Below are positions 1 through 64,000 of a DNA stretch of 64,000 bases, piece after piece. The stretch covers positions 1,504,001 through 1,568,000 of the forward strand of contig OZ253665.1 in NCBI GenBank assembly GCA_965263295.1. Direction: 5' to 3'. Under the pieces are notes generated by a model. It had not been told where the DNA came from and made no database searches. It saw only the letters and a program-made list of their open reading frames with translations. The DNA is from Spirochaetia bacterium (GTDB lineage Bacteria > Spirochaetota > Spirochaetia > SP-2023). The first letter of the stretch is position 1. The number at the start of each line of letters is the position of its first letter. The position numbers and the translations under genes were made by a program.

Positions 1-47
1 TCATTGCTCTCCTGCGCAAAACGCTATAAAGAAAGGAAGAAAAATTG

Positions 48-848
48 ATGTCGCTATCCTGTTCTCAATTGTCTGTCGCTTATGATCGTCACACCGCACT
101 TAAGGATTTTGATCTCTTCTGCAGGAAAGGAGAGGTTCGGGCATTAATTGGCCCCAACGGCTCTGGAAAAAGCACGGCCCTGAGGGCTATTGCCGGTCTG
201 ATCAATCTGGTTGATGGCCAGGTTCAGATTGAGGAAAAGTCCATCCGCTCAATGTCAAGGCGTTTGTTGGCCAAACATTTTGCCTTTTTGCCGCAGCATC
301 CGACGGCGCCCGACGAAATGACTGTAGCCCAATTGGTTCGCCAGGGACGGTTTGCCCATGTCGGTCTCTTCAGACGCTACAGTTTGAGAGATGAGGCCGC
401 AATTCGCTGGGCTCTTGAGATCACCAATTTGACCGGATTCGTCGATAGAAGGCTCAACCAGCTGTCGGGAGGCGAACGTCAACGAGCCTGGATTGCGGCG
501 GTCATTGCCCAGCAAGCGCAGATTCTGCTCCTTGACGAGCCCACTTCTTTCCTCGATATCAGTTATCAAGTTGAAGTTCTAAATATTATCCATCGACTCA
601 GCGAAGAAAAGGGAATTACGGTCGTCATGGCGATTCACGACCTCAACCAGGCCATCGCAGTCTGTGATCGCATTTCTCTGCTTGACAGGGGTCTGCTCGC
701 CTTCGACGGCCATCCCCAGGCGCTGGTCAGTACAGATCTGATAAAGAAGGTTTTCAGGGTTCAAGGGACTTTTGTGCCAATTCGGGAAGGGGCTCCGCCC
801 CATTTCGACGTCGAACTGGTGCACAAGCCCTCCCCTCGCTCTCAATAA
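48..848 (+). CDS. Iron-siderophore/cobalamin-type ABC transporter ATP-binding protein (FecE/FhuC-like)
   Basis: Walker A GPNGSGKST, signature LSGGERQR, Walker B LLLDEPT, HDLNQA motif; upstream bases 1-29 read IALLRKTL*, plausibly the end of the permease. Confidence 0.9.
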   Translation: MSLSCSQLSVAYDRHTALKDFDLFCRKGEVRALIGPNGSGKSTALRAIAGLINLVDGQVQIEEKSIRSMSRRLLAKHFAFLPQHPTAPDEMTVAQLVRQGRFAHVGLFRRYSLRDEAAIRWALEITNLTGFVDRRLNQLSGGERQRAWIAAVIAQQAQILLLDEPTSFLDISYQVEVLNIIHRLSEEKGITVVMAIHDLNQAIAVCDRISLLDRGLLAFDGHPQALVSTDLIKKVFRVQGTFVPIREGAPPHFDVELVHKPSPRSQ

Positions 849-1155
849 GGGCCCCAAAAAGTAGGAAATCAAAGTTATCTTGGTTTTGGTCTGGGGCGAC
901 TTTACATTTTGTCAGGGGTGGAGCGGCACGGCAACTTCTGAGGTAAGAGCAAGGGATGAAATATTTAATCCCCACCCATCTTGCGCGCTGCGCACGACTG
1001 GGTTTGTCGTTTCAGTTTCGTGGCCTGGGCGTCGTAATTGACGGCAAGTTTGCCGGCACGCCGAGGATGCCATGTTAAAGGATTCTCGCGGGGGGCTGTT
1101 TTCTGGCAACAAGGCTATCAGCAGGAAAGATGTTGCCTAGGCTAAGCACTCATAT

Positions 1156-1912
1156 CTAGAACAAGACGATTGTCGCGATGTAAATTGCCGATTCAAAAGT
1201 GTGCGCGCAACGATTATATCGCATCGCAATACGCCAGTAGTCTTTCAATTTAGCAAAAATATTCTCAACTTTATGCCACTTTTTATAACTCGTTTTATAA
1301 TATCCTATTGGTTCCTTACGGTTCCCCTGACAGGGAATACAAGTCCCAATATTCTGATCTGCAAGCATTTTTCTTACTCTCAAGCTATCGTAGTCCCGAT
1401 CCCCAATCAGCACTTGCGCCGCGGGCAACTCAGAAAGCAAACATCTGCACCTTTGAAATCGCTTCTCTGACCTTCGTTCAGAACATGCAATTGGCTATTC
1501 ATACCTCCAAAGATATTGAATGGTACGCCCGATCAAGCGTGGCTCGCTGCCTTTTTTTGAGACTTGATGTCGTGCGGTGTGCCTTGAGATGGGTGGCGTC
1601 AATCATCAGCATATCCGCCTCTGCAGCGCTTGGTTTGGCCAGTTCTTCAAAGATATTTTTGAAAACACCGTTTTTTGACCTGCGAGCAAAACGGTTGTAA
1701 AGTGTTTTATAGGGGCCGTATTCAGGCGGAGCATCACAGCAGCGCGAACCATTGCGGATAATGAAGATAATACCGCCGAGGACACGTTTGTCATCAACCC
1801 TGGGACGACCGTGAGACTTTGGGAAATAGGGTTTAAGACGCGATTTCTGCTCATCGCTCAACCAAAATAGATTGCCCATAAATTGCCCATAAATTGCCCA
1901 TAAATTGCCCAT
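1156..1912 (-). pseudogene. IS5 transposase in two ORFs (1499-1912 and 1156-1440) with additional indels
   Basis: OrfA has GRPRVDDKRVL, YGPYKTLYNRF and MIDATHLKAHR; OrfB has IGDRDYDS and KVENIFAKLKD; A7 run at 1552-1558; linker segments GSEPRLIGRT and GGMNSQLH lie in different frames and part of the linker appears missing. Confidence 0.8.
1871..1912. repeat. 11-bp tandem repeat (ATTGCCCATAA) x ~3.8 covering the transposase start codon
   Basis: Read directly from the sequence. Confidence 0.95.
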
Positions 1913-2161
1913 GGGTAGGCTCCGTTTTAGGGATATTGAATCACTTTACTCTCTTGGAGTCAATGGGTCCTGAGCCTAGGAACATACGGGCCAGGCAATG
2001 GCCTGACGACTTGAGACTCTGGCGCCTCCCCCAGCCTTTTACGTTTGCTCTTTGATTGCCAGAATATTTCTTGAAATTGTTTAGAGATGGCTATCGGACT
2101 TGTCGAATTTGCAGCATAAATGTATTATGCTCGTTATATATGCTGAGGAAATTAACCGGTA

Positions 2162-3268
2162 ATGCCTGTGACATACGACGAAGCCGAAAATGATAATCGC
2201 GGCACATACGCTGCCGCAATGGCCGAAAGTGATGCTCTGGAGCGGAAGCTGCAGGACCCAGGACGGCGCCAGGATTATCGCATGCTCACTGGCGACCGTC
2301 CCACCGGCCGATTGCACATCGGCCACTACTTTGGTTCGCTGTGCAATCGTGTTGCCTTGCAGTCTCTAGGGCTGGAAACTTTTATTGTCATCGCGGACTA
2401 CCAGGTTCTGACGGATCGCGATCGGGGCGAGTGCATTGAGTATTTTACCCGTCAACTATGCCTTGATTATCTTTCTGTAGGTCTCGACCCAGAAAGCTAC
2501 CCGGTACATATTTTTATTCACAGTCAGGTTCCAGAACTCAACCAACTCTTCGTGCCGTTCTTGACTTTGGTCAGTCAGCGCGAACTGGAGCGCAATCCGA
2601 CTACTAAAGATGAATTGCAGTTTTCCCAGTTGGAACAACTGACCGCTTCTTTATTGACGTACCCGGTGCATCAAGCCGCGGATATTTTGTTTTGTCACGG
2701 CAATGTGGTTCCTGTGGGGAAAGACCAATTGCCCCATATTGAGTTGACGCGTGACATAGCGCGCCGTTTCAACAAACGTTATAGCCCGAAAGAAGCTTAT
2801 TTTGCCCGCCCCGTTGGCCTCTTGAGTGCGGCTCCTTCAATTATGGGCTTGGATGGTTCGGCCAAAATGAGTAAGAGCCGCGACAATAGTATTGAGTTGG
2901 CAGCGAGCGCGGACGAAGTGACAAAGGCGATCAAAAAGGCTAAAACCGATGGCGAGCGTCACATCACTTATGAGCCAGAACGGCGTCCAGAGGTGGCCAA
3001 CCTCTTACAAATGCTTTCTTTGTGCAGTGGTGAGTCGCCGCAAGTTGTCGCCGAGGGCATCGGCGCACGCGGGGCCGGAACCTTGAAACAAAAGCTGACG
3101 GAGGCTTTAAATGCCAAGCTGCAGCCAATTCGCCAGCGCCGCAGCGAGCTGGAACAAAACATGGACTATGTCGAGCAGGTGTTGCGCAATGGTTGCGAAG
3201 TGGCGCGGCAGCGCGCGGCAGCAACAATGAGACAAGTTCACGAGTTATTGGGAACCTATGTTCTGTGA
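2162..3268 (+). CDS. trpS: Tryptophan--tRNA ligase
   Basis: TGDRPTGRLHIGH, YPVHQAADIL, VPVGKDQLPH, KMSKS motifs. Confidence 0.96.
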   Translation: MPVTYDEAENDNRGTYAAAMAESDALERKLQDPGRRQDYRMLTGDRPTGRLHIGHYFGSLCNRVALQSLGLETFIVIADYQVLTDRDRGECIEYFTRQLCLDYLSVGLDPESYPVHIFIHSQVPELNQLFVPFLTLVSQRELERNPTTKDELQFSQLEQLTASLLTYPVHQAADILFCHGNVVPVGKDQLPHIELTRDIARRFNKRYSPKEAYFARPVGLLSAAPSIMGLDGSAKMSKSRDNSIELAASADEVTKAIKKAKTDGERHITYEPERRPEVANLLQMLSLCSGESPQVVAEGIGARGAGTLKQKLTEALNAKLQPIRQRRSELEQNMDYVEQVLRNGCEVARQRAAATMRQVHELLGTYVL

Positions 3269-4028
3269 GTCTGGCCTTTCGGGGCCGCGTTACAGTGCGG
3301 CCCTGCTTGTGGCCGGCGGTGCGCCCAGCGATGGACAGTTGGCGCCTTTTATTCCTCAGGCTGAACGGCAAGAAATTTGCTGGATTGCCGCCGATGGCGG
3401 CTGTCGTCTGTCTTCTCGTTATAACGTGGAACTCGAAGCTACGATTGGCGATTTTGACTCGGCTCCCGCACCAGAAGCCGGGCGACAGATAGCGCTGGGG
3501 AGGCAGCTGCATTACGACAGAGCCAAAGACGAAAGTGACCGCAATTTGGCGCTGGAGTACTTAGCAGCCCAAGGCCATCGGCATATTGTTCAGATTGGCG
3601 GCGGCGGCGGCCGCAGCGACCATTTTCTGGCCATGGTTTATGATTATCAATCGCAGCGCCTGAATGTCGTACCCAAATTGTGGCTGACGGACCGTGAAGC
3701 GATTTTTTACTTGGATGAAGGTGAAGAATTGCGCTTGTCTCTCGCCATCGGCCAGCTGGTTTCGACCTTTCCCCTGACATTGCAAACGCGCCTGCATTCG
3801 CAGAATCTGCAATGGCCTCTGAGCGCGGTAGAGGCGTTCGGGACAATTGAGGAGGGTTCTGCCCTGCCTTACAGTCTGAGTAACTGGGTGGCAGCTTCAT
3901 GCCCAAATGAAGCAAGTGGAGCAACGGCGGTTTGTGTCGATCGGGGATCGGCACTGGTGTTTTGTCCGTTTTCTGAGCAGAATACTTCGTATGAGTCTGC
4001 TTGCCCTGATCAGGTACTGAAAACTTGA
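3258..4028 (+). CDS. thiN: Thiamine diphosphokinase
   Basis: IAADGG, IGDFDS, KDESD, GGGGRSDH motifs. Confidence 0.85.
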   Translation: MFCESGLSGPRYSAALLVAGGAPSDGQLAPFIPQAERQEICWIAADGGCRLSSRYNVELEATIGDFDSAPAPEAGRQIALGRQLHYDRAKDESDRNLALEYLAAQGHRHIVQIGGGGGRSDHFLAMVYDYQSQRLNVVPKLWLTDREAIFYLDEGEELRLSLAIGQLVSTFPLTLQTRLHSQNLQWPLSAVEAFGTIEEGSALPYSLSNWVAASCPNEASGATAVCVDRGSALVFCPFSEQNTSYESACPDQVLKT

Positions 4029-4101
4029 ACGAATGGACTACAATAACCGTAAGGTTTATTCCCATATTAACTTATATTAACTTTGTATCATGGAAATCTG
4101 A

Positions 4102-5097
4102 ATGACTAAAATACAATTGCAGAATTTGGACCAACTTGAATTAATTCAGATTGCTGTCAATCTGCGGATATTGCCGCAAAATTATACGAAAATGCGACAA
4201 ATGACTGTAGAAGGAAGATCTGAGGAAGATGATGCGGCCATTTTTGCAGGTACATTCCTAGATGAAGATGAGCGAGAAGAACTAATCAATGAAGTTTTTG
4301 AGCTACTTGCAGAACAGCACCTTGAGTCGCTCAATGATTTGACTTCCCCGCTGCGAGAGTCTTTGCACAAGTTTGAACTGGAGTTGGATAGCACTAGTAA
4401 CCTGGCTAGCCCCTTGCCGGCAGATTATCTCCTCAACTGCCAGGGCCTGACCAAAAATAAATTACATTTTATGTTGCGGGACATGGAATGGGCAGTGGTC
4501 TTTTGGCAGTTGTCTAGTGAAATTCAAGCCATTATTCAGGATGAGGAGCGCTCTCAATACCAGCGCCGCAATGGCCAATTGCCCCAATACGACTACGCTA
4601 CGACAGCGGGGGAATGGGAAGAGTCCAGTCTGAGTATTGTTATTCACGAAAGTGTCAATATGCCTAAATTTGGTCTGCAATCCAGGCCGGGAACCTCGCA
4701 AGGAAGTTTCGCGCGCGCTTACCACCGGGGCCGCGTCCGGCCATCCAGGGATGGGCAAGTTGCTGGAGTCAGGGGATTCGGCTCTCTGGAGAGTGGTGCC
4801 GAGACCATTCTGTACTCATTTTCAGTGAATAGCCATGATTATAAGCGTTATGTGTATTTGCACAGCAACTGTAATTATTATTGGACAGAATTATACAAAT
4901 ACGATATTGAGCATCATTGCCGGCTCTTGTTGGCACGCTCTGCAATTATATTTAAGCCAGCCTTGCTACAGTTGGACCTGTTAGAGCCCACAACTAGTGG
5001 TGAGGAACAGGCCATTCGCAAGCTTTATGAATTTTCAAATAGCGTTCCAAAGGAACTGGGTGCTTCGCCCAATTTTTCTGCGGCCAGCATTGCCTGA
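4102..5097 (+). CDS. DUF4912-like protein
   Basis: LHFMLRDMEWAVVFWQL resembles the DUF4912 LxLLPRDPxWAYAYW motif; directly upstream of a GH57 gene, the usual context. Confidence 0.6.
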   Translation: MTKIQLQNLDQLELIQIAVNLRILPQNYTKMRQMTVEGRSEEDDAAIFAGTFLDEDEREELINEVFELLAEQHLESLNDLTSPLRESLHKFELELDSTSNLASPLPADYLLNCQGLTKNKLHFMLRDMEWAVVFWQLSSEIQAIIQDEERSQYQRRNGQLPQYDYATTAGEWEESSLSIVIHESVNMPKFGLQSRPGTSQGSFARAYHRGRVRPSRDGQVAGVRGFGSLESGAETILYSFSVNSHDYKRYVYLHSNCNYYWTELYKYDIEHHCRLLLARSAIIFKPALLQLDLLEPTTSGEEQAIRKLYEFSNSVPKELGASPNFSAASIA

Positions 5098-5166
5098 TCC
5101 ATCCTAATGAATCAGGCAATTTCTTTTTTTTAGCGATGAATACAGCATCTTAGGACGGACGCTTAT

Positions 5167-6849
5167 ATGAAGGACAAGCATTATTTCAGCCTCTTGCTTC
5201 ACGCTCATCTGCCCTACGTCCATCATCCGGAGCAGCCGTCATATCTGGAAGAAAATTGGCTTTACGAAGCGATCAGCGAGACTTATATACCCTTGTTGCA
5301 AATATTGGAGCGTTTGGAACGGGACCAAGTGCCCTGTCGCTTGGCCATTTCACTCTCGTCAACCCTCTTGGCGATGCTTGACCACCCTAATTTACAGGCT
5401 CGCTACCTTGACTACCTGAGGCGCCAGTCGGAATTGTGCCAGACCCTAATTCAGAATTGGCGCTGTTCAACGGAGGAAAAAGCTTTATTGCAACACTATT
5501 TGCAGTTTTACCAAGATAACTATGTGTTGTTTCAGCATAACTACCGGTGCGAATTGATCCCAAGTTTTCGCCGTTTTCGCGACAAAGGCATGCTGGAGTT
5601 AATTTGTACAGCTGCCACACATGCTTTTCTGCCAAATTTCCAGCAATATCCGGCTTTAGTGCGGCAACAAATCCGTTTGGCGATCGCCACCTTTGAAAAA
5701 TATTTCGGCTGTTTGGAGCCCCAGGATTCACTCGGATTTTGGCTGCCAGAATGTGGTTATTACGACGGCCTGGATAGAATCCTGGTGGAAGAAGGAGTGC
5801 GTTATTGTTATATCGCGCTGCATGGGCTTTTGGGTAGCTCGCTGAATATTTCGGACAACAGTGCTGTGACGAGTAGCCATTTGCCGCGGTGCGGCAGCTT
5901 TGCACCTGTACAAAGCCCGGAAGGTTTGATCTTGTTCCCGCGCGAGCGGGCCAGTTCGGCCATTATATGGGATCAGCAAATCGGTTTTCCCGCAGCCAAG
6001 GCATATCGAGATTTCTATCAGGATGTCGGCTACAGAGCTGATATCGATGTTGTAAGGCCCCATTTGCCTTTTGGCCTACGCTATTATACCGGCATCAAGC
6101 TGTGGCGCATAGAAAGGCTGCCGGGCGGAGCTCCCTGTGCATATGAAAAAGATAATGCGGTAGCTCAGGCCCGCGATCACGCTGTGCAGTTTTTGCAAAA
6201 CCTGAGTGCTCATAGCCGGCAAGCGGCTTCTTTGATGCCGCGCACACCACTGATTAGTACGGTTTACGATGCCGAGCTTTTTGGACACTGGTGGAATGAG
6301 GGCCCCGTGTTTCTTGAACAGCTGTTGCGTCGTAACCATGAGCAGCGATTATCGGGGCAGTCAAACTTAGAGTTTGTTACCCCCAGTGAATATCTCCAAA
6401 GAGAGTCACGGTTTCAGATTTTACATCCTTGTTTCAGCAGTTGGGGTAAAGATGGCTATGCCCAAGTCTGGTTAGACCAGAAAAATGATTGGATCTATCC
6501 ACAGCTTTTTGAGCTTTATGAAAATATTGAAATGATTTTGGCTCAGAGGTCCATGCAAAACCTGAATCAGAATGTAATAGATGAATACGGTCTTTATCAG
6601 CAAGAAGCGATCAAACTATTAATTTGTAATTTTAGCCTGGCTTGCGCTTCGGACTGGGCGTTTATGATGAAATCTGATACCAGCAAGGACTATGCCATTG
6701 TTCGCACAAATGAGCATATTCAGAATGCTTCTAAGATTTTGCAGGGCTTTGTTCGCAAGAAATTTGATAGCAACTGGCTGATGCAATTAAGGCAAAAGAA
6801 TCGTATATTTTTAGACTTGGATATTGAAAATTTTTTCTTATACAAATAA
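5167..6849 (+). CDS. GH57 1,4-alpha-glucan branching enzyme (DUF1957)
   Basis: LHAHLPYV, EAISETYIP, GFWLPEC, YDAELFGHWW, SSWG and ASDWAF motifs. Confidence 0.93.
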   Translation: MKDKHYFSLLLHAHLPYVHHPEQPSYLEENWLYEAISETYIPLLQILERLERDQVPCRLAISLSSTLLAMLDHPNLQARYLDYLRRQSELCQTLIQNWRCSTEEKALLQHYLQFYQDNYVLFQHNYRCELIPSFRRFRDKGMLELICTAATHAFLPNFQQYPALVRQQIRLAIATFEKYFGCLEPQDSLGFWLPECGYYDGLDRILVEEGVRYCYIALHGLLGSSLNISDNSAVTSSHLPRCGSFAPVQSPEGLILFPRERASSAIIWDQQIGFPAAKAYRDFYQDVGYRADIDVVRPHLPFGLRYYTGIKLWRIERLPGGAPCAYEKDNAVAQARDHAVQFLQNLSAHSRQAASLMPRTPLISTVYDAELFGHWWNEGPVFLEQLLRRNHEQRLSGQSNLEFVTPSEYLQRESRFQILHPCFSSWGKDGYAQVWLDQKNDWIYPQLFELYENIEMILAQRSMQNLNQNVIDEYGLYQQEAIKLLICNFSLACASDWAFMMKSDTSKDYAIVRTNEHIQNASKILQGFVRKKFDSNWLMQLRQKNRIFLDLDIENFFLYK

Positions 6850-6955
6850 TTTAATATTAAAATTTATCCCGTATTTTTGAATTTATCGACAGTAGATAAA
6901 GATATCTATGTTTTTACTGGCTGTATGCAAATACTAAATGGTTAGAATAAAAATT

Positions 6956-7039
6956 TGCCGGGGACCGGAGTCGAACCGGCACGCCCTTACGGGCATGGGA
7001 TTTTAAGTCCCAGGTGTCTACCAATTCCACCACCCCGGC
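6956..7039 (-). tRNA. tRNA-Leu (anticodon TAA)
   Basis: GCCGGGGTGGTGGAATTGGTAGAC...TGGGA-CTTAAAA-TCCCA, long variable arm, GGTTCGACTCC. Confidence 0.96.
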
Positions 7040-7094
7040 GTCTGTATGCAGCAAGAGCTAACAATATAACGAAGGCCGTGAACACGGTCAATAA

Positions 7095-7263
7095 ACACCC
7101 GCCAACGCCGTAGAGCAGCTAGAGCACTTGAACACTAGAGATTCAAAAAGGGCAGGCCAGGAATACATCGGCGAATGGGTATCTCGCCTCAACATCCCAA
7201 AACAGTGCCGTGTGCTATATTATTAGGCCAAGAGAATAGGGCCCATACGAACGCAGCAGGCAT
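7095..7263 (-). ncRNA. ssrS: 6S RNA
   Basis: Directly downstream of zapA (conserved synteny); 5' TGCCTGCTGCGTTCG pairs with 3' ACGGCGTTGGCGGGTG; internal TTGAA...TTCAAG element; ends approximate. Confidence 0.8.
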
Positions 7264-7275
7264 AGCCAGTATACT

Positions 7276-7593
7276 TTATTCCGAGTCTTGAGGCAACTCG
7301 TAGGGCAATTGAGCGAGTTCTTGTAACATTTTTTTTACCAATATTTCGGCCGCCATGCCGTCTTCATGGGAAAGTAATTTTTCACGTTCGGCTCGTTCTG
7401 TCAGCAAGTCATCGACCAGTAAAAAAGCTGTAATAATAGCTATTTTCATTGAATCGTTAAGGCGCAGCGCATCTTGAGTCATGGCGACCTTGTGTTCTAA
7501 ATAGCGAAAAGCCTGTTCCATGTAAGCCGGATCGCAGTTGCTACGCAATTCAATGTTACTGCCCAGTAAAGAAAAACGGAATTGATTCTGCAT
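7276..7593 (-). CDS. zapA: Cell division protein ZapA
   Basis: Size and pattern (FSLLGSNIEL, KIAIITAFLLVDDL); synteny with rplT and 6S RNA. Confidence 0.85.
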   Translation of the reverse strand: MQNQFRFSLLGSNIELRSNCDPAYMEQAFRYLEHKVAMTQDALRLNDSMKIAIITAFLLVDDLLTERAEREKLLSHEDGMAAEILVKKMLQELAQLPYELPQDSE

Positions 7594-7636
7594 GAATTCG
7601 GATTAGGGGAGAGCGTATAGCTGAGTGGCAATGGGA

Positions 7637-8527
7637 TTAGAAAATTTCCGCGTCATCATCAAGTTCCGTTTCTGGAAAACCCAGGCCTCCTTCATTGGGC
7701 GCAGAATGAGGCCGGTTTTCTTGCGCATCGTTGAGGGCGGACAAGTTTTCTTCTAGGGCCAATAAACTATCGCCGCTGAGACCCAGGGAGATATCCAAGG
7801 AATGAGAAAGTTTTTCTCGTTCCAGTTCCGTGATTTCTCCAGAAAGGCTGGCACTTGTGTCATTTAATTCTTCGGCGACTTCTGTCATCGACCGGTGATG
7901 TATATTAGAATCTATTTCATCTTTCTCGGTCAGCTCTTGCGCAGAGACTGCGCTCTGCTGTAACCCTTCGCTCAAGGCATGACCTAAAGACTGATTCAAA
8001 ATTTTTGATTGACTTGTTTTACTTTGCACCGCCGCTAAATCTGGCGCTGCGGCAGAAATGGCAGCGGTAGCTTCAGGCATAGATTGTGCCGTCGGTTTGC
8101 GTTTTAGCGAATTCTCAAAATCATTTTCGCTAACGTGTTTAGGATCGACATTGCCGCGCCGTTCCATAAATTTTAGGCTATCAATAGGACTAACTTTAGG
8201 TATTTCCAGTTTTTTTACCGCGTTATCTTCCAATTCTATGGACGCATCAGCGACGACGGATGCCTGAGATGTGAAGCTGTCAATCTCTGCGGCAGTTTCT
8301 TCAGACTGTAAGTCCTGAAGCTCATCCAGCAATTCATTGACTTCCGTTTCGATTAATTGCTGGTTCTTCTCCAGGTCGCGATTTTCTTGAGAAAGGCCGT
8401 CTAGATCCCCTTCATATTGCAGCAATTTTTGCCGCAGTTCGGCATTTTCTCGTTCAAGCACACGCATGCGCGATACAGTTGTATGAACCATTTCCCGAAG
8501 TTGCTGCAACTGTTCCAGAGAAATCAT
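7637..8527 (-). CDS. ZapB-like coiled-coil protein with long acidic C-terminal extension
   Basis: MISLEQLQQL...LERENAELRQKL heptads, upstream of zapA. Confidence 0.6.
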   Translation of the reverse strand: MISLEQLQQLREMVHTTVSRMRVLERENAELRQKLLQYEGDLDGLSQENRDLEKNQQLIETEVNELLDELQDLQSEETAAEIDSFTSQASVVADASIELEDNAVKKLEIPKVSPIDSLKFMERRGNVDPKHVSENDFENSLKRKPTAQSMPEATAAISAAAPDLAAVQSKTSQSKILNQSLGHALSEGLQQSAVSAQELTEKDEIDSNIHHRSMTEVAEELNDTSASLSGEITELEREKLSHSLDISLGLSGDSLLALEENLSALNDAQENRPHSAPNEGGLGFPETELDDDAEIF

Positions 8528-8585
8528 AGTATCTCATCTCCCGACTGGGTAATGCTCTCCCAAGAGAGTCATCGGTGTCACCAAT

Positions 8586-8638
8586 AAAAATTGCCTTGAC
8601 CATAGCGCAGATATAGCGCATGCAGCGGCCAAGGCAAT
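8586..8638 (-). terminator. Intrinsic terminator after rplT
   Basis: Stem ATTGCCTTGGCC / GGTCAAGGCAAT followed by a T-run on the minus strand. Confidence 0.6.
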
Positions 8639-8660
8639 CCGTGTGGCATTCTGCCCAGCT

Positions 8661-9011
8661 TTAGCGCGGACGAACTTGTTCGACGATGGCGCTGAAAGCC
8701 TTGGGATCCTCAATAGCCATGTTGGACAGAGCTTTGCGGTTCAGCTGGACCTTATTTTTGATGACTCCAGCCATGAACTGCGAGTAGCTCAAACCTTGCT
8801 CGCGGCAGGCGGCAGAAATTCGCGCTATCCACAGACGGCGAAAGTCGCGTTTTTTGCGCTTGCGGTCGCGATAGGCATAAGCGCCAGCTTTAGCCGTTGC
8901 ATCTTTGGCCTGGCGAAGAAGTTTACCCGGTTTCCCGCGAAATCCCTTGGCTCTTTCGAGTACTTTTTTACTGCGATCTTTGCGACGTGTCCCATCAATA
9001 GCTCTCGGCAT
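8661..9011 (-). CDS. rplT: 50S ribosomal protein L20
   Basis: AKGFRG, YAYRDRKRKKRDFRRLWIARI. Confidence 0.98.
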   Translation of the reverse strand: MPRAIDGTRRKDRSKKVLERAKGFRGKPGKLLRQAKDATAKAGAYAYRDRKRKKRDFRRLWIARISAACREQGLSYSQFMAGVIKNKVQLNRKALSNMAIEDPKAFSAIVEQVRPR

Positions 9012-9054
9012 TTCCTGACTCCAATAAAATAAAAAGTAATGTACTTGGCTGGGC

Positions 9055-9252
9055 CTAACTGTAAGGCAGCATACGGCGGGCTCTTGTAAATTCGACCTTG
9101 TCTAGCACAGCTCCCTTGCGCAATCTGCGTTTGCGCTTGGCTGATTTTTTGGTCAGAATATGGCGGAGCCCCTGTTTTTTGATCACAATTTTTCCGGAAC
9201 CGGTCACCTTGTAACGGGAAGCGGCAGCTTTGCGAGTCTTCATCTTTGGCAT
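9055..9252 (-). CDS. rpmI: 50S ribosomal protein L35
   Basis: [28 protein letters not shown]. Confidence 0.98.
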
Positions 9253-9295
9253 ACATTCACCCTCTATATCCGCCTGTGCTAAGCATAAGAAAATT

Positions 9296-9841
9296 CTATT
9301 TTTTAGAAGCAGATTTTCTGGCGCTGAGTATCATACTCAACAGGCGCCCCTCCATTTTGGGACGCGAATCAATATTATAACTATGTTCTTCAAGATGTGC
9401 AAGGACTTTATTTAAGACGTTGTCGCCCAAGTACTCGGTGTGGGCCAATTCGCGGCCGCGGAAGCGGACGGTTACTTTGACCTTGAAGCCTTCTGTAAGA
9501 AAATTCTGAATCTGTCGGGTTTTGAAAACGACGTCATGTTCGTTAATTTTCGGCTGCATGCGGATTTCTTTGAATTTGGTCTGCTGCTGGTGTTTTTTCT
9601 GTTCGCGTTGCCGTTTCTCTTGCTCAAATTTGAATTTGCCGTAGTTGATAATTTTACAGACGGGAGGTCGGGCCTGTGGCGCGACTTCCACTAGGTCCAG
9701 GCCGAGCTGTTCTGCTTGCTGCAATGCTTGTCGAAGGGGAATAACCCCTATTTTTTCTTCTTGGGGGCCAATAAGGAAAACTTCCTGCGATTTTATCTGG
9801 CGATTTATGGCCAGGTCCTTCTTTTTTACATTTGCAGACAA
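9296..9841 (-). CDS. infC: Translation initiation factor IF-3
   Basis: [38 protein letters not shown]; non-ATG start. Confidence 0.97.
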
Positions 9842-10193
9842 AAAAACGTCCTTTTCCCGCCGGGGTACGGATATTTTACCGATGCCCTTGCCATTGCTCT
9901 TGCCCTGGCTACACTTGGGGATATTAAGATGAATCCTGAAAAGTCATTCAGGATTCTAAATTTGTAAGGAATTATGTGAAAATTGTGTGTTTTGTCCAGC
10001 TCATTTACTGGATATCAAGCCGGTTTGTAAAATTGAGTCCCCCTAGATTTTATTTTCTAGATTTTATTTGCTAGATTCTATTTTTTACCGAATTTTGCCT
10101 CCCTCGTGCCGAGAGATCCTCTTTGGCGCGCCGCTGTGCAAGGCCGGCACTAGAGCCGGCAATTTTTATTTTCTGAGATCCTGTGCCATTCTG

Positions 10194-11267
10194 TCATTCC
10201 AGGTTCTCCCAGTAGCGGCCGATTACGCGGTATTCTTCGCTAATGCGCCCCAGTTCGCCAAAAAATTCAGCCTCTTTTGCCGGCGTCAAATCGCCAGCGA
10301 TGCGAGTGTCGAGGTAGAAGCGGTAACTCCACGGTTGCCCCATGATCGGGCGCGATTCGAGTTTAGTCAAATCGAGCTCATAATGCTGAAAGATTTGCAG
10401 GGCGCGGGCCAGGCTGCCGGAGAAGTTGCGCAGGCGCAGGCAGATGCTCCACTTGTCGCCAAATTTTTGGCCCGGCCTCTGTTTTTCCCAGGCCGCGATT
10501 TGCGAGCGCAGCCGCCGGGCATCGCATACGATGGCAAAGCGGGTGTAGTTGTGTGGGTTGTTTTCGATGGCCCGGGCCAAAATTTTCATGTCGTATATTT
10601 CTGCGGCCAGGGCGCTGGCGATGGCCCCGATGCTGGCCTTCCCGCTGGCCCCTCCGCTGGCCCCTCCGCTGGCAATAGGGTTTTCGCTGAGTTCGCGCAC
10701 GGAGCCCGCCGTGTCAAAGTTGGCGACGGCTTGCAGGCCGTGTCGCTCGATAAAGTGGCTGGATTGAGCCAGGGCCTGGGGGTGTGAGCGCACAGTTTTT
10801 AAGTGTCGCAGCTCGCTGCCTTTGGCCGCAATCAACATGTGCGAGACGCGCAGGCGCGTCTCCGCGCAGATGCATAATTGGGGATATTCGAGCAGCAAGT
10901 CGTAGTTTTCCATGATGGAACCGGCCAAAGAATTTTCTAGCGGCACGGTGGCAAAGTCGGCGCGGCCGTCTTGTACGGCGGCAAAAATGCCGCGGAAATT
11001 GGCGCAGGGTAAGGGCTTGAGGCCGGCAAAGCTTTTGTCGGGATAGATTGCGCCGCCCTTGTCACTGCAGAAAAATTGCCGCAGGGCCTGTTCGCTGTAG
11101 GCGCCCGGCTCGCCTTGAAACGCCACGCTCAGATGGCCCGGCGCGGTGTCCGCGCCCGCAGCATTTAGCTGGATCTGTGCTTGGGCCGGTAATTGGGCGG
11201 ATGCTTGGGCCGGTGCTTGGGCTGGCAATTGGGAATCGCCGCAACTTGCGGCATTATTGTGTTGCAT
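10194..11267 (-). CDS. pheA: Prephenate dehydratase with ACT domain (start uncertain)
   Basis: VAFQGEPGAYSE, PLENSLAGS, SHPQALAQ, NYTRF, LTKLESRP. Confidence 0.92.
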   Translation of the reverse strand: MQHNNAASCGDSQLPAQAPAQASAQLPAQAQIQLNAAGADTAPGHLSVAFQGEPGAYSEQALRQFFCSDKGGAIYPDKSFAGLKPLPCANFRGIFAAVQDGRADFATVPLENSLAGSIMENYDLLLEYPQLCICAETRLRVSHMLIAAKGSELRHLKTVRSHPQALAQSSHFIERHGLQAVANFDTAGSVRELSENPIASGGASGGASGKASIGAIASALAAEIYDMKILARAIENNPHNYTRFAIVCDARRLRSQIAAWEKQRPGQKFGDKWSICLRLRNFSGSLARALQIFQHYELDLTKLESRPIMGQPWSYRFYLDTRIAGDLTPAKEAEFFGELGRISEEYRVIGRYWENLE

Positions 11268-11342
11268 TTTGTCGTGTGTTTGAGCTTTATAGCACAAAAG
11301 AGGCGCCGGCGCAAGCCGGGCCCCTCTGACATTAGACACCTC

Positions 11343-11371
11343 GATGTAGGTCCCCATGGAGGGCCTACATC
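11343..11371 (-). terminator. Strong hairpin 3' of the surface-protein gene (terminator or mRNA stabiliser)
   Basis: GATGTAGGTCC...GGGCCTACATC inverted repeat; no clear U-tract. Confidence 0.45.
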
Positions 11372-11403
11372 AAGGAAAAACGTGAACCTAGACGGCTCAA
11401 TCC

Positions 11404-12942
11404 TTATTTGACCGACTGTTTGAAAACCGAGGTGAAGCTGGCATTCAGGCTGATGTCCAGGTAAGTCTTGAATGCGGCATTCTTTGATTCAATGGAAGTT
11501 TCAGAACCGACGTAGCCTATATCATTGTTGACTTTGAACGGAGCGATATTTTCCATGCCAAACTCAGCCGACAGTGCAACTGAAGCATTTTCCTGGTTGA
11601 CAAAGCGCTGTGTCAGACCCAGTCCCCAGGAACCCAGGTAGCCCTCGCGGCTGATTTCAACTTCCCAAAGAGGAGTATTGGGGTCATTTTGATCGTAGAC
11701 GACCATTTTATCGGGCTGGTTCAGGTCAAAGCGCGCCTTGGCCCAGAGGCTCAGGTAGTTGTCACCCATCATGGAGCGCAGGGCGTGCGTCCAAACCTTG
11801 AGGCCAAAGCCACTGAATGCCTTGTTCGCGGTATATTTCTGTTTCACCTCGCCTTTCTTGTCGAGCTTTTCGTAGTAGTTGTTGTTGTCGCGCATTTCGC
11901 CATCCAGGTCGAGACCGACGCCGACGAGGTCGTATTTGTCGGCATCATCACGCAGCTGGAACTTGAGGCCGGCACTCCAGCCAATCAGGGGATTGACGTA
12001 GGATAAGGCCGGGTGGGCCAACAGGCCCTTCAAACTCAGGTTGGCGAAGGGCATGATCTTGATGGCACCGAAGGTGCCGGTGTAGGCCACGGAAATGCCC
12101 AGGTTATCCCAGTCGTCTGCCTCCTTCTTTAAAAGCTTGCTCTCATCGCCAAAATTGTAGTCCGTGTTGTCGGTAAAATCGACGACATAACCCACGGAGG
12201 CCTTAATGTTGTGGTCGCCAAAGCTCTTGTCGAAGAGCAGGCCCCAACCCATGTCGTAGTCGCTGTCACCGCTGTCGATCATGGCAAAGCTGGTGCCGTA
12301 GCGCACCGTCAACATGTCCATGATTTTCAGGTCCAGCTGCATGTTGGTCTTGTCGTCGCGGTCGAGTCCATCGACATTGGCCTTCCAATCGTCCTGGCCC
12401 GCATCTTCGGCATTGTCAAAGCCGACCTTAAAGCGACCGCTTTTCAGGTAGACATCAAAGATTTTGGCATCCACGCCAAAAGCCTGCAAGACGTGCGCAT
12501 ACGCATACGCATTATCGCCAAAACCAACAATATACGGAATACCATCGCCACCGCTGCTAATCGCTTCGGCGCGGTTAAATTTGCCTTCCAACTCGATGAC
12601 GGCACCACCGATGCCGTCGTAGTCGGCTTCAAACTTGACGCGACCCTTGGCATCGCCATCGGTGTAAAGATTATGACCTTTGAGGGTCTTATCGCCGGAA
12701 AAGTAAACACGCCCTTTGCCGCTGACGCTGGGGGTCGCTTTAACCGTAATAATGCCTTCTGCCTGATCTACGGCCTCTGACGTCCCCTCCAATTCGTCTG
12801 GGCTCTCTGGGCTTGCCAGTTCTGCCGCAGCCGGGGCCTCTGCGGCTACCTCGGCTTCTTGAACTTCCTGCACTTCCTGGGCAAACAGGCTGTGCATGCC
12901 GGCAACAAGAAGCAGCAAAAATACGATATTTAACTTCTTCAT
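11404..12942 (-). CDS. Exported probable outer-membrane beta-barrel / major surface (Msp-like) protein
   Basis: Signal peptide MKKLNIVFLLLLVAGMHSLFA; alternating aromatic/hydrophobic strands rich in Gly/Asp; strong SD (CAGGAGGA); visibly C-ending codon bias. Confidence 0.6.
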   Translation of the reverse strand: MKKLNIVFLLLLVAGMHSLFAQEVQEVQEAEVAAEAPAAAELASPESPDELEGTSEAVDQAEGIITVKATPSVSGKGRVYFSGDKTLKGHNLYTDGDAKGRVKFEADYDGIGGAVIELEGKFNRAEAISSGGDGIPYIVGFGDNAYAYAHVLQAFGVDAKIFDVYLKSGRFKVGFDNAEDAGQDDWKANVDGLDRDDKTNMQLDLKIMDMLTVRYGTSFAMIDSGDSDYDMGWGLLFDKSFGDHNIKASVGYVVDFTDNTDYNFGDESKLLKKEADDWDNLGISVAYTGTFGAIKIMPFANLSLKGLLAHPALSYVNPLIGWSAGLKFQLRDDADKYDLVGVGLDLDGEMRDNNNYYEKLDKKGEVKQKYTANKAFSGFGLKVWTHALRSMMGDNYLSLWAKARFDLNQPDKMVVYDQNDPNTPLWEVEISREGYLGSWGLGLTQRFVNQENASVALSAEFGMENIAPFKVNNDIGYVGSETSIESKNAAFKTYLDISLNASFTSVFKQSVK

Positions 12943-13018
12943 TCTATCCTCCTGTAGAAGTATGAAATCTGAGCTAACTTAGTTACGCCTCCAAGAAGGC
13001 GCCAAGCTAACAAACGAT

Positions 13019-13047
13019 TTTCTACATGAAATGAGGAAGAATGTCAA
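13019..13047 (-). promoter_or_regulatory. Putative sigma70 promoter of the surface-protein gene
   Basis: TTGACA-17 bp-TAGAAA on the minus strand. Confidence 0.45.
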
Positions 13048-13080
13048 ACCGATTTTCTTTGCAATGAGCCATTTTTTCAT

Positions 13081-13420
13081 AGAATTTTTATAAAATAGTT
13101 TGTACTACCAGTATTGTATATCAATCTTATAATTATAGATTATTGGGGATTTAATTCAGAATTGTGTAAAATACATTTTTACACAATAAAAATTTAAGTC
13201 TTAAATAAATTTAATTTAAGAAAAATCATATTAATATTTATTTGATTAATAAGATTTCTATAAAATACTTTGTGCTATCAGTATTGCAAATTCAGCTTAT
13301 AGCTATAAATTATTGAGGACTCAATTCGATACTATGTAAAATATATTTTTATTGAATGAAAATTTTAGTCTGAATTTAATTTCATACAGAGAATATTAAT
13401 ATTTATTTGATGATTTTAAG
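13081..13420. repeat. Diverged tandem duplication of a 170-bp AT-rich unit
   Basis: 13081-13250 aligns with 13251-13420 in register, e.g. TAAAATAGTTTGTACTACCAGTATTG vs TAAAATACTTTGTGCTATCAGTATTG. Confidence 0.9.
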
Positions 13421-13421
13421 T

Positions 13422-13495
13422 TGGAGCTGGGGGGAATCGAACCCCCTACCTCTTGAATGCCATTCAAGCGCTCTAGCCAAGTGAGCTACAGCCCC
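13422..13495 (-). tRNA. tRNA-Ala (anticodon GGC)
   Basis: GGGGCTGTAGCTCACTTGGCTAGAGCG-CTTGA-ATGGCAT-TCAAG...GGTTCGATTCC. Confidence 0.96.
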
Positions 13496-13628
13496 ATAAG
13501 GTTTGTTCAGCATATTTGAAAACAATCTTTGGTCAAGACGCACTGGGCAAAAAAGCAGCGCGATTTTTCACTAGGCGACAAAATACCCCCAAATATCCCC
13601 AATATATGGGCTTCTATGTCTTGTTTTG

Positions 13629-14741
13629 TCATTTTTGCAGGGGACGCAAAGAACCTTTGACTTTGTGTTGTAGACCGCCAGATGTTTCCAGTAAGAGTTC
13701 GCCGCAAGATCCCAAACCGCGCAGAATTCCCAAGGCGCGTTGTGCTGGAACTTGTCTGTGCGTATTTTGGCCCGCGCCGGCATGCTCAAATCCAAACCAT
13801 TCCACCCACTCGTTACGGAAAGCCAAATGGGGTTCAATTTCGGCCACTAAGTTGTCGATATGGAGATAGTTCAGCCAACGTGCCCAGGCCAGCTGCAGAC
13901 GAGAAACGCAGGCCAGCCAGAAGTCGAGCAAGTCGCTTGTCATGCCTGGGGAATCCTGCAATGAAACCGCAGGCATTGTCGGCAATTCGTTTGCAGATAT
14001 GGGGGGAACTTGCAGCTCTGCTTTCGGCGCAAAGTTTAGCCCCAGGCCAAATGTCAGGACGCCCCTCTTATTTTCTAGCAGCAGACCGCCGGCCTTGCCC
14101 CACAAGCCTGTCGCATTTGTTTTTGAATCAGTCCATAGAACCATATCGTTGGGCCATTTTAGCCACACGGGGTAGCCGTTAGCTCGTAGTTCCCGCACGA
14201 CTTCATTGGCTAGCAACATAGGCAGCAAAGTTGGGTACTGGCTTAAAGTTGCGCCCAAACTGCTCTCAGGGCTTGAAACCCGTGCGGACACAGTGGGGAG
14301 CTGAGGAAGAGTTGAGCTGACGCACAGATTCCCCAGCGGGCTTTGCCATTGCCGCCCATATTGACCCCGGCCATTAGTCTGGTAACAAGCCATGGCCCAG
14401 TTCCAAATGCTTTGCTCAGCTTGGTAATCAAGTTGGAACCCAATTGGGTAGTTTTGTGGGTAGTTTTGTGGGTAGTTTTGTGGGTAGTTTTGGCGCCGGC
14501 TCGATTCCCACAACCGGGCTAGCGCTGCAAAAGTTGAGTCACAGCGCAAAAATATGCTGTTACGTGGGCCCCTTGACCAAGGGGAATGAGACGAATAATA
14601 CGCAGAACTTAAGCATTCTTTCAGTTGGCCTTCAGACAGCAGTTGATAGTCGTGTCGGGCCAGGCTGTGCCGCCACAGTGGACTAGATTTCTGGATATCC
14701 TGAAGTTCAGACCGCGAACCAATTACATATAACATATGCAT
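13629..14741 (-). CDS. Biotin--protein ligase (BirA/BPL-like) with N-terminal extension
   Basis: QTNGRGQYGRQWQSPLGNL, LKWPND, GKAGGLLLE, GLGLN. Confidence 0.85.
   Translation of the reverse strand: MHMLYVIGSRSELQDIQKSSPLWRHSLARHDYQLLSEGQLKECLSSAYYSSHSPWSRGPRNSIFLRCDSTFAALARLWESSRRQNYPQNYPQNYPQNYPIGFQLDYQAEQSIWNWAMACYQTNGRGQYGRQWQSPLGNLCVSSTLPQLPTVSARVSSPESSLGATLSQYPTLLPMLLANEVVRELRANGYPVWLKWPNDMVLWTDSKTNATGLWGKAGGLLLENKRGVLTFGLGLNFAPKAELQVPPISANELPTMPAVSLQDSPGMTSDLLDFWLACVSRLQLAWARWLNYLHIDNLVAEIEPHLAFRNEWVEWFGFEHAGAGQNTHRQVPAQRALGILRGLGSCGELLLETSGGLQHKVKGSLRPLQK
14446..14492. repeat. 12-bp tandem repeat (GGGTAGTTTTGT) x4 encoding QNYP repeats
   Basis: Read directly from the sequence. Confidence 0.95.
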
Positions 14742-14832
14742 GCTGGGACATTTTCCGGGTTTAAGTGCCTATATTAAATGTGATTTAAAATGTGATTTAA
14801 ATGGCAAAAGTTAATGATTGGTTAATGATTAA

Positions 14833-14863
14833 AGGCGATGAGCCAAATAGCGGCTCATCGCCT
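14833..14863 (-). terminator. Intrinsic terminator after the TPR gene
   Basis: Perfect 12-bp stem AGGCGATGAGCC / GGCTCATCGCCT followed by TTAAT on the minus strand. Confidence 0.7.
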
Positions 14864-14905
14864 AATTCAGAAGAATATTTTCCTATATTTTTGTATGTAA
14901 AGGCC

Positions 14906-15925
14906 TTAGAACGGGCTACTCCCGCCACCGCCACCACCAAAGGGATTGCCACCGCCGCCAAAGAGATCGTTAGACGAACTACCCGAGTTCAGGCTGGGAG
15001 CCCCCGAGCCAAAAGGAGAACTGCCCGAACTGCCCGAACTGCCCGAACTGCCGCCCGACGAGTTGTCACTGTAAAGGCCTTGATCTTCTTTCTTACGTTT
15101 TATTGCCTTCAAGCTAATTTCACATTTGTTCAGTAGATTCTCGTTGAGACCCACTAGTAAGTCTGGCCGGCGATTAAGAATATCTATCGTGCGGTTCAAG
15201 TCTTCAATTGCAGAATCCAGCTCCCCTGTATCACTATAGAGAATGGCCCGATTGTACAGCGTCACGACATCTTCGGGATCAAACTCCAACGCTTTCTGAT
15301 AATCTTCCAAAGCAGCCTTGTAGTTCTTTTGAGCGTAATAAACGATGCCACGACCACTATAGGCACCACCGTAACGTGGATCGAGGACCAAAGCTGTGGA
15401 AAAATCCAACAGAGCCGCCTGTATATTCCCCGTTGCGTGATTCGCCAAACCGCGGTTAGCATAGACTACGGCACTTTCTGGATCAATATCTAATGACCGG
15501 TTGTAGTCTTCAATGGCTTTGCCATATTCCTGATTTGCTGAAAAAGCACTACCGCGGGAAGAAAATATCGCAGCTTGATCTCGTCCAGAAGAGAGCTCCA
15601 AGGCAAACGAGTAATTGCGGATGGCCTGGTCAAAGTTGCCGCTTCTTTGCAGAGCTTGGCCCAGGTGGTAATAGGCTCGATCATTACGATTGTCAAATTT
15701 TAACGAAAGGTTAAACAAGGCAATGGCACTGCTGTCCTGGCCTTTGTTCATCGCCTCAACCCCCCTCTCATAATACTCTTGTCCTTTGCGCTGGGTTTCC
15801 GAATTGGTCGTGGTTTTCTGAGCGTAAGCGCTCATGCCGGTAGTTCCCAGCAGCACAAAGAGTAGAACTCGATAGAGCTTTGACTGCAAAGCCTTTTTAC
15901 GGAACTTAATTTCTGTTTGCTTCAT
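14906..15925 (-). CDS. Exported tetratricopeptide-repeat protein with Gly/Ser-rich tail
   Basis: Signal-like LLFVLLGTTGMSAYA; repeated 34-aa units (AYYHLG, AVVYANRG, AYSGRG, TLYNRA). Confidence 0.9.
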   Translation of the reverse strand: MKQTEIKFRKKALQSKLYRVLLFVLLGTTGMSAYAQKTTTNSETQRKGQEYYERGVEAMNKGQDSSAIALFNLSLKFDNRNDRAYYHLGQALQRSGNFDQAIRNYSFALELSSGRDQAAIFSSRGSAFSANQEYGKAIEDYNRSLDIDPESAVVYANRGLANHATGNIQAALLDFSTALVLDPRYGGAYSGRGIVYYAQKNYKAALEDYQKALEFDPEDVVTLYNRAILYSDTGELDSAIEDLNRTIDILNRRPDLLVGLNENLLNKCEISLKAIKRKKEDQGLYSDNSSGGSSGSSGSSGSSPFGSGAPSLNSGSSSNDLFGGGGNPFGGGGGGSSPF

Positions 15926-16095
15926 ATTTGTTCCCCTCAAACATATTCCCTTGCCTCTGCGAGGCCAGAAAGCATCTTAGCTTAAGTCACTAGTGCATGC
16001 AAGTTGTTTTATTCTTTTTTATTTGACAAGGAAAAAATTATTGTTTTTTCGCCGGCCCCAGGCTGTTATTTTTTGCGGGCTGTCGGCTTTTCCCC

Positions 16096-16860
16096 TCATT
16101 CTGCCAGAATTGAGTCGACTTGATTGTAGCCAAAAGCAAGGCGGAAATATTTGAGCAGTTGCCCCGCGATTCTAGGCAGCGCCAGCGGCGCGCTATTGGC
16201 CTCCAGCTCACCTCGCCAATACTCAAGTCCGAGCAACTCTTGCTCCAAGCTAGTGACACCGCGCCCGGCAATGCCGCAAGGTATGATTCGCTCAAAGAAA
16301 CTCAAATCCGTGCTAATGTTCAAGGCAAAGCCGTGCATTGAAACCCCTCGCTGGACTGAAATCCCCAGGGCGGCAATCTTGCGCGCGCTGCAAGCTTGTG
16401 CCCGGCCGTTATCGTCACCCAGCCAGACGCCTCTGTGTTGCAGATCGCGCCAGGGTGCCAGGCCGTAGCGCCCCCGCAGGAGCAGAATAATTGACTCTTC
16501 TAGTCGGTAAATCAACTCTTTGACGCCAATGCCCCGATTCTGGCCGCCGTCATCCGGGCCTCGGCCGTCGTCGAGCTCACCCAGTTTGGCGTGGAGATAC
16601 GCCACCAGTTGACCGGGCCCATGGTAGGTCATTTCACCGCCACGGCTGGACTGGACGACGGGAGCGCCCAGCATTGCCGCGGGCAATAGCATGTTGTGCT
16701 GGCTGTCACGGCGACCCATCGTAAATACACTGTCGTGTTCCAGCAGCAGCAAGGTATCGCAGATATTGTCGCGCACACGTTGCTCCCACGTTTCTAGCTG
16801 CAGGCGTAGTCCCTCTTCGTAGGATACCCGGCCCAAATATTTCGCAACCAAACGCTTCAT
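16096..16860 (-). CDS. lipB: Octanoyltransferase
   Basis: LLLEHDSVFTMGRR, RGGEMTYHGPGQLVAY, KIAALG, HGFALN, IIPCG. Confidence 0.95.
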   Translation of the reverse strand: MKRLVAKYLGRVSYEEGLRLQLETWEQRVRDNICDTLLLLEHDSVFTMGRRDSQHNMLLPAAMLGAPVVQSSRGGEMTYHGPGQLVAYLHAKLGELDDGRGPDDGGQNRGIGVKELIYRLEESIILLLRGRYGLAPWRDLQHRGVWLGDDNGRAQACSARKIAALGISVQRGVSMHGFALNISTDLSFFERIIPCGIAGRGVTSLEQELLGLEYWRGELEANSAPLALPRIAGQLLKYFRLAFGYNQVDSILAE

Positions 16861-16943
16861 TTGGCTAACTCCTTATACCGGGGTATGGTCTTTATTTTTT
16901 CCACGGGAGCCGGTATTTCTTTCCGCTTCCTGCGGGGGCCCGG

Positions 16944-18731
16944 TCAGGATTCATAGGCATCCCGGTGGACATCGCGTACGGCGCGGCCGGATGGATCATC
17001 CAGCTGCCTGGGATCGGGGGCAACTTTGCCAGCGCTGACTAACCACTCAAAGCCAGTTTCTGTAGAGCAGGCTACGGACTTGACCTGAGGCACGGTCAAG
17101 GCGGCTGAAGCGCTGGGGAACTGCCTCTCAAAAATGCTGCGATACAGATAGGCTTCTTTTGTCCTCGGCGGATTGATGGCAAAACGCAGGCCGGCGCGCT
17201 GCATCTGCGCATTGCTGACTTCGCGTTCGGCCAATTTTTTGAGGCTGTCGATCCAGTTGTAACCCACGCCGTCGGAAAATTGTTCTTTTTGTCGCCACAG
17301 TATTTCGTCGTCCAGGTAAGTCTCAAAGGTCTTGCGCAGCAGCCATTTTTCCATACCGCGCTGGCGGCCGCTTGCGCCCTCGCCGGGGCGCACCATTTTA
17401 TTCGCCGGGTTGAAGCGCATGGCGACGTCCAGAAAGTGGCGGTCGAGAAACGGCACGCGGGTCTCCACGCCCCAGGCCATCATGGCCTTGTTGGCACGCA
17501 GGCAATCGTAATAATGAAGGCGTTGGAGTTTGCGTACCGTCTCTTCGTGCAATTCCCGCGGGCTGGGCGCGTGATGAAAGTACAAGTAGCCGCCAAAAAT
17601 CTCGTCGGCCCCTTCGCCAGAAAGAACCATCTTGATGCCCATCGATTTAATTTTACGAGCGAGCAAGTACATCGGCGTCGAGGCGCGGACGGTGGTGACA
17701 TCGTAGGTTTCCAAATGGTAAATTACCTGGTTTAAAGCGTTCAGGCCATCTTCGACGCCAAAGTGGAAATTGTGGTGCACCGTTCCCAGCTGGGCGGCGA
17801 CCTTGGCTGCTGCTTCGAGGTCGCCAGAGCCTTTCAGGCCGATGGCAAAAGAATGCAGGCGAGGCCACCAGGCCTCAGTTCGGTCGTCGTCTTCGACGCG
17901 GCGACGCGCGTAGTGCGCGGCAATTGCCGCGACGATGGAAGAATCCAGTCCGCCACTGAGCAAAACGCCGTAAGGTACGTCTGACATCAGGTGGCTGTGC
18001 ACCGAATCTTCTAGGCTGCTGCGCAGCAGGGCGCGGTCCCGGGCGGCCGCTTCTTTGTCATCTTGTTCAGCATCGAGCATGGCCTTGTCGCCAGCCGCTT
18101 GTTGCAACTCGGCAAAGTCAAACCAGTGGGCCCGGTAGTAGGCTTGCACCTGGCCGCTGCGGCTGTCGAGCAGGTTCCCTGGGGGAAAGGTATTTACCGC
18201 TGTGCAGCAATCGGCGATGCACTTCATTTCTGAAGCCACGTAAAAGTGCCCCTTTTCGTTGTAGCCAGTGTACAAGGGAATGATACCCATGTGGTCACGG
18301 GCCAACAGATATTCTTTGCGTTCATTGTTGTAAACAATGAACGCAAACATGCCGCGGAGCTCGTTGAAGAGTCTGGCCGCCTTGTCTGCCGGCTGCTGTA
18401 AGTAATCGAGGTACAAGGGCAGAATCACCTCGCAGTCGGAATCCGATTGGTAGCGATAGTCGCCATAGCGCTTGCGCAGCTCTTTGTAGTTGTAGATCTC
18501 GCCATTGACCACGAGCACCAGCTTGCCATCCGCCGAAAACAGCGGCTGCTCTCCAGATTCCATGCCGATAATGGCCAGGCGTTCGTGGGCAAACACAGCC
18601 TCATTGCTCATGTAGTAGCCGCTCCAGTCCGGGCCGCGATGGCGCTGGCGCGTCGACAGTCGCGTTAGCTGTTCGCGTTGTTCCTGGCTTTGGCCGTCTT
18701 CCAGTTCCAGTATTCCCAATATTCCGCACAT
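16944..18731 (-). CDS. asnB: Asparagine synthase B (glutamine-hydrolysing)
   Basis: MCGI N-terminus, HRGPDWSG, NGEIYN, LSGGLDSS, SGEGADE, WRQKEQFSDGVG. Confidence 0.97.
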   Translation of the reverse strand: MCGILGILELEDGQSQEQREQLTRLSTRQRHRGPDWSGYYMSNEAVFAHERLAIIGMESGEQPLFSADGKLVLVVNGEIYNYKELRKRYGDYRYQSDSDCEVILPLYLDYLQQPADKAARLFNELRGMFAFIVYNNERKEYLLARDHMGIIPLYTGYNEKGHFYVASEMKCIADCCTAVNTFPPGNLLDSRSGQVQAYYRAHWFDFAELQQAAGDKAMLDAEQDDKEAAARDRALLRSSLEDSVHSHLMSDVPYGVLLSGGLDSSIVAAIAAHYARRRVEDDDRTEAWWPRLHSFAIGLKGSGDLEAAAKVAAQLGTVHHNFHFGVEDGLNALNQVIYHLETYDVTTVRASTPMYLLARKIKSMGIKMVLSGEGADEIFGGYLYFHHAPSPRELHEETVRKLQRLHYYDCLRANKAMMAWGVETRVPFLDRHFLDVAMRFNPANKMVRPGEGASGRQRGMEKWLLRKTFETYLDDEILWRQKEQFSDGVGYNWIDSLKKLAEREVSNAQMQRAGLRFAINPPRTKEAYLYRSIFERQFPSASAALTVPQVKSVACSTETGFEWLVSAGKVAPDPRQLDDPSGRAVRDVHRDAYES

Positions 18732-18843
18732 AATTTTCTCCCCCACACGGGCAGATGCCCTCTGGCCTCGGTTTTAGGCAGCATAATGAAAATTTGTCCT
18801 TGCGAAAATGGGCAAGGCTTTGTCCTCAGGGTTTGCCTGTGTC

Positions 18844-19635
18844 TTATTGCGGATAGGTTTCAATTTTGCGGCCAAACACATTCATGGGTTGGTCACCGCC
18901 TGCGGCGACAATATTTTCCCAGTCAATGTCGAGGGCATCGACTTTCCATGCCCCTGCCTCCATCAGGATATATATATTTGCCTGGATGAAAGCGCTGTTG
19001 TCGTTGATCTCCAACCGGCAGCGCACTCGTGCGTAAGCGTCTTCAATCGCCGGGTCTGCCAGGCGCACCCGGCTCAATTGCAGTTCTTGGGTGGGTGGGA
19101 GGCCGGCATCTTCAGTTGTCGACTGCTGCGGCGCTTCCGCTTCTCGCCGGGCGAATTGATCTTGCGGCGCACGCAATGATTCGCGGTAAAGCGTCGGAGT
19201 TTGGCGAATAAACGGGGCGACTTGTTCGGAGATTTGGGTTTGGCCGTCAGCGCTTAGCAGTTCGTCGTCAAGCTGGCCTGCATTGATGTCGTTCCAGAAG
19301 CGGCGCAGCAAATCAAAAATCTGCCGGCTGTCGCGCGATGCCTCAGCCGGAATATAGAGCGGGCCCAATACCCGATCTTGAGGATGGACCGTGCCGCCGA
19401 GTAATCCCCCCAAAGCTTCGTCCCGCAGGCGCTGGGCCCTCAAGGGAACACAGGCAGACAAAGACCCTGCCAGGGTCAATGCCAATGCTAGGGAGAGCAG
19501 CAGGCCAGAGCGCGGCCTCGCGCGCCAAGAATGCGGCAAGCACGGCAAGAAGCTTCCCTTGAATCCGGGATATTCGACGTCGAATCGGCAGCGACGGTAA
19601 GACATGTAGCAACTAGAAGCCCAGTTTTTTGCCAT
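18844..19635 (-). CDS. Hypothetical lipoprotein (start uncertain)
   Basis: Hydrophobic stretch ending LSAC lipobox; fits the operon. Confidence 0.55.
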   Translation of the reverse strand: MAKNWASSCYMSYRRCRFDVEYPGFKGSFLPCLPHSWRARPRSGLLLSLALALTLAGSLSACVPLRAQRLRDEALGGLLGGTVHPQDRVLGPLYIPAEASRDSRQIFDLLRRFWNDINAGQLDDELLSADGQTQISEQVAPFIRQTPTLYRESLRAPQDQFARREAEAPQQSTTEDAGLPPTQELQLSRVRLADPAIEDAYARVRCRLEINDNSAFIQANIYILMEAGAWKVDALDIDWENIVAAGGDQPMNVFGRKIETYPQ

Positions 19636-19649
19636 ATTGAGAGGAGGTT

Positions 19650-20057
19650 TTAAGCGGGGCTGCCATTGTCCTGATTGCGTCCTGGCTTTGCCTCCTCATT
19701 TTTCTTTTTGAGGGCCTTCAAAGAATGGCTTCGGCTATTTTTGCGGGGACTGTTTTTGTCTGTTTGCACCGCGGCTTCTTGTTTGTTCATTTGGCGCAGC
19801 TCGCTCAACTCGTGCCGCAGGCGCCGCTCGCTTTTGAGGAGCAGAATCAAGCTAAATACCAGCATGGCGCCCAGCAGCAGGAAGCAGATCAGCAGGCTGG
19901 ACAACGGCAGGTCGTGAAGCTGCCACCAGCCGCCCAACAGGGAAAAATCGTCAATATAGATGGCGCTGTTTTGTCCAATGATGGTGCCCAGTAACAAAAT
20001 AATCAGGGGTATAAACAGGAGCCCCGCAAAACGTAAAATAAATTTGATGTGTTCCAT
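19650..20057 (-). CDS. LapA-like two-TM membrane protein
   Basis: TM1 ending GQN, loop, LPLSSLLICFLLLG TM2, basic tail. Confidence 0.55.
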   Translation of the reverse strand: MEHIKFILRFAGLLFIPLIILLLGTIIGQNSAIYIDDFSLLGGWWQLHDLPLSSLLICFLLLGAMLVFSLILLLKSERRLRHELSELRQMNKQEAAVQTDKNSPRKNSRSHSLKALKKKNEEAKPGRNQDNGSPA

Positions 20058-20129
20058 ACAACGACCTCTGTATCAAGCATTTTAATAAAAAGTAACTCAA
20101 TGTAAAATAGTAGTTTCACGCGTGAACGA

Positions 20130-21701
20130 TTATATGAGTTTGCGGCATTCAATGTAGAAACGTTTTTCTTCCGCGTGACCAATGGAGAAAGCTTTGCGCG
20201 GCATGACCTGATTGGCGGCCAGTTCGGCAAAAAAATGTTTGCGACATAAATGAGGTAGCAGTATCGCGGCTCCGGCATGCCCCTCCCCGTTGTTGTTCTG
20301 GCGCTCGGCCAAGTCCATGCAGCGTTCTGCCCCGTGAATATAATCCAACTGCCAAGTACTTTGATCCAGGCTGTCCAAGGCTTGCTGCACTACGCGAACA
20401 CATTCTCTGGCTTGGCTGCTGCGGCCGTCCAGTCGCAGAATTCGCCCTTCACAGGCAAAAAGGAAAAACCATTTCTGCGGGTCCGCCTCACATTGCCGAC
20501 AGAGGTAATCTTCGACTGGAGCACTCGCGCCGCTTTGGCATCTCAGCTCCGGCAACTCTGTCAGTTGAACATTGTGCTGACTCTCTTTTTCCAAAATTTG
20601 CAAGAACTTCCCAAACCAATGGGTCAATTGCGGATTACTCAGAGGCTCAAACGGGAGGCGTTTCCCCGGCCCCGCGTTGCGGCAACTGGGCCCTGATTCG
20701 GTATTAAATGACACCAAACGGTGGATCGGCTCAAACGGTATTGCCTCGTCGGCAAAGTTAATCAGTTCGACCAAGGCAAAGCGGCGCGGATCGTCGTCGT
20801 CGGCAGAGCTCTTAACTTCTTCCCAAACCTGTTTGGCTGCGGCCAGGCTGTGGTTGCCGTCACCAACGAGAAATAGCGGACGCAGATCGCTGGCATTTTC
20901 CGCTGCATTTTGTCCTTGATTTTGCCGTTCGCAGTTTTCGAGAGCGGGTATCAGTATACGCTCAATTTCCTCGGTGCCGACGAAATAGCCGCGGACTTCA
21001 CCGTGAATATTAGTATCGGCAGCCGCCGGTCGATAGAGGGGAAAGTCGTAAATGACGGGCAGTTGCCGCTCGTCGTTGGCCTCGGCCAGGTCTATTAGCG
21101 GCCGAAACAGTGTTTGGGCACTATCATCGTAAAGTAACAGGGCATGGCTGAAGTCTAGGGCGCTGTCGGAGCGCAGGGCTTTGCGTACGGGCAGACGCTC
21201 CAGGACCGTTTTCTCTGTCGGCTGGATCTTGGCCCTGGCATGGCAGCTGCGGTCAAAATGGTAATGTTCCAAGTCCGCCGCGATAAGCAGGCCCCATTGT
21301 ACGCGGCCTCTGGCCATGCGTCGGCGCAGCAGAATCAAGGCGGGGCTCTCAGGCTCCCGACCGCCCCGTTCGGCCAGATCGGACAACAGGGAACTATCGC
21401 TTAGGGCCCGGCTACCAGCTCTGACCTGGGATAGCTGGTCTTGCAATTGCCGTGGGGTTTGACCAATTTCAGCTTCCGGCAAGATGGCCTGCAAGGCCGA
21501 GGGCGCCTGAGCGACAGCCTGGCGCAGGTCACGCCAGTACTCAGGTTCGGAAGTATATTGATCACAGGCTATGACGGCCCAACGCTGCCACTTGAGTCGC
21601 TGCTGTAAACGAAATCTGGGCAGCAGGATATTGGGCAGGGCCAGACCAAAGCGCTGCAATTCTTTCTGTAGCTGCGTGTTGCGCGCTGTGCTTTGATTCA
21701 T
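20130..21701 (-). CDS. DUF1015 family protein
   Basis: WAVIACDQYTSEPEYW, GDGNHSLAAAK, FEPIHR, MPRKAFSIG. Confidence 0.88.
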   Translation of the reverse strand: MNQSTARNTQLQKELQRFGLALPNILLPRFRLQQRLKWQRWAVIACDQYTSEPEYWRDLRQAVAQAPSALQAILPEAEIGQTPRQLQDQLSQVRAGSRALSDSSLLSDLAERGGREPESPALILLRRRMARGRVQWGLLIAADLEHYHFDRSCHARAKIQPTEKTVLERLPVRKALRSDSALDFSHALLLYDDSAQTLFRPLIDLAEANDERQLPVIYDFPLYRPAAADTNIHGEVRGYFVGTEEIERILIPALENCERQNQGQNAAENASDLRPLFLVGDGNHSLAAAKQVWEEVKSSADDDDPRRFALVELINFADEAIPFEPIHRLVSFNTESGPSCRNAGPGKRLPFEPLSNPQLTHWFGKFLQILEKESQHNVQLTELPELRCQSGASAPVEDYLCRQCEADPQKWFFLFACEGRILRLDGRSSQARECVRVVQQALDSLDQSTWQLDYIHGAERCMDLAERQNNNGEGHAGAAILLPHLCRKHFFAELAANQVMPRKAFSIGHAEEKRFYIECRKLI

Positions 21702-21826
21702 GGCGTCCTCCGTAGGTCATGGGACATGGAACATTGGGCATGCCTGTGGCCCAAACTTTGGCTCAATTTCGACTCAAGTTTCGACTCAAACTTCAATCAA
21801 GGCTCAATTGGTCCGCCCTCAGGATA

Positions 21827-22969
21827 TCAGATTCGCGGTTTCGTGAGAAACTCAATGCTGGATTTTTCGGGAATCCAACGGCCTTCCAAGTTTTCAAGGT
21901 TTTCTCTGTTTGGGTCGTTTGGGTCGTTTGGTTTTACTTCTTGCTTGATTTCGAGACGAAATAACCAGTTACAGACCAATATGCCAATCTGGCCATAGCG
22001 GTTGCGCACCTGTTGCACCGAGTGAATCATATACTGGCCCGATTTGTGGCGCATGGGTAAAAGTATCGGGCTCGTGTCCAAATGCGGTATTCCGCGTTTA
22101 TTTAGGACCATGCCACGGCTGTCGTAAACTTGGTCGCGGACTAAAACGTCGGCCAGAAGTGAGAGGTCAATATTAATCTTGTAGTTCAGGTCTAATTCTA
22201 TTTCGGCGATGAAGGCCGGATATATATCGGCATTAATCTCGCGCATGAACGGCGAATAATACTTGTCTATATTGGCTTGGCGCTCTGCGTCGGTAAAGCT
22301 AATCCAGGGTCGCACAATGGCTGTCGGCGCTCCAGCCTTTTGGGGGTCAAAGACGTAGAGGTAGTACTGGAATTTTTTGTCGCGACGACTTTGAGCAAAA
22401 CCGAGGAAAAAGTCATCGAGGTCATCGCCGTTAAAATCCTTTACGACCAGCAGGAATTCCTTTAAGCCGCGCTGAGGGGATTGCCGGGGCAGCGAATTGA
22501 GCTGGCGCACGGAGTATTGACGAATCTGTTTACGACTGCCGGGCGGTCCATCGTTACTTTCCAGCAGAAACAGGATATCGTAAAATTCTTTCTGAGTTTG
22601 CAGCTTCTGTTCAATCACTACGCGCCGCTCTCCGACTAGGTAGAGGCGCTCTCTGGCTATAGAACTGGCGATGAAGTCACGATTGAACTGTCCAAATAGC
22701 ACGTACTGGGTATCGGGGTTATGTCCCAGACCTAGTCTATTGCGCACGTTACTATTGAGTATTTTGAATTTTTGGAACTGATACTTTGCAAAACTTGAGC
22801 CATAGTAACGCGAGGTGTTAAAAATGGAATCGGTGCTGAGGTCTGGCAGACCTCCTGCGGCCATTTTTTTCGTTTTTCCGGCTTTTTCTTCATGGCTTTT
22901 GCTGCCGTGATAACTGCTACAGGAGGCGAGAATAGCACATAGACAAAACGACAGCCGCAGTAAGTACAT
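21827..22969 (-). CDS. Hypothetical lipoprotein
   Basis: MYLLRLSFCLCAILASC lipobox; contains a DFNGDDLDD Ca-binding-like motif. Confidence 0.65.
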   Translation of the reverse strand: MYLLRLSFCLCAILASCSSYHGSKSHEEKAGKTKKMAAGGLPDLSTDSIFNTSRYYGSSFAKYQFQKFKILNSNVRNRLGLGHNPDTQYVLFGQFNRDFIASSIARERLYLVGERRVVIEQKLQTQKEFYDILFLLESNDGPPGSRKQIRQYSVRQLNSLPRQSPQRGLKEFLLVVKDFNGDDLDDFFLGFAQSRRDKKFQYYLYVFDPQKAGAPTAIVRPWISFTDAERQANIDKYYSPFMREINADIYPAFIAEIELDLNYKINIDLSLLADVLVRDQVYDSRGMVLNKRGIPHLDTSPILLPMRHKSGQYMIHSVQQVRNRYGQIGILVCNWLFRLEIKQEVKPNDPNDPNRENLENLEGRWIPEKSSIEFLTKPRI

Positions 22970-23124
22970 TAAAATAGCCCCAGAAAGATTTGCAGTATTA
23001 TAATTTTTTTAGGGGAAGATTGAAATAGTTTGTAAATAGGCATGGTAGATTATTTTTTCAGGATTCATTTTTTTTGTGTTTCTGATTTGTCATTGTTTGC
23101 CAGAACTGTACAGGGCAGGGGAAA

Positions 23125-24099
23125 ATGGCTATCCTACGGCCTATGAAGGAAATTAGTTCTCCCAATCACTTGTATGCCGGGCTCTACGATTCGCATTGTC
23201 ACCTCTTTCTCCTGCGCCAGCAGGGCCTGGATATATGGCATTATTTGCGGCAGTGGCGGGCTGCCGGATTGGAATCCCTTTTGAATATCGTGTTGGAGCC
23301 AGATGCAGAGGCCTGGGACTGGCACCTGAGCATTGCGCGAGCTTGCCGGGCCGAGCCGCAACGTTATCCACAAGTTTTCCTGGCCGCCGGTATACATCCC
23401 AATGATGCCGACGGCAGTTCGTCTGCGCGTTATGCGCTCGCGGGGAAATCTGGCACGGGAGAATTTGACGCGCAGGAATTTGCGCGGGAGCTGCTGGAAC
23501 CAGGCTTGAAACAGCTTGCCCTGCGGGCCCAAAGCCCTGAAGTCCTGGCCATTGGCGAGACTGGACTCGATTATTATCGCAGCGAAAAAAACAAACAACT
23601 GCAGCAGCGCAGCCTGGAGTTCCACATTTCCTTGGCGAAAAGTCTGGGCAAGGTACTGATCATCCACAATCGGGATAGCGATGAGGATTTGGCAGAGCTT
23701 CTGTGTCATTCGGCTTCAGATCTGGCGGCCGGGGCCATAATGCATTGTTTCAGCGGCAACCCCCGTCTGGTTGAGTCTTTGTTGCCGCGCGGTTTTTACT
23801 TTTCTTTTGCCGGCAATGTCACTTACAAAAATGCAGAGAACTTGCGTCAGGCCGCCCGCCTGATACCTTTGGAGCGTCTGTTGATTGAAACCGACGCCCC
23901 CTTTTTAGCACCCCAAGCGGTGCGCGGGCAGATTAACCATCCCGGCTTTATCGGTCATACTTTGGATGTACTGGCGCAGTGCCATGGCCTGACGCCAGAA
24001 GCAATGGCCGCTTATTTGCGTCAAAACTGGTTGCGCCTGTTTCCCGCCATGCGTTCGGCTCGCTCTGCTGGGGCGCAGACTGCGGGAGAACTGACATGA
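23125..24099 (+). CDS. TatD family hydrolase
   Basis: DSHCHL, GIHP, IGETGLDYY, IIHNRD, MHCFSG, ETDAPFL. Confidence 0.93.
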   Translation: MAILRPMKEISSPNHLYAGLYDSHCHLFLLRQQGLDIWHYLRQWRAAGLESLLNIVLEPDAEAWDWHLSIARACRAEPQRYPQVFLAAGIHPNDADGSSSARYALAGKSGTGEFDAQEFARELLEPGLKQLALRAQSPEVLAIGETGLDYYRSEKNKQLQQRSLEFHISLAKSLGKVLIIHNRDSDEDLAELLCHSASDLAAGAIMHCFSGNPRLVESLLPRGFYFSFAGNVTYKNAENLRQAARLIPLERLLIETDAPFLAPQAVRGQINHPGFIGHTLDVLAQCHGLTPEAMAAYLRQNWLRLFPAMRSARSAGAQTAGELT

Positions 24100-25484
24100 C
24101 CAAGGCAGCCTCGAGGCTGTCGCAAACTTGCCTGTATCTCAGTCTGCGCGTTTTTTGTAGCTTGCTTCTCACTTTGGTTCTGCTGCATTGTCCGGTTTTC
24201 ATCCTGCCCGCTCGCGGCCAGAGCTGGGAACCTGTTCAAGGTTCTGGGAAAAAAGTTGTCATTCCTGAAAAACTGCGCACCCCAGAGCAACGAGAAGCTT
24301 TTCGCGCCCTTCAGGAAGTTGAGGAATTGGCCGCGACTTATCCGCGCCTACGGGTATTTGCGCGCCTGCAAAGGCGCCTGCCCATGAGAAAATTGGGAAG
24401 AGAGGGAAAAATAGGAAAAAATGGCAGCTCTGCGAGCCGCGATGCCCGCGACAGTATCTGGAGCGAGCCGACTTTGTATGAGGCCTTTCTGTGGCTAAGC
24501 GATTTTGGTTTAGTGGCCAATCTCAGTCTGGCGGACCTGCGAAGCTTGGCACAAAACCTGATGCAAATCCTCCATGCGGCAGGCAACTTGCAAGATAGCC
24601 CGCCGGGAGAATTGGGCCGCATATATATTAAGGACTACTTTCGACGCATAGCTGATAGTTCCTATCCGGGCAAAGGTGCATGGTTAGTATTCCGCTTCTT
24701 TCTCGACGCCATCAATGAGCTTGATGGCGGAACTCGGCGCATCAGTATTCTTTGCAATGCTTATCAGGAAACGGTGTCGCCGGCGAGCTCTAGTTGGTTG
24801 CCCGATCCAGAGCGCTACCCCATGCAGCGCAGTGCCGTGTATCCGCAGCGCAGTAATGACCGGCTCGCTTATCATGCGTATCTGATCCCAATACATTTTG
24901 AAGGGCATTCTAAAGTGCGGACTGAGTCTAATTCATTGCCTTTGGCCGGCTCGGCGCCAAGTACTAGAGACAATGCCGCAGCGACGGAGACGAGCCCTTT
25001 GGCCCAGGCGGCTACAGCAGAGGAGCTCGGCGGGAGGAATGCAAAAGAAATCGCGCCAGGCATTCCCGATCAATCCGTGCGGTATCGCCTGAGCTTTATC
25101 GAACAGTCTGAGCTATATGCAAAACGCACTTTGCATCCCCAATATAGTAATGCCAAGTATCTGGGCGTGCTGCGTAGCTACCTGCGCGATGGCCTCAGCG
25201 ATAATGATCGCGAAGTCCTTCCGGCTATCCATGCCCTCAGTCGCAGAAATCTCAATGCCGACACTTACTTTCTAATGCAGGAACTTATTTTTTATTACTA
25301 TTTACTGTATTTGCCGGATCGCTGCAATTATTTTATCCGTTCACAGCAAACCCATTTGCAGCTATCGCGGGCCAATCCTGTGCTTAAAAACTTGTGGCGA
25401 GTACAGCTGCCTCGCCTGTGGGCCACTATCAATGCGGTGCGCACTCGCTACAGCCGTAAATTTGAGGTCTTGCTGCCGGGCTAG
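24096..25484 (+). CDS. Hypothetical exported protein
   Basis: ATGA overlap with the tatD stop; N-terminal hydrophobic segment; long ORF. Confidence 0.6.
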   Translation: MTKAASRLSQTCLYLSLRVFCSLLLTLVLLHCPVFILPARGQSWEPVQGSGKKVVIPEKLRTPEQREAFRALQEVEELAATYPRLRVFARLQRRLPMRKLGREGKIGKNGSSASRDARDSIWSEPTLYEAFLWLSDFGLVANLSLADLRSLAQNLMQILHAAGNLQDSPPGELGRIYIKDYFRRIADSSYPGKGAWLVFRFFLDAINELDGGTRRISILCNAYQETVSPASSSWLPDPERYPMQRSAVYPQRSNDRLAYHAYLIPIHFEGHSKVRTESNSLPLAGSAPSTRDNAAATETSPLAQAATAEELGGRNAKEIAPGIPDQSVRYRLSFIEQSELYAKRTLHPQYSNAKYLGVLRSYLRDGLSDNDREVLPAIHALSRRNLNADTYFLMQELIFYYYLLYLPDRCNYFIRSQQTHLQLSRANPVLKNLWRVQLPRLWATINAVRTRYSRKFEVLLPG

Positions 25485-25553
25485 AATTTTACACCTTTTT
25501 AAATGTCGCCCATTATCAATGTCACCCGGGGCGGAACACTCGCGACAAAAATC

Positions 25554-26126
25554 TTAGACTGTATAGTTAAAACCTGCCCGTAATACTTGTTTGTTGACGG
25601 GGTTATGCTTGCGATTGCGCTCCGAAATTACAATGTCTAGAGTCGCCTCAATGTCTTCGGTGCTCGCCAGCAGCGGGCGCATGGCCAAAAGCTGGCCAAC
25701 ACAGGCAATATTGGCAGCCCGCTCTGAGCCAAATTGTCGCGACAGTCCGGTAGCCGGCAGGCCGACGACTTGAATGTCGGTGCGTTTGGGTTGGTCCGCA
25801 ATCAGGCTGGTATTGTAAATCAACAGCCCGCCAGGCTGTAGGATCGGTTCAAATTTCAGCAACGAAGGCCGATTCAAGGTGATGATCACCGTGGGTTCAG
25901 CAACCAGCGGCGAGGCAATGGCTTCATTGGCGATTACAACCGAGCAGCGAGCCGTGCCGCCGCGCATTTCAGCACCGTAGGATGGGATATCTGTAACGTT
26001 CAGGCCATTGTTCATACAGGCTACAGTCAGGAGCTGGCCGGCCAATAGGACTCCCTGGCCGCCAAAACCGCCGATGACAATGCGCTCGTGAATGCGCTGA
26101 CTTTGGTTGATCTGCCGGGCATTCAT
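25554..26126 (-). CDS. 2-oxoacid:ferredoxin oxidoreductase gamma subunit
   Basis: GGFGGQGVLLAG, PSYGAEMRGGTA. Confidence 0.92.
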   Translation of the reverse strand: MNARQINQSQRIHERIVIGGFGGQGVLLAGQLLTVACMNNGLNVTDIPSYGAEMRGGTARCSVVIANEAIASPLVAEPTVIITLNRPSLLKFEPILQPGGLLIYNTSLIADQPKRTDIQVVGLPATGLSRQFGSERAANIACVGQLLAMRPLLASTEDIEATLDIVISERNRKHNPVNKQVLRAGFNYTV

Positions 26127-26917
26127 TGCTCTTTCCCCCGGTCGCGCAGTGTGCCCAGGGGATAGGCTTGGGTTAAAGTCGCAGAAATCCACTCGGCCGA
26201 CTTGGCGGGGGACATGCCCCAAGCCGTTGGGCACATGGACAAAACTTCGACAAAACTGTAACCCCGCCCTTCGTCTTGGTATTGTAGGGCCTTGGCGATG
26301 CTTTTTCTGGTCTTGCGCACTTGGGCCGCATTGTGCACGCTGCAGCGCGTGATGTAATACGGGGCTTCAAGGGTGTTCAGCAGTTCTGCCGCGCGAATTG
26401 GCGCCCCATCGCTTGCCATGTCGCGGCCGCCAAGGGTGGTGCTGGTCTTTTGCTCCACCAGGGTGGTTGGGGCCATTTGGCCGCCAGTCATGCCGTAGAC
26501 GGTATTGTTGACGAAGATGACAGTAATGTTTTCGCCCCGATTTGCGGCATGTACTGTCTCAGCCATGCCAATGGCCAAAAGGTCACCGTCGCCCTGATAG
26601 GAAATCACAATATTTTCCGGGTTGGCACGTTTGACGCCAGTCGCCACGGCCGGCGCGCGGCCGTGGGCGGCTTCTAGGCCATCGACATCCAGGTAGTCGT
26701 AAAGCAGGACGGCGCAGCCCACCGGCGCCATGATTACGGTGCGTTCGCGTAGTTGCATCTCATCGATACATTGGGCCACAAGCTTGTGCAGTATGCCGTG
26801 ACCACAGCCCGAGCAGTAATGAGTTGGCCGTTCGCGCAGGGCCTTGGGCCTGCTGTACAACAACTGGGCGCCGTCGCGCTGCGCGTTTTCAATCTGATCT
26901 ATCACTTCTTCATACAT
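26123..26917 (-). CDS. 2-oxoacid:ferredoxin oxidoreductase beta (TPP-binding) subunit
   Basis: YCSGCGHG, HGRAPAVATG, YQGDGD, YGMTGGQ. Confidence 0.93.
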   Translation of the reverse strand: MYEEVIDQIENAQRDGAQLLYSRPKALRERPTHYCSGCGHGILHKLVAQCIDEMQLRERTVIMAPVGCAVLLYDYLDVDGLEAAHGRAPAVATGVKRANPENIVISYQGDGDLLAIGMAETVHAANRGENITVIFVNNTVYGMTGGQMAPTTLVEQKTSTTLGGRDMASDGAPIRAAELLNTLEAPYYITRCSVHNAAQVRKTRKSIAKALQYQDEGRGYSFVEVLSMCPTAWGMSPAKSAEWISATLTQAYPLGTLRDRGKEQ

Positions 26918-28070
26918 ATTTTTTTATCCTCTCGATAATTTGATTTACGGTTGGAGGGGTCCCGCCAACCGTGCCGTACAGTTGAACTTCTGCGCCAGTG
27001 TTGTAGGCGTGAAATTTGATGTCGTCGGCAAACTGGCCCTGACTCATTTCAACTGCCAGGATTTTTTTGGGGGAACCTTTGATGGCATTCAAGGCATCTA
27101 GCAGCTGTCTTTGCGGGAATGGCCACAGCGTCAAAGGTTGAAATAATCCTACCGGGATGCCACTTTGCCGGAGTCGGGATTGAGCTTCACGGCACAGCCG
27201 CGCCGGCATGCCGTAGGCACAAAGTAGGACTTCGGCCTCACCTTCTTTTTCCAGGCCCTCGACGATGGCTCTACTTTCCTTATCTGCGGCCGTCTGGTAG
27301 GTGGCAAAGAGCCTTTTTACGTGCTGTTCCAGCCCCTGGTGTTCCTTTTCCAGGTGGATCGAGGCAATCTTTCGGCCCGGCCGCTCCCTTGCCCCGTCTA
27401 ACACGTAGGCGTCATTGCCGCTTTGTCGGGGCGCCTGATAGCTCTCAAGCAACTGGGGCATGCGTAGAGGTTCGGCCATTTGGCCCAGATAACCGTCGAG
27501 CAGCAGCATGGCGACCATGCGATAGCGGTCGGCCAAATCAAAGGCCAACAGGGTCAGCTCGGCGATGTCTTGGGCGCAGGAGGGCGCCAGTACGATGCAG
27601 TGGTAGTCGCCGTTGCCACCGCCTTTGACGGCCTGATTGTAGTCGCCCTGGGCGCCGGCGATATTGCCCAGGCCCGGTCCGCCACGCATGACATTGACGA
27701 CCACAGAAGGTAGCTGGGCACCGGCCAGGTAGGAAATGCCTTCCTGCATTAACGATATTCCGGGCGAGGAAGAGGAGGTCATGGCGCGCACGCCGGCGGC
27801 GGCGGCGCCAAAGACCATGTTGATTGAAGCCGGTTCACTCTCGGCCTGCAGGAAGCAACCGCCAACCTGCGGCATGCGCCGGGCAAAGTAGGCCGGAATC
27901 TCGTTCTGGGGAGTGATCGGATAACCAAAGTAATGGCGGCAGCCGGCGATGATGGCCGCTTCGGCCAAAGCCTCGTTGCCCTTCATCAGTTGGCGCGGAG
28001 AATCTTCGGACACAACGGCGATTCCCGCGGCCAGATTCTCTCCCGTATGGCAGACGCGGTACTCAGCCAT
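26910..28070 (-). CDS. 2-oxoacid:ferredoxin oxidoreductase alpha subunit (2-oxoisovalerate/Vor-like)
   Basis: KGNEALAEAA, GYPITPQ, QAESE, SSSPGISL, RGGPGLG. Confidence 0.93.
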   Translation of the reverse strand: MAEYRVCHTGENLAAGIAVVSEDSPRQLMKGNEALAEAAIIAGCRHYFGYPITPQNEIPAYFARRMPQVGGCFLQAESEPASINMVFGAAAAGVRAMTSSSSPGISLMQEGISYLAGAQLPSVVVNVMRGGPGLGNIAGAQGDYNQAVKGGGNGDYHCIVLAPSCAQDIAELTLLAFDLADRYRMVAMLLLDGYLGQMAEPLRMPQLLESYQAPRQSGNDAYVLDGARERPGRKIASIHLEKEHQGLEQHVKRLFATYQTAADKESRAIVEGLEKEGEAEVLLCAYGMPARLCREAQSRLRQSGIPVGLFQPLTLWPFPQRQLLDALNAIKGSPKKILAVEMSQGQFADDIKFHAYNTGAEVQLYGTVGGTPPTVNQIIERIKKYV

Positions 28071-28332
28071 GTTTCACCTCCGTTGCCATTTCCGCGCAGT
28101 TGCTCTGGACTTTGGCTGTGATTTGTATCGCTACCTCTGGGCATATTTCGGCGCAGGACAGGCAGCCAATGCAAGCTTCGTGGTCGATGCACTCCATCGG
28201 ATTCAGCCCTTGCTTGTTGATCCGTTGGGAAAAACGCAGGATCTGTTTGGGGCAGTTGGCAATGCACAGGCCGCAGCTCTTGCAGGTTTCATCGTCTACC
28301 CAAATGTGGAATGTGCGTGGTTCTTTGGCCAT
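28063..28332 (-). CDS. 2x[4Fe-4S] ferredoxin (delta subunit)
   Basis: CKSCGLCIANCP and CIGCLSCAEICP. Confidence 0.92.
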   Translation of the reverse strand: MAKEPRTFHIWVDDETCKSCGLCIANCPKQILRFSQRINKQGLNPMECIDHEACIGCLSCAEICPEVAIQITAKVQSNCAEMATEVKHG

Positions 28333-28906
28333 CTTCCCTCCTGTGGCAGGTATTGCCATTCTTTTTTCGGCGTTGCCGCTGGATTTGCTGGTTTAGGCAG
28401 CGATCAAAACAGGCTGCGAACTGTTGTAGCTCTTTGGCTCCATAGCCGTGGCCATGGCTCGGCAGCAGATCGTCGCCGCGAAGCTTCAGGGCCAGGTCGC
28501 GCCGCAGGCGGCGTGCTGAAACGTTGTCGCGACTGAATTCGGTGCCGCGATCGTTAATAATGCGCAAATCGGGCTGCTGCAGGCAAAGCTGTTCGGCAAA
28601 CACGATGTCGCGGGTGATGACCATATCTCCCGGACGACATCGCCTGTGGATGAACTGGTCCGCCGCATCGGTGGCGCAGGCCACCCGATGGAAATAGACG
28701 CGTTGCCGCGGGTCACTGCGAATGGGCTGTTCTTGGGAAGCGACAAAGTGAAAAGGAACCATTTCTTCTTGTTCTCCAGCGATCAGGTCCATCGAAGCGG
28801 CGTTCAGACGTGAGGCCGCCCGCAGCAACACCCGGCGCACTTCACGCGGACAGGAGTCGGCGTCGACCCAGATTCGCAGCAGTTCGCGCTTGGCATCGGT
28901 GTCCAT
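28289..28906 (-). CDS. YaiI/YqxD (DUF188) family protein
   Basis: IWVDADSCP, DAAD, GDMVITRDI. Confidence 0.85.
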   Translation of the reverse strand: MDTDAKRELLRIWVDADSCPREVRRVLLRAASRLNAASMDLIAGEQEEMVPFHFVASQEQPIRSDPRQRVYFHRVACATDAADQFIHRRCRPGDMVITRDIVFAEQLCLQQPDLRIINDRGTEFSRDNVSARRLRRDLALKLRGDDLLPSHGHGYGAKELQQFAACFDRCLNQQIQRQRRKKNGNTCHRREDGQRTTHIPHLGRR

Positions 28907-28916
28907 CAGATTTCTT

Positions 28917-30143
28917 TCAAATTTCTTTGGCCGATGCCACAAATAGTATGGCATCCTGTTCGCCTTCCTGGCCCCCGTGCACATTTGCCGTAATTTCGCC
29001 ACTGCTGGCCGGAATGATGCAGGATTGCCCCTGTTTTAAGCTGATGCCGTTGAGTTCGACACAGCCCTGGTAGACGAAAGCCAACATCACAGGATGCTTA
29101 CTCGGAAAGTATAAAGCGCTGTCTTCAGGGCGCAGGCACCAGCGCTCCAGGCGGAACTCGGCGGCGGTAGAAGGATAGTAGCTGCGCTGCAGATCCATTT
29201 CGCGGGCCTCAATTATCTGCAGTGGAAACGCTTCAAAGTGCAGGGTCCGCATCAGCTCTGGGATGTCCTGATGTTTAGGGGTCAGGCCACCGCGCAAGAC
29301 ATTGTCCGAGTTGGCCATAAGTTCCATGGCCGAACCTTCAAGGTAGGCGTGCAGTATGCCGGCCGGCAGGTAAATAGCCTGGCCTGGCTGCAGGCACAGC
29401 AGGTGCAGGTACAGCGGAGCCAGTGCCCCGATGTCTCCGGGGTAAAATTCAGCCAGGCGGGCGACCCAACGAGCCACGTCGGCGCCGTAATTTTGCGGGG
29501 ACTTCGCGCAGTCCCGCAGGGCAAGGTCTAGCAATTCGGCTTTTTGCTGGGCTTGCAGGTTCATCAGGCTGGAAAAGAAGCTTTGGTGATCGGCAAAACT
29601 CAAGTCCACAGCCGGATTAGAATGATTAAAACGATTAAAATTCTGCCGAATCGCGTCCAACGGGAGGAAGCCGCACATGGCCCAGAATGGCGTCAGCGCC
29701 AGCGTGACCTCAGGCTTGTGGTTGGCATCTTTATAGTTGCGCTGGGGAGCGTCCAGAGCGATGCCGTCGGCGTTCTCGCGGGCAAAGCCGGCTTCGGCCT
29801 GCGCTTTGTTGGGATGGGCCTGTATGGACAACGGTTGCCCGGCTGCTAGCACCTTGAATAAAAACGGCAGACCCTGATATTTCGCCGCGGTTGCGCTGCC
29901 GAGGCCGGAGTCCATTTTACCGCAGTTATCCATTAGATATTGGCTCAGGGGCGTGCGCCCAGAACTCCCTTCCGCCACTGCTTCAACGCACGATTCCGCG
30001 CGGGGATGGACGCCCATCCACAGTTCGGCTTGCGGTTTCTGTTGCGGGTTTTCATAGCCCAGCAAGCAGGGCAGGTAACTTTGGGAACCCCAAGCAAAAG
30101 CCTGGATTTGGTTGTGTAATTTTGCAACTTTCATGCTTGCCAT
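28917..30143 (-). CDS. manA: Mannose-6-phosphate isomerase class I
   Basis: AELWMGVHP, PLSIQAHP, NYKDANHKPE, ELMANSDNVLRGGLT. Confidence 0.96.
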   Translation of the reverse strand: MASMKVAKLHNQIQAFAWGSQSYLPCLLGYENPQQKPQAELWMGVHPRAESCVEAVAEGSSGRTPLSQYLMDNCGKMDSGLGSATAAKYQGLPFLFKVLAAGQPLSIQAHPNKAQAEAGFARENADGIALDAPQRNYKDANHKPEVTLALTPFWAMCGFLPLDAIRQNFNRFNHSNPAVDLSFADHQSFFSSLMNLQAQQKAELLDLALRDCAKSPQNYGADVARWVARLAEFYPGDIGALAPLYLHLLCLQPGQAIYLPAGILHAYLEGSAMELMANSDNVLRGGLTPKHQDIPELMRTLHFEAFPLQIIEAREMDLQRSYYPSTAAEFRLERWCLRPEDSALYFPSKHPVMLAFVYQGCVELNGISLKQGQSCIIPASSGEITANVHGGQEGEQDAILFVASAKEI

Positions 30144-30648
30144 CCTAAACTCAGAATCTATTTTGACAATGCCTGTAGGTAGAACTACAAATTTTTATTG
30201 TATGTCAAAATGAATTATAGTAAAATTTTATACTTCTAATTTAAGGTTATATGAGGGAGAAACAGGCCAGATTTTAAGTGTCGCAAAACAATCTCATTTA
30301 AACGAACTGTTAAAAAAATCATTGAGGGTGACGCTTTCTGTGAATCTGTCAGGCATAGGGTTTCTTGTTTCCAACGTGTTCTCACTTCCGCGCATTTTTT
30401 CAAGTTTTCCCAAATTTTCTCAAAGTTTTCCCAAGTTTTCCCAAGGAGGGTCCAAATTTTGGGGGGTCCAAGTTTTTCAAAACCCACGAAAAACTCTATA
30501 CTGCTTGGCGCTACATTTTGTTTTGTTAAATTTGCTAAAAATGCACCGCCGGTAGAATGCTTTTTTTAGCCGGCCTAATTTTCAATAGACCCATTTTCAA
30601 CAGTTTTCTGGCTGTGGATTCGACTCAATTTTAAGGGAGGGTTGGGCT

Positions 30649-32190
30649 ATGTCTCAAGTTCGCGTGCGCTATGCCCCTTCGCCCACCGGCTTACAGCATA
30701 TCGGTGGAGTGCGCACTGCTTTGTTTAACTATCTTTTTGCCCGCAGCAGCGGCGGCCGCTTCGTGCTGCGCATTGAAGATACAGACCGTGCGCGCTCGGA
30801 GCCGCGATATATTCAAGATTTATATGAGTCGCTGGAGTGGTTGGGGATACAGCCCGATGAGGGACCGGCCGAGGCCGGCTTTGCCGGCGGTGATTACGGC
30901 CCTTACGTGCAGTCTGAGCGCGTTGCAATATACCAAAAATACGCCCGGCAACTCTTGGATGAGGGCAAAGCCTATTACTGTTTTTGTAGTCCTGAACGCC
31001 TGGAGCAGTTGCGGCGGGAGCAAGAAAAGAATAAGTCTCGTTTGCAAGGTTACGATCGCCGCTGTCGCGGCCTCAGCCGTCAGGAGGCCGAGCGTCGCCG
31101 CAGGGCCGGCGAGGCTTGCGTCTTGCGTTTTGCCATTCCCTTGGAGGGGACTACGGTATTTCACGATCTGTTGTTGGCGGATATTGAGCGCGCCAATGCG
31201 GATATAAATCCCGATCCGGTCATCCTCAAAACGGACGGTTTCCCGACCTATCACCTGGCCAACGTTATCGATGACCACCTGATGGAGATCAGCCATGTTT
31301 TGCGAGCCCGCGAGTGGCTGTCCTCTGGCCCGCTGCACATTCTACTGTACGAGGCTTTGGGCTGGCGGCCGCCGCAGTTCTGTCACCTGCCGATGGTCAT
31401 GGGGCAAGATGGGGCCAAGCTCTCCAAGCGCCACGGCTCAACTTCGCTGATTGAATTCCGCAAGGCGGGCTATTTGCGCGAGGCCATCTTAAATTATATT
31501 TCCCTGCTTGGCTGGTCTTTCGACGACAGTCGCGAGTTTTTTACTTTGCCCGAACTTGAGCGGTGTTTTGACCTGGCCAAATTGAGCCGTTCGCCCGCCA
31601 CTTTTGATTATCAGAAATTGCAATGGTTTAACGGTCAATACATTCGCCAGATGAGTATCTCACAGCTGAATAAACAGTTGCGAGATACGTGGCGACAATT
31701 CCTGCCCGAAGTCTACGAACCCGAGCCGGCAAATTTTGAGCAAAGTCTGGACTGGATACTCCCGCTCTTGCGGGAGCGGCTGAAGTTCCTCAATGACGCT
31801 CCGGCCATGGCGGCCTATTTTTTTGCCCGTCCTGAGTGCCACGATGTCTCTCTGGCAATACCTAAAAAGCACGATGCCGCCCAGACCTGCAAATTGTTAC
31901 AGTGTGGGCGCCGCACTTTGGAACGGCTTTGTGTCGAAAATGGGGATACATGGCAAGATGCCGAGGGCCTGCTGGCCGTGAAACAGAGCTGGGAAGCCGC
32001 CTTGCGCGCGGCGGCGGCAGATGCCGGCGTAAAACTGGGGCCACTGATGCAAACTCTGCGCTATGCTGTAACTGGCAGCAATGTTTCTCCCCCTTTAATT
32101 GAGTCAATGATTATTTTGTGGCGCCTTGCCGGTGCGGAAGAACTGCTTGCCCGTGTCGATCATCTGGCCAGTGAGTTAGGGAATCTGTGA
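30649..32190 (+). CDS. gltX: Glutamate--tRNA ligase
   Basis: RYAPSPTGLQHIGG, LRIEDTD, YYCFC, KLSKR. Confidence 0.97.
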   Translation: MSQVRVRYAPSPTGLQHIGGVRTALFNYLFARSSGGRFVLRIEDTDRARSEPRYIQDLYESLEWLGIQPDEGPAEAGFAGGDYGPYVQSERVAIYQKYARQLLDEGKAYYCFCSPERLEQLRREQEKNKSRLQGYDRRCRGLSRQEAERRRRAGEACVLRFAIPLEGTTVFHDLLLADIERANADINPDPVILKTDGFPTYHLANVIDDHLMEISHVLRAREWLSSGPLHILLYEALGWRPPQFCHLPMVMGQDGAKLSKRHGSTSLIEFRKAGYLREAILNYISLLGWSFDDSREFFTLPELERCFDLAKLSRSPATFDYQKLQWFNGQYIRQMSISQLNKQLRDTWRQFLPEVYEPEPANFEQSLDWILPLLRERLKFLNDAPAMAAYFFARPECHDVSLAIPKKHDAAQTCKLLQCGRRTLERLCVENGDTWQDAEGLLAVKQSWEAALRAAAADAGVKLGPLMQTLRYAVTGSNVSPPLIESMIILWRLAGAEELLARVDHLASELGNL

Positions 32191-32222
32191 GGAGTCGAAA
32201 GAGATTTTAAGGGGATTTTATT

Positions 32223-33173
32223 GTGTCTGGCAGCTCAGAGATGAGTTTGGCGGCCGTGGCGAAGCGCCTGGAATTTTTGGAAGAAACTTTGATTTATCGC
32301 TTTCTCGACCGAGTCCAGTACGCCTTTCATCCAGGGCTTTACTTGTATCCAGAGGCCGAGCAGGCCGAGCTGCTGCGCAGCAGCCTGCTCGGCCTGCGTC
32401 TGCAGCTTCACGAGGCTATGGACTCCGATTTCGGTCGTTATCGTGTGGCCGAAGAATTTCCATTTAGTCGCTTGCCTGCCGAGACACTTGCGGGCTGTAC
32501 CGCAAAGAACCCAATTGCTGCAAGCAAGCCGCTGACGGTTTCGCCGTGTATTCTGCAAAAACTGTCCAGCCCTGACTTTGAGCTACGGCCCCAGGAACTC
32601 CGCGGATGCGAGGCCGACATCCCCCTTTCGCTGTCTCGCATCCGTGAAATCAGCCAGTGCCGCGGTATCTTGCGGGCTTACCTAGACTTCCTGGCTCAAT
32701 ATTGCCCGGCGAGTAAAGACGGCCATCACGGTTCGGCACTAGAGCACGATGTGATGGTGCTCCAGGCCATTTCCCGGCGCATCCATTATGGGGCGATTTA
32801 TATCGCGGAAATCAAGTATCGCGAACAGCAGGCCAGTTTGTCCCCCCTACTCCATTCCTGGCGGCGCTTGAGTCGCGACCTGGAAACGGAGCCGGATGAC
32901 GATGCCGCTTCTGAAATAACGGACTTGCGGCAGCGGATACTGGCACTCATTACGCGACCTGCGGTTGAACAGCGCATCCTGCGGCGGGTCTACGACAAGG
33001 CGAGGGCGATACAACTGGCGGCTCGCAGTGCGCAGAATATCCCAGAGGCGACGGGAGCGGGTGATTCGCAACGCTATTACTTGCGACCTGAGGCCTTGCG
33101 TGACTTTTACGCCGACTGCGTGATTCCGTTGACGAAGCAAGGCGAGTTGGCTTATCTTTACCGCCGTGTCTGA
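32223..33173 (+). CDS. Chorismate mutase, eukaryotic (Aro7/AroQ-beta) type
   Basis: LEETLIYRFLDRVQY, GSALEHDVMVLQAISRRIHYG, IAEIKY, VEQRILRRV and VIPLTK..ELAYL match Aro7-type motifs. Confidence 0.85.
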   Translation: MSGSSEMSLAAVAKRLEFLEETLIYRFLDRVQYAFHPGLYLYPEAEQAELLRSSLLGLRLQLHEAMDSDFGRYRVAEEFPFSRLPAETLAGCTAKNPIAASKPLTVSPCILQKLSSPDFELRPQELRGCEADIPLSLSRIREISQCRGILRAYLDFLAQYCPASKDGHHGSALEHDVMVLQAISRRIHYGAIYIAEIKYREQQASLSPLLHSWRRLSRDLETEPDDDAASEITDLRQRILALITRPAVEQRILRRVYDKARAIQLAARSAQNIPEATGAGDSQRYYLRPEALRDFYADCVIPLTKQGELAYLYRRV

Positions 33174-34332
33174 AGGTCAGATTCTGGGCATGGCCCATTG
33201 GCATGCCGATCAGCTTTTTGAGCAGCTGTATCGCCCGCTGCTGAGCTGGTTTGACCGCCATAAAATCCAGTATGCCTGGTCAACGGTCGCCACACTAGAT
33301 TTAACGGCTGAAATGGGCCCTACGCATAGCCAAGCGTTTGGCGATAAACGCGGAGATAAACCGGAAGCCTTGTGGCAGGACCGGCCCGACAGTTACGCGG
33401 TCTGGGTTTCGGAAGTGATGTTGCAACAGACGCGGGTGGAGACGGTGCTTTCTTATTATACGGACTGGTTGCAGCGTTGGCCGAGTCTCGTCGAGCTCGC
33501 GGGGGCTAGCGAGGAGCAAGTTTTAAAGCAGTGGGAAGGGCTAGGTTATTACAGCCGAGCCCTGAACATGTTGGCCTGTGCCCGCAAATGTTGTATTGAG
33601 TTGGGGCGCACAACCCTGCCCAATCAGTTTGATGAGCTGCTTTCTTTGCCCGGCATCGGTCCATATATCGCCGCGGCAGTGGCCAGTATCAGCGGCAACG
33701 AGGCCGTGCTTGCTGTCGATACCAACGTCAAACGTATTTTTTCGCGGCTCTACCAGCAGCAGCCGACAGCGGCTGCTGAAAAGAGCTGGCGCAGCCAGCA
33801 TCTGCCGGCACTGCGGCGCTGCGCTTGGCGCGGTGCCGCAAATCTAGCCCTGATCCAGTTGGGACAGCAGCTTTGTCGCAGTGCCGGCAAGTCCCGGACG
33901 CCAATTTGCTGCCGCTGTCCTTTGCAGGGCGTGTGTCCGGCCGCTGCCAGCGGCAACTGGATTAGTTTTCCGGCACCTCGCAGTTATTCGCGCCAGCTGC
34001 GACAGAGCCGGCGGCTATTGCTTTGTGCGAATGGCCACTACCTGTTGCAGCGCAAGCGCAGCGGGCACCTGCGTCACTTGTGGCGGCTGCCACAGCTGGC
34101 CGAACTGGGGATAGCCGAGCTCAGTTGTGAATACCTTGGCAGTTTTACACATGCCTATTTACAGACGCAAGAGAAGGTACAAGTTTTTGCCTGTGAGTCG
34201 AACCGGCCTTGCAGTGACTGGCCGTTACAAGATCTGCAGCAGGAGTTTGCATGGCTGTGGACCGAGAACCTTGAAGAGCTAACTCTCGCCGGCCCCTACC
34301 GTAGCTTCCTGGATAGCTACCTGCGGAATTGA
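33166..34332 (+). CDS. mutY: A/G-specific adenine glycosylase
   Basis: WVSEVMLQQT, WEGLGYYSRA, HhH LPGIGPY, VDTNV, Cys cluster. Confidence 0.92.
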   Translation: MSEGQILGMAHWHADQLFEQLYRPLLSWFDRHKIQYAWSTVATLDLTAEMGPTHSQAFGDKRGDKPEALWQDRPDSYAVWVSEVMLQQTRVETVLSYYTDWLQRWPSLVELAGASEEQVLKQWEGLGYYSRALNMLACARKCCIELGRTTLPNQFDELLSLPGIGPYIAAAVASISGNEAVLAVDTNVKRIFSRLYQQQPTAAAEKSWRSQHLPALRRCAWRGAANLALIQLGQQLCRSAGKSRTPICCRCPLQGVCPAAASGNWISFPAPRSYSRQLRQSRRLLLCANGHYLLQRKRSGHLRHLWRLPQLAELGIAELSCEYLGSFTHAYLQTQEKVQVFACESNRPCSDWPLQDLQQEFAWLWTENLEELTLAGPYRSFLDSYLRN

Positions 34333-34340
34333 TTCTGCGG

Positions 34341-35837
34341 CTAGCTATCAGGAACCTGGGCTGAGTCACTTGTTTCACAGTTTGCCTGTAATAGTTGCCC
34401 CCAGAGTGTGCGGCCCTTTAGGGCCTCGGTGCGGACTAGGGCAAAAGTATTAAGCAGATTTTTTGCCGGCAGATTCTGCGGCGCCGGAAAGATCACCATC
34501 TGGTTGTATTCGTTGCGACACAGCAGCTCGTTGGGGTTTTGTTTCGACGGACCTTCAATGAGAACCTCTTCGACTAGTCCCACGCGCTTTTGCAAGTTTT
34601 CTAGCGTGATGCGGTCCTGGAGTTGCTGCAGACGGTAGAGCCTCTGTTTTTGGACTTCTTCGGCGATTAAGTCGTCACGATCAAATGCCGGGGTGCCGGG
34701 TATCGGATTGTAGTAGTAAGTGAAGGCAGAATCGTAGCGCACTTCTTCCACATAGTCGAGCAGGACTTGCAAATCCTCTTCGGTCTCGCTGGCAAAACCC
34801 ACCATCAGGTCCGAAGTCAGGCTGACGGTGGGGACAGCGCGCCGCAGGCGCAACACCAGGCTGCGGTACCACTGCAAGGTGTAGCCGCGGTTCATCTCTT
34901 CTAGGACACGGTCGGAGGCGTGCTGTAATGGCAGGTGCACATGCTTGCAAATGCGTTTGTTTGCGGCGATCAATTCGATAAAGTCGTCGCCAAAATCCGT
35001 TGGGTGAGGGGTGATGAAACGTATCCGCGGGATATCGGTTTCGCGCAGCACTGTGCGCAGCAGCTCGTTGAAGTCGATACCCTGATAGTTGTAAGAGTTC
35101 ACATTCTGCCCGATCAGGGTTATGTCCTGGTAGCCTTTCTGTTGCTGGCTCTGCGCTTCTGCAACGATTTCGCCCAGCGGGCGCGAAACTTCCTTGCCGC
35201 GCACAAAGGGGATGATGCAGTAACTACAAAAGTTGTCACAGCCGTGCATGATGGGAATCATGCCTTGTACCGAGTTGTGCTTGCTGTGGTCCTTAAAAAA
35301 GATATATTCTTCCTTTTTGAGTACCTTAGGTGGCGCGATGGGCGGTGCGATGGGCGATGCGATGGGTGGCGCCATGCTTGGCGCGATACGCATGCCCTCT
35401 GTCTGAGCCCCGGCGCACATTTGGGCAGAATCCTTGCCGCCAAACTGCCTTTCTAAAATGCCGGGGATTTGATCTTTGGCCATGGAACCAATCACATGAT
35501 TCACGGCTGGACAGCGCCTGGGTATTTCCTCTTCGAGGCGTTCGGCCATGCAGCCCATGACGATTAGGCAGAATTCGCGGCGCTGCTTCATGGTGCTGAA
35601 GTGCACCAGGCGACTCCACAGACGGTTTTCGGCGCTGATGCGCACCGAGCAGCTGTTGAGGATGACGGCTTGGGCCGCATCCTCGCTGGGCGCTTGTTGC
35701 CAGCCCATGGAGTCCAGGTCATTTTCGAGGGCGTTGGCCTCGGCCAGGTTCATTTGGCAGCCGTAGTTTTCAACCCAAAAGGTTTTCTCAAGAGTTTGTA
35801 GCATAGTCTTTCCTGTAAGCGAATGGATACTCTTCAA
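34341..35837 (-). CDS. miaB: tRNA ms2i6A37 methylthiotransferase
   Basis: YGCQMN, GCMAER, GCDNFCSYCIIP radical-SAM motif, C-terminal TRAM. Confidence 0.93.
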   Translation of the reverse strand: MKSIHSLTGKTMLQTLEKTFWVENYGCQMNLAEANALENDLDSMGWQQAPSEDAAQAVILNSCSVRISAENRLWSRLVHFSTMKQRREFCLIVMGCMAERLEEEIPRRCPAVNHVIGSMAKDQIPGILERQFGGKDSAQMCAGAQTEGMRIAPSMAPPIASPIAPPIAPPKVLKKEEYIFFKDHSKHNSVQGMIPIMHGCDNFCSYCIIPFVRGKEVSRPLGEIVAEAQSQQQKGYQDITLIGQNVNSYNYQGIDFNELLRTVLRETDIPRIRFITPHPTDFGDDFIELIAANKRICKHVHLPLQHASDRVLEEMNRGYTLQWYRSLVLRLRRAVPTVSLTSDLMVGFASETEEDLQVLLDYVEEVRYDSAFTYYYNPIPGTPAFDRDDLIAEEVQKQRLYRLQQLQDRITLENLQKRVGLVEEVLIEGPSKQNPNELLCRNEYNQMVIFPAPQNLPAKNLLNTFALVRTEALKGRTLWGQLLQANCETSDSAQVPDS

Positions 35838-35847
35838 GTTGTCGCAT

Positions 35848-36966
35848 TTAAGGTAACAGTTGTCGGGCTTCCGTCAGTATTCGCTCCAAGACGACGTGGC
35901 TGTCATCATGGCGCTGGCGGAGCTCCAGTCGGTGGCAGAGCGCGTCCTGCGCCAGTTGCAGTAGGTCTTGGTCAATTATATAGTCGCGCCCTTGGCAAAG
36001 GGCGTAGGCTCGCGCGCAAGCAAGCCACATCAAAATACCGCGTGTCGATACTCCGAGGTGCACGGCCGGAGTATCGCGAGTCATGCGGGCGACTCGCACA
36101 ACCCATTCTTCCAGCTTTGGCGCACAGTATACTTCGGCGGCCAGTTTTTGCAACGGTCGAACTTCACTCAAGCCTAGCACCGGGCTGAAATTGGGCAATT
36201 CGCGGTGGCTTGGATCACTGCGCAAAATGGCCAGTTCGTGCGCAAAGTCGGGATAACCGAGGCTTAATTGCAGGCTAAAGCGGTCCATCTGGGCTTTGGG
36301 GAGCACATAGGTTCCCGCCATTTCAATCGGGTTCTGTGTCGCAATGACCCAGAAAGGCCCGGTCAGCAAATGCGTCTGGCTGCCGACTGTGATTTGCTGT
36401 TCGGCCATGGCCTCCAGTAGGGCGGACTGGACTTTGGGCGTCGCCCGGTTGATTTCGTCGGCCAACAGCAGGTTGCAAAATACCGGCCCTGGGTGAAATT
36501 CAAAACTGTGGGTGTCCGGGCGCCACACTTCAACTCCGGTAACGTCGTAGGGCAGGAGGTCCGGCGTGAATTGAATGCGACCGTAGTGGCAAGGTTCCGT
36601 GCCCTCACCCCCGCTGAAGACCTGTGCCAAGGCCTTTGCCAAAGTGGTTTTACCCACGCCGGGCAGATCTTCAAGCAATACATGGCCCCCGGCGAGCATC
36701 GCGGCCACAACTTTTTGCAAGACTTCGCGCTTGCCACGGATTATTTGTTCCAAGTGATCCAGGAGGGACTGGATTTGCGTGCCAGCCTCCCGGTACTGCT
36801 GTTGCCGGGCTCTGTGGCTCTCGTCCACATCTGTGGTCTGATCGAAGGTGTTTGGGAGCGAAATGTCTGGATCATGATCTCGGTCGGCTTGAGCCGATGA
36901 AAATTCAGTGGTGCCCGTACTCGCGTTCGTTGTATTCATCACAATGCTTTTGTCCTTCTGTGGCAA
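35848..36966 (-). CDS. MoxR family AAA+ ATPase
   Basis: HVLLEDLPGVGKT, RIQFTPDLLP, LLADEINRATPKVQSALLEAM. Confidence 0.95.
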   Translation of the reverse strand: MPQKDKSIVMNTTNASTGTTEFSSAQADRDHDPDISLPNTFDQTTDVDESHRARQQQYREAGTQIQSLLDHLEQIIRGKREVLQKVVAAMLAGGHVLLEDLPGVGKTTLAKALAQVFSGGEGTEPCHYGRIQFTPDLLPYDVTGVEVWRPDTHSFEFHPGPVFCNLLLADEINRATPKVQSALLEAMAEQQITVGSQTHLLTGPFWVIATQNPIEMAGTYVLPKAQMDRFSLQLSLGYPDFAHELAILRSDPSHRELPNFSPVLGLSEVRPLQKLAAEVYCAPKLEEWVVRVARMTRDTPAVHLGVSTRGILMWLACARAYALCQGRDYIIDQDLLQLAQDALCHRLELRQRHDDSHVVLERILTEARQLLP

Positions 36967-37274
36967 AATGCCACGATTGTAATCGAAATACCTATATTCG
37001 TCTCGCGCCAGTCAGGGGATTTTTGGCCAGTAGAGATTTTTCTTCGGGAGATTTTTCTTTCGCGGGTGGTATGGCCCCTGACTTGCAGAGTCAAATTGCT
37101 GAGAGGCTCCCGAAGTCAAAATTTAAAGCCATGATTTTTAGGTTCCAGTCACAAACGATCGTCGGCGCCGGGGCTAGCGCCCGGCGCCGATGGTATTGAG
37201 GACTTTTCTTCAGGCAACTCTAGGCATATCTTGTTCTTAATGTTTATACTGCAGTCCAAATTGAGGAGATAAAT

Positions 37275-38300
37275 ATGGACTACCTGGATTTTCGCAGCGA
37301 TACCGTGACCCATCCGACGCCGGCGATGCGCGCCGCCATGGCGGCGGCACCAGTTGGCGACGCCATTTATGGCGATGATCCGACGCTACGACAACTGGAA
37401 CAACTGGCTGCCCAGCTCTTGGACAAAGACGCCGCTTTACTTGTGCCTTCAGGTACTTTTGGCAATCAACTGGCCCTGCAGTTGCACTGCCGGCCGGGTG
37501 AAGAGGTTTTGTTGAGCGAGCAGAGCCACATTGTTCAACATGAAACTGGTGCCGCCGCCGCGCTGGCGGGAGTACAACTGCGCTGCATTGATGCCCCAGC
37601 AGGGCATATGACGGCGCCACAGCTCCAGTCGCGCATTCGGCGCGACGATGACTTCCATCACCCACAAAGCAGCCTGTTGTGCTTGGAAAACGCTTTTTCT
37701 TCCGGTCAGGTCGTCAATCTGGAGCAGATGGCCGAGATGAGCCAGGTATGCCGAGCCGCCGGCTTAAAAGTACATTTGGACGGAGCCCGTCTATTTAATG
37801 CCGCCGCTCATTTGGGTTGTGATCCCGCAGAAATTGCCCGCCATGCTGACACCGTGATGTTCTGTCTCTCCAAAGGGCTGTGCGCGCCTATGGGCTCGCT
37901 GTTGGTCGGCGCTGCCAGCGATATTAAACGGGCGCGCTATTTGTGCAAGCGTATGGGTGGCGGCCTGCGCCAAGCGGGCATTATCGCCGCCGCCGGCATC
38001 CTGGGTTTGCGGGAAATGCGCTTGCGTCTGGCAGAAGACCATCAGCGAGCTCGTTACCTGGCCGACCTGCTAGAACAGGAAATTCCCGGAGCGGTCGTCG
38101 CCCGCGCCCGTCTGGACATCAATATGGTTTTTGCCCGTGTCCCCGGTTTGACCGGTGATGTAATTGAACAATTGGGGCGCGAAAATATTTACCTGGGAAG
38201 CCTTTACTCAGGCGAGCATATCCGTCTGGTGTGTCATTATTGGACACCTCTTGACGCCATTGACCGCTTAGTTGGCCGCTTGCGCAGCCTCCTGGACTGA
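37275..38300 (+). CDS. ltaE: Low-specificity L-threonine aldolase
   Basis: DFRSDTVT, PSGTFGN, HLDGARLFNA, CLSKGLCAP, GGGLRQAG. Confidence 0.95.
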   Translation: MDYLDFRSDTVTHPTPAMRAAMAAAPVGDAIYGDDPTLRQLEQLAAQLLDKDAALLVPSGTFGNQLALQLHCRPGEEVLLSEQSHIVQHETGAAAALAGVQLRCIDAPAGHMTAPQLQSRIRRDDDFHHPQSSLLCLENAFSSGQVVNLEQMAEMSQVCRAAGLKVHLDGARLFNAAAHLGCDPAEIARHADTVMFCLSKGLCAPMGSLLVGAASDIKRARYLCKRMGGGLRQAGIIAAAGILGLREMRLRLAEDHQRARYLADLLEQEIPGAVVARARLDINMVFARVPGLTGDVIEQLGRENIYLGSLYSGEHIRLVCHYWTPLDAIDRLVGRLRSLLD

Positions 38301-38428
38301 AGAGTTGGAACTTTTCTTTCTGTGCGCTACAATACCCGCATTGCCCGTTTTGGGGCCCCCGCAATGCGGCTCCATAATTGCCCGATGAATATGATGAATA
38401 TGATGAAGATGATAAAGGAATTAAGCTC

Positions 38429-39928
38429 ATGTCTCTGCTGCAAGAATGCCTAAAAAAAGGTTCCATAAACAGTGAATGTCTTGGCTATGCAGCCCAGCTA
38501 GACTTGCTGCACAAGGCGGACCCAGGACTGGCGAAGGCTGTCGTGGCTGAGCTGAAAGATCAAAGTGAGTCTTTGAAGATGATTGCCAGTGAAAATTACA
38601 GTTCGCTTTCCACTCAGCTCAGCATGGGCAATCTTCTCACCGACAAGTATGCCGAGGGCGTGGCGGGCAAGCGCTTTTATGCCGGCTGTGACCAGGTTGA
38701 CGCCATTGAGGCCTTGGCCCGGCAAAAGGCCTGTGAACTTTTTGGCGCAGAAAATGCTTACGTCCAGCCGCACAGCGGCGCCGATGCGAATATGATTGCC
38801 TTTTGGGCGATCTTGCACCAGCGCGTTGAGATGCCAGCCTTGGAAGACTTGCACAAGAAATCTCTCTACGATTTAAGCGATGCCGAATGGCGCCACTTGC
38901 GCGGCCGCCTCGGCAACCAGCGGCTTTTGGGCATGGATTATTATTCGGGTGGTCACCTGACGCACGGCTATCGTTATAATGTTTCAGGTCGAATGTTTGA
39001 GTCTCACACATATTCGGTCAACGAAGAAAGCAAGTTAATGGATTATGCGGCCCTGGCCAAGCAGGTCAAAGAGCTGGAGCCCCTGATCCTGCTTGCGGGC
39101 TATAGCGCTTATTCCCGCAAACTGAATTTTTCTCGCCTGCGCGAGATTGCCGATAGCGTGGGAGCCGTGTTGATGGTGGATATGGCGCACTTTGCCGGCC
39201 TGGTGGCGGGTAAGGTCTTCAGCGGGGAGTTCAATCCCGTGCCTTACGCTGACATTGTAACGACCACGACCCACAAAACTTTGCGCGGTCCCCGTGGCGG
39301 TCTGATTTTGTCCAAGAAGGAGTTTGCCGAGGCTCTGGACAAAGGTTGCCCTCTGGTCATTGGCGGACCGCTACCGCATGTGATGGCGGCCAAAGCCGTG
39401 GCGTTTATTGAAGCGATGGAACCGGACTTCCAGACTTATGCCCAAAATGTCGTCCTTAATTGCCAGGCCTTGGCCGCCGGCCTGGAGGCCGCAGGTTTGA
39501 CGGTCTTGACTGGTGGTACCGACAATCACCTGTTGTTGGTGGATGTGACGCAGATCAATGGCCTGAACGGCAAACAGGCCGAGAGCGCCCTTCGCGGCTG
39601 CGGAATGACACTCAACCGCAACGCCCTGCCTTTTGATGCCAACGGACCTTGGTATACGAGCGGTCTGCGCTTTGGCACTGCGGCGTTGACATCGCGCGGT
39701 CTGGGCCAAGATGAGCTGGGTCAAATAGCCGAGCTGATCGCCAAGGTCTTAAAAGCGACCAAGCCGAGCATCCTGAGCAGTGGAAAAAACGCCGGTAAGA
39801 TATCCAGGGTCAAGTCCGAGACGGAGCCTGTGGTGAAACAGGAAGCTCGCGAGGCCGTGCAAGCCCTTCTGGCCAAGTTTCCTCTGTACCCTGAACTGGA
39901 CCGCGAAATTTTGTATAGTATTCTTTAA
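38429..39928 (+). CDS. glyA: Serine hydroxymethyltransferase (long form)
   Basis: MIASEN, KYAEG, GGHLTHG, DMAHFAGLVA, TTTTHKTLRGPRGG. Confidence 0.97.
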   Translation: MSLLQECLKKGSINSECLGYAAQLDLLHKADPGLAKAVVAELKDQSESLKMIASENYSSLSTQLSMGNLLTDKYAEGVAGKRFYAGCDQVDAIEALARQKACELFGAENAYVQPHSGADANMIAFWAILHQRVEMPALEDLHKKSLYDLSDAEWRHLRGRLGNQRLLGMDYYSGGHLTHGYRYNVSGRMFESHTYSVNEESKLMDYAALAKQVKELEPLILLAGYSAYSRKLNFSRLREIADSVGAVLMVDMAHFAGLVAGKVFSGEFNPVPYADIVTTTTHKTLRGPRGGLILSKKEFAEALDKGCPLVIGGPLPHVMAAKAVAFIEAMEPDFQTYAQNVVLNCQALAAGLEAAGLTVLTGGTDNHLLLVDVTQINGLNGKQAESALRGCGMTLNRNALPFDANGPWYTSGLRFGTAALTSRGLGQDELGQIAELIAKVLKATKPSILSSGKNAGKISRVKSETEPVVKQEAREAVQALLAKFPLYPELDREILYSIL

Positions 39929-40016
39929 AGATTTTGCAGCAGTGTCTCAAGCACACCATGCAGTCCGGGTAGCGGGCCTGTTTGGGGCTGACTGCTGGGG
40001 AGCTAGTTAGTATTTT

Positions 40017-41375
40017 ATGGATCATCCCTCCTTCGCTTCGCTTCGTTCAGTGAATACTTTGGGAAGTTTACTGTTATTTCTGGGTATTGTACTGTTTAAT
40101 CATTCGATGACGGCCTGGCAGTTGAATCTGCAGTTCATCAACACCGCGGGGTCGCTGTATCAGCAGCCAGAGGGCGAGGCTGCGCCACAGGCCGGAGAAG
40201 CGAGGCGCGAAGCCCTAAGCTTGCAGCAGAAACGGCAGCTGCAGCAGGAGCAAAGGTTTGATCTGCTGCGCCAGGCTTTGTATATCGTGAGCTCGCTGTT
40301 TGTAATGTTTTTGGGACTTCAGATGCTGTTTAAGCGGCGCTGGGCATGCCATTTCTTTTTTAGCATCCGTCAGCTGTCTCAGCTGGCTTTACTATTGATC
40401 CCTTTGAGCACCTTAGTGCTTTTGCTGAATCAACCGCTGATTGAGGCCCTGGTGGGGGTTTATAAACCTTTGTATACAGAAGTCATGCAACAAAGATATA
40501 ACTTGCGGTCCTATGCCAATGCATCCGAAGCCGGCGTTGACTTAGTTTTGACGGATGAACTAATGCGTATGCTGATCCGCGTAACCTTCTGGATTATTGC
40601 TTTATTGTTTATGGGGATTGCCAGTTTGGCCCTGCGTTTGAGTCGCCGCTGCCTCCGGCGCGAAGTGCAAGAGGCCTTGCTGAAGCGCGCACCCAAACCC
40701 AGTCGCTTGAGCTATTTTATCCTCTGTTTGCCCTCTGAATTATTACTGTTATTGCTTCTGGGCATTTATGGCTGTGCTAGTCAATTGTTGGAAATACTAC
40801 TGGCATTACAAAAAAAGCCACTGTCTTTGCCGGCTCTGTTTTTAGCTCTATTGGTGTTTGCCGGCTTTGCGCTTTCCCTGTTGCAGTTGACTAATCATAA
40901 GATGCAATTGGCCAGTAAGCCAGAACAGTGGCACGAAAAATATCGTCTGCTGCGCAAGGCGCTGCACTTTTCTAGCCTGGCCTATTTGTTGCAATCATTG
41001 CAAAGTATACTACAGCCACTGTGGTCGAAGCGGCAAGCTGATTTCCTGAGTCCCTCCGCAGCTGCGGGAGATTACTTGCAGGTCATGAAGAATGCTTTGC
41101 ATCAAATGGATGTCCTGGCCAACCTGGCCGTACTGTTGTTGTTGTTCTTGTTTTACTACTTGCTGCGCCGCTCCGAGCCTCATCGGGCCGATGATCTTGG
41201 GGAATCAGTCAGAGTCCTTGCAAATGGGAACGAGACATCCGAGCCGGCTGCGATGGAAGATTCTCAACCTGAAGAGGAGCCGCCAGGGAATGTAGAGAAT
41301 GCATCGGATGGTCAAAAAGAAGCGGCTTCCCCTCCCTTATCGGACCAGGATTCTAAATCAAAGCGGGAACTCTAG
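40017..41375 (+). CDS. Hypothetical multi-pass membrane protein
   Basis: Several Leu-rich TM segments and an acidic tail. Confidence 0.65.
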   Translation: MDHPSFASLRSVNTLGSLLLFLGIVLFNHSMTAWQLNLQFINTAGSLYQQPEGEAAPQAGEARREALSLQQKRQLQQEQRFDLLRQALYIVSSLFVMFLGLQMLFKRRWACHFFFSIRQLSQLALLLIPLSTLVLLLNQPLIEALVGVYKPLYTEVMQQRYNLRSYANASEAGVDLVLTDELMRMLIRVTFWIIALLFMGIASLALRLSRRCLRREVQEALLKRAPKPSRLSYFILCLPSELLLLLLLGIYGCASQLLEILLALQKKPLSLPALFLALLVFAGFALSLLQLTNHKMQLASKPEQWHEKYRLLRKALHFSSLAYLLQSLQSILQPLWSKRQADFLSPSAAAGDYLQVMKNALHQMDVLANLAVLLLLFLFYYLLRRSEPHRADDLGESVRVLANGNETSEPAAMEDSQPEEEPPGNVENASDGQKEAASPPLSDQDSKSKREL

Positions 41376-41382
41376 CATTGTA

Positions 41383-42420
41383 ATGAAAAGCGTGCTGCAC
41401 TTCTGGCGGCAGAACTGGTTTGTCTGCCTGTTGTGGCTGGTGCTAATTCTGGGCTATGCATGGCCCGAATTGGGCAACAGTATTTCTCGTCACTTACCCG
41501 TAAACGTTTTTCTGACAATACTTATCTTCTTTTGTATCGGCCTGACCTTGCCGAGCGAAGCGCTGTGGCACAATCTTGCGAATTGGAATTTCCACCTGGC
41601 GGTGCAGCTGTTTATATTCATATTTTACCCGCTGCTTTTTTTACTTTTGCTGGGCCTACTCCAGTTTGGGGGCCAGGCTCTCGTTGGGCACGGCCTGTTT
41701 GCCCCACCTTTGCTGCTAGGTTTTGTCGCACTCTCATTACTACCTAGCAGTGTTTCCAGTTGTGTCGTATTTACTAAGGTTTCGGGTGGCAATGAAACTT
41801 TGGCTGTGGTGAATGCCGTGCTGTCCAATATTCTGGGGACTCTGCTGAGCCCATTATTCATCAGTCTGGCGTCTTCTGTGCTGTTCGCTTCGTTGAATGC
41901 TTTGCCCGGTAGCAAAAACGGTGCTGACAGCTCCGCTTTTTCGGAGCTCTTCTGGGGCTTGAGCTGGAAGATTTTTTTGCCGCTCTTGTTGGGGCATCTG
42001 GGTCGACGTTTGGCCCGACACTGGGTACTACGCCAGTTATCCGTGTTAAGTATTGCCAACAATCTGGCGATTGTCTTGATTGTATTCTTTAGTTTTGCGC
42101 GGGCAGCCAGCCAAGACAGTTTTATAGATGCGTTGAAGAGCTCGCCGCTACCATTTTTGTTTTTAGCCCTGGTGCAGCCGCTGATGCTGTGGCTCGCCAA
42201 CATCTGGGCCCGGCTGTTGCGCCAACGACGTCCCGAGCGCATTGCCTTGGGTTTTACGGCCTCTCAAAAAACTATTGCCATGGGGGTACCGCTGTTGAGC
42301 AGCCTGTTTGGCGATTATGCCGACTTGGGCCTGGTGCTGTTTCCCCTCTTATTATACCACCCCTGGCAGCTGATCGTGGCCAGCTTTGCCCGATTGTATT
42401 ACGTGCGCATAAACGAATAG
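41383..42420 (+). CDS. Bile acid:sodium symporter family (SBF-like) transporter
   Basis: LPSSVSSCVVFT, GGN, SNILG, SQKTIAMGVP, YHPWQL. Confidence 0.88.
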   Translation: MKSVLHFWRQNWFVCLLWLVLILGYAWPELGNSISRHLPVNVFLTILIFFCIGLTLPSEALWHNLANWNFHLAVQLFIFIFYPLLFLLLLGLLQFGGQALVGHGLFAPPLLLGFVALSLLPSSVSSCVVFTKVSGGNETLAVVNAVLSNILGTLLSPLFISLASSVLFASLNALPGSKNGADSSAFSELFWGLSWKIFLPLLLGHLGRRLARHWVLRQLSVLSIANNLAIVLIVFFSFARAASQDSFIDALKSSPLPFLFLALVQPLMLWLANIWARLLRQRRPERIALGFTASQKTIAMGVPLLSSLFGDYADLGLVLFPLLLYHPWQLIVASFARLYYVRINE

Positions 42421-42491
42421 GTGCCGGCAAGTCAACTGTGACAGGTCAAAAGGCGTGCTCCTTAATTTTTACTTATTTTTATCGAGGCTTG

Positions 42492-43295
42492 TTATATGCT
42501 CAGCATGGTTTGATCGCCCAGATCGCGTTGCGCTCCGCGCAGCTCATGAAACTTCTCTACTAAATCCTGAGGTTGCAGACCTTGCTTTTCTGTATCACGG
42601 ATATCCAGGATCACTTTTCCCTGATCCATCATTAGCAAACGGTTGCCGTATTCAATCGCCTGGTTCATATCGTGCGTAATCATCATGGCCGTCAGTTGAT
42701 ACTCTCGAATGAAATAGCGCGTCAGTTCCATAACCTTTGCAGCGTTGGCGGGGTCCAGGGCCGCCGTGTGTTCGTCCAGTAAAATCAACTCCGGCGACGA
42801 AAGCACCATCATTAGCAGGGTGATGGCCTGGCGCTGTCCGCCGGAAAACAGTCCGACATTGTCGCTCAAGCGGTTTTCTAGGTTCATGTCCAAATGTTTT
42901 AAGTATTCGCGGAATTGTTCGCGCTTATTGGCATTTAGGCTGATCTTCAAGCCGCGCATTTTCTTGCTGCTGGCAATGCAAAGATTGTGCTCCAGACTCA
43001 TATTGGCCGCGGTACCCAGAGCGGGGTTCTGGAAAATGCGACCGATCAACTTGGCCCTGCGGTGCTCCGCCATGCGTGAAATATTTTGTTCATTTAAAAA
43101 TATTTGCCCGCTGCTCAGTGGGAAATGCCCCGAAATGGCGTTGAACAGGGTCGACTTTCCCGCGCCGTTGGTTCCAATGATGGTGATGAAATCACCGCGT
43201 TTGATCTGCAGCTTACAGGGCTTCAGGGCTATCGTCTCGTCTGCCGTGTTGGGGTAGAAGATCATACAGGCATCTTGCAGACGAATCACAGCCAC
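42492..43295 (-). CDS. ABC transporter ATP-binding protein (aromatic amino-acid importer type)
   Basis: GTNGAGKST, SGGQRQA, LLDEHTAALDP. Confidence 0.9.
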   Translation of the reverse strand: MAVIRLQDACMIFYPNTADETIALKPCKLQIKRGDFITIIGTNGAGKSTLFNAISGHFPLSSGQIFLNEQNISRMAEHRRAKLIGRIFQNPALGTAANMSLEHNLCIASSKKMRGLKISLNANKREQFREYLKHLDMNLENRLSDNVGLFSGGQRQAITLLMMVLSSPELILLDEHTAALDPANAAKVMELTRYFIREYQLTAMMITHDMNQAIEYGNRLLMMDQGKVILDIRDTEKQGLQPQDLVEKFHELRGAQRDLGDQTMLSI

Positions 43296-44332
43296 TCTCC
43301 CTTTCCTTGCGAGACTTCTCCTGTGGCAGAGTGCGTGGTAGCTTCAGCGGCTTCTACTTTAGGTTCCGTAATCTTTAAATGACTCTTCAGCTGCACAACT
43401 GCACGCTTGAGAGCCTGCCCCTGTGCCCGGCGCTTCTGTATCTGGCTAAAACTCAGGAATACGACAATCAGCAGACCGGTCATCAGTTTGATGTCCGTCG
43501 CCAAAAAGCCGATGGAGGCGCCGTGGCGCCGGGCGAGATAAATCAGCGCCTGATACAGTACAGCCCCCAGCAATATGCGTAAAGTGATCCAATATATGCG
43601 GTTGGAATGGATGCAAAATTCGCCCATCATAACGATAGCCAGCCCAGTGATGATGATACCTGTGCCCAGTCCGACATCGGCAAAGCCCTGGTACTGGGCT
43701 AAAAATGCCCCCGAAAGGGCGACTAAGCCGTTGGAAATCCCCAAACCAATGCCTTTGAGCAGGCGGGGATTCAAGCCGTAGCTAACAACCATCTGCTGGT
43801 TCCCGCCCATGGCGCCCAGGGCAATGCCCAAGTCGGTGAGGAAGAACAAATCGAGAACCACCAACAGCACGGCCATAAACAAAATTGCAGAACTGACGAG
43901 TAGCACGGCCTGAGCGGCCAATGGGTCCAGGCTGTGCAGTTGCAATACTGCAAATTCGCGCAGTCGGCTAAAAATGGGCTGGGTCTCCACATTCAACAGG
44001 GAAAGATTGGGCCTGCCTAGAATACGGATGTTGACTGAGTACAAGATCATCATAGTCAAAATACCGGCCAGCAAACCGGGAACCTTGAGGTAATTGTGGA
44101 TTAGCGCGGTACAGACACCCGCAACGACGCCGCAAACAACGGCAAGAAAAAAACCTGACCACAGCGGCAGCCCTGCGGCGAGGCTGATACCCATTACCAC
44201 CGCACCTAGCGGGAAGCTGCCTTCCACAGTTAAGTCGGGAAAGTCCAGAATACGAAAAGTTATAAATACGCCGAGGGCGGTGATACTATAAATCGCAGCG
44301 CCAACGACGATAGCTTCAAGAATCCCAAGCAA
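43286..44332 (-). CDS. ABC transporter permease
   Basis: FRILDFPDLTVEGSFPLG, LLAGIL, QYQGFADV. Confidence 0.9.
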   Translation of the reverse strand: MLGILEAIVVGAAIYSITALGVFITFRILDFPDLTVEGSFPLGAVVMGISLAAGLPLWSGFFLAVVCGVVAGVCTALIHNYLKVPGLLAGILTMMILYSVNIRILGRPNLSLLNVETQPIFSRLREFAVLQLHSLDPLAAQAVLLVSSAILFMAVLLVVLDLFFLTDLGIALGAMGGNQQMVVSYGLNPRLLKGIGLGISNGLVALSGAFLAQYQGFADVGLGTGIIITGLAIVMMGEFCIHSNRIYWITLRILLGAVLYQALIYLARRHGASIGFLATDIKLMTGLLIVVFLSFSQIQKRRAQGQALKRAVVQLKSHLKITEPKVEAAEATTHSATGEVSQGKGEWL

Positions 44333-44368
44333 AACTTTACTCCCTGGTCGCGGATTTCAATCCGAGAG

Positions 44369-45349
44369 TTATTCTTGAGCCAATGAAGATATGTCTTCGG
44401 GAACGCTCAAGCCCAGTTCGGCCAGTAGTTCTTGGTTTAGCCATAAAGTCTGGTACTCCAGGCCGAGGTAGTTAATATTTCTATCGAATACAGTTTCGTC
44501 GCCTTCAAGATAGCGTGCGACCAGCTCTCCCGTAGCCTTACCCATGCTGGCGTAATCAAAGCCCATAGCCAGGGCTACCTTGTTTGCCGGCGCAGAGCTC
44601 GGGTCGGCCGTGTACAATGGAATCTGATTCATGTGGGCAACTTCACCCACGGCCGACAGCGCGGAGATAACTTTGTTATCCACCGTGACATAAAAAGCGT
44701 CCACTTTATCGATAATGCTCAAAGTCGCATCGCGGACTTCGGCGGTATTGGTGACGGCTACAGAGATCAGTTGTATGCCATTAGCTTCGGCCACTTTGGC
44801 TGTCATTTCATTTAACGCACGAGAATTATCTTCGTCGCTACTGTATATCTGTCCCAGTGTCTGTAAGTCCGGCTGGATACGTCTAATTGTGGCGATGTGG
44901 TCTTCAATTGGGGTAAGATCGGAGTAGCCGGTGATCTGCATGCCGGCTGTTCCGACCTTACTGAACAGGCCGGCGCCTTCAGGATCGGTAATGGCGCTAT
45001 AAAAAATCGGGATGCCGCTGAGGTTCTGCACCAGGGCCTGGGTTGTCGGGGTGGCAATGCCAATAGCCAGATCTACTTTTTTGTTCTGGAATAGCTGGGC
45101 GATGGAGTTTGCGGCACTGGCCTCGCCGTTGGCATTCTGCAGGTCAAACTCGACATTTTTGCCCGATTTTTCGATGCTTTCTACGATATTGCTTTCTATA
45201 GCATCTAGTGCCGGATGAGACATAATTTTGCAAATGCCAATAGTAATGACTTCGGATTCAGGTTCTACATTAGCGGCTGCCTTGCGGCTACAACTGGCTA
45301 ATAAAACTAAATTTAAAATAAAAATAGCAGGTACGGTGTAATTTTTCAT
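44369..45349 (-). CDS. ABC substrate-binding lipoprotein (Trp/Tyr-binding type)
   Basis: LLASC lipobox, SHPALD, QNANGE, IATP, SAITDP. Confidence 0.88.
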   Translation of the reverse strand: MKNYTVPAIFILNLVLLASCSRKAAANVEPESEVITIGICKIMSHPALDAIESNIVESIEKSGKNVEFDLQNANGEASAANSIAQLFQNKKVDLAIGIATPTTQALVQNLSGIPIFYSAITDPEGAGLFSKVGTAGMQITGYSDLTPIEDHIATIRRIQPDLQTLGQIYSSDEDNSRALNEMTAKVAEANGIQLISVAVTNTAEVRDATLSIIDKVDAFYVTVDNKVISALSAVGEVAHMNQIPLYTADPSSAPANKVALAMGFDYASMGKATGELVARYLEGDETVFDRNINYLGLEYQTLWLNQELLAELGLSVPEDISSLAQE

Positions 45350-45510
45350 CTCATTTTTCCTATGATATTCGGATGGAGTAGAATTGAGAGCTGATCATAA
45401 TTCATTCAATTTTCTTTGTCAAAAGTGGCAGCAGGTACGTCCTGGGCATAGTCTAAGCGGCATGAACTATAGCTCGCATTCCTGGCATGTTTTTTGCGCT
45501 CCAGAAAGGC

Positions 45511-46500
45511 CTAGAAAGTCTTGTGCTGCTGCCAGTGCCAGGCCGAGGCCACGATATCGTGCAGGCTGCGTTTCGGCTTCCAGCCGAGGTCGCGCCGTGC
45601 TTTGTCGCTGTCGGCGATCAGGCGCGCCGGGTCGCCGGGCCGGGCCGCTCCGATCTCGACCGCAAAGTCGATGCCCGACACCTCTTTGGCTTTGGCTATG
45701 ACTTCCAATACCGAATGGCCGCAGCCATTACCCAAGTTATAGTCGGCAGACTCATCGTCTTTAAGCATTTTTTCCAGCCCCAAAGTATGGGCTTCCGCCA
45801 GGTCGTTGACGTGGATAAAATCGCGCATGCATGAGCCGTCTGGCGTCGGCCAATCTCCGCCATAGACCGTGACTTTCTCGCGTTTTCCCACGGCTGTCTC
45901 CAGTACTGTCGAAATTAAATGTGTCGCCGGCTGATAAGACTGCCCAATTTTACCGGCCTCGTCGGCACCGCAGGCATTGAAATAGCGCAAAATGCTAGAC
46001 TTCAATCCATAGGCATGGTCGTAATCTTTGAGCATCCATTCTACCATCAGTTTACTGCGACCATAGGGGTTGATTGGCTGCTGGGGATGGCGTTCGTCAA
46101 TCTTTTCGGTCTGAGGGTTGCCAAAGGTTGCGGCAGTGGAACTAAAGACAAAATACTTTAAGCTACAGTCGCGCATGGCTGATAACAGGCGCTGCACTTT
46201 AATAAAATTGTTCTCGTAATAGCTGGCCGGATCAGACACCGAAGTCCCGACCTCAATAAAAGCGGCAAAGTGCATAACCAGGTCAATTTGATAATGCTTG
46301 AGTACGCGAACCACATTGTCATAGTCGCCCAGATCGCCCTGTTCAAACGGGATATTGCAGGAAATGGCGCTCACTGCCGCGCGATGGCCTTTGCTCAAGT
46401 CGTCGTAGACCACTATTTTATGTCGAGTATTTTTCATCAGGTAATTCACGGTGTGTGAGCCAATATAGCCTGCACCACCGACTACCAGAATATTTGCCAT
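45511..46500 (-). CDS. galE: UDP-glucose 4-epimerase
   Basis: GGAGYIGSH, HFAA, FSST, YGRSK, LRYFN, RDFIHV. Confidence 0.96.
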   Translation of the reverse strand: MANILVVGGAGYIGSHTVNYLMKNTRHKIVVYDDLSKGHRAAVSAISCNIPFEQGDLGDYDNVVRVLKHYQIDLVMHFAAFIEVGTSVSDPASYYENNFIKVQRLLSAMRDCSLKYFVFSSTAATFGNPQTEKIDERHPQQPINPYGRSKLMVEWMLKDYDHAYGLKSSILRYFNACGADEAGKIGQSYQPATHLISTVLETAVGKREKVTVYGGDWPTPDGSCMRDFIHVNDLAEAHTLGLEKMLKDDESADYNLGNGCGHSVLEVIAKAKEVSGIDFAVEIGAARPGDPARLIADSDKARRDLGWKPKRSLHDIVASAWHWQQHKTF

Positions 46501-47132
46501 GTTTTGCCTTCCTTATAAGTGTAAAAAATTTATTTTAATTATAAACCAGACTTTTTGCCATCTGTATGTTTGTCACAGATTCACCGGTAATTATATAATA
46601 ATTATACAATCAGAATTTGATTGCCTTTGTGACTCAGGTTTAAGGGCGACAAACAGAATGTGGGTTTATCGCCTCGGTTTATCATTTAAGTTTATCATTT
46701 TTATGGGGGGCCGTTTGATTCTTGCGATTCCTACGCCCGTGATTTCTCAGACTGAAATACAAAAGTTAGAGGCATGCGGTCCCTTGAAAAACCTTGAAAA
46801 ACCTTGATTATTCCACTATATGACCTTTGACTTTTTTTTGCTACAGAATTTAAAACCTTTATTAGGAATTTTCAATCCTACTCTAATCTGCAAGCTTGCA
46901 ATTCCTGATCCAGAATTCAATAGCTTGGGCATAATTAAAGCCAGATTTGAAAGTCGTTATGACTGTGAGAAAGCGAGGAACTGCTCCGAGAGGCCCGGTC
47001 TGATGCTGGTGTCTACCCTAGATTTTAACCGCCCGGTCCTTTGGCCAATTGGTCTGTGGCTGGACTAGCTCAAGATTCCATAATTGTCGTTCAGCCTTTT
47101 ATATGAATGTAGGGATAAAGCGGGAATTTTGA

Positions 47133-47162
47133 TTGACAAAGCTAGTTTTTTTTCACTACAAT
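47133..47162 (+). promoter_or_regulatory. Putative sigma70 promoter of the rpsF operon
   Basis: TTGACA-18 bp-TACAAT. Confidence 0.6.
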
Positions 47163-47266
47163 CGGGTAGATTTCCGTTCCTCTTTATTTATCTGGTTTTG
47201 CCTTGTAAGGCTGTAAGTCTTATTTATGGATACCTTGGATAAATCAAAGGCCATAAGGAGGTATAG

Positions 47267-47542
47267 GTGGAACAATATGAACTTACTTTGCTATTTAGCA
47301 TAAGAGATTCCCACTACGAAACGGGTAGTGAAGAAGTCCGCGCGATTGTGCGTAAAATAAATGGAATCATATCCCAAGAAGAGGATATGGGTGAGCGCCC
47401 GTTGGCTTATCCGGTCCGCAAAGAAGAACATGGTCACTATATTTTCTGGCATGTCGAACTGGCCGGCAGTGCCGTGGGAGCTTTGAAAGAAGCCTTGCAA
47501 ACCCACGTCTCTGTGCTCAAGTTCTTGTTGATCAAAAAGTGA
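47267..47542 (+). CDS. rpsF: 30S ribosomal protein S6
   Basis: YEL, MGERPLAYPV, GHY; SD AAGGAGG; synteny with ssb and rpsR. Confidence 0.93.
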   Translation: MEQYELTLLFSIRDSHYETGSEEVRAIVRKINGIISQEEDMGERPLAYPVRKEEHGHYIFWHVELAGSAVGALKEALQTHVSVLKFLLIKK

Positions 47543-47563
47543 TCTGGAGAGAAGGGCACTATT

Positions 47564-48067
47564 ATGGCCGAAGATCTAAATAACGTATTCCTAGTTGGCC
47601 GCCTGACCCGTGACATGGATTTATCCCACACCGCCGGCGGTTATCCGATAGGTAAATTGTCCGTTGCGGTAAATCGTCGGCGCAAGAGCGGCGAGCAGTG
47701 GGAAGATGAGGCTAATTTCTTTGATCTGACCCTATGGGGGAAACGGGCCGAGGCTCTGCAGCGTTACCTGGTGAAAGGTACTCAGGTTGCGGTGCAAGGG
47801 CAGTTGAAACAGGACCGATGGGAGCAGGACGGACAGAAACGCAGCCGCGTTGTAATTGAATTGAACAATATTCAGCTGGTGGGTGGCCGTGGCGCGGGAG
47901 GAGAACATTATGGCTCTGGCGGCCCGGCGTCGGCTTATTCCGCTGCGCCTTCATCCTATGCACCAGCCCCTTCTGGTACGGGCTTTAAACCCGCTCCGTC
48001 AGCACCTAATAATGCCCCTCCCTCAATCCCTGTGGAGGGCGACTTTGAGGACGATATTCCTTTTTAA
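47564..48067 (+). CDS. ssb: Single-stranded DNA-binding protein
   Basis: NNVFLVGRLTRD, C-terminal DDIPF. Confidence 0.98.
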   Translation: MAEDLNNVFLVGRLTRDMDLSHTAGGYPIGKLSVAVNRRRKSGEQWEDEANFFDLTLWGKRAEALQRYLVKGTQVAVQGQLKQDRWEQDGQKRSRVVIELNNIQLVGGRGAGGEHYGSGGPASAYSAAPSSYAPAPSGTGFKPAPSAPNNAPPSIPVEGDFEDDIPF

Positions 48068-48089
48068 TACCACATAGAGGTTAAATAAT

Positions 48090-48422
48090 ATGAGTACAGA
48101 AACTGAAGTTACCGAGAGGAAACTGGAGCAAAACACGGGTGGCACTGGCTCCGATGGTGCGCGCCCCGAAGGTGGTACGCGCCCTGAGCGCCGTTTTAAC
48201 AACCGCCGCCGCTTTCAATCACGGCGTAAAGTTTGCCGCTTTTGCAAGAAAACTGCAACCATGGACTATCGTGATCCCGATGGCTTGAAGCGTTTTATTA
48301 CCGAGCGTGGCAAGATCCTGCCGCGCCGCATCACCGGCACCTGTGCCAAGCATCAGCGTCAGCTGGCGACAACGATCAAGCGTGCCCGCGTACTTGCCCT
48401 GCTGCCATTTGTCGCCAAATAA
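48090..48422 (+). CDS. rpsR: 30S ribosomal protein S18 (Zn-binding type)
   Basis: [27 protein letters not shown]. Confidence 0.98.
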
Positions 48423-48466
48423 AGACATTTAAGGTTATTGAATATCCTTGAGCAACGGAGTAAAGA

Positions 48467-49051
48467 ATGAAGATTATTTTGAACAAAGACGTTAAAAACT
48501 TGGGTGAAGAAGGCAATGTTTGCGAAGTAAAAGATGGCTATGCACGTAACTTTTTGCTGCCTCAAGGATTTGCCGTTCCCTATAACCGTTTGAACGTCAA
48601 CAACTTTAAGGCTAAGGCGGCAGCCATTGCGCTGCGCAAAGAGCAGAAGCGCCAACAAGCTCTGGGCCTTAAAGAGCGCCTCGAAAAAGAAGTATTGCTT
48701 GAAATTGTGATGCCATCGGCCGACGGCGGCCGCCTGTTCGGTGCCGTAAGCAACGCCACAATTGCAGAGCAGTTGGCCCACCAAGGGATTAACTTGGAAC
48801 GCAAACGCATCGAGGTTCCTGGGCGCAGTATCAAGGTCATTGGCAATTATACGGCAAAAGTCCGACTTTATGATGGAGAGACTGCAGCTCTAAAAGTGAT
48901 TGTGCGCAGCCTTGAGGCCCAGAAGAAGGCTGAAAAAGAAGCTGAAGAAGCCGCTTTGGGGGCACAAGAGGCAGAGGCTGCCGGTCAGGACGGCGCAGTT
49001 CCCGCTGCCGATGAAGGTGCGGAAGCGACTGTAGAGCTAGATAAGAGTTGA
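48467..49051 (+). CDS. rplI: 50S ribosomal protein L9
   Basis: MKIIL..DVKNLG, VKDGYARNFLLP, GRLFGAVS. Confidence 0.97.
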   Translation: MKIILNKDVKNLGEEGNVCEVKDGYARNFLLPQGFAVPYNRLNVNNFKAKAAAIALRKEQKRQQALGLKERLEKEVLLEIVMPSADGGRLFGAVSNATIAEQLAHQGINLERKRIEVPGRSIKVIGNYTAKVRLYDGETAALKVIVRSLEAQKKAEKEAEEAALGAQEAEAAGQDGAVPAADEGAEATVELDKS

Positions 49052-49178
49052 GCTCGGTTCTAACTGTCGATAGATTTTTTCCCGTTATTCATCGCAGTCG
49101 CTCTTGTCTCTGGCCATATCCATTTTCATGGCCATTTTCATGTGGCAGCCTGGGGACTAGTTCTGGAATGTTGGCGCT

Positions 49179-50855
49179 ATGGTAGAGAGCACGACTGGGC
49201 CAGTGAATTCTGAAAGCCAAGCTGTAGAAGCTGCTGCGGCACAAGCTGTGGCACAGGCGAGCCCGGCAAAACCGCTCGCGCCGATGGCGCGAGAAAACCG
49301 AGAAAATCAAGAAAAATCTGGGCATCCTGAGCATCGGGAAACAAAGCATGAGACTTCGCTGCCGGATGAATTGTCCCCTACCCCTCCTATGAAAAATTCT
49401 CTGATAACGGAGAGTCGCAGAGCGGGGGCGCCGAGCGAGCCGCTGGGCCATGGGCCTCTGGCCCCCGCTGTGGGAGAACCTGATCAGAGCGGAGTGCGGC
49501 CACCTAGCCCGTCACGCCAAAATCAGTTGCCGCCGTATGACCTGGAGCTTGAAAGTTCCGCTCTGGGAGCCTTGTTGTTCAATTCCAATGTCGATCAGCG
49601 CGATGAATTCTTTGGCCAACTGCACGAACACGACTTCTTCAAGCGGGCCCATCAGATTATTTTTAGCGTGCTGCGCGACCTGCACCAGAAAGTTGAGGCC
49701 ATTGATCTGACGACGTTGAGCGAGGAGCTCCGCGCGCGAGGTCTCCTGGGCAATGTGGGGGGGCTGTCGTACATAGCTTCCCTGACTTTGAATATCCCCA
49801 GCAGCGTGAATCTCCCCTACTATGCCCAACAGATCCACAGTTATAGTATACGGCGCCAGCTACTTTCGCTCGCCCAAGACTTGACTCATCAGACCTACAA
49901 GTATGACACCGCGACCAAGCAGATTCTCGCCGATACCGAGAAACGTGTGCTGGCTCTAGCGGAGCAAGGCCATGACCTGCACCAGTTTCTCGACGCGCCC
50001 ACGCTGGTGCAACGCACGTTCGAGTTGATTGAAGAGCGGGTGAAAAATCAGAACCAGTTCACGGGGATTGAATCGGGCTTTACCGATTTGGACCGCATGA
50101 CCTTGGGGTTTCAACGCTCGGAAATGATCATTATTGGCGCGCGGCCTTCGGTGGGGAAAACGGCGTTGTGCTTGTCGATGATTTTACATATTGCCGCGTT
50201 GAAACGCGTTCCCGTCGGAATATTTTCACTGGAAATGAATGGCGTTTCGCTGATGGAGAGGCTTTTGGCGGCTCAGGCCCAAGTCAACTCCCACCACTTG
50301 CGCAGTGGCTTGCTCGGAAACAAGGAGCGCCATAAGCTGATCGAGCAAGTAGATCATTTGTATAAGGCGCCAATTTATATTGACGACACGCCCAATATCC
50401 CGCTGCTGGACTTGCGGACTCGGTCGCGCCGGATGATACACCGCCACGGTGTAAAAATTATCTTTATCGACTATTTGGGTCTGATTGTCACTAATAGCGT
50501 CAACCAGCCGCGCCACGAACAGATGGCAGAAATTAGCATGAATATCAAAGCTTTAGCCCGTGAGCTGGATGTGCCCGTGATCGCATTGTCGCAGGTGGGA
50601 CGCCAGACCGAAGGCAAGGCGCCTGGTTTATCCGACTTGCGCGGCTCTGGCGCCTTGGAACAGGATGCGGATGTCGTAATGTATTTGCATCGGGACCGCA
50701 GTCCGGGCTTGCGCGAAATGGATTCTGCGCCCGAAGATTTTCGCACTGAGCTGATTGTGGCCAAGCAGCGCAACGGACCTGTCGGCACGGTGGAACTTTT
50801 ATTTGTACCACAGTTCGCTCGCTTTGTGTCCTGGCATGACGGCCCGCCGCTTTGA
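49179..50855 (+). CDS. dnaB: Replicative DNA helicase with ~115-aa low-complexity N-terminal extension (start uncertain)
   Basis: GARPSVGKT, FSLEM, IFIDYL, LSDLRGSGALEQDAD, KQRNGPVG. Confidence 0.96.
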   Translation: MVESTTGPVNSESQAVEAAAAQAVAQASPAKPLAPMARENRENQEKSGHPEHRETKHETSLPDELSPTPPMKNSLITESRRAGAPSEPLGHGPLAPAVGEPDQSGVRPPSPSRQNQLPPYDLELESSALGALLFNSNVDQRDEFFGQLHEHDFFKRAHQIIFSVLRDLHQKVEAIDLTTLSEELRARGLLGNVGGLSYIASLTLNIPSSVNLPYYAQQIHSYSIRRQLLSLAQDLTHQTYKYDTATKQILADTEKRVLALAEQGHDLHQFLDAPTLVQRTFELIEERVKNQNQFTGIESGFTDLDRMTLGFQRSEMIIIGARPSVGKTALCLSMILHIAALKRVPVGIFSLEMNGVSLMERLLAAQAQVNSHHLRSGLLGNKERHKLIEQVDHLYKAPIYIDDTPNIPLLDLRTRSRRMIHRHGVKIIFIDYLGLIVTNSVNQPRHEQMAEISMNIKALARELDVPVIALSQVGRQTEGKAPGLSDLRGSGALEQDADVVMYLHRDRSPGLREMDSAPEDFRTELIVAKQRNGPVGTVELLFVPQFARFVSWHDGPPL

Positions 50856-50930
50856 GGTGAAGTTTTGCGGCAAAGTCTTGTAGCAAATTATTTTAGAATA
50901 TAGAGTTCTGTGTGTTTAGGTACAAAAATA

Positions 50931-50957
50931 TAAAGTTCCGTCATTGTAGACCGAGAA
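50931..50957 (+). promoter_or_regulatory. Putative sigma28 (FliA) promoter upstream of fliS
   Basis: TAAA-15 bp-ACCGAGAA versus consensus TAAA-N15-GCCGATAA. Confidence 0.5.
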
Positions 50958-51035
50958 TGGATAAAATTGGTAAAATTGGGTCTCTGTGAGGCAATGGCGG
51001 GGGCCTGAAAAGCCAGGCTGAAATAAGGAGAGAAC

Positions 51036-51452
51036 ATGTATCAGGATTTGCAGAAGTATCGCAGTAACGATGTCGTTACCGCAAACCAGGGGCGTCTGAT
51101 TGTCATGCTTTACGACGGTCTGATCAAGCAAATTGACTTGGGAACGGAAGAGTTGGGGCAAACAAAACCGCGCCTGGATGTGGTCAACAATGCCTTGTCC
51201 AAAGCCCAGCAGATTATTAACGAACTGCAGATTTCTCTCGACATGGAGCAAGGTGGGCAGATCGCCCAGAGTCTGCTGAGTTTGTATCGTTTTTTCAACC
51301 AGATTCTAGTGCAGGCGAATATTCGCAAAAACGCCGCGGGACTGAGCGCAATTCGCCAACAAATTGTCGACTTGCGCACCGCCTGGGCAGATATCCAGCT
51401 CATTCAGCGCGAGGCCCCCAGGCCGTCGGCGGGCGTCAATATTGCCGGTTAA
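51036..51452 (+). CDS. fliS: Flagellar export chaperone FliS
   Basis: VTANQGRLIVMLYDG, KAQQIINEL..SLDMEQGGQIA..LLSLY, LRTAW. Confidence 0.95.
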   Translation: MYQDLQKYRSNDVVTANQGRLIVMLYDGLIKQIDLGTEELGQTKPRLDVVNNALSKAQQIINELQISLDMEQGGQIAQSLLSLYRFFNQILVQANIRKNAAGLSAIRQQIVDLRTAWADIQLIQREAPRPSAGVNIAG

Positions 51453-51484
51453 GCCCTGTATATAAATTAAACAAGGAGGAATAA

Positions 51485-53554
51485 ATGCAAAGTATTGGCA
51501 AGAAATATCGGACCCGCAGAGACAACGTCATTGATATTTTTGAGCATTACAAAGACAAAAGAGGCGATCTTAATGATGGCGTCGATATCGAATATCTGGA
51601 CCGTAGGATTGACTCCCTCAAAAAAAATAAATTCATGCTGGCGGTGGCCGGGGAAGTAAAAGCGGGCAAGTCGACATTCATCAACGCGCTTCTGGGCGCG
51701 GAAATCCTGCCGGTCGATGTCCTGCAGGCATCCAGTACCATCGTGGAAGTCTGCAAAGCCCCCGCGCCGTTTTTGCGCGTCAAATATTTGGACGGAACGG
51801 AAGAAAATTTTCCCCAGCAATCCCCCCCCCCCACACACACAAGCGACACGCGCGAAGCCATTGAGAAGAAAATTAAACAACGGCTGCGCCAGATATGCGC
51901 AATCCGTGAAGAATATCGTCAGATATCGACGACACAGATAGACGACGACATCATTAACAATGCTCTTCCTGCACAAGTCGATGACGCCTACGTAAATAAA
52001 TTACAAGGAGCTTCCAACGAGAAGCTTGCAGGCAAGCATGGCCTGATTAAAAAATATATTGAGCAGAGGGGCAGGAAGGTTCCAGTTGAGATTGAATTGG
52101 GCTATCCCCTGGAATGGAACTTTGACGAGCTGCGCCTCGTCGATAGCCCCGGAGTCAATGCGACTGGCGGGGTGCAGGATCGCACATACCAATTCATTGC
52201 CCAGGCCGATGCCATCCTGTTTGTGCACCCAATCAAACCCGTTGAATCTGAGTCTTTCAGAAAATTCGTCGATAATGTTATCCCTAATCGCAGCCAAGGG
52301 ATGCTGTTTCTGGTCCTGACCCACGCGGGGCCCCCCAATACTGACGATGAAGTCGAGAAGCTCTGCGCCGAGGCCAAACGACTATACGGGGATAAAATAT
52401 CCGAAGATCGCATTCTGGCTGTCGACAGTCTGCTCGGACTGATCTACAAAGACCTCGCTCGTGGTGTTCCGCTTGAAGAGATCGAAAAATGTCAAAAGAA
52501 AGAGGACGCAATCTCCATACACCAAAATCGAGCTACAAAAAAGGGTAAGAAATTGATTGATGTCGTGCGCGAAAGTTCTGGGTTTGTGGAGCTCTCTGCT
52601 GCCATTGATGAATTTTCCATGCGGGCTCCGCTAGAGAATCTGCGCGAGATTGTGGAAAAGATCAAGGCGGGGTATGAGGCGCAGGAAAACAGGTACGACG
52701 AAGATCGCAAGATGCTGGAAGATAAGCGCAAAGACCCCCAGGAGTTTGCAGTAAATATAGACCACATCACCAACGATCTTGATCAATTAAAACTATTTTT
52801 CAATGAAACTGGGGACGCATTAAAAAAGGAATGGACGGGCACCCAGGCCCCATGGAAGGACCCCGTCGAAGAACTTGAAACAAAGTATCAGCAACTCATA
52901 CGTGAAAGTCAGGGAATTGACAGCCTCAGGAAAAACTTTTTCGATGCCTCCAATTCTACGAAGGATATACAGAAGGAATATTCGCAGAAATTGAGCGCGA
53001 GGATTACAGAAGCACTTGAGGAGCAGGGCCGGGCATTCAAAGCAAAATATCAGATATCCATTCCCCAGGTTGACCTGGACGCCTTGGAGAAACACGCAAA
53101 GGAGGCGGCCTGGAGCGAGGAAGCTGTTTATGAAACCCATGAGGTAGACCGCAAGTGGGATTTTGGGGATTGGGTTTCCCTGGGATTGGCACGCTGGTTC
53201 CGAGATAACAAAGAAGAGGTAACAGTCCAGACAGGCACCAAAGAGGTGTTTGATGAAGACAAATTTCTTGAGGGCTTTAAAACAAAATGCGAGTCCAAAT
53301 TTTGTGATATCATCGTCCCAGCTCTCAAAGCCGGATTCCCTAAATACTTGGAAGAATGTTTAAATTCTTTTAAAGACGAAATGGATTCGCTCATCAATGC
53401 CCGGCAGAAGGATCTTGAGGAAGTAAAGCACAAGCAACAATCCAATCAGGAGATCATTGCGGAAATTGAGGATTTGGGCAAAAAAAAAGCGAGCATTCAG
53501 TCGGAAAAGTTGCGCTGCATCGAATTGCTGGAGGACCTGGAGAAGCTGATATGA
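51485..53554 (+). CDS. Bacterial dynamin-like GTPase
   Basis: G1 LAVAGEVKAGKSTFINALLG, G3 LVDSPG, G4-like LVLTH, long helical/coiled-coil C-terminus; SD AAGGAGGA. Confidence 0.88.
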   Translation: MQSIGKKYRTRRDNVIDIFEHYKDKRGDLNDGVDIEYLDRRIDSLKKNKFMLAVAGEVKAGKSTFINALLGAEILPVDVLQASSTIVEVCKAPAPFLRVKYLDGTEENFPQQSPPPTHTSDTREAIEKKIKQRLRQICAIREEYRQISTTQIDDDIINNALPAQVDDAYVNKLQGASNEKLAGKHGLIKKYIEQRGRKVPVEIELGYPLEWNFDELRLVDSPGVNATGGVQDRTYQFIAQADAILFVHPIKPVESESFRKFVDNVIPNRSQGMLFLVLTHAGPPNTDDEVEKLCAEAKRLYGDKISEDRILAVDSLLGLIYKDLARGVPLEEIEKCQKKEDAISIHQNRATKKGKKLIDVVRESSGFVELSAAIDEFSMRAPLENLREIVEKIKAGYEAQENRYDEDRKMLEDKRKDPQEFAVNIDHITNDLDQLKLFFNETGDALKKEWTGTQAPWKDPVEELETKYQQLIRESQGIDSLRKNFFDASNSTKDIQKEYSQKLSARITEALEEQGRAFKAKYQISIPQVDLDALEKHAKEAAWSEEAVYETHEVDRKWDFGDWVSLGLARWFRDNKEEVTVQTGTKEVFDEDKFLEGFKTKCESKFCDIIVPALKAGFPKYLEECLNSFKDEMDSLINARQKDLEEVKHKQQSNQEIIAEIEDLGKKKASIQSEKLRCIELLEDLEKLI
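51822..51840 (+). repeat. C11 homopolymer followed by (AC)4 inside the dynamin gene
   Basis: TCCCCCCCCCCCACACACAC read directly; ORF currently in frame. Confidence 0.93.
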
Positions 53555-54216
53555 TTGCCGAAAAGATCAAACAAGATATCGACAATGAGTTCGCGCAGCT
53601 CAATGAAGCGCTGCGCCAGACTCACTTAAAAGACGATTTTGACCCGTCTAAGCTCAAGGCCGATTTACGGGAGCACGTCCCCAAACAGATCAAATATAAG
53701 TCGGGCATGCTTCTGGATACACTGCTGAACTATCTCATGGCCGACGCCCAGAAGAGGATTAAGAGTGCCGATCTGCGGCTGCAAAATGCATTTTTCGACG
53801 CCGACTTCCGCAAGCGTGTCCGTGAATGGTTGGAGCGCCAGGAAAATGATCTCGCGTGGAAGCCGGATTCGGTGCCCTACGGATTTGATCCCCGTATAAA
53901 AGATGGGATGATTGCCGCGGGCATCACCTTTGTCGCCGGCACGGGCATTACCCTGACGCTTGTTCCGAGTGTTGTCGGAGCCATTGTCGCCGGCATCGTC
54001 ACCATTTTGCTTTCCGCCTTGGCCTTCAAGAGGTTCCATGACAGAGCCGCGCCGAAAGCCCGCGAGCTTGTAGTGGCAGATATTGACAAATACCTTGAGG
54101 CGACGCGCGAACAGGTCACTGAATGGCTGGGGAAAGTTGGCGCGGCCTTTGAAGATGATTTCCAAGCTTTCTGCAAGAACAATGGCTTTGCATTGGCGGG
54201 AAGGCCAAATGAATGA
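53551..54216 (+). CDS. Helical protein with a TM hairpin, translationally coupled to the dynamin-like gene
   Basis: ATGA overlap; GMIAAGITFVAGTGITLTLV and VVGAIVAGIVTILLSALAF hydrophobic helices. Confidence 0.8.
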   Translation: MIAEKIKQDIDNEFAQLNEALRQTHLKDDFDPSKLKADLREHVPKQIKYKSGMLLDTLLNYLMADAQKRIKSADLRLQNAFFDADFRKRVREWLERQENDLAWKPDSVPYGFDPRIKDGMIAAGITFVAGTGITLTLVPSVVGAIVAGIVTILLSALAFKRFHDRAAPKARELVVADIDKYLEATREQVTEWLGKVGAAFEDDFQAFCKNNGFALAGRPNE

Positions 54217-54319
54217 GGTCGCCCGCGTCAAAACGCCAAGTGAGCGCCAGTCTCTCGTCGACGATGCTTCTCAAAAGCTTTTGCCCTGGTGGTCTGCCGA
54301 CGACACGGATAGACGATGA
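54209..54319 (+). pseudogene. Truncated 5' gene fragment, possibly the start of the HerA-like ATPase
   Basis: ATG overlaps the upstream stop with an SD-like GGAAGG; ORF runs into a dynamin-derived segment and stops after 36 codons. Confidence 0.45.
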
Positions 54320-54359
54320 CATCATTAATTATGGTCTTCCCACACAAGGCGATGAAGCC
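54298..54359 (+). repeat. 62-bp diverged copy of an internal dynamin-gene segment (51927-51988)
   Basis: 53/62 identical, ungapped, by manual alignment; TTRIDDDIINYGLPTQGDEA vs TTQIDDDIINNALPAQVDDA. Confidence 0.9.
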
Positions 54360-54428
54360 AGACCGGCAGGTCATGCTCGCTTGAATGCGCATTGATCTTT
54401 CCCTTGCTCCTGACAAAGAAGATTTGCC

Positions 54429-55088
54429 ATGCACGGCCCCTCCCCCGACGAAAGATATCCGTTTCCGGGTGCGACGCACACGGTCTTCATCAAGAACGTC
54501 ATTGCAGGTGCGAACATCGAAGCCGGTGACTACAGTTATTATAACGATCCGGTAGACGCCGAACGCTTCCAGGAAAAATGCGTCCGCTATCACTTCGAGT
54601 TCATGCAGGACCGGCTGGTGATCGGGAAATTCTGCGCGATTGCGACCGGCGTGGAATTCATCATGAACGGCGCCAACCATGCGCTTGACGGCCTTTCGAC
54701 CTATCCCTTCAGCATCTTCCAGAACGGCTGGGACAAAGACTTCGATCCAGCCGTCTTTCTGAAAGGTTCGCGCGGAGGCACGGTCATCGGCAACGATGTC
54801 TGGATCGGCACGGACGCCACCATCCTGCCCGGTGTCACGGTGGGCGATGGCGCAGTTATCGGCGCAAAATCCGTTGTCGGGTCAAACATTCCGCCCTATG
54901 GCATTGCTGCGGGCAATCCCGCCCGGGTCATCAAGCAGCGGTTTGATCCGGACACAGCCGCAAGGCTGCAGCGCATCGCATGGTGGAACTGGCCGGTGGA
55001 GAAAATCACACGGCACATCAATGCCATTCGTGGTGGTGACATTGAAGCGCTGGAGCAGGCCGGTACGCAAGGCACGGAAACGATGTGA
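54429..55088 (+). CDS. Vat/CatB-related hexapeptide-repeat O-acetyltransferase (streptogramin A acetyltransferase-like)
   Basis: [56 protein letters not shown]. Confidence 0.9.
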
Positions 55089-55876
55089 TTAAGAACTCAA
55101 ATACCAAGATTGTTCACCGTCTGGTCTCAAAAGATGATCAATTGCTATTGGCGGGTTCTCTAAGCATAGATGACCATGAGGCATTGTATCTGAACAGGCT
55201 AAATACCGGTCATGCGCTGTGCCACAAAGAAGGGATGGGGCGCCCGGTAGAGTGCGCGGTTTTAGACGATCTCAAGTCCCGCGCGGTAAGTGATTATGGA
55301 GTTAAAAAGTCAATGGCCAGCTTGAAACCTGCTGGTTTGCAAGGTGATCAGGCTTATCAGATAGGCTCCTGGCTCGGCGAAGACGGCCGGAAATTGACCG
55401 TTAGATTCTTGAACTCACTGATAACGCTGCCCGCTTTTGAACTGGACAAGCTACCGAGTGTGTTTAAGAAAGAAATACAGAAATTATTGGATTCAAAAGT
55501 TTTCCCGTATCAAAGTGATGATTCATTATTTTCGGATTACTGCGTTTTGCAGATCATGGTCTTGCTAAATAAAGGAATGTATTGTCGCAACAATCCTTTT
55601 CCCCGCGGCCTTAGGGCAGCACTTGCCGCTGTTGTGGAAAGACCTAACAAAGAATCTCAAGCACAACTGTTGGAGGCCTTGAAGACTTTGTGGCAAGTAC
55701 CCGAGGCCAGGCAATTCATCGAAGATCTTATTGCGCAAAATGTTCAGTCATTATTTCAGAATCCTGCGAGAGCCGCTTTAACGGAGATTGAAAGCACAAT
55801 TTCCACGTTTTTATTAGTAGAGGATACCGACACGATAAAGAAGATTTCGCAAAAAATTCCGCAGAAACTGGTTTAA
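55082..55876 (+). pseudogene. C-terminal remnant of a HerA/DUF87-like P-loop ATPase
   Basis: Begins [16 protein letters not shown]...LNTGHAL, the post-Walker-B segment of HerA-like ATPases; no Walker A/B present upstream. Confidence 0.7.
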
Positions 55877-55912
55877 GGGCCTGGACCCAATTCTAAAAAA
55901 TGGAGGTGATAC

Positions 55913-56581
55913 ATGCTTGAAAAACTTAGTGCGAGTGCATCCAGGGAAGTGGCTCGCATAGGCGAAGCTTTCAAAGAGACAGCTATTGAGAGAACTAAGG
56001 AGCTGCCGCAATTTAGCATGGAGACTATCGAGAATAGTTCTTTGGAGAGTTTGAGGGCACAAAATGAATCTCGTCTTGCAGAGACGGCGCTCAAAGAGCA
56101 AACTGAGACAGAGAGAGACGCAGGCACTGAGACCAAGGGGCTGACAGAAGAAGAAAAACAACAAATCAAGGATGAAACTGGTTGGTCTGATGAAGTCATT
56201 GATGCAATTCGCTCAACGGAGGAATGTGATGTTTATAAGAATGCCGGGCTCCGGGAAAATGAGATAAATGGCAGGGAATGTCTAGTTAGAAGTGATATTG
56301 ATTGGGATCGGCAAGACGATATGGGACGTACCAATAGAGAGAGGGCTGAGGCGGGTCTTTCTCCAATCAATAAAGATGGAGACACCATTGAATTACACCA
56401 TATTGGGCAGAAGAGCGATGCTTCTCTCGCCGAATTAACTCCGGATGAACACAGAAGTAAAGAAAATTATTCGGTATTGCACGACACAAAAAAAGATTCT
56501 GAAATAGATCGAGATGTATTCAGCGGTGAACGAAGCGATCATTGGAAGGCAAGGGCAAACGTGGGAGGACAAAATGCATGA
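55913..56581 (+). CDS. HNH/EndoVII-fold nuclease with LHH motif (polymorphic-toxin-type domain)
   Basis: GRTN.ER...GLSP...DG..IELHHIGQ....LAEL...EH, VLH, SEIDR..F..ER..HWK. Confidence 0.9.
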   Translation: MLEKLSASASREVARIGEAFKETAIERTKELPQFSMETIENSSLESLRAQNESRLAETALKEQTETERDAGTETKGLTEEEKQQIKDETGWSDEVIDAIRSTEECDVYKNAGLRENEINGRECLVRSDIDWDRQDDMGRTNRERAEAGLSPINKDGDTIELHHIGQKSDASLAELTPDEHRSKENYSVLHDTKKDSEIDRDVFSGERSDHWKARANVGGQNA

Positions 56582-56975
56582 TAGCATTATTGAGGCAATT
56601 GAAAAGCGATTTAAATTGTACAAGACAAAGGGTGCATCTGACGAGCTTATCGCAGAGGCAGAGAGGCAGCTGGGCTTAAACTTTGCTGATGATTATAAAG
56701 AATACCTATCTCATTTTGGGGCAATATCATTTGGCTCCACGGAACTGACAGGATTGAATATTGGCAGTTATGCAAATGTCGTCAGTGTCACACTAAAAGA
56801 AATTCAAAGAAATAACTCATTCCCCAAAGGATCTATTGTCTTGGAGAATACAGGCATGGAAGGCTTCTTGGTATTGCAGAAAGAAGATGGAGAAGTGTAT
56901 GGATGGCTAGACGGGAAAAAAAAGGATACATTCCCGAATTTACAGGCATTTTTGAGTAGCAAGATTAGCAATTAG
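56574..56975 (+). CDS. SMI1/KNR4 (SUKH) family immunity protein
   Basis: GASDELIAEAERQLGLNFADDYKEYL..FG motif; overlaps the nuclease stop; SD GGAGGA. Confidence 0.9.
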   Translation: MHDSIIEAIEKRFKLYKTKGASDELIAEAERQLGLNFADDYKEYLSHFGAISFGSTELTGLNIGSYANVVSVTLKEIQRNNSFPKGSIVLENTGMEGFLVLQKEDGEVYGWLDGKKKDTFPNLQAFLSSKISN

Positions 56976-57098
56976 AAATCTTCTGAGTATATTAAGGGGA
57001 ATATTGGAACTTGCGGGCTAGATAATATTGATTGCTTGGAATTATTGATTGTGAAAATAAGGGATTAGTCGGGCTCCACAACAGGCAGGAAGCATTCC

Positions 57099-57815
57099 TC
57101 AGTCTGCTTCGCCTTTGAGGAACTGCAAGAGCAGCTTACATGCCCGCATGCGGTGGGATAATAAGTTCTTTTGCCAAGGTTGCAATTCGGCCAGCGTTTT
57201 TCCTGCAAGCTGCTCTGCAAGGTGGGTGCTGTCATGGTGAGTGGCCTTGTTGATTTCAGCTTTGTGTATTTCAAATATGGGGTCGTAGCCAAAGGCATCG
57301 CCAGATAAGCTGCGCGGTTCTTTTGTTATCTGGCCCTGAATGCCAGATTGTGTGCTGAAAAGCATGTTTTTTGATTTTTGTTGCGGTCCGAGCAGCACCA
57401 GGCAGCAGATAAAACGTGCACTGCGCTCTGGGCTGGCCGCTTTTGCCAGTTCGTCGAGCAGACGGGTGTTGCGTTCGGCAGCAGAAAGTTTTTTGCCACC
57501 GTAGCGGGCGCTATAGACTCCAGGGCGTTCTTGCAGCGCTGCCACTTCCAAACCAGAGTCATCGGCCAATATCCATTTATTGGGACAGAGGGCCTGGACA
57601 GCTCTTGCCTTGAGCAGGGCGTTACCCCAGTAAGTCTGGGCGTCTTCGTCGCAGTCGAAAGCCGGAGCACTTTGGATCTGCCAGTTTTTTAGTAATTGAA
57701 CGAATTCCTGCCGTTTGTGCTCATTTTGACTAGCCAGAATGACGGTCTGCGAAAAAACCTCAGAAGAAGGAGAGGAAGACATGACCGGGTCTCCTAAGCG
57801 ATATCTTGTCCCCAT
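57099..57815 (-). CDS. rdgB: dITP/XTP pyrophosphatase (Ham1 family)
   Basis: LASQNEHKRQE, NALLKA, ADDSGLEV, PGVYSARY, FGYDPIF, KNLLSHR. Confidence 0.94.
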   Translation of the reverse strand: MGTRYRLGDPVMSSSPSSEVFSQTVILASQNEHKRQEFVQLLKNWQIQSAPAFDCDEDAQTYWGNALLKARAVQALCPNKWILADDSGLEVAALQERPGVYSARYGGKKLSAAERNTRLLDELAKAASPERSARFICCLVLLGPQQKSKNMLFSTQSGIQGQITKEPRSLSGDAFGYDPIFEIHKAEINKATHHDSTHLAEQLAGKTLAELQPWQKNLLSHRMRACKLLLQFLKGEAD

Positions 57816-57904
57816 CCTCTATGCTTGCTAAACCCTGATAGACTTGGCTGTAAAAAATGAAATACAGCCCACAATGATTAATTTTACTGTCAAAAACTCT
57901 GGAA

Positions 57905-57991
57905 AGGGGAATTGGATTCCTGGAAAAACGGTAGGCCGCTGCTTCCTTCCGGACCTGACGGGGTTGAACCGCCACACATAACCCAAGCCCT
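57905..57991 (-). ncRNA. ffs: Small signal recognition particle RNA (4.5S)
   Basis: Conserved CCGTCAGGTCCGGAAGGAAGCAGCGG inside a long hairpin. Confidence 0.93.
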
Positions 57992-58000
57992 AACCAGAGA

Positions 58001-58087
58001 CGGAGAGAGAGGGATTCGAACCCTCGGTACCGTTGCCGATACACACGCGTTCCAGGCGTGCTCCTTAAACCGCTCGGACATCTCTCC
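58001..58087 (-). tRNA. tRNA-Ser (anticodon GGA)
   Basis: GGAGAGATGTCCGAGCGGTTTAAGGAG-CACGC-CTGGAAC-GCGTG, long variable arm, GGTTCGAATCC. Confidence 0.96.
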
Positions 58088-58111
58088 AAAGAGTCTAAAC
58101 ATACCCGAATT

Positions 58112-58185
58112 CGTACCCAAGTGGATTCGAACCACCGACCTTCAGAACCGCAATCTGATGCTCTATCCAGCTGAGCTATGGGTAC
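58112..58185 (-). tRNA. tRNA-Arg (anticodon GCG)
   Basis: GTACCCATAGCTCAGCTGGATAGAGCA-TCAGA-TTGCGGT-TCTGA...GGTTCGAATCC. Confidence 0.95.
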
Positions 58186-58430
58186 TTGATATGCCGTCTT
58201 AGCAACAAAATTCATGCTAAGCGACTTGCGGTAAAAAATGTAGTGGAATCAAACCGGCATGTCAAGCGATTGGACTTTGAGTCATATTGGACGCTTTTTC
58301 TGGTTAAAATTATTAAACAATCGCCCCAAAGATGCCGCATGACTCAGAAACTGCACACTTGCTCATTCACCACCTTAAAATGTTGGCCATTCTGCCCCCA
58401 AAAGGAAAATTCTCGCCTCCCCTGCGTACA

Positions 58431-58537
58431 TTTCGTGACTTTTCGCCGTCTTCGTGCCTTTTCGTGGTTACTCTTTCGTGGTCCCCCTCTCCGTCCCTTG
58501 ATCAGTAACCACAAAAAACACTAAAAATACGAAAAAA
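58431..58537. repeat. Cluster of TTCGTG motifs with an inverted degenerate copy
   Basis: Four TTCGTG plus one TTCGCC; TTTTCGTGGTTACT (58459-58472) is the reverse complement of AGTAACCACAAAAA (58504-58517) with one mismatch. Confidence 0.7.
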
Positions 58538-58550
58538 GGCAAAGCTGGTC

Positions 58551-59597
58551 ATGCAAGACCAATTTCTCTACATTACAAGGCTTGTTATGGCCCCCTCCCC
58601 ATTCCGCTTGCAATTCGTGTCCCGGCTTTCTGCACGGCTTTCTTACTGGCTGATCCCCGCCCTGACCAGTCTGGCAATGGCTGCTGCCTTCTTTCTCGCG
58701 CCAAAATTCCCCGCTCTCGAAAGTATACTCAAACCGTATGCCAAATATAATCTCAGTATACTTTTGCTGATAAATGCCCTGCACATCAATTATCGCTCAG
58801 TCAGCCATCTGCTGCTGCGCCGCCCGCTCTTGTTGACCTACGCCATCCTAGCCGGCAATGTATTGTTGCCAATTCTTGTCAGCGCCGTCTGCCGCTTCGT
58901 CTGGCCATCGGCCCTGCCCGCCGCCGTGCTGCTCGGTGGCACCAGTTCGGGATTTTCGGCCGTATCTTTTGCCATTCTGCTGCGCCTGGCGCCAGAACTA
59001 AACCTCTTGATAACCCTCGGCGCCTCCCTTTTGGTGCCCTTTTCCCTGCCGATCCTGCTATATCTGCTGGCCAGTTCCAGCGTCGAAATCGATCTGGCCG
59101 GCATGATGCTGCAAATGGCATGGATAATTTTCACACCGGTATTGTGTGAACGCGGCCTGTTTTGGGGCCTGCGTCGCGCGCACAGCTGGCTCAAGGCCCA
59201 TTCGCAGCCCATTGTCGCTTTTAACTTGTCCGTCACAGCTTTTATTCTGATGCTCTCCGGCCAGGCCATACTGCGCCGCGAGGCCGCCCGGTTCGCCTAT
59301 ATTCTGGCTTTTTCGCTTTTCATGGTCGCACTGATTTACATACTCACATTGCTCTTGTTTTGCCGCGCCACCCTCGAAACCCAGCTAATCATGCTCACCG
59401 CCAATATGGTCAGCAATACCGGCCTCGCCATGGTGCAGGCCCTCGAATACCTCGACGACATCACAATCGCCATTGCCATCATATTCAGCATCATTTGGAA
59501 TTTTAATATCATCTTTCTGCGCGCGTGGCCGCCGCTGCGCAAATTCCTCTTGCAAAAATGCCTAGGGCGCAAGCAGAGCGAGGAAAATTTACTGTAA
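58551..59597 (+). CDS. Multi-pass transporter, bile acid:sodium symporter-like
   Basis: About 9-10 TM helices; NVLLP, LLVPFSLP, NTGLA motifs. Confidence 0.65.
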   Translation: MQDQFLYITRLVMAPSPFRLQFVSRLSARLSYWLIPALTSLAMAAAFFLAPKFPALESILKPYAKYNLSILLLINALHINYRSVSHLLLRRPLLLTYAILAGNVLLPILVSAVCRFVWPSALPAAVLLGGTSSGFSAVSFAILLRLAPELNLLITLGASLLVPFSLPILLYLLASSSVEIDLAGMMLQMAWIIFTPVLCERGLFWGLRRAHSWLKAHSQPIVAFNLSVTAFILMLSGQAILRREAARFAYILAFSLFMVALIYILTLLLFCRATLETQLIMLTANMVSNTGLAMVQALEYLDDITIAIAIIFSIIWNFNIIFLRAWPPLRKFLLQKCLGRKQSEENLL

Positions 59598-59609
59598 AAC
59601 TCAAACGAC

Positions 59610-60767
59610 ATGGCAGCCAAAACTTGCCTCTTTATTGTTATGAATTTGAGTTTTCCAAACAATTCCCCGCACAATTCCCCCAAGTGCCTCACACGATGCC
59701 TCAAAGGGCAATTGGCCCTGCAGCTGCATTTCAGCGCCGCGCCCGCACAGTTATCTCAACTGCTGATGAGGCAAGGCCACAAGGACATTGGACAAATCTG
59801 TCACGAAGACTGGCAGCGGGCTTTGAGCCGGCTGGCCGAACAATTTCCCGGCAACGAGCTTCTGCCGCAGCTGAGCTGGGAGCGTTGGAAGCAGTCTCGA
59901 TGCCGCTCTCGCGAGCTCGTCCAAAGCTTCCTCGCTACAACAGACGCCGCAGACTATCTGGCCTCCCTCTTGATCTACGGCAGTCCCGGCTACCCCCAGC
60001 CCTTGTACCAACTATTTCATCCCCCGTTTGTGTTGTTCTCGCGCGGCCGGCAAAAGCTTCTCGACCCGGCCGGCAGTTCGGGGTTTGCCGTTTGCGGCAG
60101 CCGCAAAGTAACCTTAAAAGGCCGTCGCGACGCTTTTGCCCTTGCTTACGGAGTCGGACGCAGCCAAGGGAATTTCCATCTGGTCAGTGGCCTGAGCGAA
60201 GGCATTGAACTGACAGCCTGCGACGGAGCCTTGGCCGCCGGAGCGCCAGTCATCGGCATCCTGTGCTGTGGCTTAAACGCCATAGCCCCGCCCGAAGCCC
60301 TGCGGCACGCCGCCCGTATACTCAATTCAGGCGGGCTGTTGCTCAGCGAATACTTGCCTGAGCAACCGCGCCAACGCTACACATTCCTACAGCGCAATCG
60401 CATTCTGGCGGCTCTTGCCGCAAGCCTGATTTTTGCCGAAATGGGGCCTAAAACCAAGGCTTTAAACTTGGTAAACTATGCCCTGGAACTGAATCGCGAC
60501 ATGGCCGTTCTGGGGGACTCCGTGGGCATTCAGCGCTTGCGCGAGCAAGGCTGCGCTCACTGGCCAGATGCTCCAGCCCTGCTGCGCGCCCTGGGCATGG
60601 ATGTGCAAGTCCAACAGGGTCCCATACATTCCGAAAGTGCCGGCGAGCACCAGATCGGGCCGGAGCTGGCCCGTTCCCTCAGACGAGAGTTAACCCAACA
60701 GAGTCTGCCTTACTTGGGCTGCCAAGTGTCTGCAAGTTATCCGTCCATCACACAAAACAAGCCCTAG
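59610..60767 (+). CDS. dprA: DNA-processing protein DprA/Smf
   Basis: AVCGSR, LVSGLSEGI, GGLLLSEY, FLQRNRILAAL. Confidence 0.85.
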   Translation: MAAKTCLFIVMNLSFPNNSPHNSPKCLTRCLKGQLALQLHFSAAPAQLSQLLMRQGHKDIGQICHEDWQRALSRLAEQFPGNELLPQLSWERWKQSRCRSRELVQSFLATTDAADYLASLLIYGSPGYPQPLYQLFHPPFVLFSRGRQKLLDPAGSSGFAVCGSRKVTLKGRRDAFALAYGVGRSQGNFHLVSGLSEGIELTACDGALAAGAPVIGILCCGLNAIAPPEALRHAARILNSGGLLLSEYLPEQPRQRYTFLQRNRILAALAASLIFAEMGPKTKALNLVNYALELNRDMAVLGDSVGIQRLREQGCAHWPDAPALLRALGMDVQVQQGPIHSESAGEHQIGPELARSLRRELTQQSLPYLGCQVSASYPSITQNKP

Positions 60768-61046
60768 CTCCCTTGCGTAAATTTTACTAGACGAGTCCGG
60801 CATTTTGGGCTAGAATGATTAGACTTGGGCTATTCGCCTTAACTTTTTAATTAGGTTTTTGATTTTGGCCTTTTATTTTGCCGATACTTTGCCGAGAATA
60901 TTTTGCCGAAAATATTTTAAATAGCTTGTAAGCAAGTCAATTTTTTATGTGGACAAATACTGCTGCAAAACATTATCTTAGTATGAACAGACCAAACTCT
61001 CTCCGGTGCCCGGCGCCACTTGGTAGATACAGCACCAATTCGTTAA

Positions 61047-62213
61047 ATGGATAATCGTTGGAACGAAAATTCTGCTCCCACCCTGAGAAGCTCTATCACC
61101 CCGTCAGAACCATCTTTTGTGGAGCAGCGGCCCCCGAAATTATTGAATAACCGCGCATGCGCGGGGTTTGAGATTTCCCCGGAATTACTGGCGGCTTTGT
61201 GTGGGGCCAACGACCAGCACTTGCGCTATATGAGCTCCTTATTTGGTGCCCGTGTTCAATGTCGCGGCAATCAACTTTACTTGAATAGCACATCCGACGA
61301 TCTGCAGCGACTGTTTCAGCTGTTCTTGCATAAATTGTTGTCCTACATGGAACAAGGAATTGATGTACAAGTTGACCTGCTGGATGCGCTATACAATGCC
61401 AGTAAAAATGAATTTCAACACGATAGCACAGGCAAAGCTCCCGGCAGCAACTTCTATGATCCGCGCGACACAACCCTAAGCCTGAACGGCAAAAAGATCC
61501 TGCCCCGCAATCGCCGGCAGCACGAACTAATAAAGCAATTGCGCAGTTGTGACGTGATCTTTGCCTTGGGACCTGCGGGTACAGGCAAGACTTTCTTGGC
61601 TGTAGCCTACGGCCTGAGTCGGCTGCTGAATGGCCAGGCCAGTTTACTGTTATTGTCTCGTCCTGTGGTCGAAGCCGGCGAAAATCTGGGCTTCCTGCCG
61701 GGCGACTTTGGTCAAAAGATTGGTCCTTACATGATGCCTCTCTTCGATACCATGCGCTACCTCATGAAGCCAGAACAAGTCACAGCTTTAGAAGCAAAGG
61801 GGATGATTGAAGTCGCTCCTCTGGCCTATATGCGTGGTCGCAGCTTGCGCGACGCCATAATCATTCTTGACGAAGCGCAAAATGCCACGCCTTTACAAGT
61901 TAAAATGTTACTGACACGTTTGGGAGAAGGTTCCCAGGCCATCTTGACCGGCGATACCAGCCAAAGCGACTTGGGTCACGCCCACAGGTCCGGGCTGCAC
62001 CAGGCCTCGCATATCCTGGCCAAAGTTGAAGGGATCGCCGTGCAGCAGTTCCGCAACGAAGATGTAGTTCGCAGTGCCTTGGTGAGGCGCATTATTCAAG
62101 CTTATGATAGCGCAGCGCAAAACGATAAACAAATGCCAAAATATAACAACCAAAGCCGAGCGAGCGCTAAAGTAAACACCAAGGCAAACACCAGCGAAGG
62201 ACGCAACGCATGA
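61047..62213 (+). CDS. PhoH family ATPase
   Basis: GPAGTGKTFLA, RPVVEAGENLGFLPGD, APLAYMRGR, LDEAQN, LTRLG. Confidence 0.96.
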   Translation: MDNRWNENSAPTLRSSITPSEPSFVEQRPPKLLNNRACAGFEISPELLAALCGANDQHLRYMSSLFGARVQCRGNQLYLNSTSDDLQRLFQLFLHKLLSYMEQGIDVQVDLLDALYNASKNEFQHDSTGKAPGSNFYDPRDTTLSLNGKKILPRNRRQHELIKQLRSCDVIFALGPAGTGKTFLAVAYGLSRLLNGQASLLLLSRPVVEAGENLGFLPGDFGQKIGPYMMPLFDTMRYLMKPEQVTALEAKGMIEVAPLAYMRGRSLRDAIIILDEAQNATPLQVKMLLTRLGEGSQAILTGDTSQSDLGHAHRSGLHQASHILAKVEGIAVQQFRNEDVVRSALVRRIIQAYDSAAQNDKQMPKYNNQSRASAKVNTKANTSEGRNA

Positions 62214-62905
62214 ACGCGGAACCAAACCATAGTGGCGCAGCGGAGCTAAACGTGCATATGGATGGCCTCAGTTACACTGAATTAGAACAGTGCCTGGCGC
62301 AACTGTCTAGAGAATTTCCAGCTTATTCATTCAGCCACAAAATGTATGCGTCAAGAGTAATGCTTGGAGAATTCTCTCGGCACTGCCGCGACTTGCTTGC
62401 CAAGCTGTTTGAAACTTTGGCAACGGACGCGGAACTACAGTTGATCCTGCAAAACCAAGAACTGCTGCCCAGAACAATTGCGGCAACAAACTCCAGCTCC
62501 ACGCCAGGTGCGAGAAACACATTCTGGCAGGCCTGGCAGCTCAACCTGCTAATTTGTTCCGACAAGCGTATAGCAAAATGGAATTATCAGTTTCGCGGCC
62601 AGAATAAAGCGACAGATATCCTATCTTTTCCCTTGTCTTTTCCTCTGGCCATTGCCGAAAATTTCGATCAGCTGCGCGGTGGCGACCTGATTTTGTCCAT
62701 GCATTCCTGGTTGAGCAACTGCCGCGAATACGACTGCAACCCGGCAGAAGAGCTGCAACGTTTACTGCTGCATGGCCTACTACACCTCACAGGACTGGAC
62801 CACAACCGCGATGAGGAACCCTCAGCCCCGAAAAGTCCCATGTTGCAATATCAAGAGAATTTACTCAAGAAAATAGGGCAAAGGAGAGCCATTCTAAAAC
62901 GATGA
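62210..62905 (+). CDS. ybeY: rRNA maturation endoribonuclease YbeY
   Basis: N..FRG.NKATDILSFP, HGLLHLTGLDH. Confidence 0.92.
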   Translation: MNAEPNHSGAAELNVHMDGLSYTELEQCLAQLSREFPAYSFSHKMYASRVMLGEFSRHCRDLLAKLFETLATDAELQLILQNQELLPRTIAATNSSSTPGARNTFWQAWQLNLLICSDKRIAKWNYQFRGQNKATDILSFPLSFPLAIAENFDQLRGGDLILSMHSWLSNCREYDCNPAEELQRLLLHGLLHLTGLDHNRDEEPSAPKSPMLQYQENLLKKIGQRRAILKR

Positions 62906-63803
62906 AGATCTTTGGAAATTCTGTAAAAAAAAGCGAGTCAAATGACGATGCAGACCCTCATAGTTATAGCTTGAACCAGAAAAAATTAAAGGGGAAAGCG
63001 ATTGGCCACTGGTGGAACAGCAGGCGCCGCAGGCGCAAGCAAGAAACAAAAAACAAACTGACCGAAAATACCCGGCGCATGCTCGACGGCGTGCGCAACT
63101 TACAAGAGATTAGCGCTAAAGAAATAATGATTCCGCGAGTCGATGTCGATTTCCTCGACAAAAACAGCAGTGTCGAAGAGCTGGAGCAGGCCCTCAGCAT
63201 TTCCAAACATTCACGCTTGCCTGTCTACGAAGAGACTACCGACAGGATCGTAGGCATTCTCTATGCCAAGGACCTAATTCCCTACTGGGTCGAAAAGAAA
63301 ATCTTTGAGGTTAGCGAGATCTGCCGCAAACCTTATTTTATCCCCGAAAGCGTGAAAGTGGACAGCCTGCTGGCAGAATTCCAACGTCGGCATGTGCATA
63401 TATCCATGGTGGTCGATGAATATGGCGGTATCTCTGGCATTGTTTGCCTCGAAGACATCCTGGAGCTTATCGTCGGAGATATTCAGGATGAATTTGATCA
63501 GGAAAGTGAAGACATCATTACCTTGAAGAAGGTATCTACGTCTGTGATGCGCGCCTAAATATTAGCGGCTTGAATGAAGAGCTAAGCCTTGATCTACCGA
63601 CGGACGATTGTGATACTATCGGGGGCTTCGTCTTCTCTCGCTTGGGTAAAATCCCGAGCCGCTACGAAAAAGTCAGCTACGGAAACATTGAGTTTGTCGT
63701 ACAAAAATTGGAGGGACACCGCATTGAGTCCATTAAAGTCATACTCCACGAGACTGAAGCCAGCAAAGAATCGGTACCCGAAAATCTGGCATCCTTACAA
63801 TAG
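62902..63803 (+). pseudogene. CBS-pair/CorC (hemolysin-family) protein split by a 1-bp frameshift near 63521
   Basis: EIMIPR, HSRLPVY, VDEYGG, LEDILELIVGDIQDEFD; the CorC domain (LEEGIYVCDARL...DTIGGFVF..LGKIP) continues in another frame. Confidence 0.8.
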
Positions 63804-63813
63804 CAAGACCTTT

Positions 63814-64000
63814 ATGCATTTATGCCCTGTTTTATTACCTGCGAATCAACTGTATTTTCTGACGGCTCTACTCGCGTTACTAAGTCTGCCACTCTGTCTC
63901 TGTGCCCAAAACAATGAGACCCGGGCTGAAATTTCCTCCAGCCATACTGAAGCTGAAAGCCTTGAAAAGCGCAACCAGTTTTATGATGCTATTGAAATCT
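63814..64000 (+). CDS. 5' part of an exported protein, runs off the window
   Basis: Open frame from ATG with signal-like FLTALLALLSLPLCLCAQ. Confidence 0.45.
   Translation, partial: MHLCPVLLPANQLYFLTALLALLSLPLCLCAQNNETRAEISSSHTEAESLEKRNQFYDAIEI

Follow-up and report, generated by a model that had tools for sequence, protein, structure and literature searches.

A VirB4-like ATPase cassette linked to dynamins and interchangeable nuclease toxins, widespread in bacteria and decayed in a Spirochaetia genome

Polymorphic toxin systems of bacteria, as presented in the accessible text of Zhang et al. 2012 (PMC3482391), combine a conserved N-terminal leader, swappable C-terminal nuclease tips and SUKH-type immunity genes placed directly behind the toxin genes, and the same text covers type VII secretion, including its mobile WXG versions, in which an FtsK/HerA-superfamily motor lies beside a nuclease toxin and its immunity gene in many phyla. 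Dynamin-like GTPases encoded in variable islands are known from Eleos (LeoABC), which consists, according to the accessible part of its description (bioRxiv 10.1101/2022.05.11.491447), of two dynamin-like genes alone. HerA-superfamily motors encoded beside nucleases are found in the defence systems Sir2-HerA, DUF4297-HerA, MADS (mad8) and those with DndH, and type IV secretion employs the VirB3/VirB4 components, represented here by TrwK of R388 (PDB 7o42 and 8rtd). Here we describe a cassette that has something in common with each of these. In its complete form it comprises five genes in ~6.6-6.9 kb, encoding a dynamin-like GTPase, a membrane-hairpin (TM) partner, a VirB4-like ATPase, a toxin and an immunity protein. 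It is widespread among bacteria and apparently undescribed; its toxin-immunity half is of a known kind, and we found no secretion or defence system on record to which the adjoining machine corresponds.

The window, i.e. the whole stretch of 64,000 nucleotides of a Spirochaetia genome that was analysed, contains a copy of this cassette (Table 1) between the genes for FliS and Ham1/RdgB. All its parts are on one strand and overlap at positions 53551, 54209 and 56574, as described in the initial annotation, and Pfam confirms the LHH nuclease and SUKH immunity protein named there. Promoter and terminator scans gave counts near chance (11 versus 7.3 and 9 versus 7.4). The dynamin was not found in 40 relatives searched, 3 of them congeners; fliS is followed by different genes in three congeners and rdgB lies elsewhere in the two congeners where it was located, so a cassette-free site is not definable. 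The dynamin itself has the G1 motif at residue 56, DxPG at residue 220 and 474 homologues, the best at 52%. In the hairpin partner, hydropathy peaks at 2.6, with hydrophobic windows starting at residues 119-145; its matching Atlas clusters are all unnamed, PADLOC gives a weak LeoB match (E 0.0023), the searches found no solved structural relative, and a profile comparison with the dynamin encoded beside it gave no match (prob 0.1). Judged by its position, the partner may be VirB3-like, or may resemble the tip half of a split dynamin.

Table 1. Parts of the cassette copy, in positions of the window
Feature	Position	Strand	Details
Bacterial dynamin-like GTPase	51485..53554	+	689 aa; Pfam Dynamin_N E 5.6e-20; frame open
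Membrane-hairpin partner (TM protein), unnamed family	53551..54216	+	221 aa
VirB4-like ATPase, N-terminal stub	54209..54319	+	36 codons; 53% over 34 aa vs L002 ATPase residues 1-32
Diverged copy of internal dynamin segment, 62 nt	54298..54359	+	85% identity to 51927-51988
Vat/CatB-like hexapeptide O-acetyltransferase (putative)	54429..55088	+	219 aa; NF000311 260 bits
ATPase C-terminal remnant	55082..55876	+	57% over 264 aa vs L002 ATPase 779-1042
Polymorphic toxin, LHH nuclease tip	55913..56581	+	222 aa; Pfam LHH E 9.4e-23 at residues 140-216
SUKH_5 (SMI1/KNR4) immunity protein	56574..56975	+	133 aa; Pfam E 5.3e-20

The ATPase had already been called broken, and the damage proved larger than that. 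With the intact 1050-aa ATPase of locus L002 as reference, ~745 of ~1050 residues are missing, both Walker motifs included, and only the stub and a remnant composed of the end of the motor domain and the helical C-domain persist. The short dynamin-segment copy sits at the left junction of the deletion, and the place of the lost centre is occupied by an acetyltransferase gene that the initial annotation did not include. This gene is foreign to the cassette: its GC3 is 0.71, compared with 0.38-0.62 in the cassette genes, and its stop overlaps the remnant. Its score does not reach the cut-off of 300 of the Vat streptogramin A acetyltransferase model (NF000311), and it is designated Vat-like and putative. 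Contigs of runs X1/X2 (one sample) read through the replaced stretch, as do those of run X3 (from a different sample of that study and distinguished by SNPs), which represents a second strain sharing the same state; the replacement is therefore not an assembly error. Run X4, which covers the stretch partially at a depth of about 2, was left out of the comparison. No second ATPase copy was found in the source genome. The window copy is a decayed relic that cannot work as a motor; with the motor lost, the locus would keep at most immunity, a non-exported toxin and the dynamin pair.

Homologous loci were identified by an alignment-based search of genome contigs, a single-protein search having given nothing. 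Intact homologues recur across phyla, with copies on plasmid pB26B of Lactococcus cremoris and in Halopseudomonas xiamenensis, both of them harmless and experimentally tractable. Among the loci anchored on the dynamin, the ATPase and the TM partner are each present in 19 of 20 informative cases, and a toxin and immunity-type pair ends all 16 complete loci (one by position only), whereas the ATPase occurs in only 3 of 134 control loci with distant dynamins. The ATPase family comprises 1026 clusters at 50% identity (E up to 1e-30), and anchoring on it yielded 29 matches in 1370 sampled genomes: in 14 the operon includes a dynamin, and in 13 of these a toxin-type gene lies directly behind the ATPase; another 14 lack both the dynamin and the toxin-type gene, and one is cut by a contig end. 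One archaeal-phylum sample of 200 genomes contributed a single ATPase, next to which lay neither a dynamin nor a known tip. The coupling of dynamin and ATPase is strong, not obligatory. These neighbourhoods bear out the earlier expectation that a dynamin-TM-ATPase core would recur with interchangeable toxin and immunity pairs, and no PADLOC or NCBIfam model covers the cassette, in agreement with the statement that the combination is not a known named system.

At least six different toxin tips were found among the complete dynamin-anchored loci. The tips recorded overall are LHH, WHH/colicin DNase, Endonuclea_NS_2 and HNH, besides three for which Pfam gave no good match, and the immunity proteins are of the SUKH, YezG, PoNi and DUF6985 types. 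SUKH, YezG and PoNi belong to the immunity repertoire of the interbacterial toxin pool. Tip and immunity protein are correlated (rho 0.75), the immunity gene being swapped together with the tip; the leader tracks the C-terminus of the ATPase (rho 0.71 in 10 related loci), which may reflect linkage, and no single leader motif was found family-wide. The window toxin consists of a ~51-aa cassette-specific leader and the LHH tip. Compared with loci L002, L003, L081 and L087, to which the window core is 46-61% identical, its leader shows 53-63% identity and its tip 21-25%, whereas compared with L083, L084 and L086 the tip is 65-66% and the immunity protein 50-53% identical. The window toxin is a crossover: its leader belongs with one subgroup, its tip and the immunity protein with a second.

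A variable C-terminal tip behind a conserved N-terminal part, with the immunity gene directly downstream, is the organization of polymorphic toxins. The cassette toxins differ from those of Zhang et al. (PMC3482391) in being only 170-390 aa long and tied to a dynamin and a VirB4-like ATPase; the accessible text of that article has 0 mentions of dynamin and none of VirB4. They also lack RHS, LXG/WXG, haemagglutinin and signal peptide regions, as had been noted for the window toxin, which has no hydrophobic segment, at the N-terminus or elsewhere. Pfam detected no trafficking domain in the toxins scanned and no WXG100 or LXG domain in any scanned toxin or neighbour.

The ATPase resembles VirB4 over its entire length. 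Its N-domain has its best structural match in TrwK/VirB4 (Z 15.6, rmsd 3.8, 251 aligned; next match 8.0), and its motor core matches DndH-C and VirB4 in a tie (Z 32.5 and 32.3). The initial designation as HerA-like is corrected by this, the ATPase not being a HAS-barrel HerA. The likeness to type IV secretion extends to the small membrane-hairpin gene preceding the ATPase; the cassette protein differs, however, in its 12% identity to TrwK/VirB4, a long Ser/Thr/Gly insert and an extra helical C-domain, and neither genes of the VirB6-VirB11 type nor channel, pilin or coupling genes were found among the listed and scanned neighbours. The ATPase has a single Walker A/B domain, with Walker A in 121/121 close homologues, rather than three as in the triple-FtsK EssC of type VII secretion. 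The VirB4-type N-domain and the polymorphic tips with immunity set the cassette apart from HerA-coupled defence; its mad8 and HerA matches are partial, and no scanned partner matches Nezha, DUF4297-HerA or MADS. The NCBIfam models VirB4_plasma and HerA_antiphage score far below their cut-offs (25-51 bits versus 800 for the latter). The best NCBIfam match for three of the four ATPases that match it well is NF033849 (ser_rich_anae_1), a large protein with a Ser-rich middle that is named by composition only, at 44-115 bits versus a cut-off of 650.

The insert is symmetric, 57-242 residues long and alternates strictly with a two-residue period (even lags z +6 to +15, odd lags z -8 to -10 versus shuffles), the Ser/Thr/Gly fraction being 0.83 versus 0.28 at alternate places in the 121 close homologues. 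A central hydrophobic tip (relative place 0.48+-0.12) is present in 26 of 36 ATPases of dynamin-toxin loci and in none of the 13 from the toxin-less clade. Insert lengths follow a 2 mod 4 rule clearly in the wide set (23 of 45 distinct lengths) and weakly in the close set (12/28, p 0.03). Stems of aerolysin-type beta-pore-forming toxins are Ser/Thr-rich alternating hairpins with a hydrophobic turn; the insert resembles this pattern, but is grafted into an ATP motor. No pore-forming toxin fold appeared among the structure matches of the N-domain, where the insert is poorly modelled. In the AlphaFold monomer the insert has pLDDT < 50, so that the barrel considered below is deduced purely from the sequence pattern.

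Gene order, recurrence, the swaps of tips and immunity genes, the VirB4-like domains and the alternating insert with its hydrophobic tip together suggest, on balance, a self-contained mobile polymorphic-toxin delivery system whose motor ring would form a beta-barrel conduit. ATPases of the VirB4/HerA type assemble as rings. In such a ring, the inserts would come together as a beta-barrel tube measuring roughly 10-30 nm, with their small residues lining the lumen and the hydrophobic tip entering the membrane. The motor would bind the toxin leader and thread the unfolded nuclease through the tube; the dynamin and its hairpin partner may tether membranes, bend them or cause their fusion and thereby bring the tip to a neighbour cell or a vesicle, and the immunity protein would shield the producer and its kin. 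We infer that the core exports the toxin. The fuller proposal, which we hold tentatively and rate at somewhat below even chances, is a new minimal protein-injection machine, in which a VirB4-like ring builds its own beta-barrel needle of adjustable length with a membrane-piercing tip and, helped by dynamin, carries interchangeable nucleases from one bacterium to another, whichever their envelope type, the sister clade without dynamin or tip using the motor for other cargo.

The foremost alternative, unlikely in our estimate, is intracellular anti-phage or anti-plasmid suicide: on infection, the ATPase would free the nuclease from its immunity protein or open its barrel in the membrane of its own cell, and the dynamin would act as a sensor or guard the membrane. 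Phage defence by DynA and by dynamin pairs (Eleos) is described in the accessible part of bioRxiv 10.1101/2022.05.11.491447; PADLOC returns weak matches to LeoBC, LeoB, mad8 and HerA, and the motor core fits DndH-C as well as VirB4. All these PADLOC matches are, however, partial: those to LeoBC and LeoB in the window extend over 39 to 189 residues and score 35 and 15 bits, and in place of the LeoA and LeoBC pair the window has one dynamin with the short LeoBC match, while the two-dynamin variants L187 and L214 have one weak LeoA match or none. Next to 5 of 33 dynamin-toxin loci there are WYL regulators, and locus L006 lies within a restriction cluster, neighbours that fit defence and count against delivery. 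The same gene set, with no channel gene, is found both in hosts with one membrane (Lactococcus, L186) and in those with two (E. coli, Halopseudomonas), and insert length has no correspondence with envelope type (152 versus 159 versus 82), further points against delivery; the distribution over both host types, patchy at 1-7% of sampled genomes, is also compatible with defence. Against suicide, tips and immunity proteins are drawn from the interbacterial toxin pool, the hydrophobic insert tip goes together with toxin presence, and nuclease release in the same cytoplasm needs no long lumen-lined stem.

It is improbable that the cassette consists of two or three separable co-travelling modules, namely a dynamin-TM pair for membrane repair or defence and an ATPase-toxin-immunity addiction unit, with no common machine. 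Locus L004 has the dynamin and TM genes only, in a genome without the ATPase, and L166, L170 and L175 have ATPase and toxin without dynamin; these exceptions, together with L217 and L219, in which no immunity gene follows the toxin-type gene, and with the absence of orphan-cassette arrays among the few downstream genes listed, also speak against delivery. The dynamin differs among loci in type, copy number (one to three) and place (upstream or downstream), the window dynamin frame has stayed open after motor loss, and strain X3 has a divergent dynamin allele. Yet in a quick tree of 63 rows, from which the partial or duplicate entries L172, L197, L202, L203 and L209 were omitted, the link is kept in at least three deep ATPase clades that differ in their dynamins and gene order, stops and starts overlap, and the toxin-less clades have no dynamins. 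Least probable of all is a DNA pump: once the nuclease has killed or cut, the VirB4/HerA-like ring would transport DNA in a Ced-like manner, for uptake or exchange, and the dynamin would join cells. HerA/TrwB relatives do pump DNA and the ATPases have sub-threshold NCBIfam matches to CedD, ICE VirB4 and HerA, but the listed neighbours include no relaxase, VirB6, CedA or pilin, a 12-strand barrel would by our own geometric estimate be too narrow for double-stranded DNA, and the nuclease tips are swapped with cognate immunity in a weapon-like manner.

An earlier treatment of the FtsK-HerA families (Iyer et al. 2004) reportedly discusses ATPases next to GTPases. Our literature search, mostly of open-access scope, found no description of the cassette, although the supplements of PMC3482391 and bioRxiv 10.1101/2022.05.11.491447 could list such loci; the accessible text on "HerA/FtsK capture" (PMC10853773) has 0 mentions of dynamin, GTPase, VirB4, SUKH or polymorphic. 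If the toxin is delivered, three genes would suffice for a task that takes many in type IV, VI and VII systems, motor and conduit would be united in a single polypeptide, and a testable part in attack between cells would fall to bacterial dynamins, whose functions are largely open. If the cassette instead defends its own cell from within, it would represent an immune system that takes its weapons from the interbacterial toxin pool, which would also be new.

The core formed by a dynamin-like GTPase, its membrane-hairpin (TM) partner and an ATPase recurs with interchangeable toxin and immunity genes, a recurrence that the initial annotation had named as support for its reading. Among 8000 candidates scored, 474 homologues of the window dynamin were found, and an alignment of 45 dynamins was used to fetch homologous loci (L-numbers) from genomes, metagenomes and viral contigs. 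Twenty-seven of these carry close dynamins (L002-L010, L081-L097 and L159), of which 7 stop short of the ATPase position. In the 20 informative loci, the ATPase is present in 19 (3 truncated by contig ends) and the TM gene also in 19, the exception being L008; L004 lacks the ATPase both at the locus and genome-wide. The control set of distant-dynamin loci contains the ATPase in 3 of 134 cases, two of them duplicates. Indirectly, for 49 of 84 dynamin matches on contigs of at least 6 kb, the longest contig equals in exact size that of one of 119 ATPase matches. Hosts of the dynamin-anchored loci include a Legionella MAG, Halopseudomonas, Tenacibaculum, Latescibacterota and Bacteroidales, and Vibrio parahaemolyticus encodes homologues of the dynamin, TM protein and ATPase.

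Two small genes close the cassette in all 16 loci whose downstream DNA is complete. The toxin C-terminal domains, or tips, include LHH (5), WHH/colicin DNase (4), Endonuclea_NS_2 (1) and HNH (1, slightly below cut-off) domains; two kinds without a Pfam match, in 4 loci and 1 locus, are presumably nucleases, judging by their motifs. The second genes encode SUKH (9), YezG (1), DUF7832-like (4), DUF7738-like (1, weak) or family-less (1) proteins, the last six being read as immunity proteins by position. Compared with L002 (the intact reference), L003, L081 and L087, the window shows 46-53% identity in the dynamin, 55-61% in the TM protein, 48-58% in the ATPase remnant and 53-63% in the toxin leader, but only 21-25% in the tip and 15-23% in the immunity protein, which are unrelated. 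The tip and immunity protein of L083, L084 and L086 are 65-66% and 50-53% identical to those of the window, whereas their cores are more distant from it. The leader terminates in a motif common to these ten loci and not shared across the wider family.

The association was also approached from the ATPase side, by searching six phylum samples with a 16-row profile, scoring the best few candidates per genome and excluding centre genomes from the counts. Matches were found in 7/300, 2/250, 6/250, 3/300, 1/120 and 10/150 genomes. In 14 of the 29 loci the operon includes between one and three dynamin genes; these lie upstream of the ATPase, except in five loci from the Campylobacter-centred sample, where they lie downstream. 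A toxin-type gene directly follows the ATPase in 13 of these 14 (called by Pfam nuclease in 8, one weak, by L159-like length and start in 1 and by BLAST to other tips in 4), and 11 of the 13 have an immunity-type gene; the fourteenth, L197, is in decay. One further locus has toxin and immunity genes and lacks upstream DNA. The other 14 show no dynamin and no nuclease-immunity pair among the listed genes (three contigs end nearby), and most instead encode an amphipathic protein rich in Gly and Ser. Toxin-type genes akin to the PoNi-paired L109 tip, with no immunity gene behind, were seen at L217:5153-5983 and L219:9181-9975. Among 8 of 44 plasmid matches opened, Lactococcus cremoris pB26B, an E. 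coli plasmid and Treponema saccharophilum pTS2 carry two dynamins, small gene(s), ATPase, nuclease and an immunity-type gene; an Exiguobacterium plasmid has a gene of no assigned family, then ATPase, nuclease and immunity, and four present other contexts. The E. coli copy occurs in 1 of 5426 genomes. The profile of the ATPase N-domain matches 1026 clusters (E up to 1e-30). A quick tree built from 63 motor domains spreads the dynamin-toxin type over three or more deep clades and places the toxin-less Gly/Ser type in a single one (support 99).

The ATPase, initially called HerA-like, resembles VirB4 over its full length. The predicted L002 model (pLDDT 78) comprises an alpha/beta N-domain, the motor core and a C-domain made of helices. 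Its core matches DndH-C (Z 32.5) and VirB4 (32.3) equally, with HerA next (26.4), and Foldseek ranks full-length TrwK/VirB4 highest. The N-domain predicted alone (pLDDT 77) resembles TrwK/VirB4 only (Z 15.6, rmsd 3.8, 251 aligned; next 8.0). Between two of its helices lies an insert (L002 residues 212-302) that neither predicted model resolves. Places were counted from either anchor, alignment-free, in 58 of the 63 sequences (the other 5 being near-duplicates or lacking the insert). Over 34 residues, Ser, Thr and Gly dominate the odd places, where hydrophobic residues are very rare, and the even places hold large residues and almost never Gly. In 121 close homologues the alternate-place split is 0.83 vs 0.28, and a hydrophobic window of at least 1.0 occurs in 85, at relative place 0.48+-0.08. 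With class labels fixed in advance and kin not independent, this hydrophobic centre is found in 26/36 dynamin-toxin, 4/5 toxin-only, 4/6 other, 0/13 Gly/Ser-type and 0/3 Hsp70-linked ATPases. In the wide set, 23 of the 45 distinct insert lengths equal 2 mod 4, against 12 of 28 for the close homologues. From sequence, the insert is read as a long beta-hairpin. In a ring, such hairpins would join into a tube, its lumen polar and smooth, and their turns would enter a membrane; this arrangement would resemble the stems of pore-forming toxins.

Related ATPases accompany other cargo. A sister system (L191, L192, L200, L201, L207, L208, L210-L212, L220-L223; one clade) has the same ATPase without the hydrophobic centre, dynamin or nuclease, together with a ~220-aa protein (N-terminus Gly/Ser-rich, amphipathic in most) and large proteins of no assigned family; Pfam, PADLOC and NCBIfam gave no name to the examples scanned. 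On viral contigs (L165:7731-14731, L167, L168) the genes behind the ATPase encode an acidic protein, a protein with an Ig domain and an Hsp70. A GAP1-N2/GAP1-M protein precedes it at L205:401-6619, a link to GTPase-centred conflict systems, and an archaeal copy (L241:1802-8833) precedes a 1245-aa protein of no assigned family. Cargo genes with an HExxH metallopeptidase-like motif (L096:11877-13055, L164:10743-11780, L009:6636-7697, L171, L177) are solitary or stand ahead of a nuclease tip.

Features of the cassette copy in the window
Feature	Position	Strand	Remark
fliS	51036-51452		left flank
Dynamin-like GTPase	51485-53554	+	
Hydrophobic-hairpin (TM) protein	53551-54216	+	221 aa
ATPase stub	54209-54319	+	
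Vat/CatB-like acetyltransferase	54429-55088	+	GC content above that of cassette
ATPase remnant	55082-55876	+	263-aa ORF
LHH nuclease	55913-56581	+	toxin
SUKH_5	56574-56975	+	immunity
Ham1/RdgB gene	57099-57815	-	right flank

The gene overlaps described initially are present in the window, and the ATPase is indeed broken: compared with intact L002, only residues 1-32 and 779-1042 are retained, and residues 33-778, including both Walker motifs, are gone. They are replaced by about 780 bp that hold the acetyltransferase gene and a diverged 62-nt stretch copied from the dynamin, and the 2.41-Mb genome has no second ATPase copy. The acetyltransferase stop overlaps a possible GTG start, and therefore the remnant may still be translated. 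The replaced stretch is spanned by contigs from two runs of one sample and from a second, SNP-rich sample, and in a protein collection a 480-kb contig is listed with a 379-aa dynamin, a toxin that is shortened and an acetyltransferase almost identical to this one; the relic state is common to more than one strain. The host is probably a spirochaete, and the window dynamin was not found in 40 relatives. In strain X3 (a sequencing run), window positions 52445-52531 and 53162-53342, within the dynamin gene, are divergent replaced stretches with near-identical flanks; the latter replacement, in the region most variable among homologues, is also on a minor contig of run X1. A tRNA-Ser and a tRNA-Arg lie beyond rdgB. 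The site behind fliS looks like a variable spot; the genes there differ in each of three congeners (L236-L238).

The cassette is real and recurrent, with the window copy lacking its motor. The initial annotation did not know the five-gene combination as a named system. PADLOC and NCBIfam scans gave no curated model at cut-off for the core, and a literature search found no paper on it, most subscription papers lying outside that search and an earlier survey mention being possible. Passages of PMC3482391 (polymorphic toxin systems), bioRxiv 10.1101/2022.05.11.491447 and PMC10853773 describe other systems. The cassette is apparently unnamed.

Intracellular defence is an unlikely role; WYL regulators, a feature compatible with it, adjoin L002, L003, L009, L109 and L215, and toxin-less loci too. 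That the parts are separable modules travelling together is quite improbable, and pumping of DNA by the ATPase is very doubtful. Toxin delivery is preferred. Beyond the established linkage, tip swapping, fold and insert pattern, the ATPase would form a ring whose inserts build a barrel, and the motor would bind the toxin leader and thread the toxin through it, with the dynamin taking part in delivery. The same gene set is found in cells with one membrane and in cells with two, no channel gene accompanies it, and the length of the insert does not track envelope type; this topology problem could be solved by dynamin-driven tethering, fusion or vesicle release.
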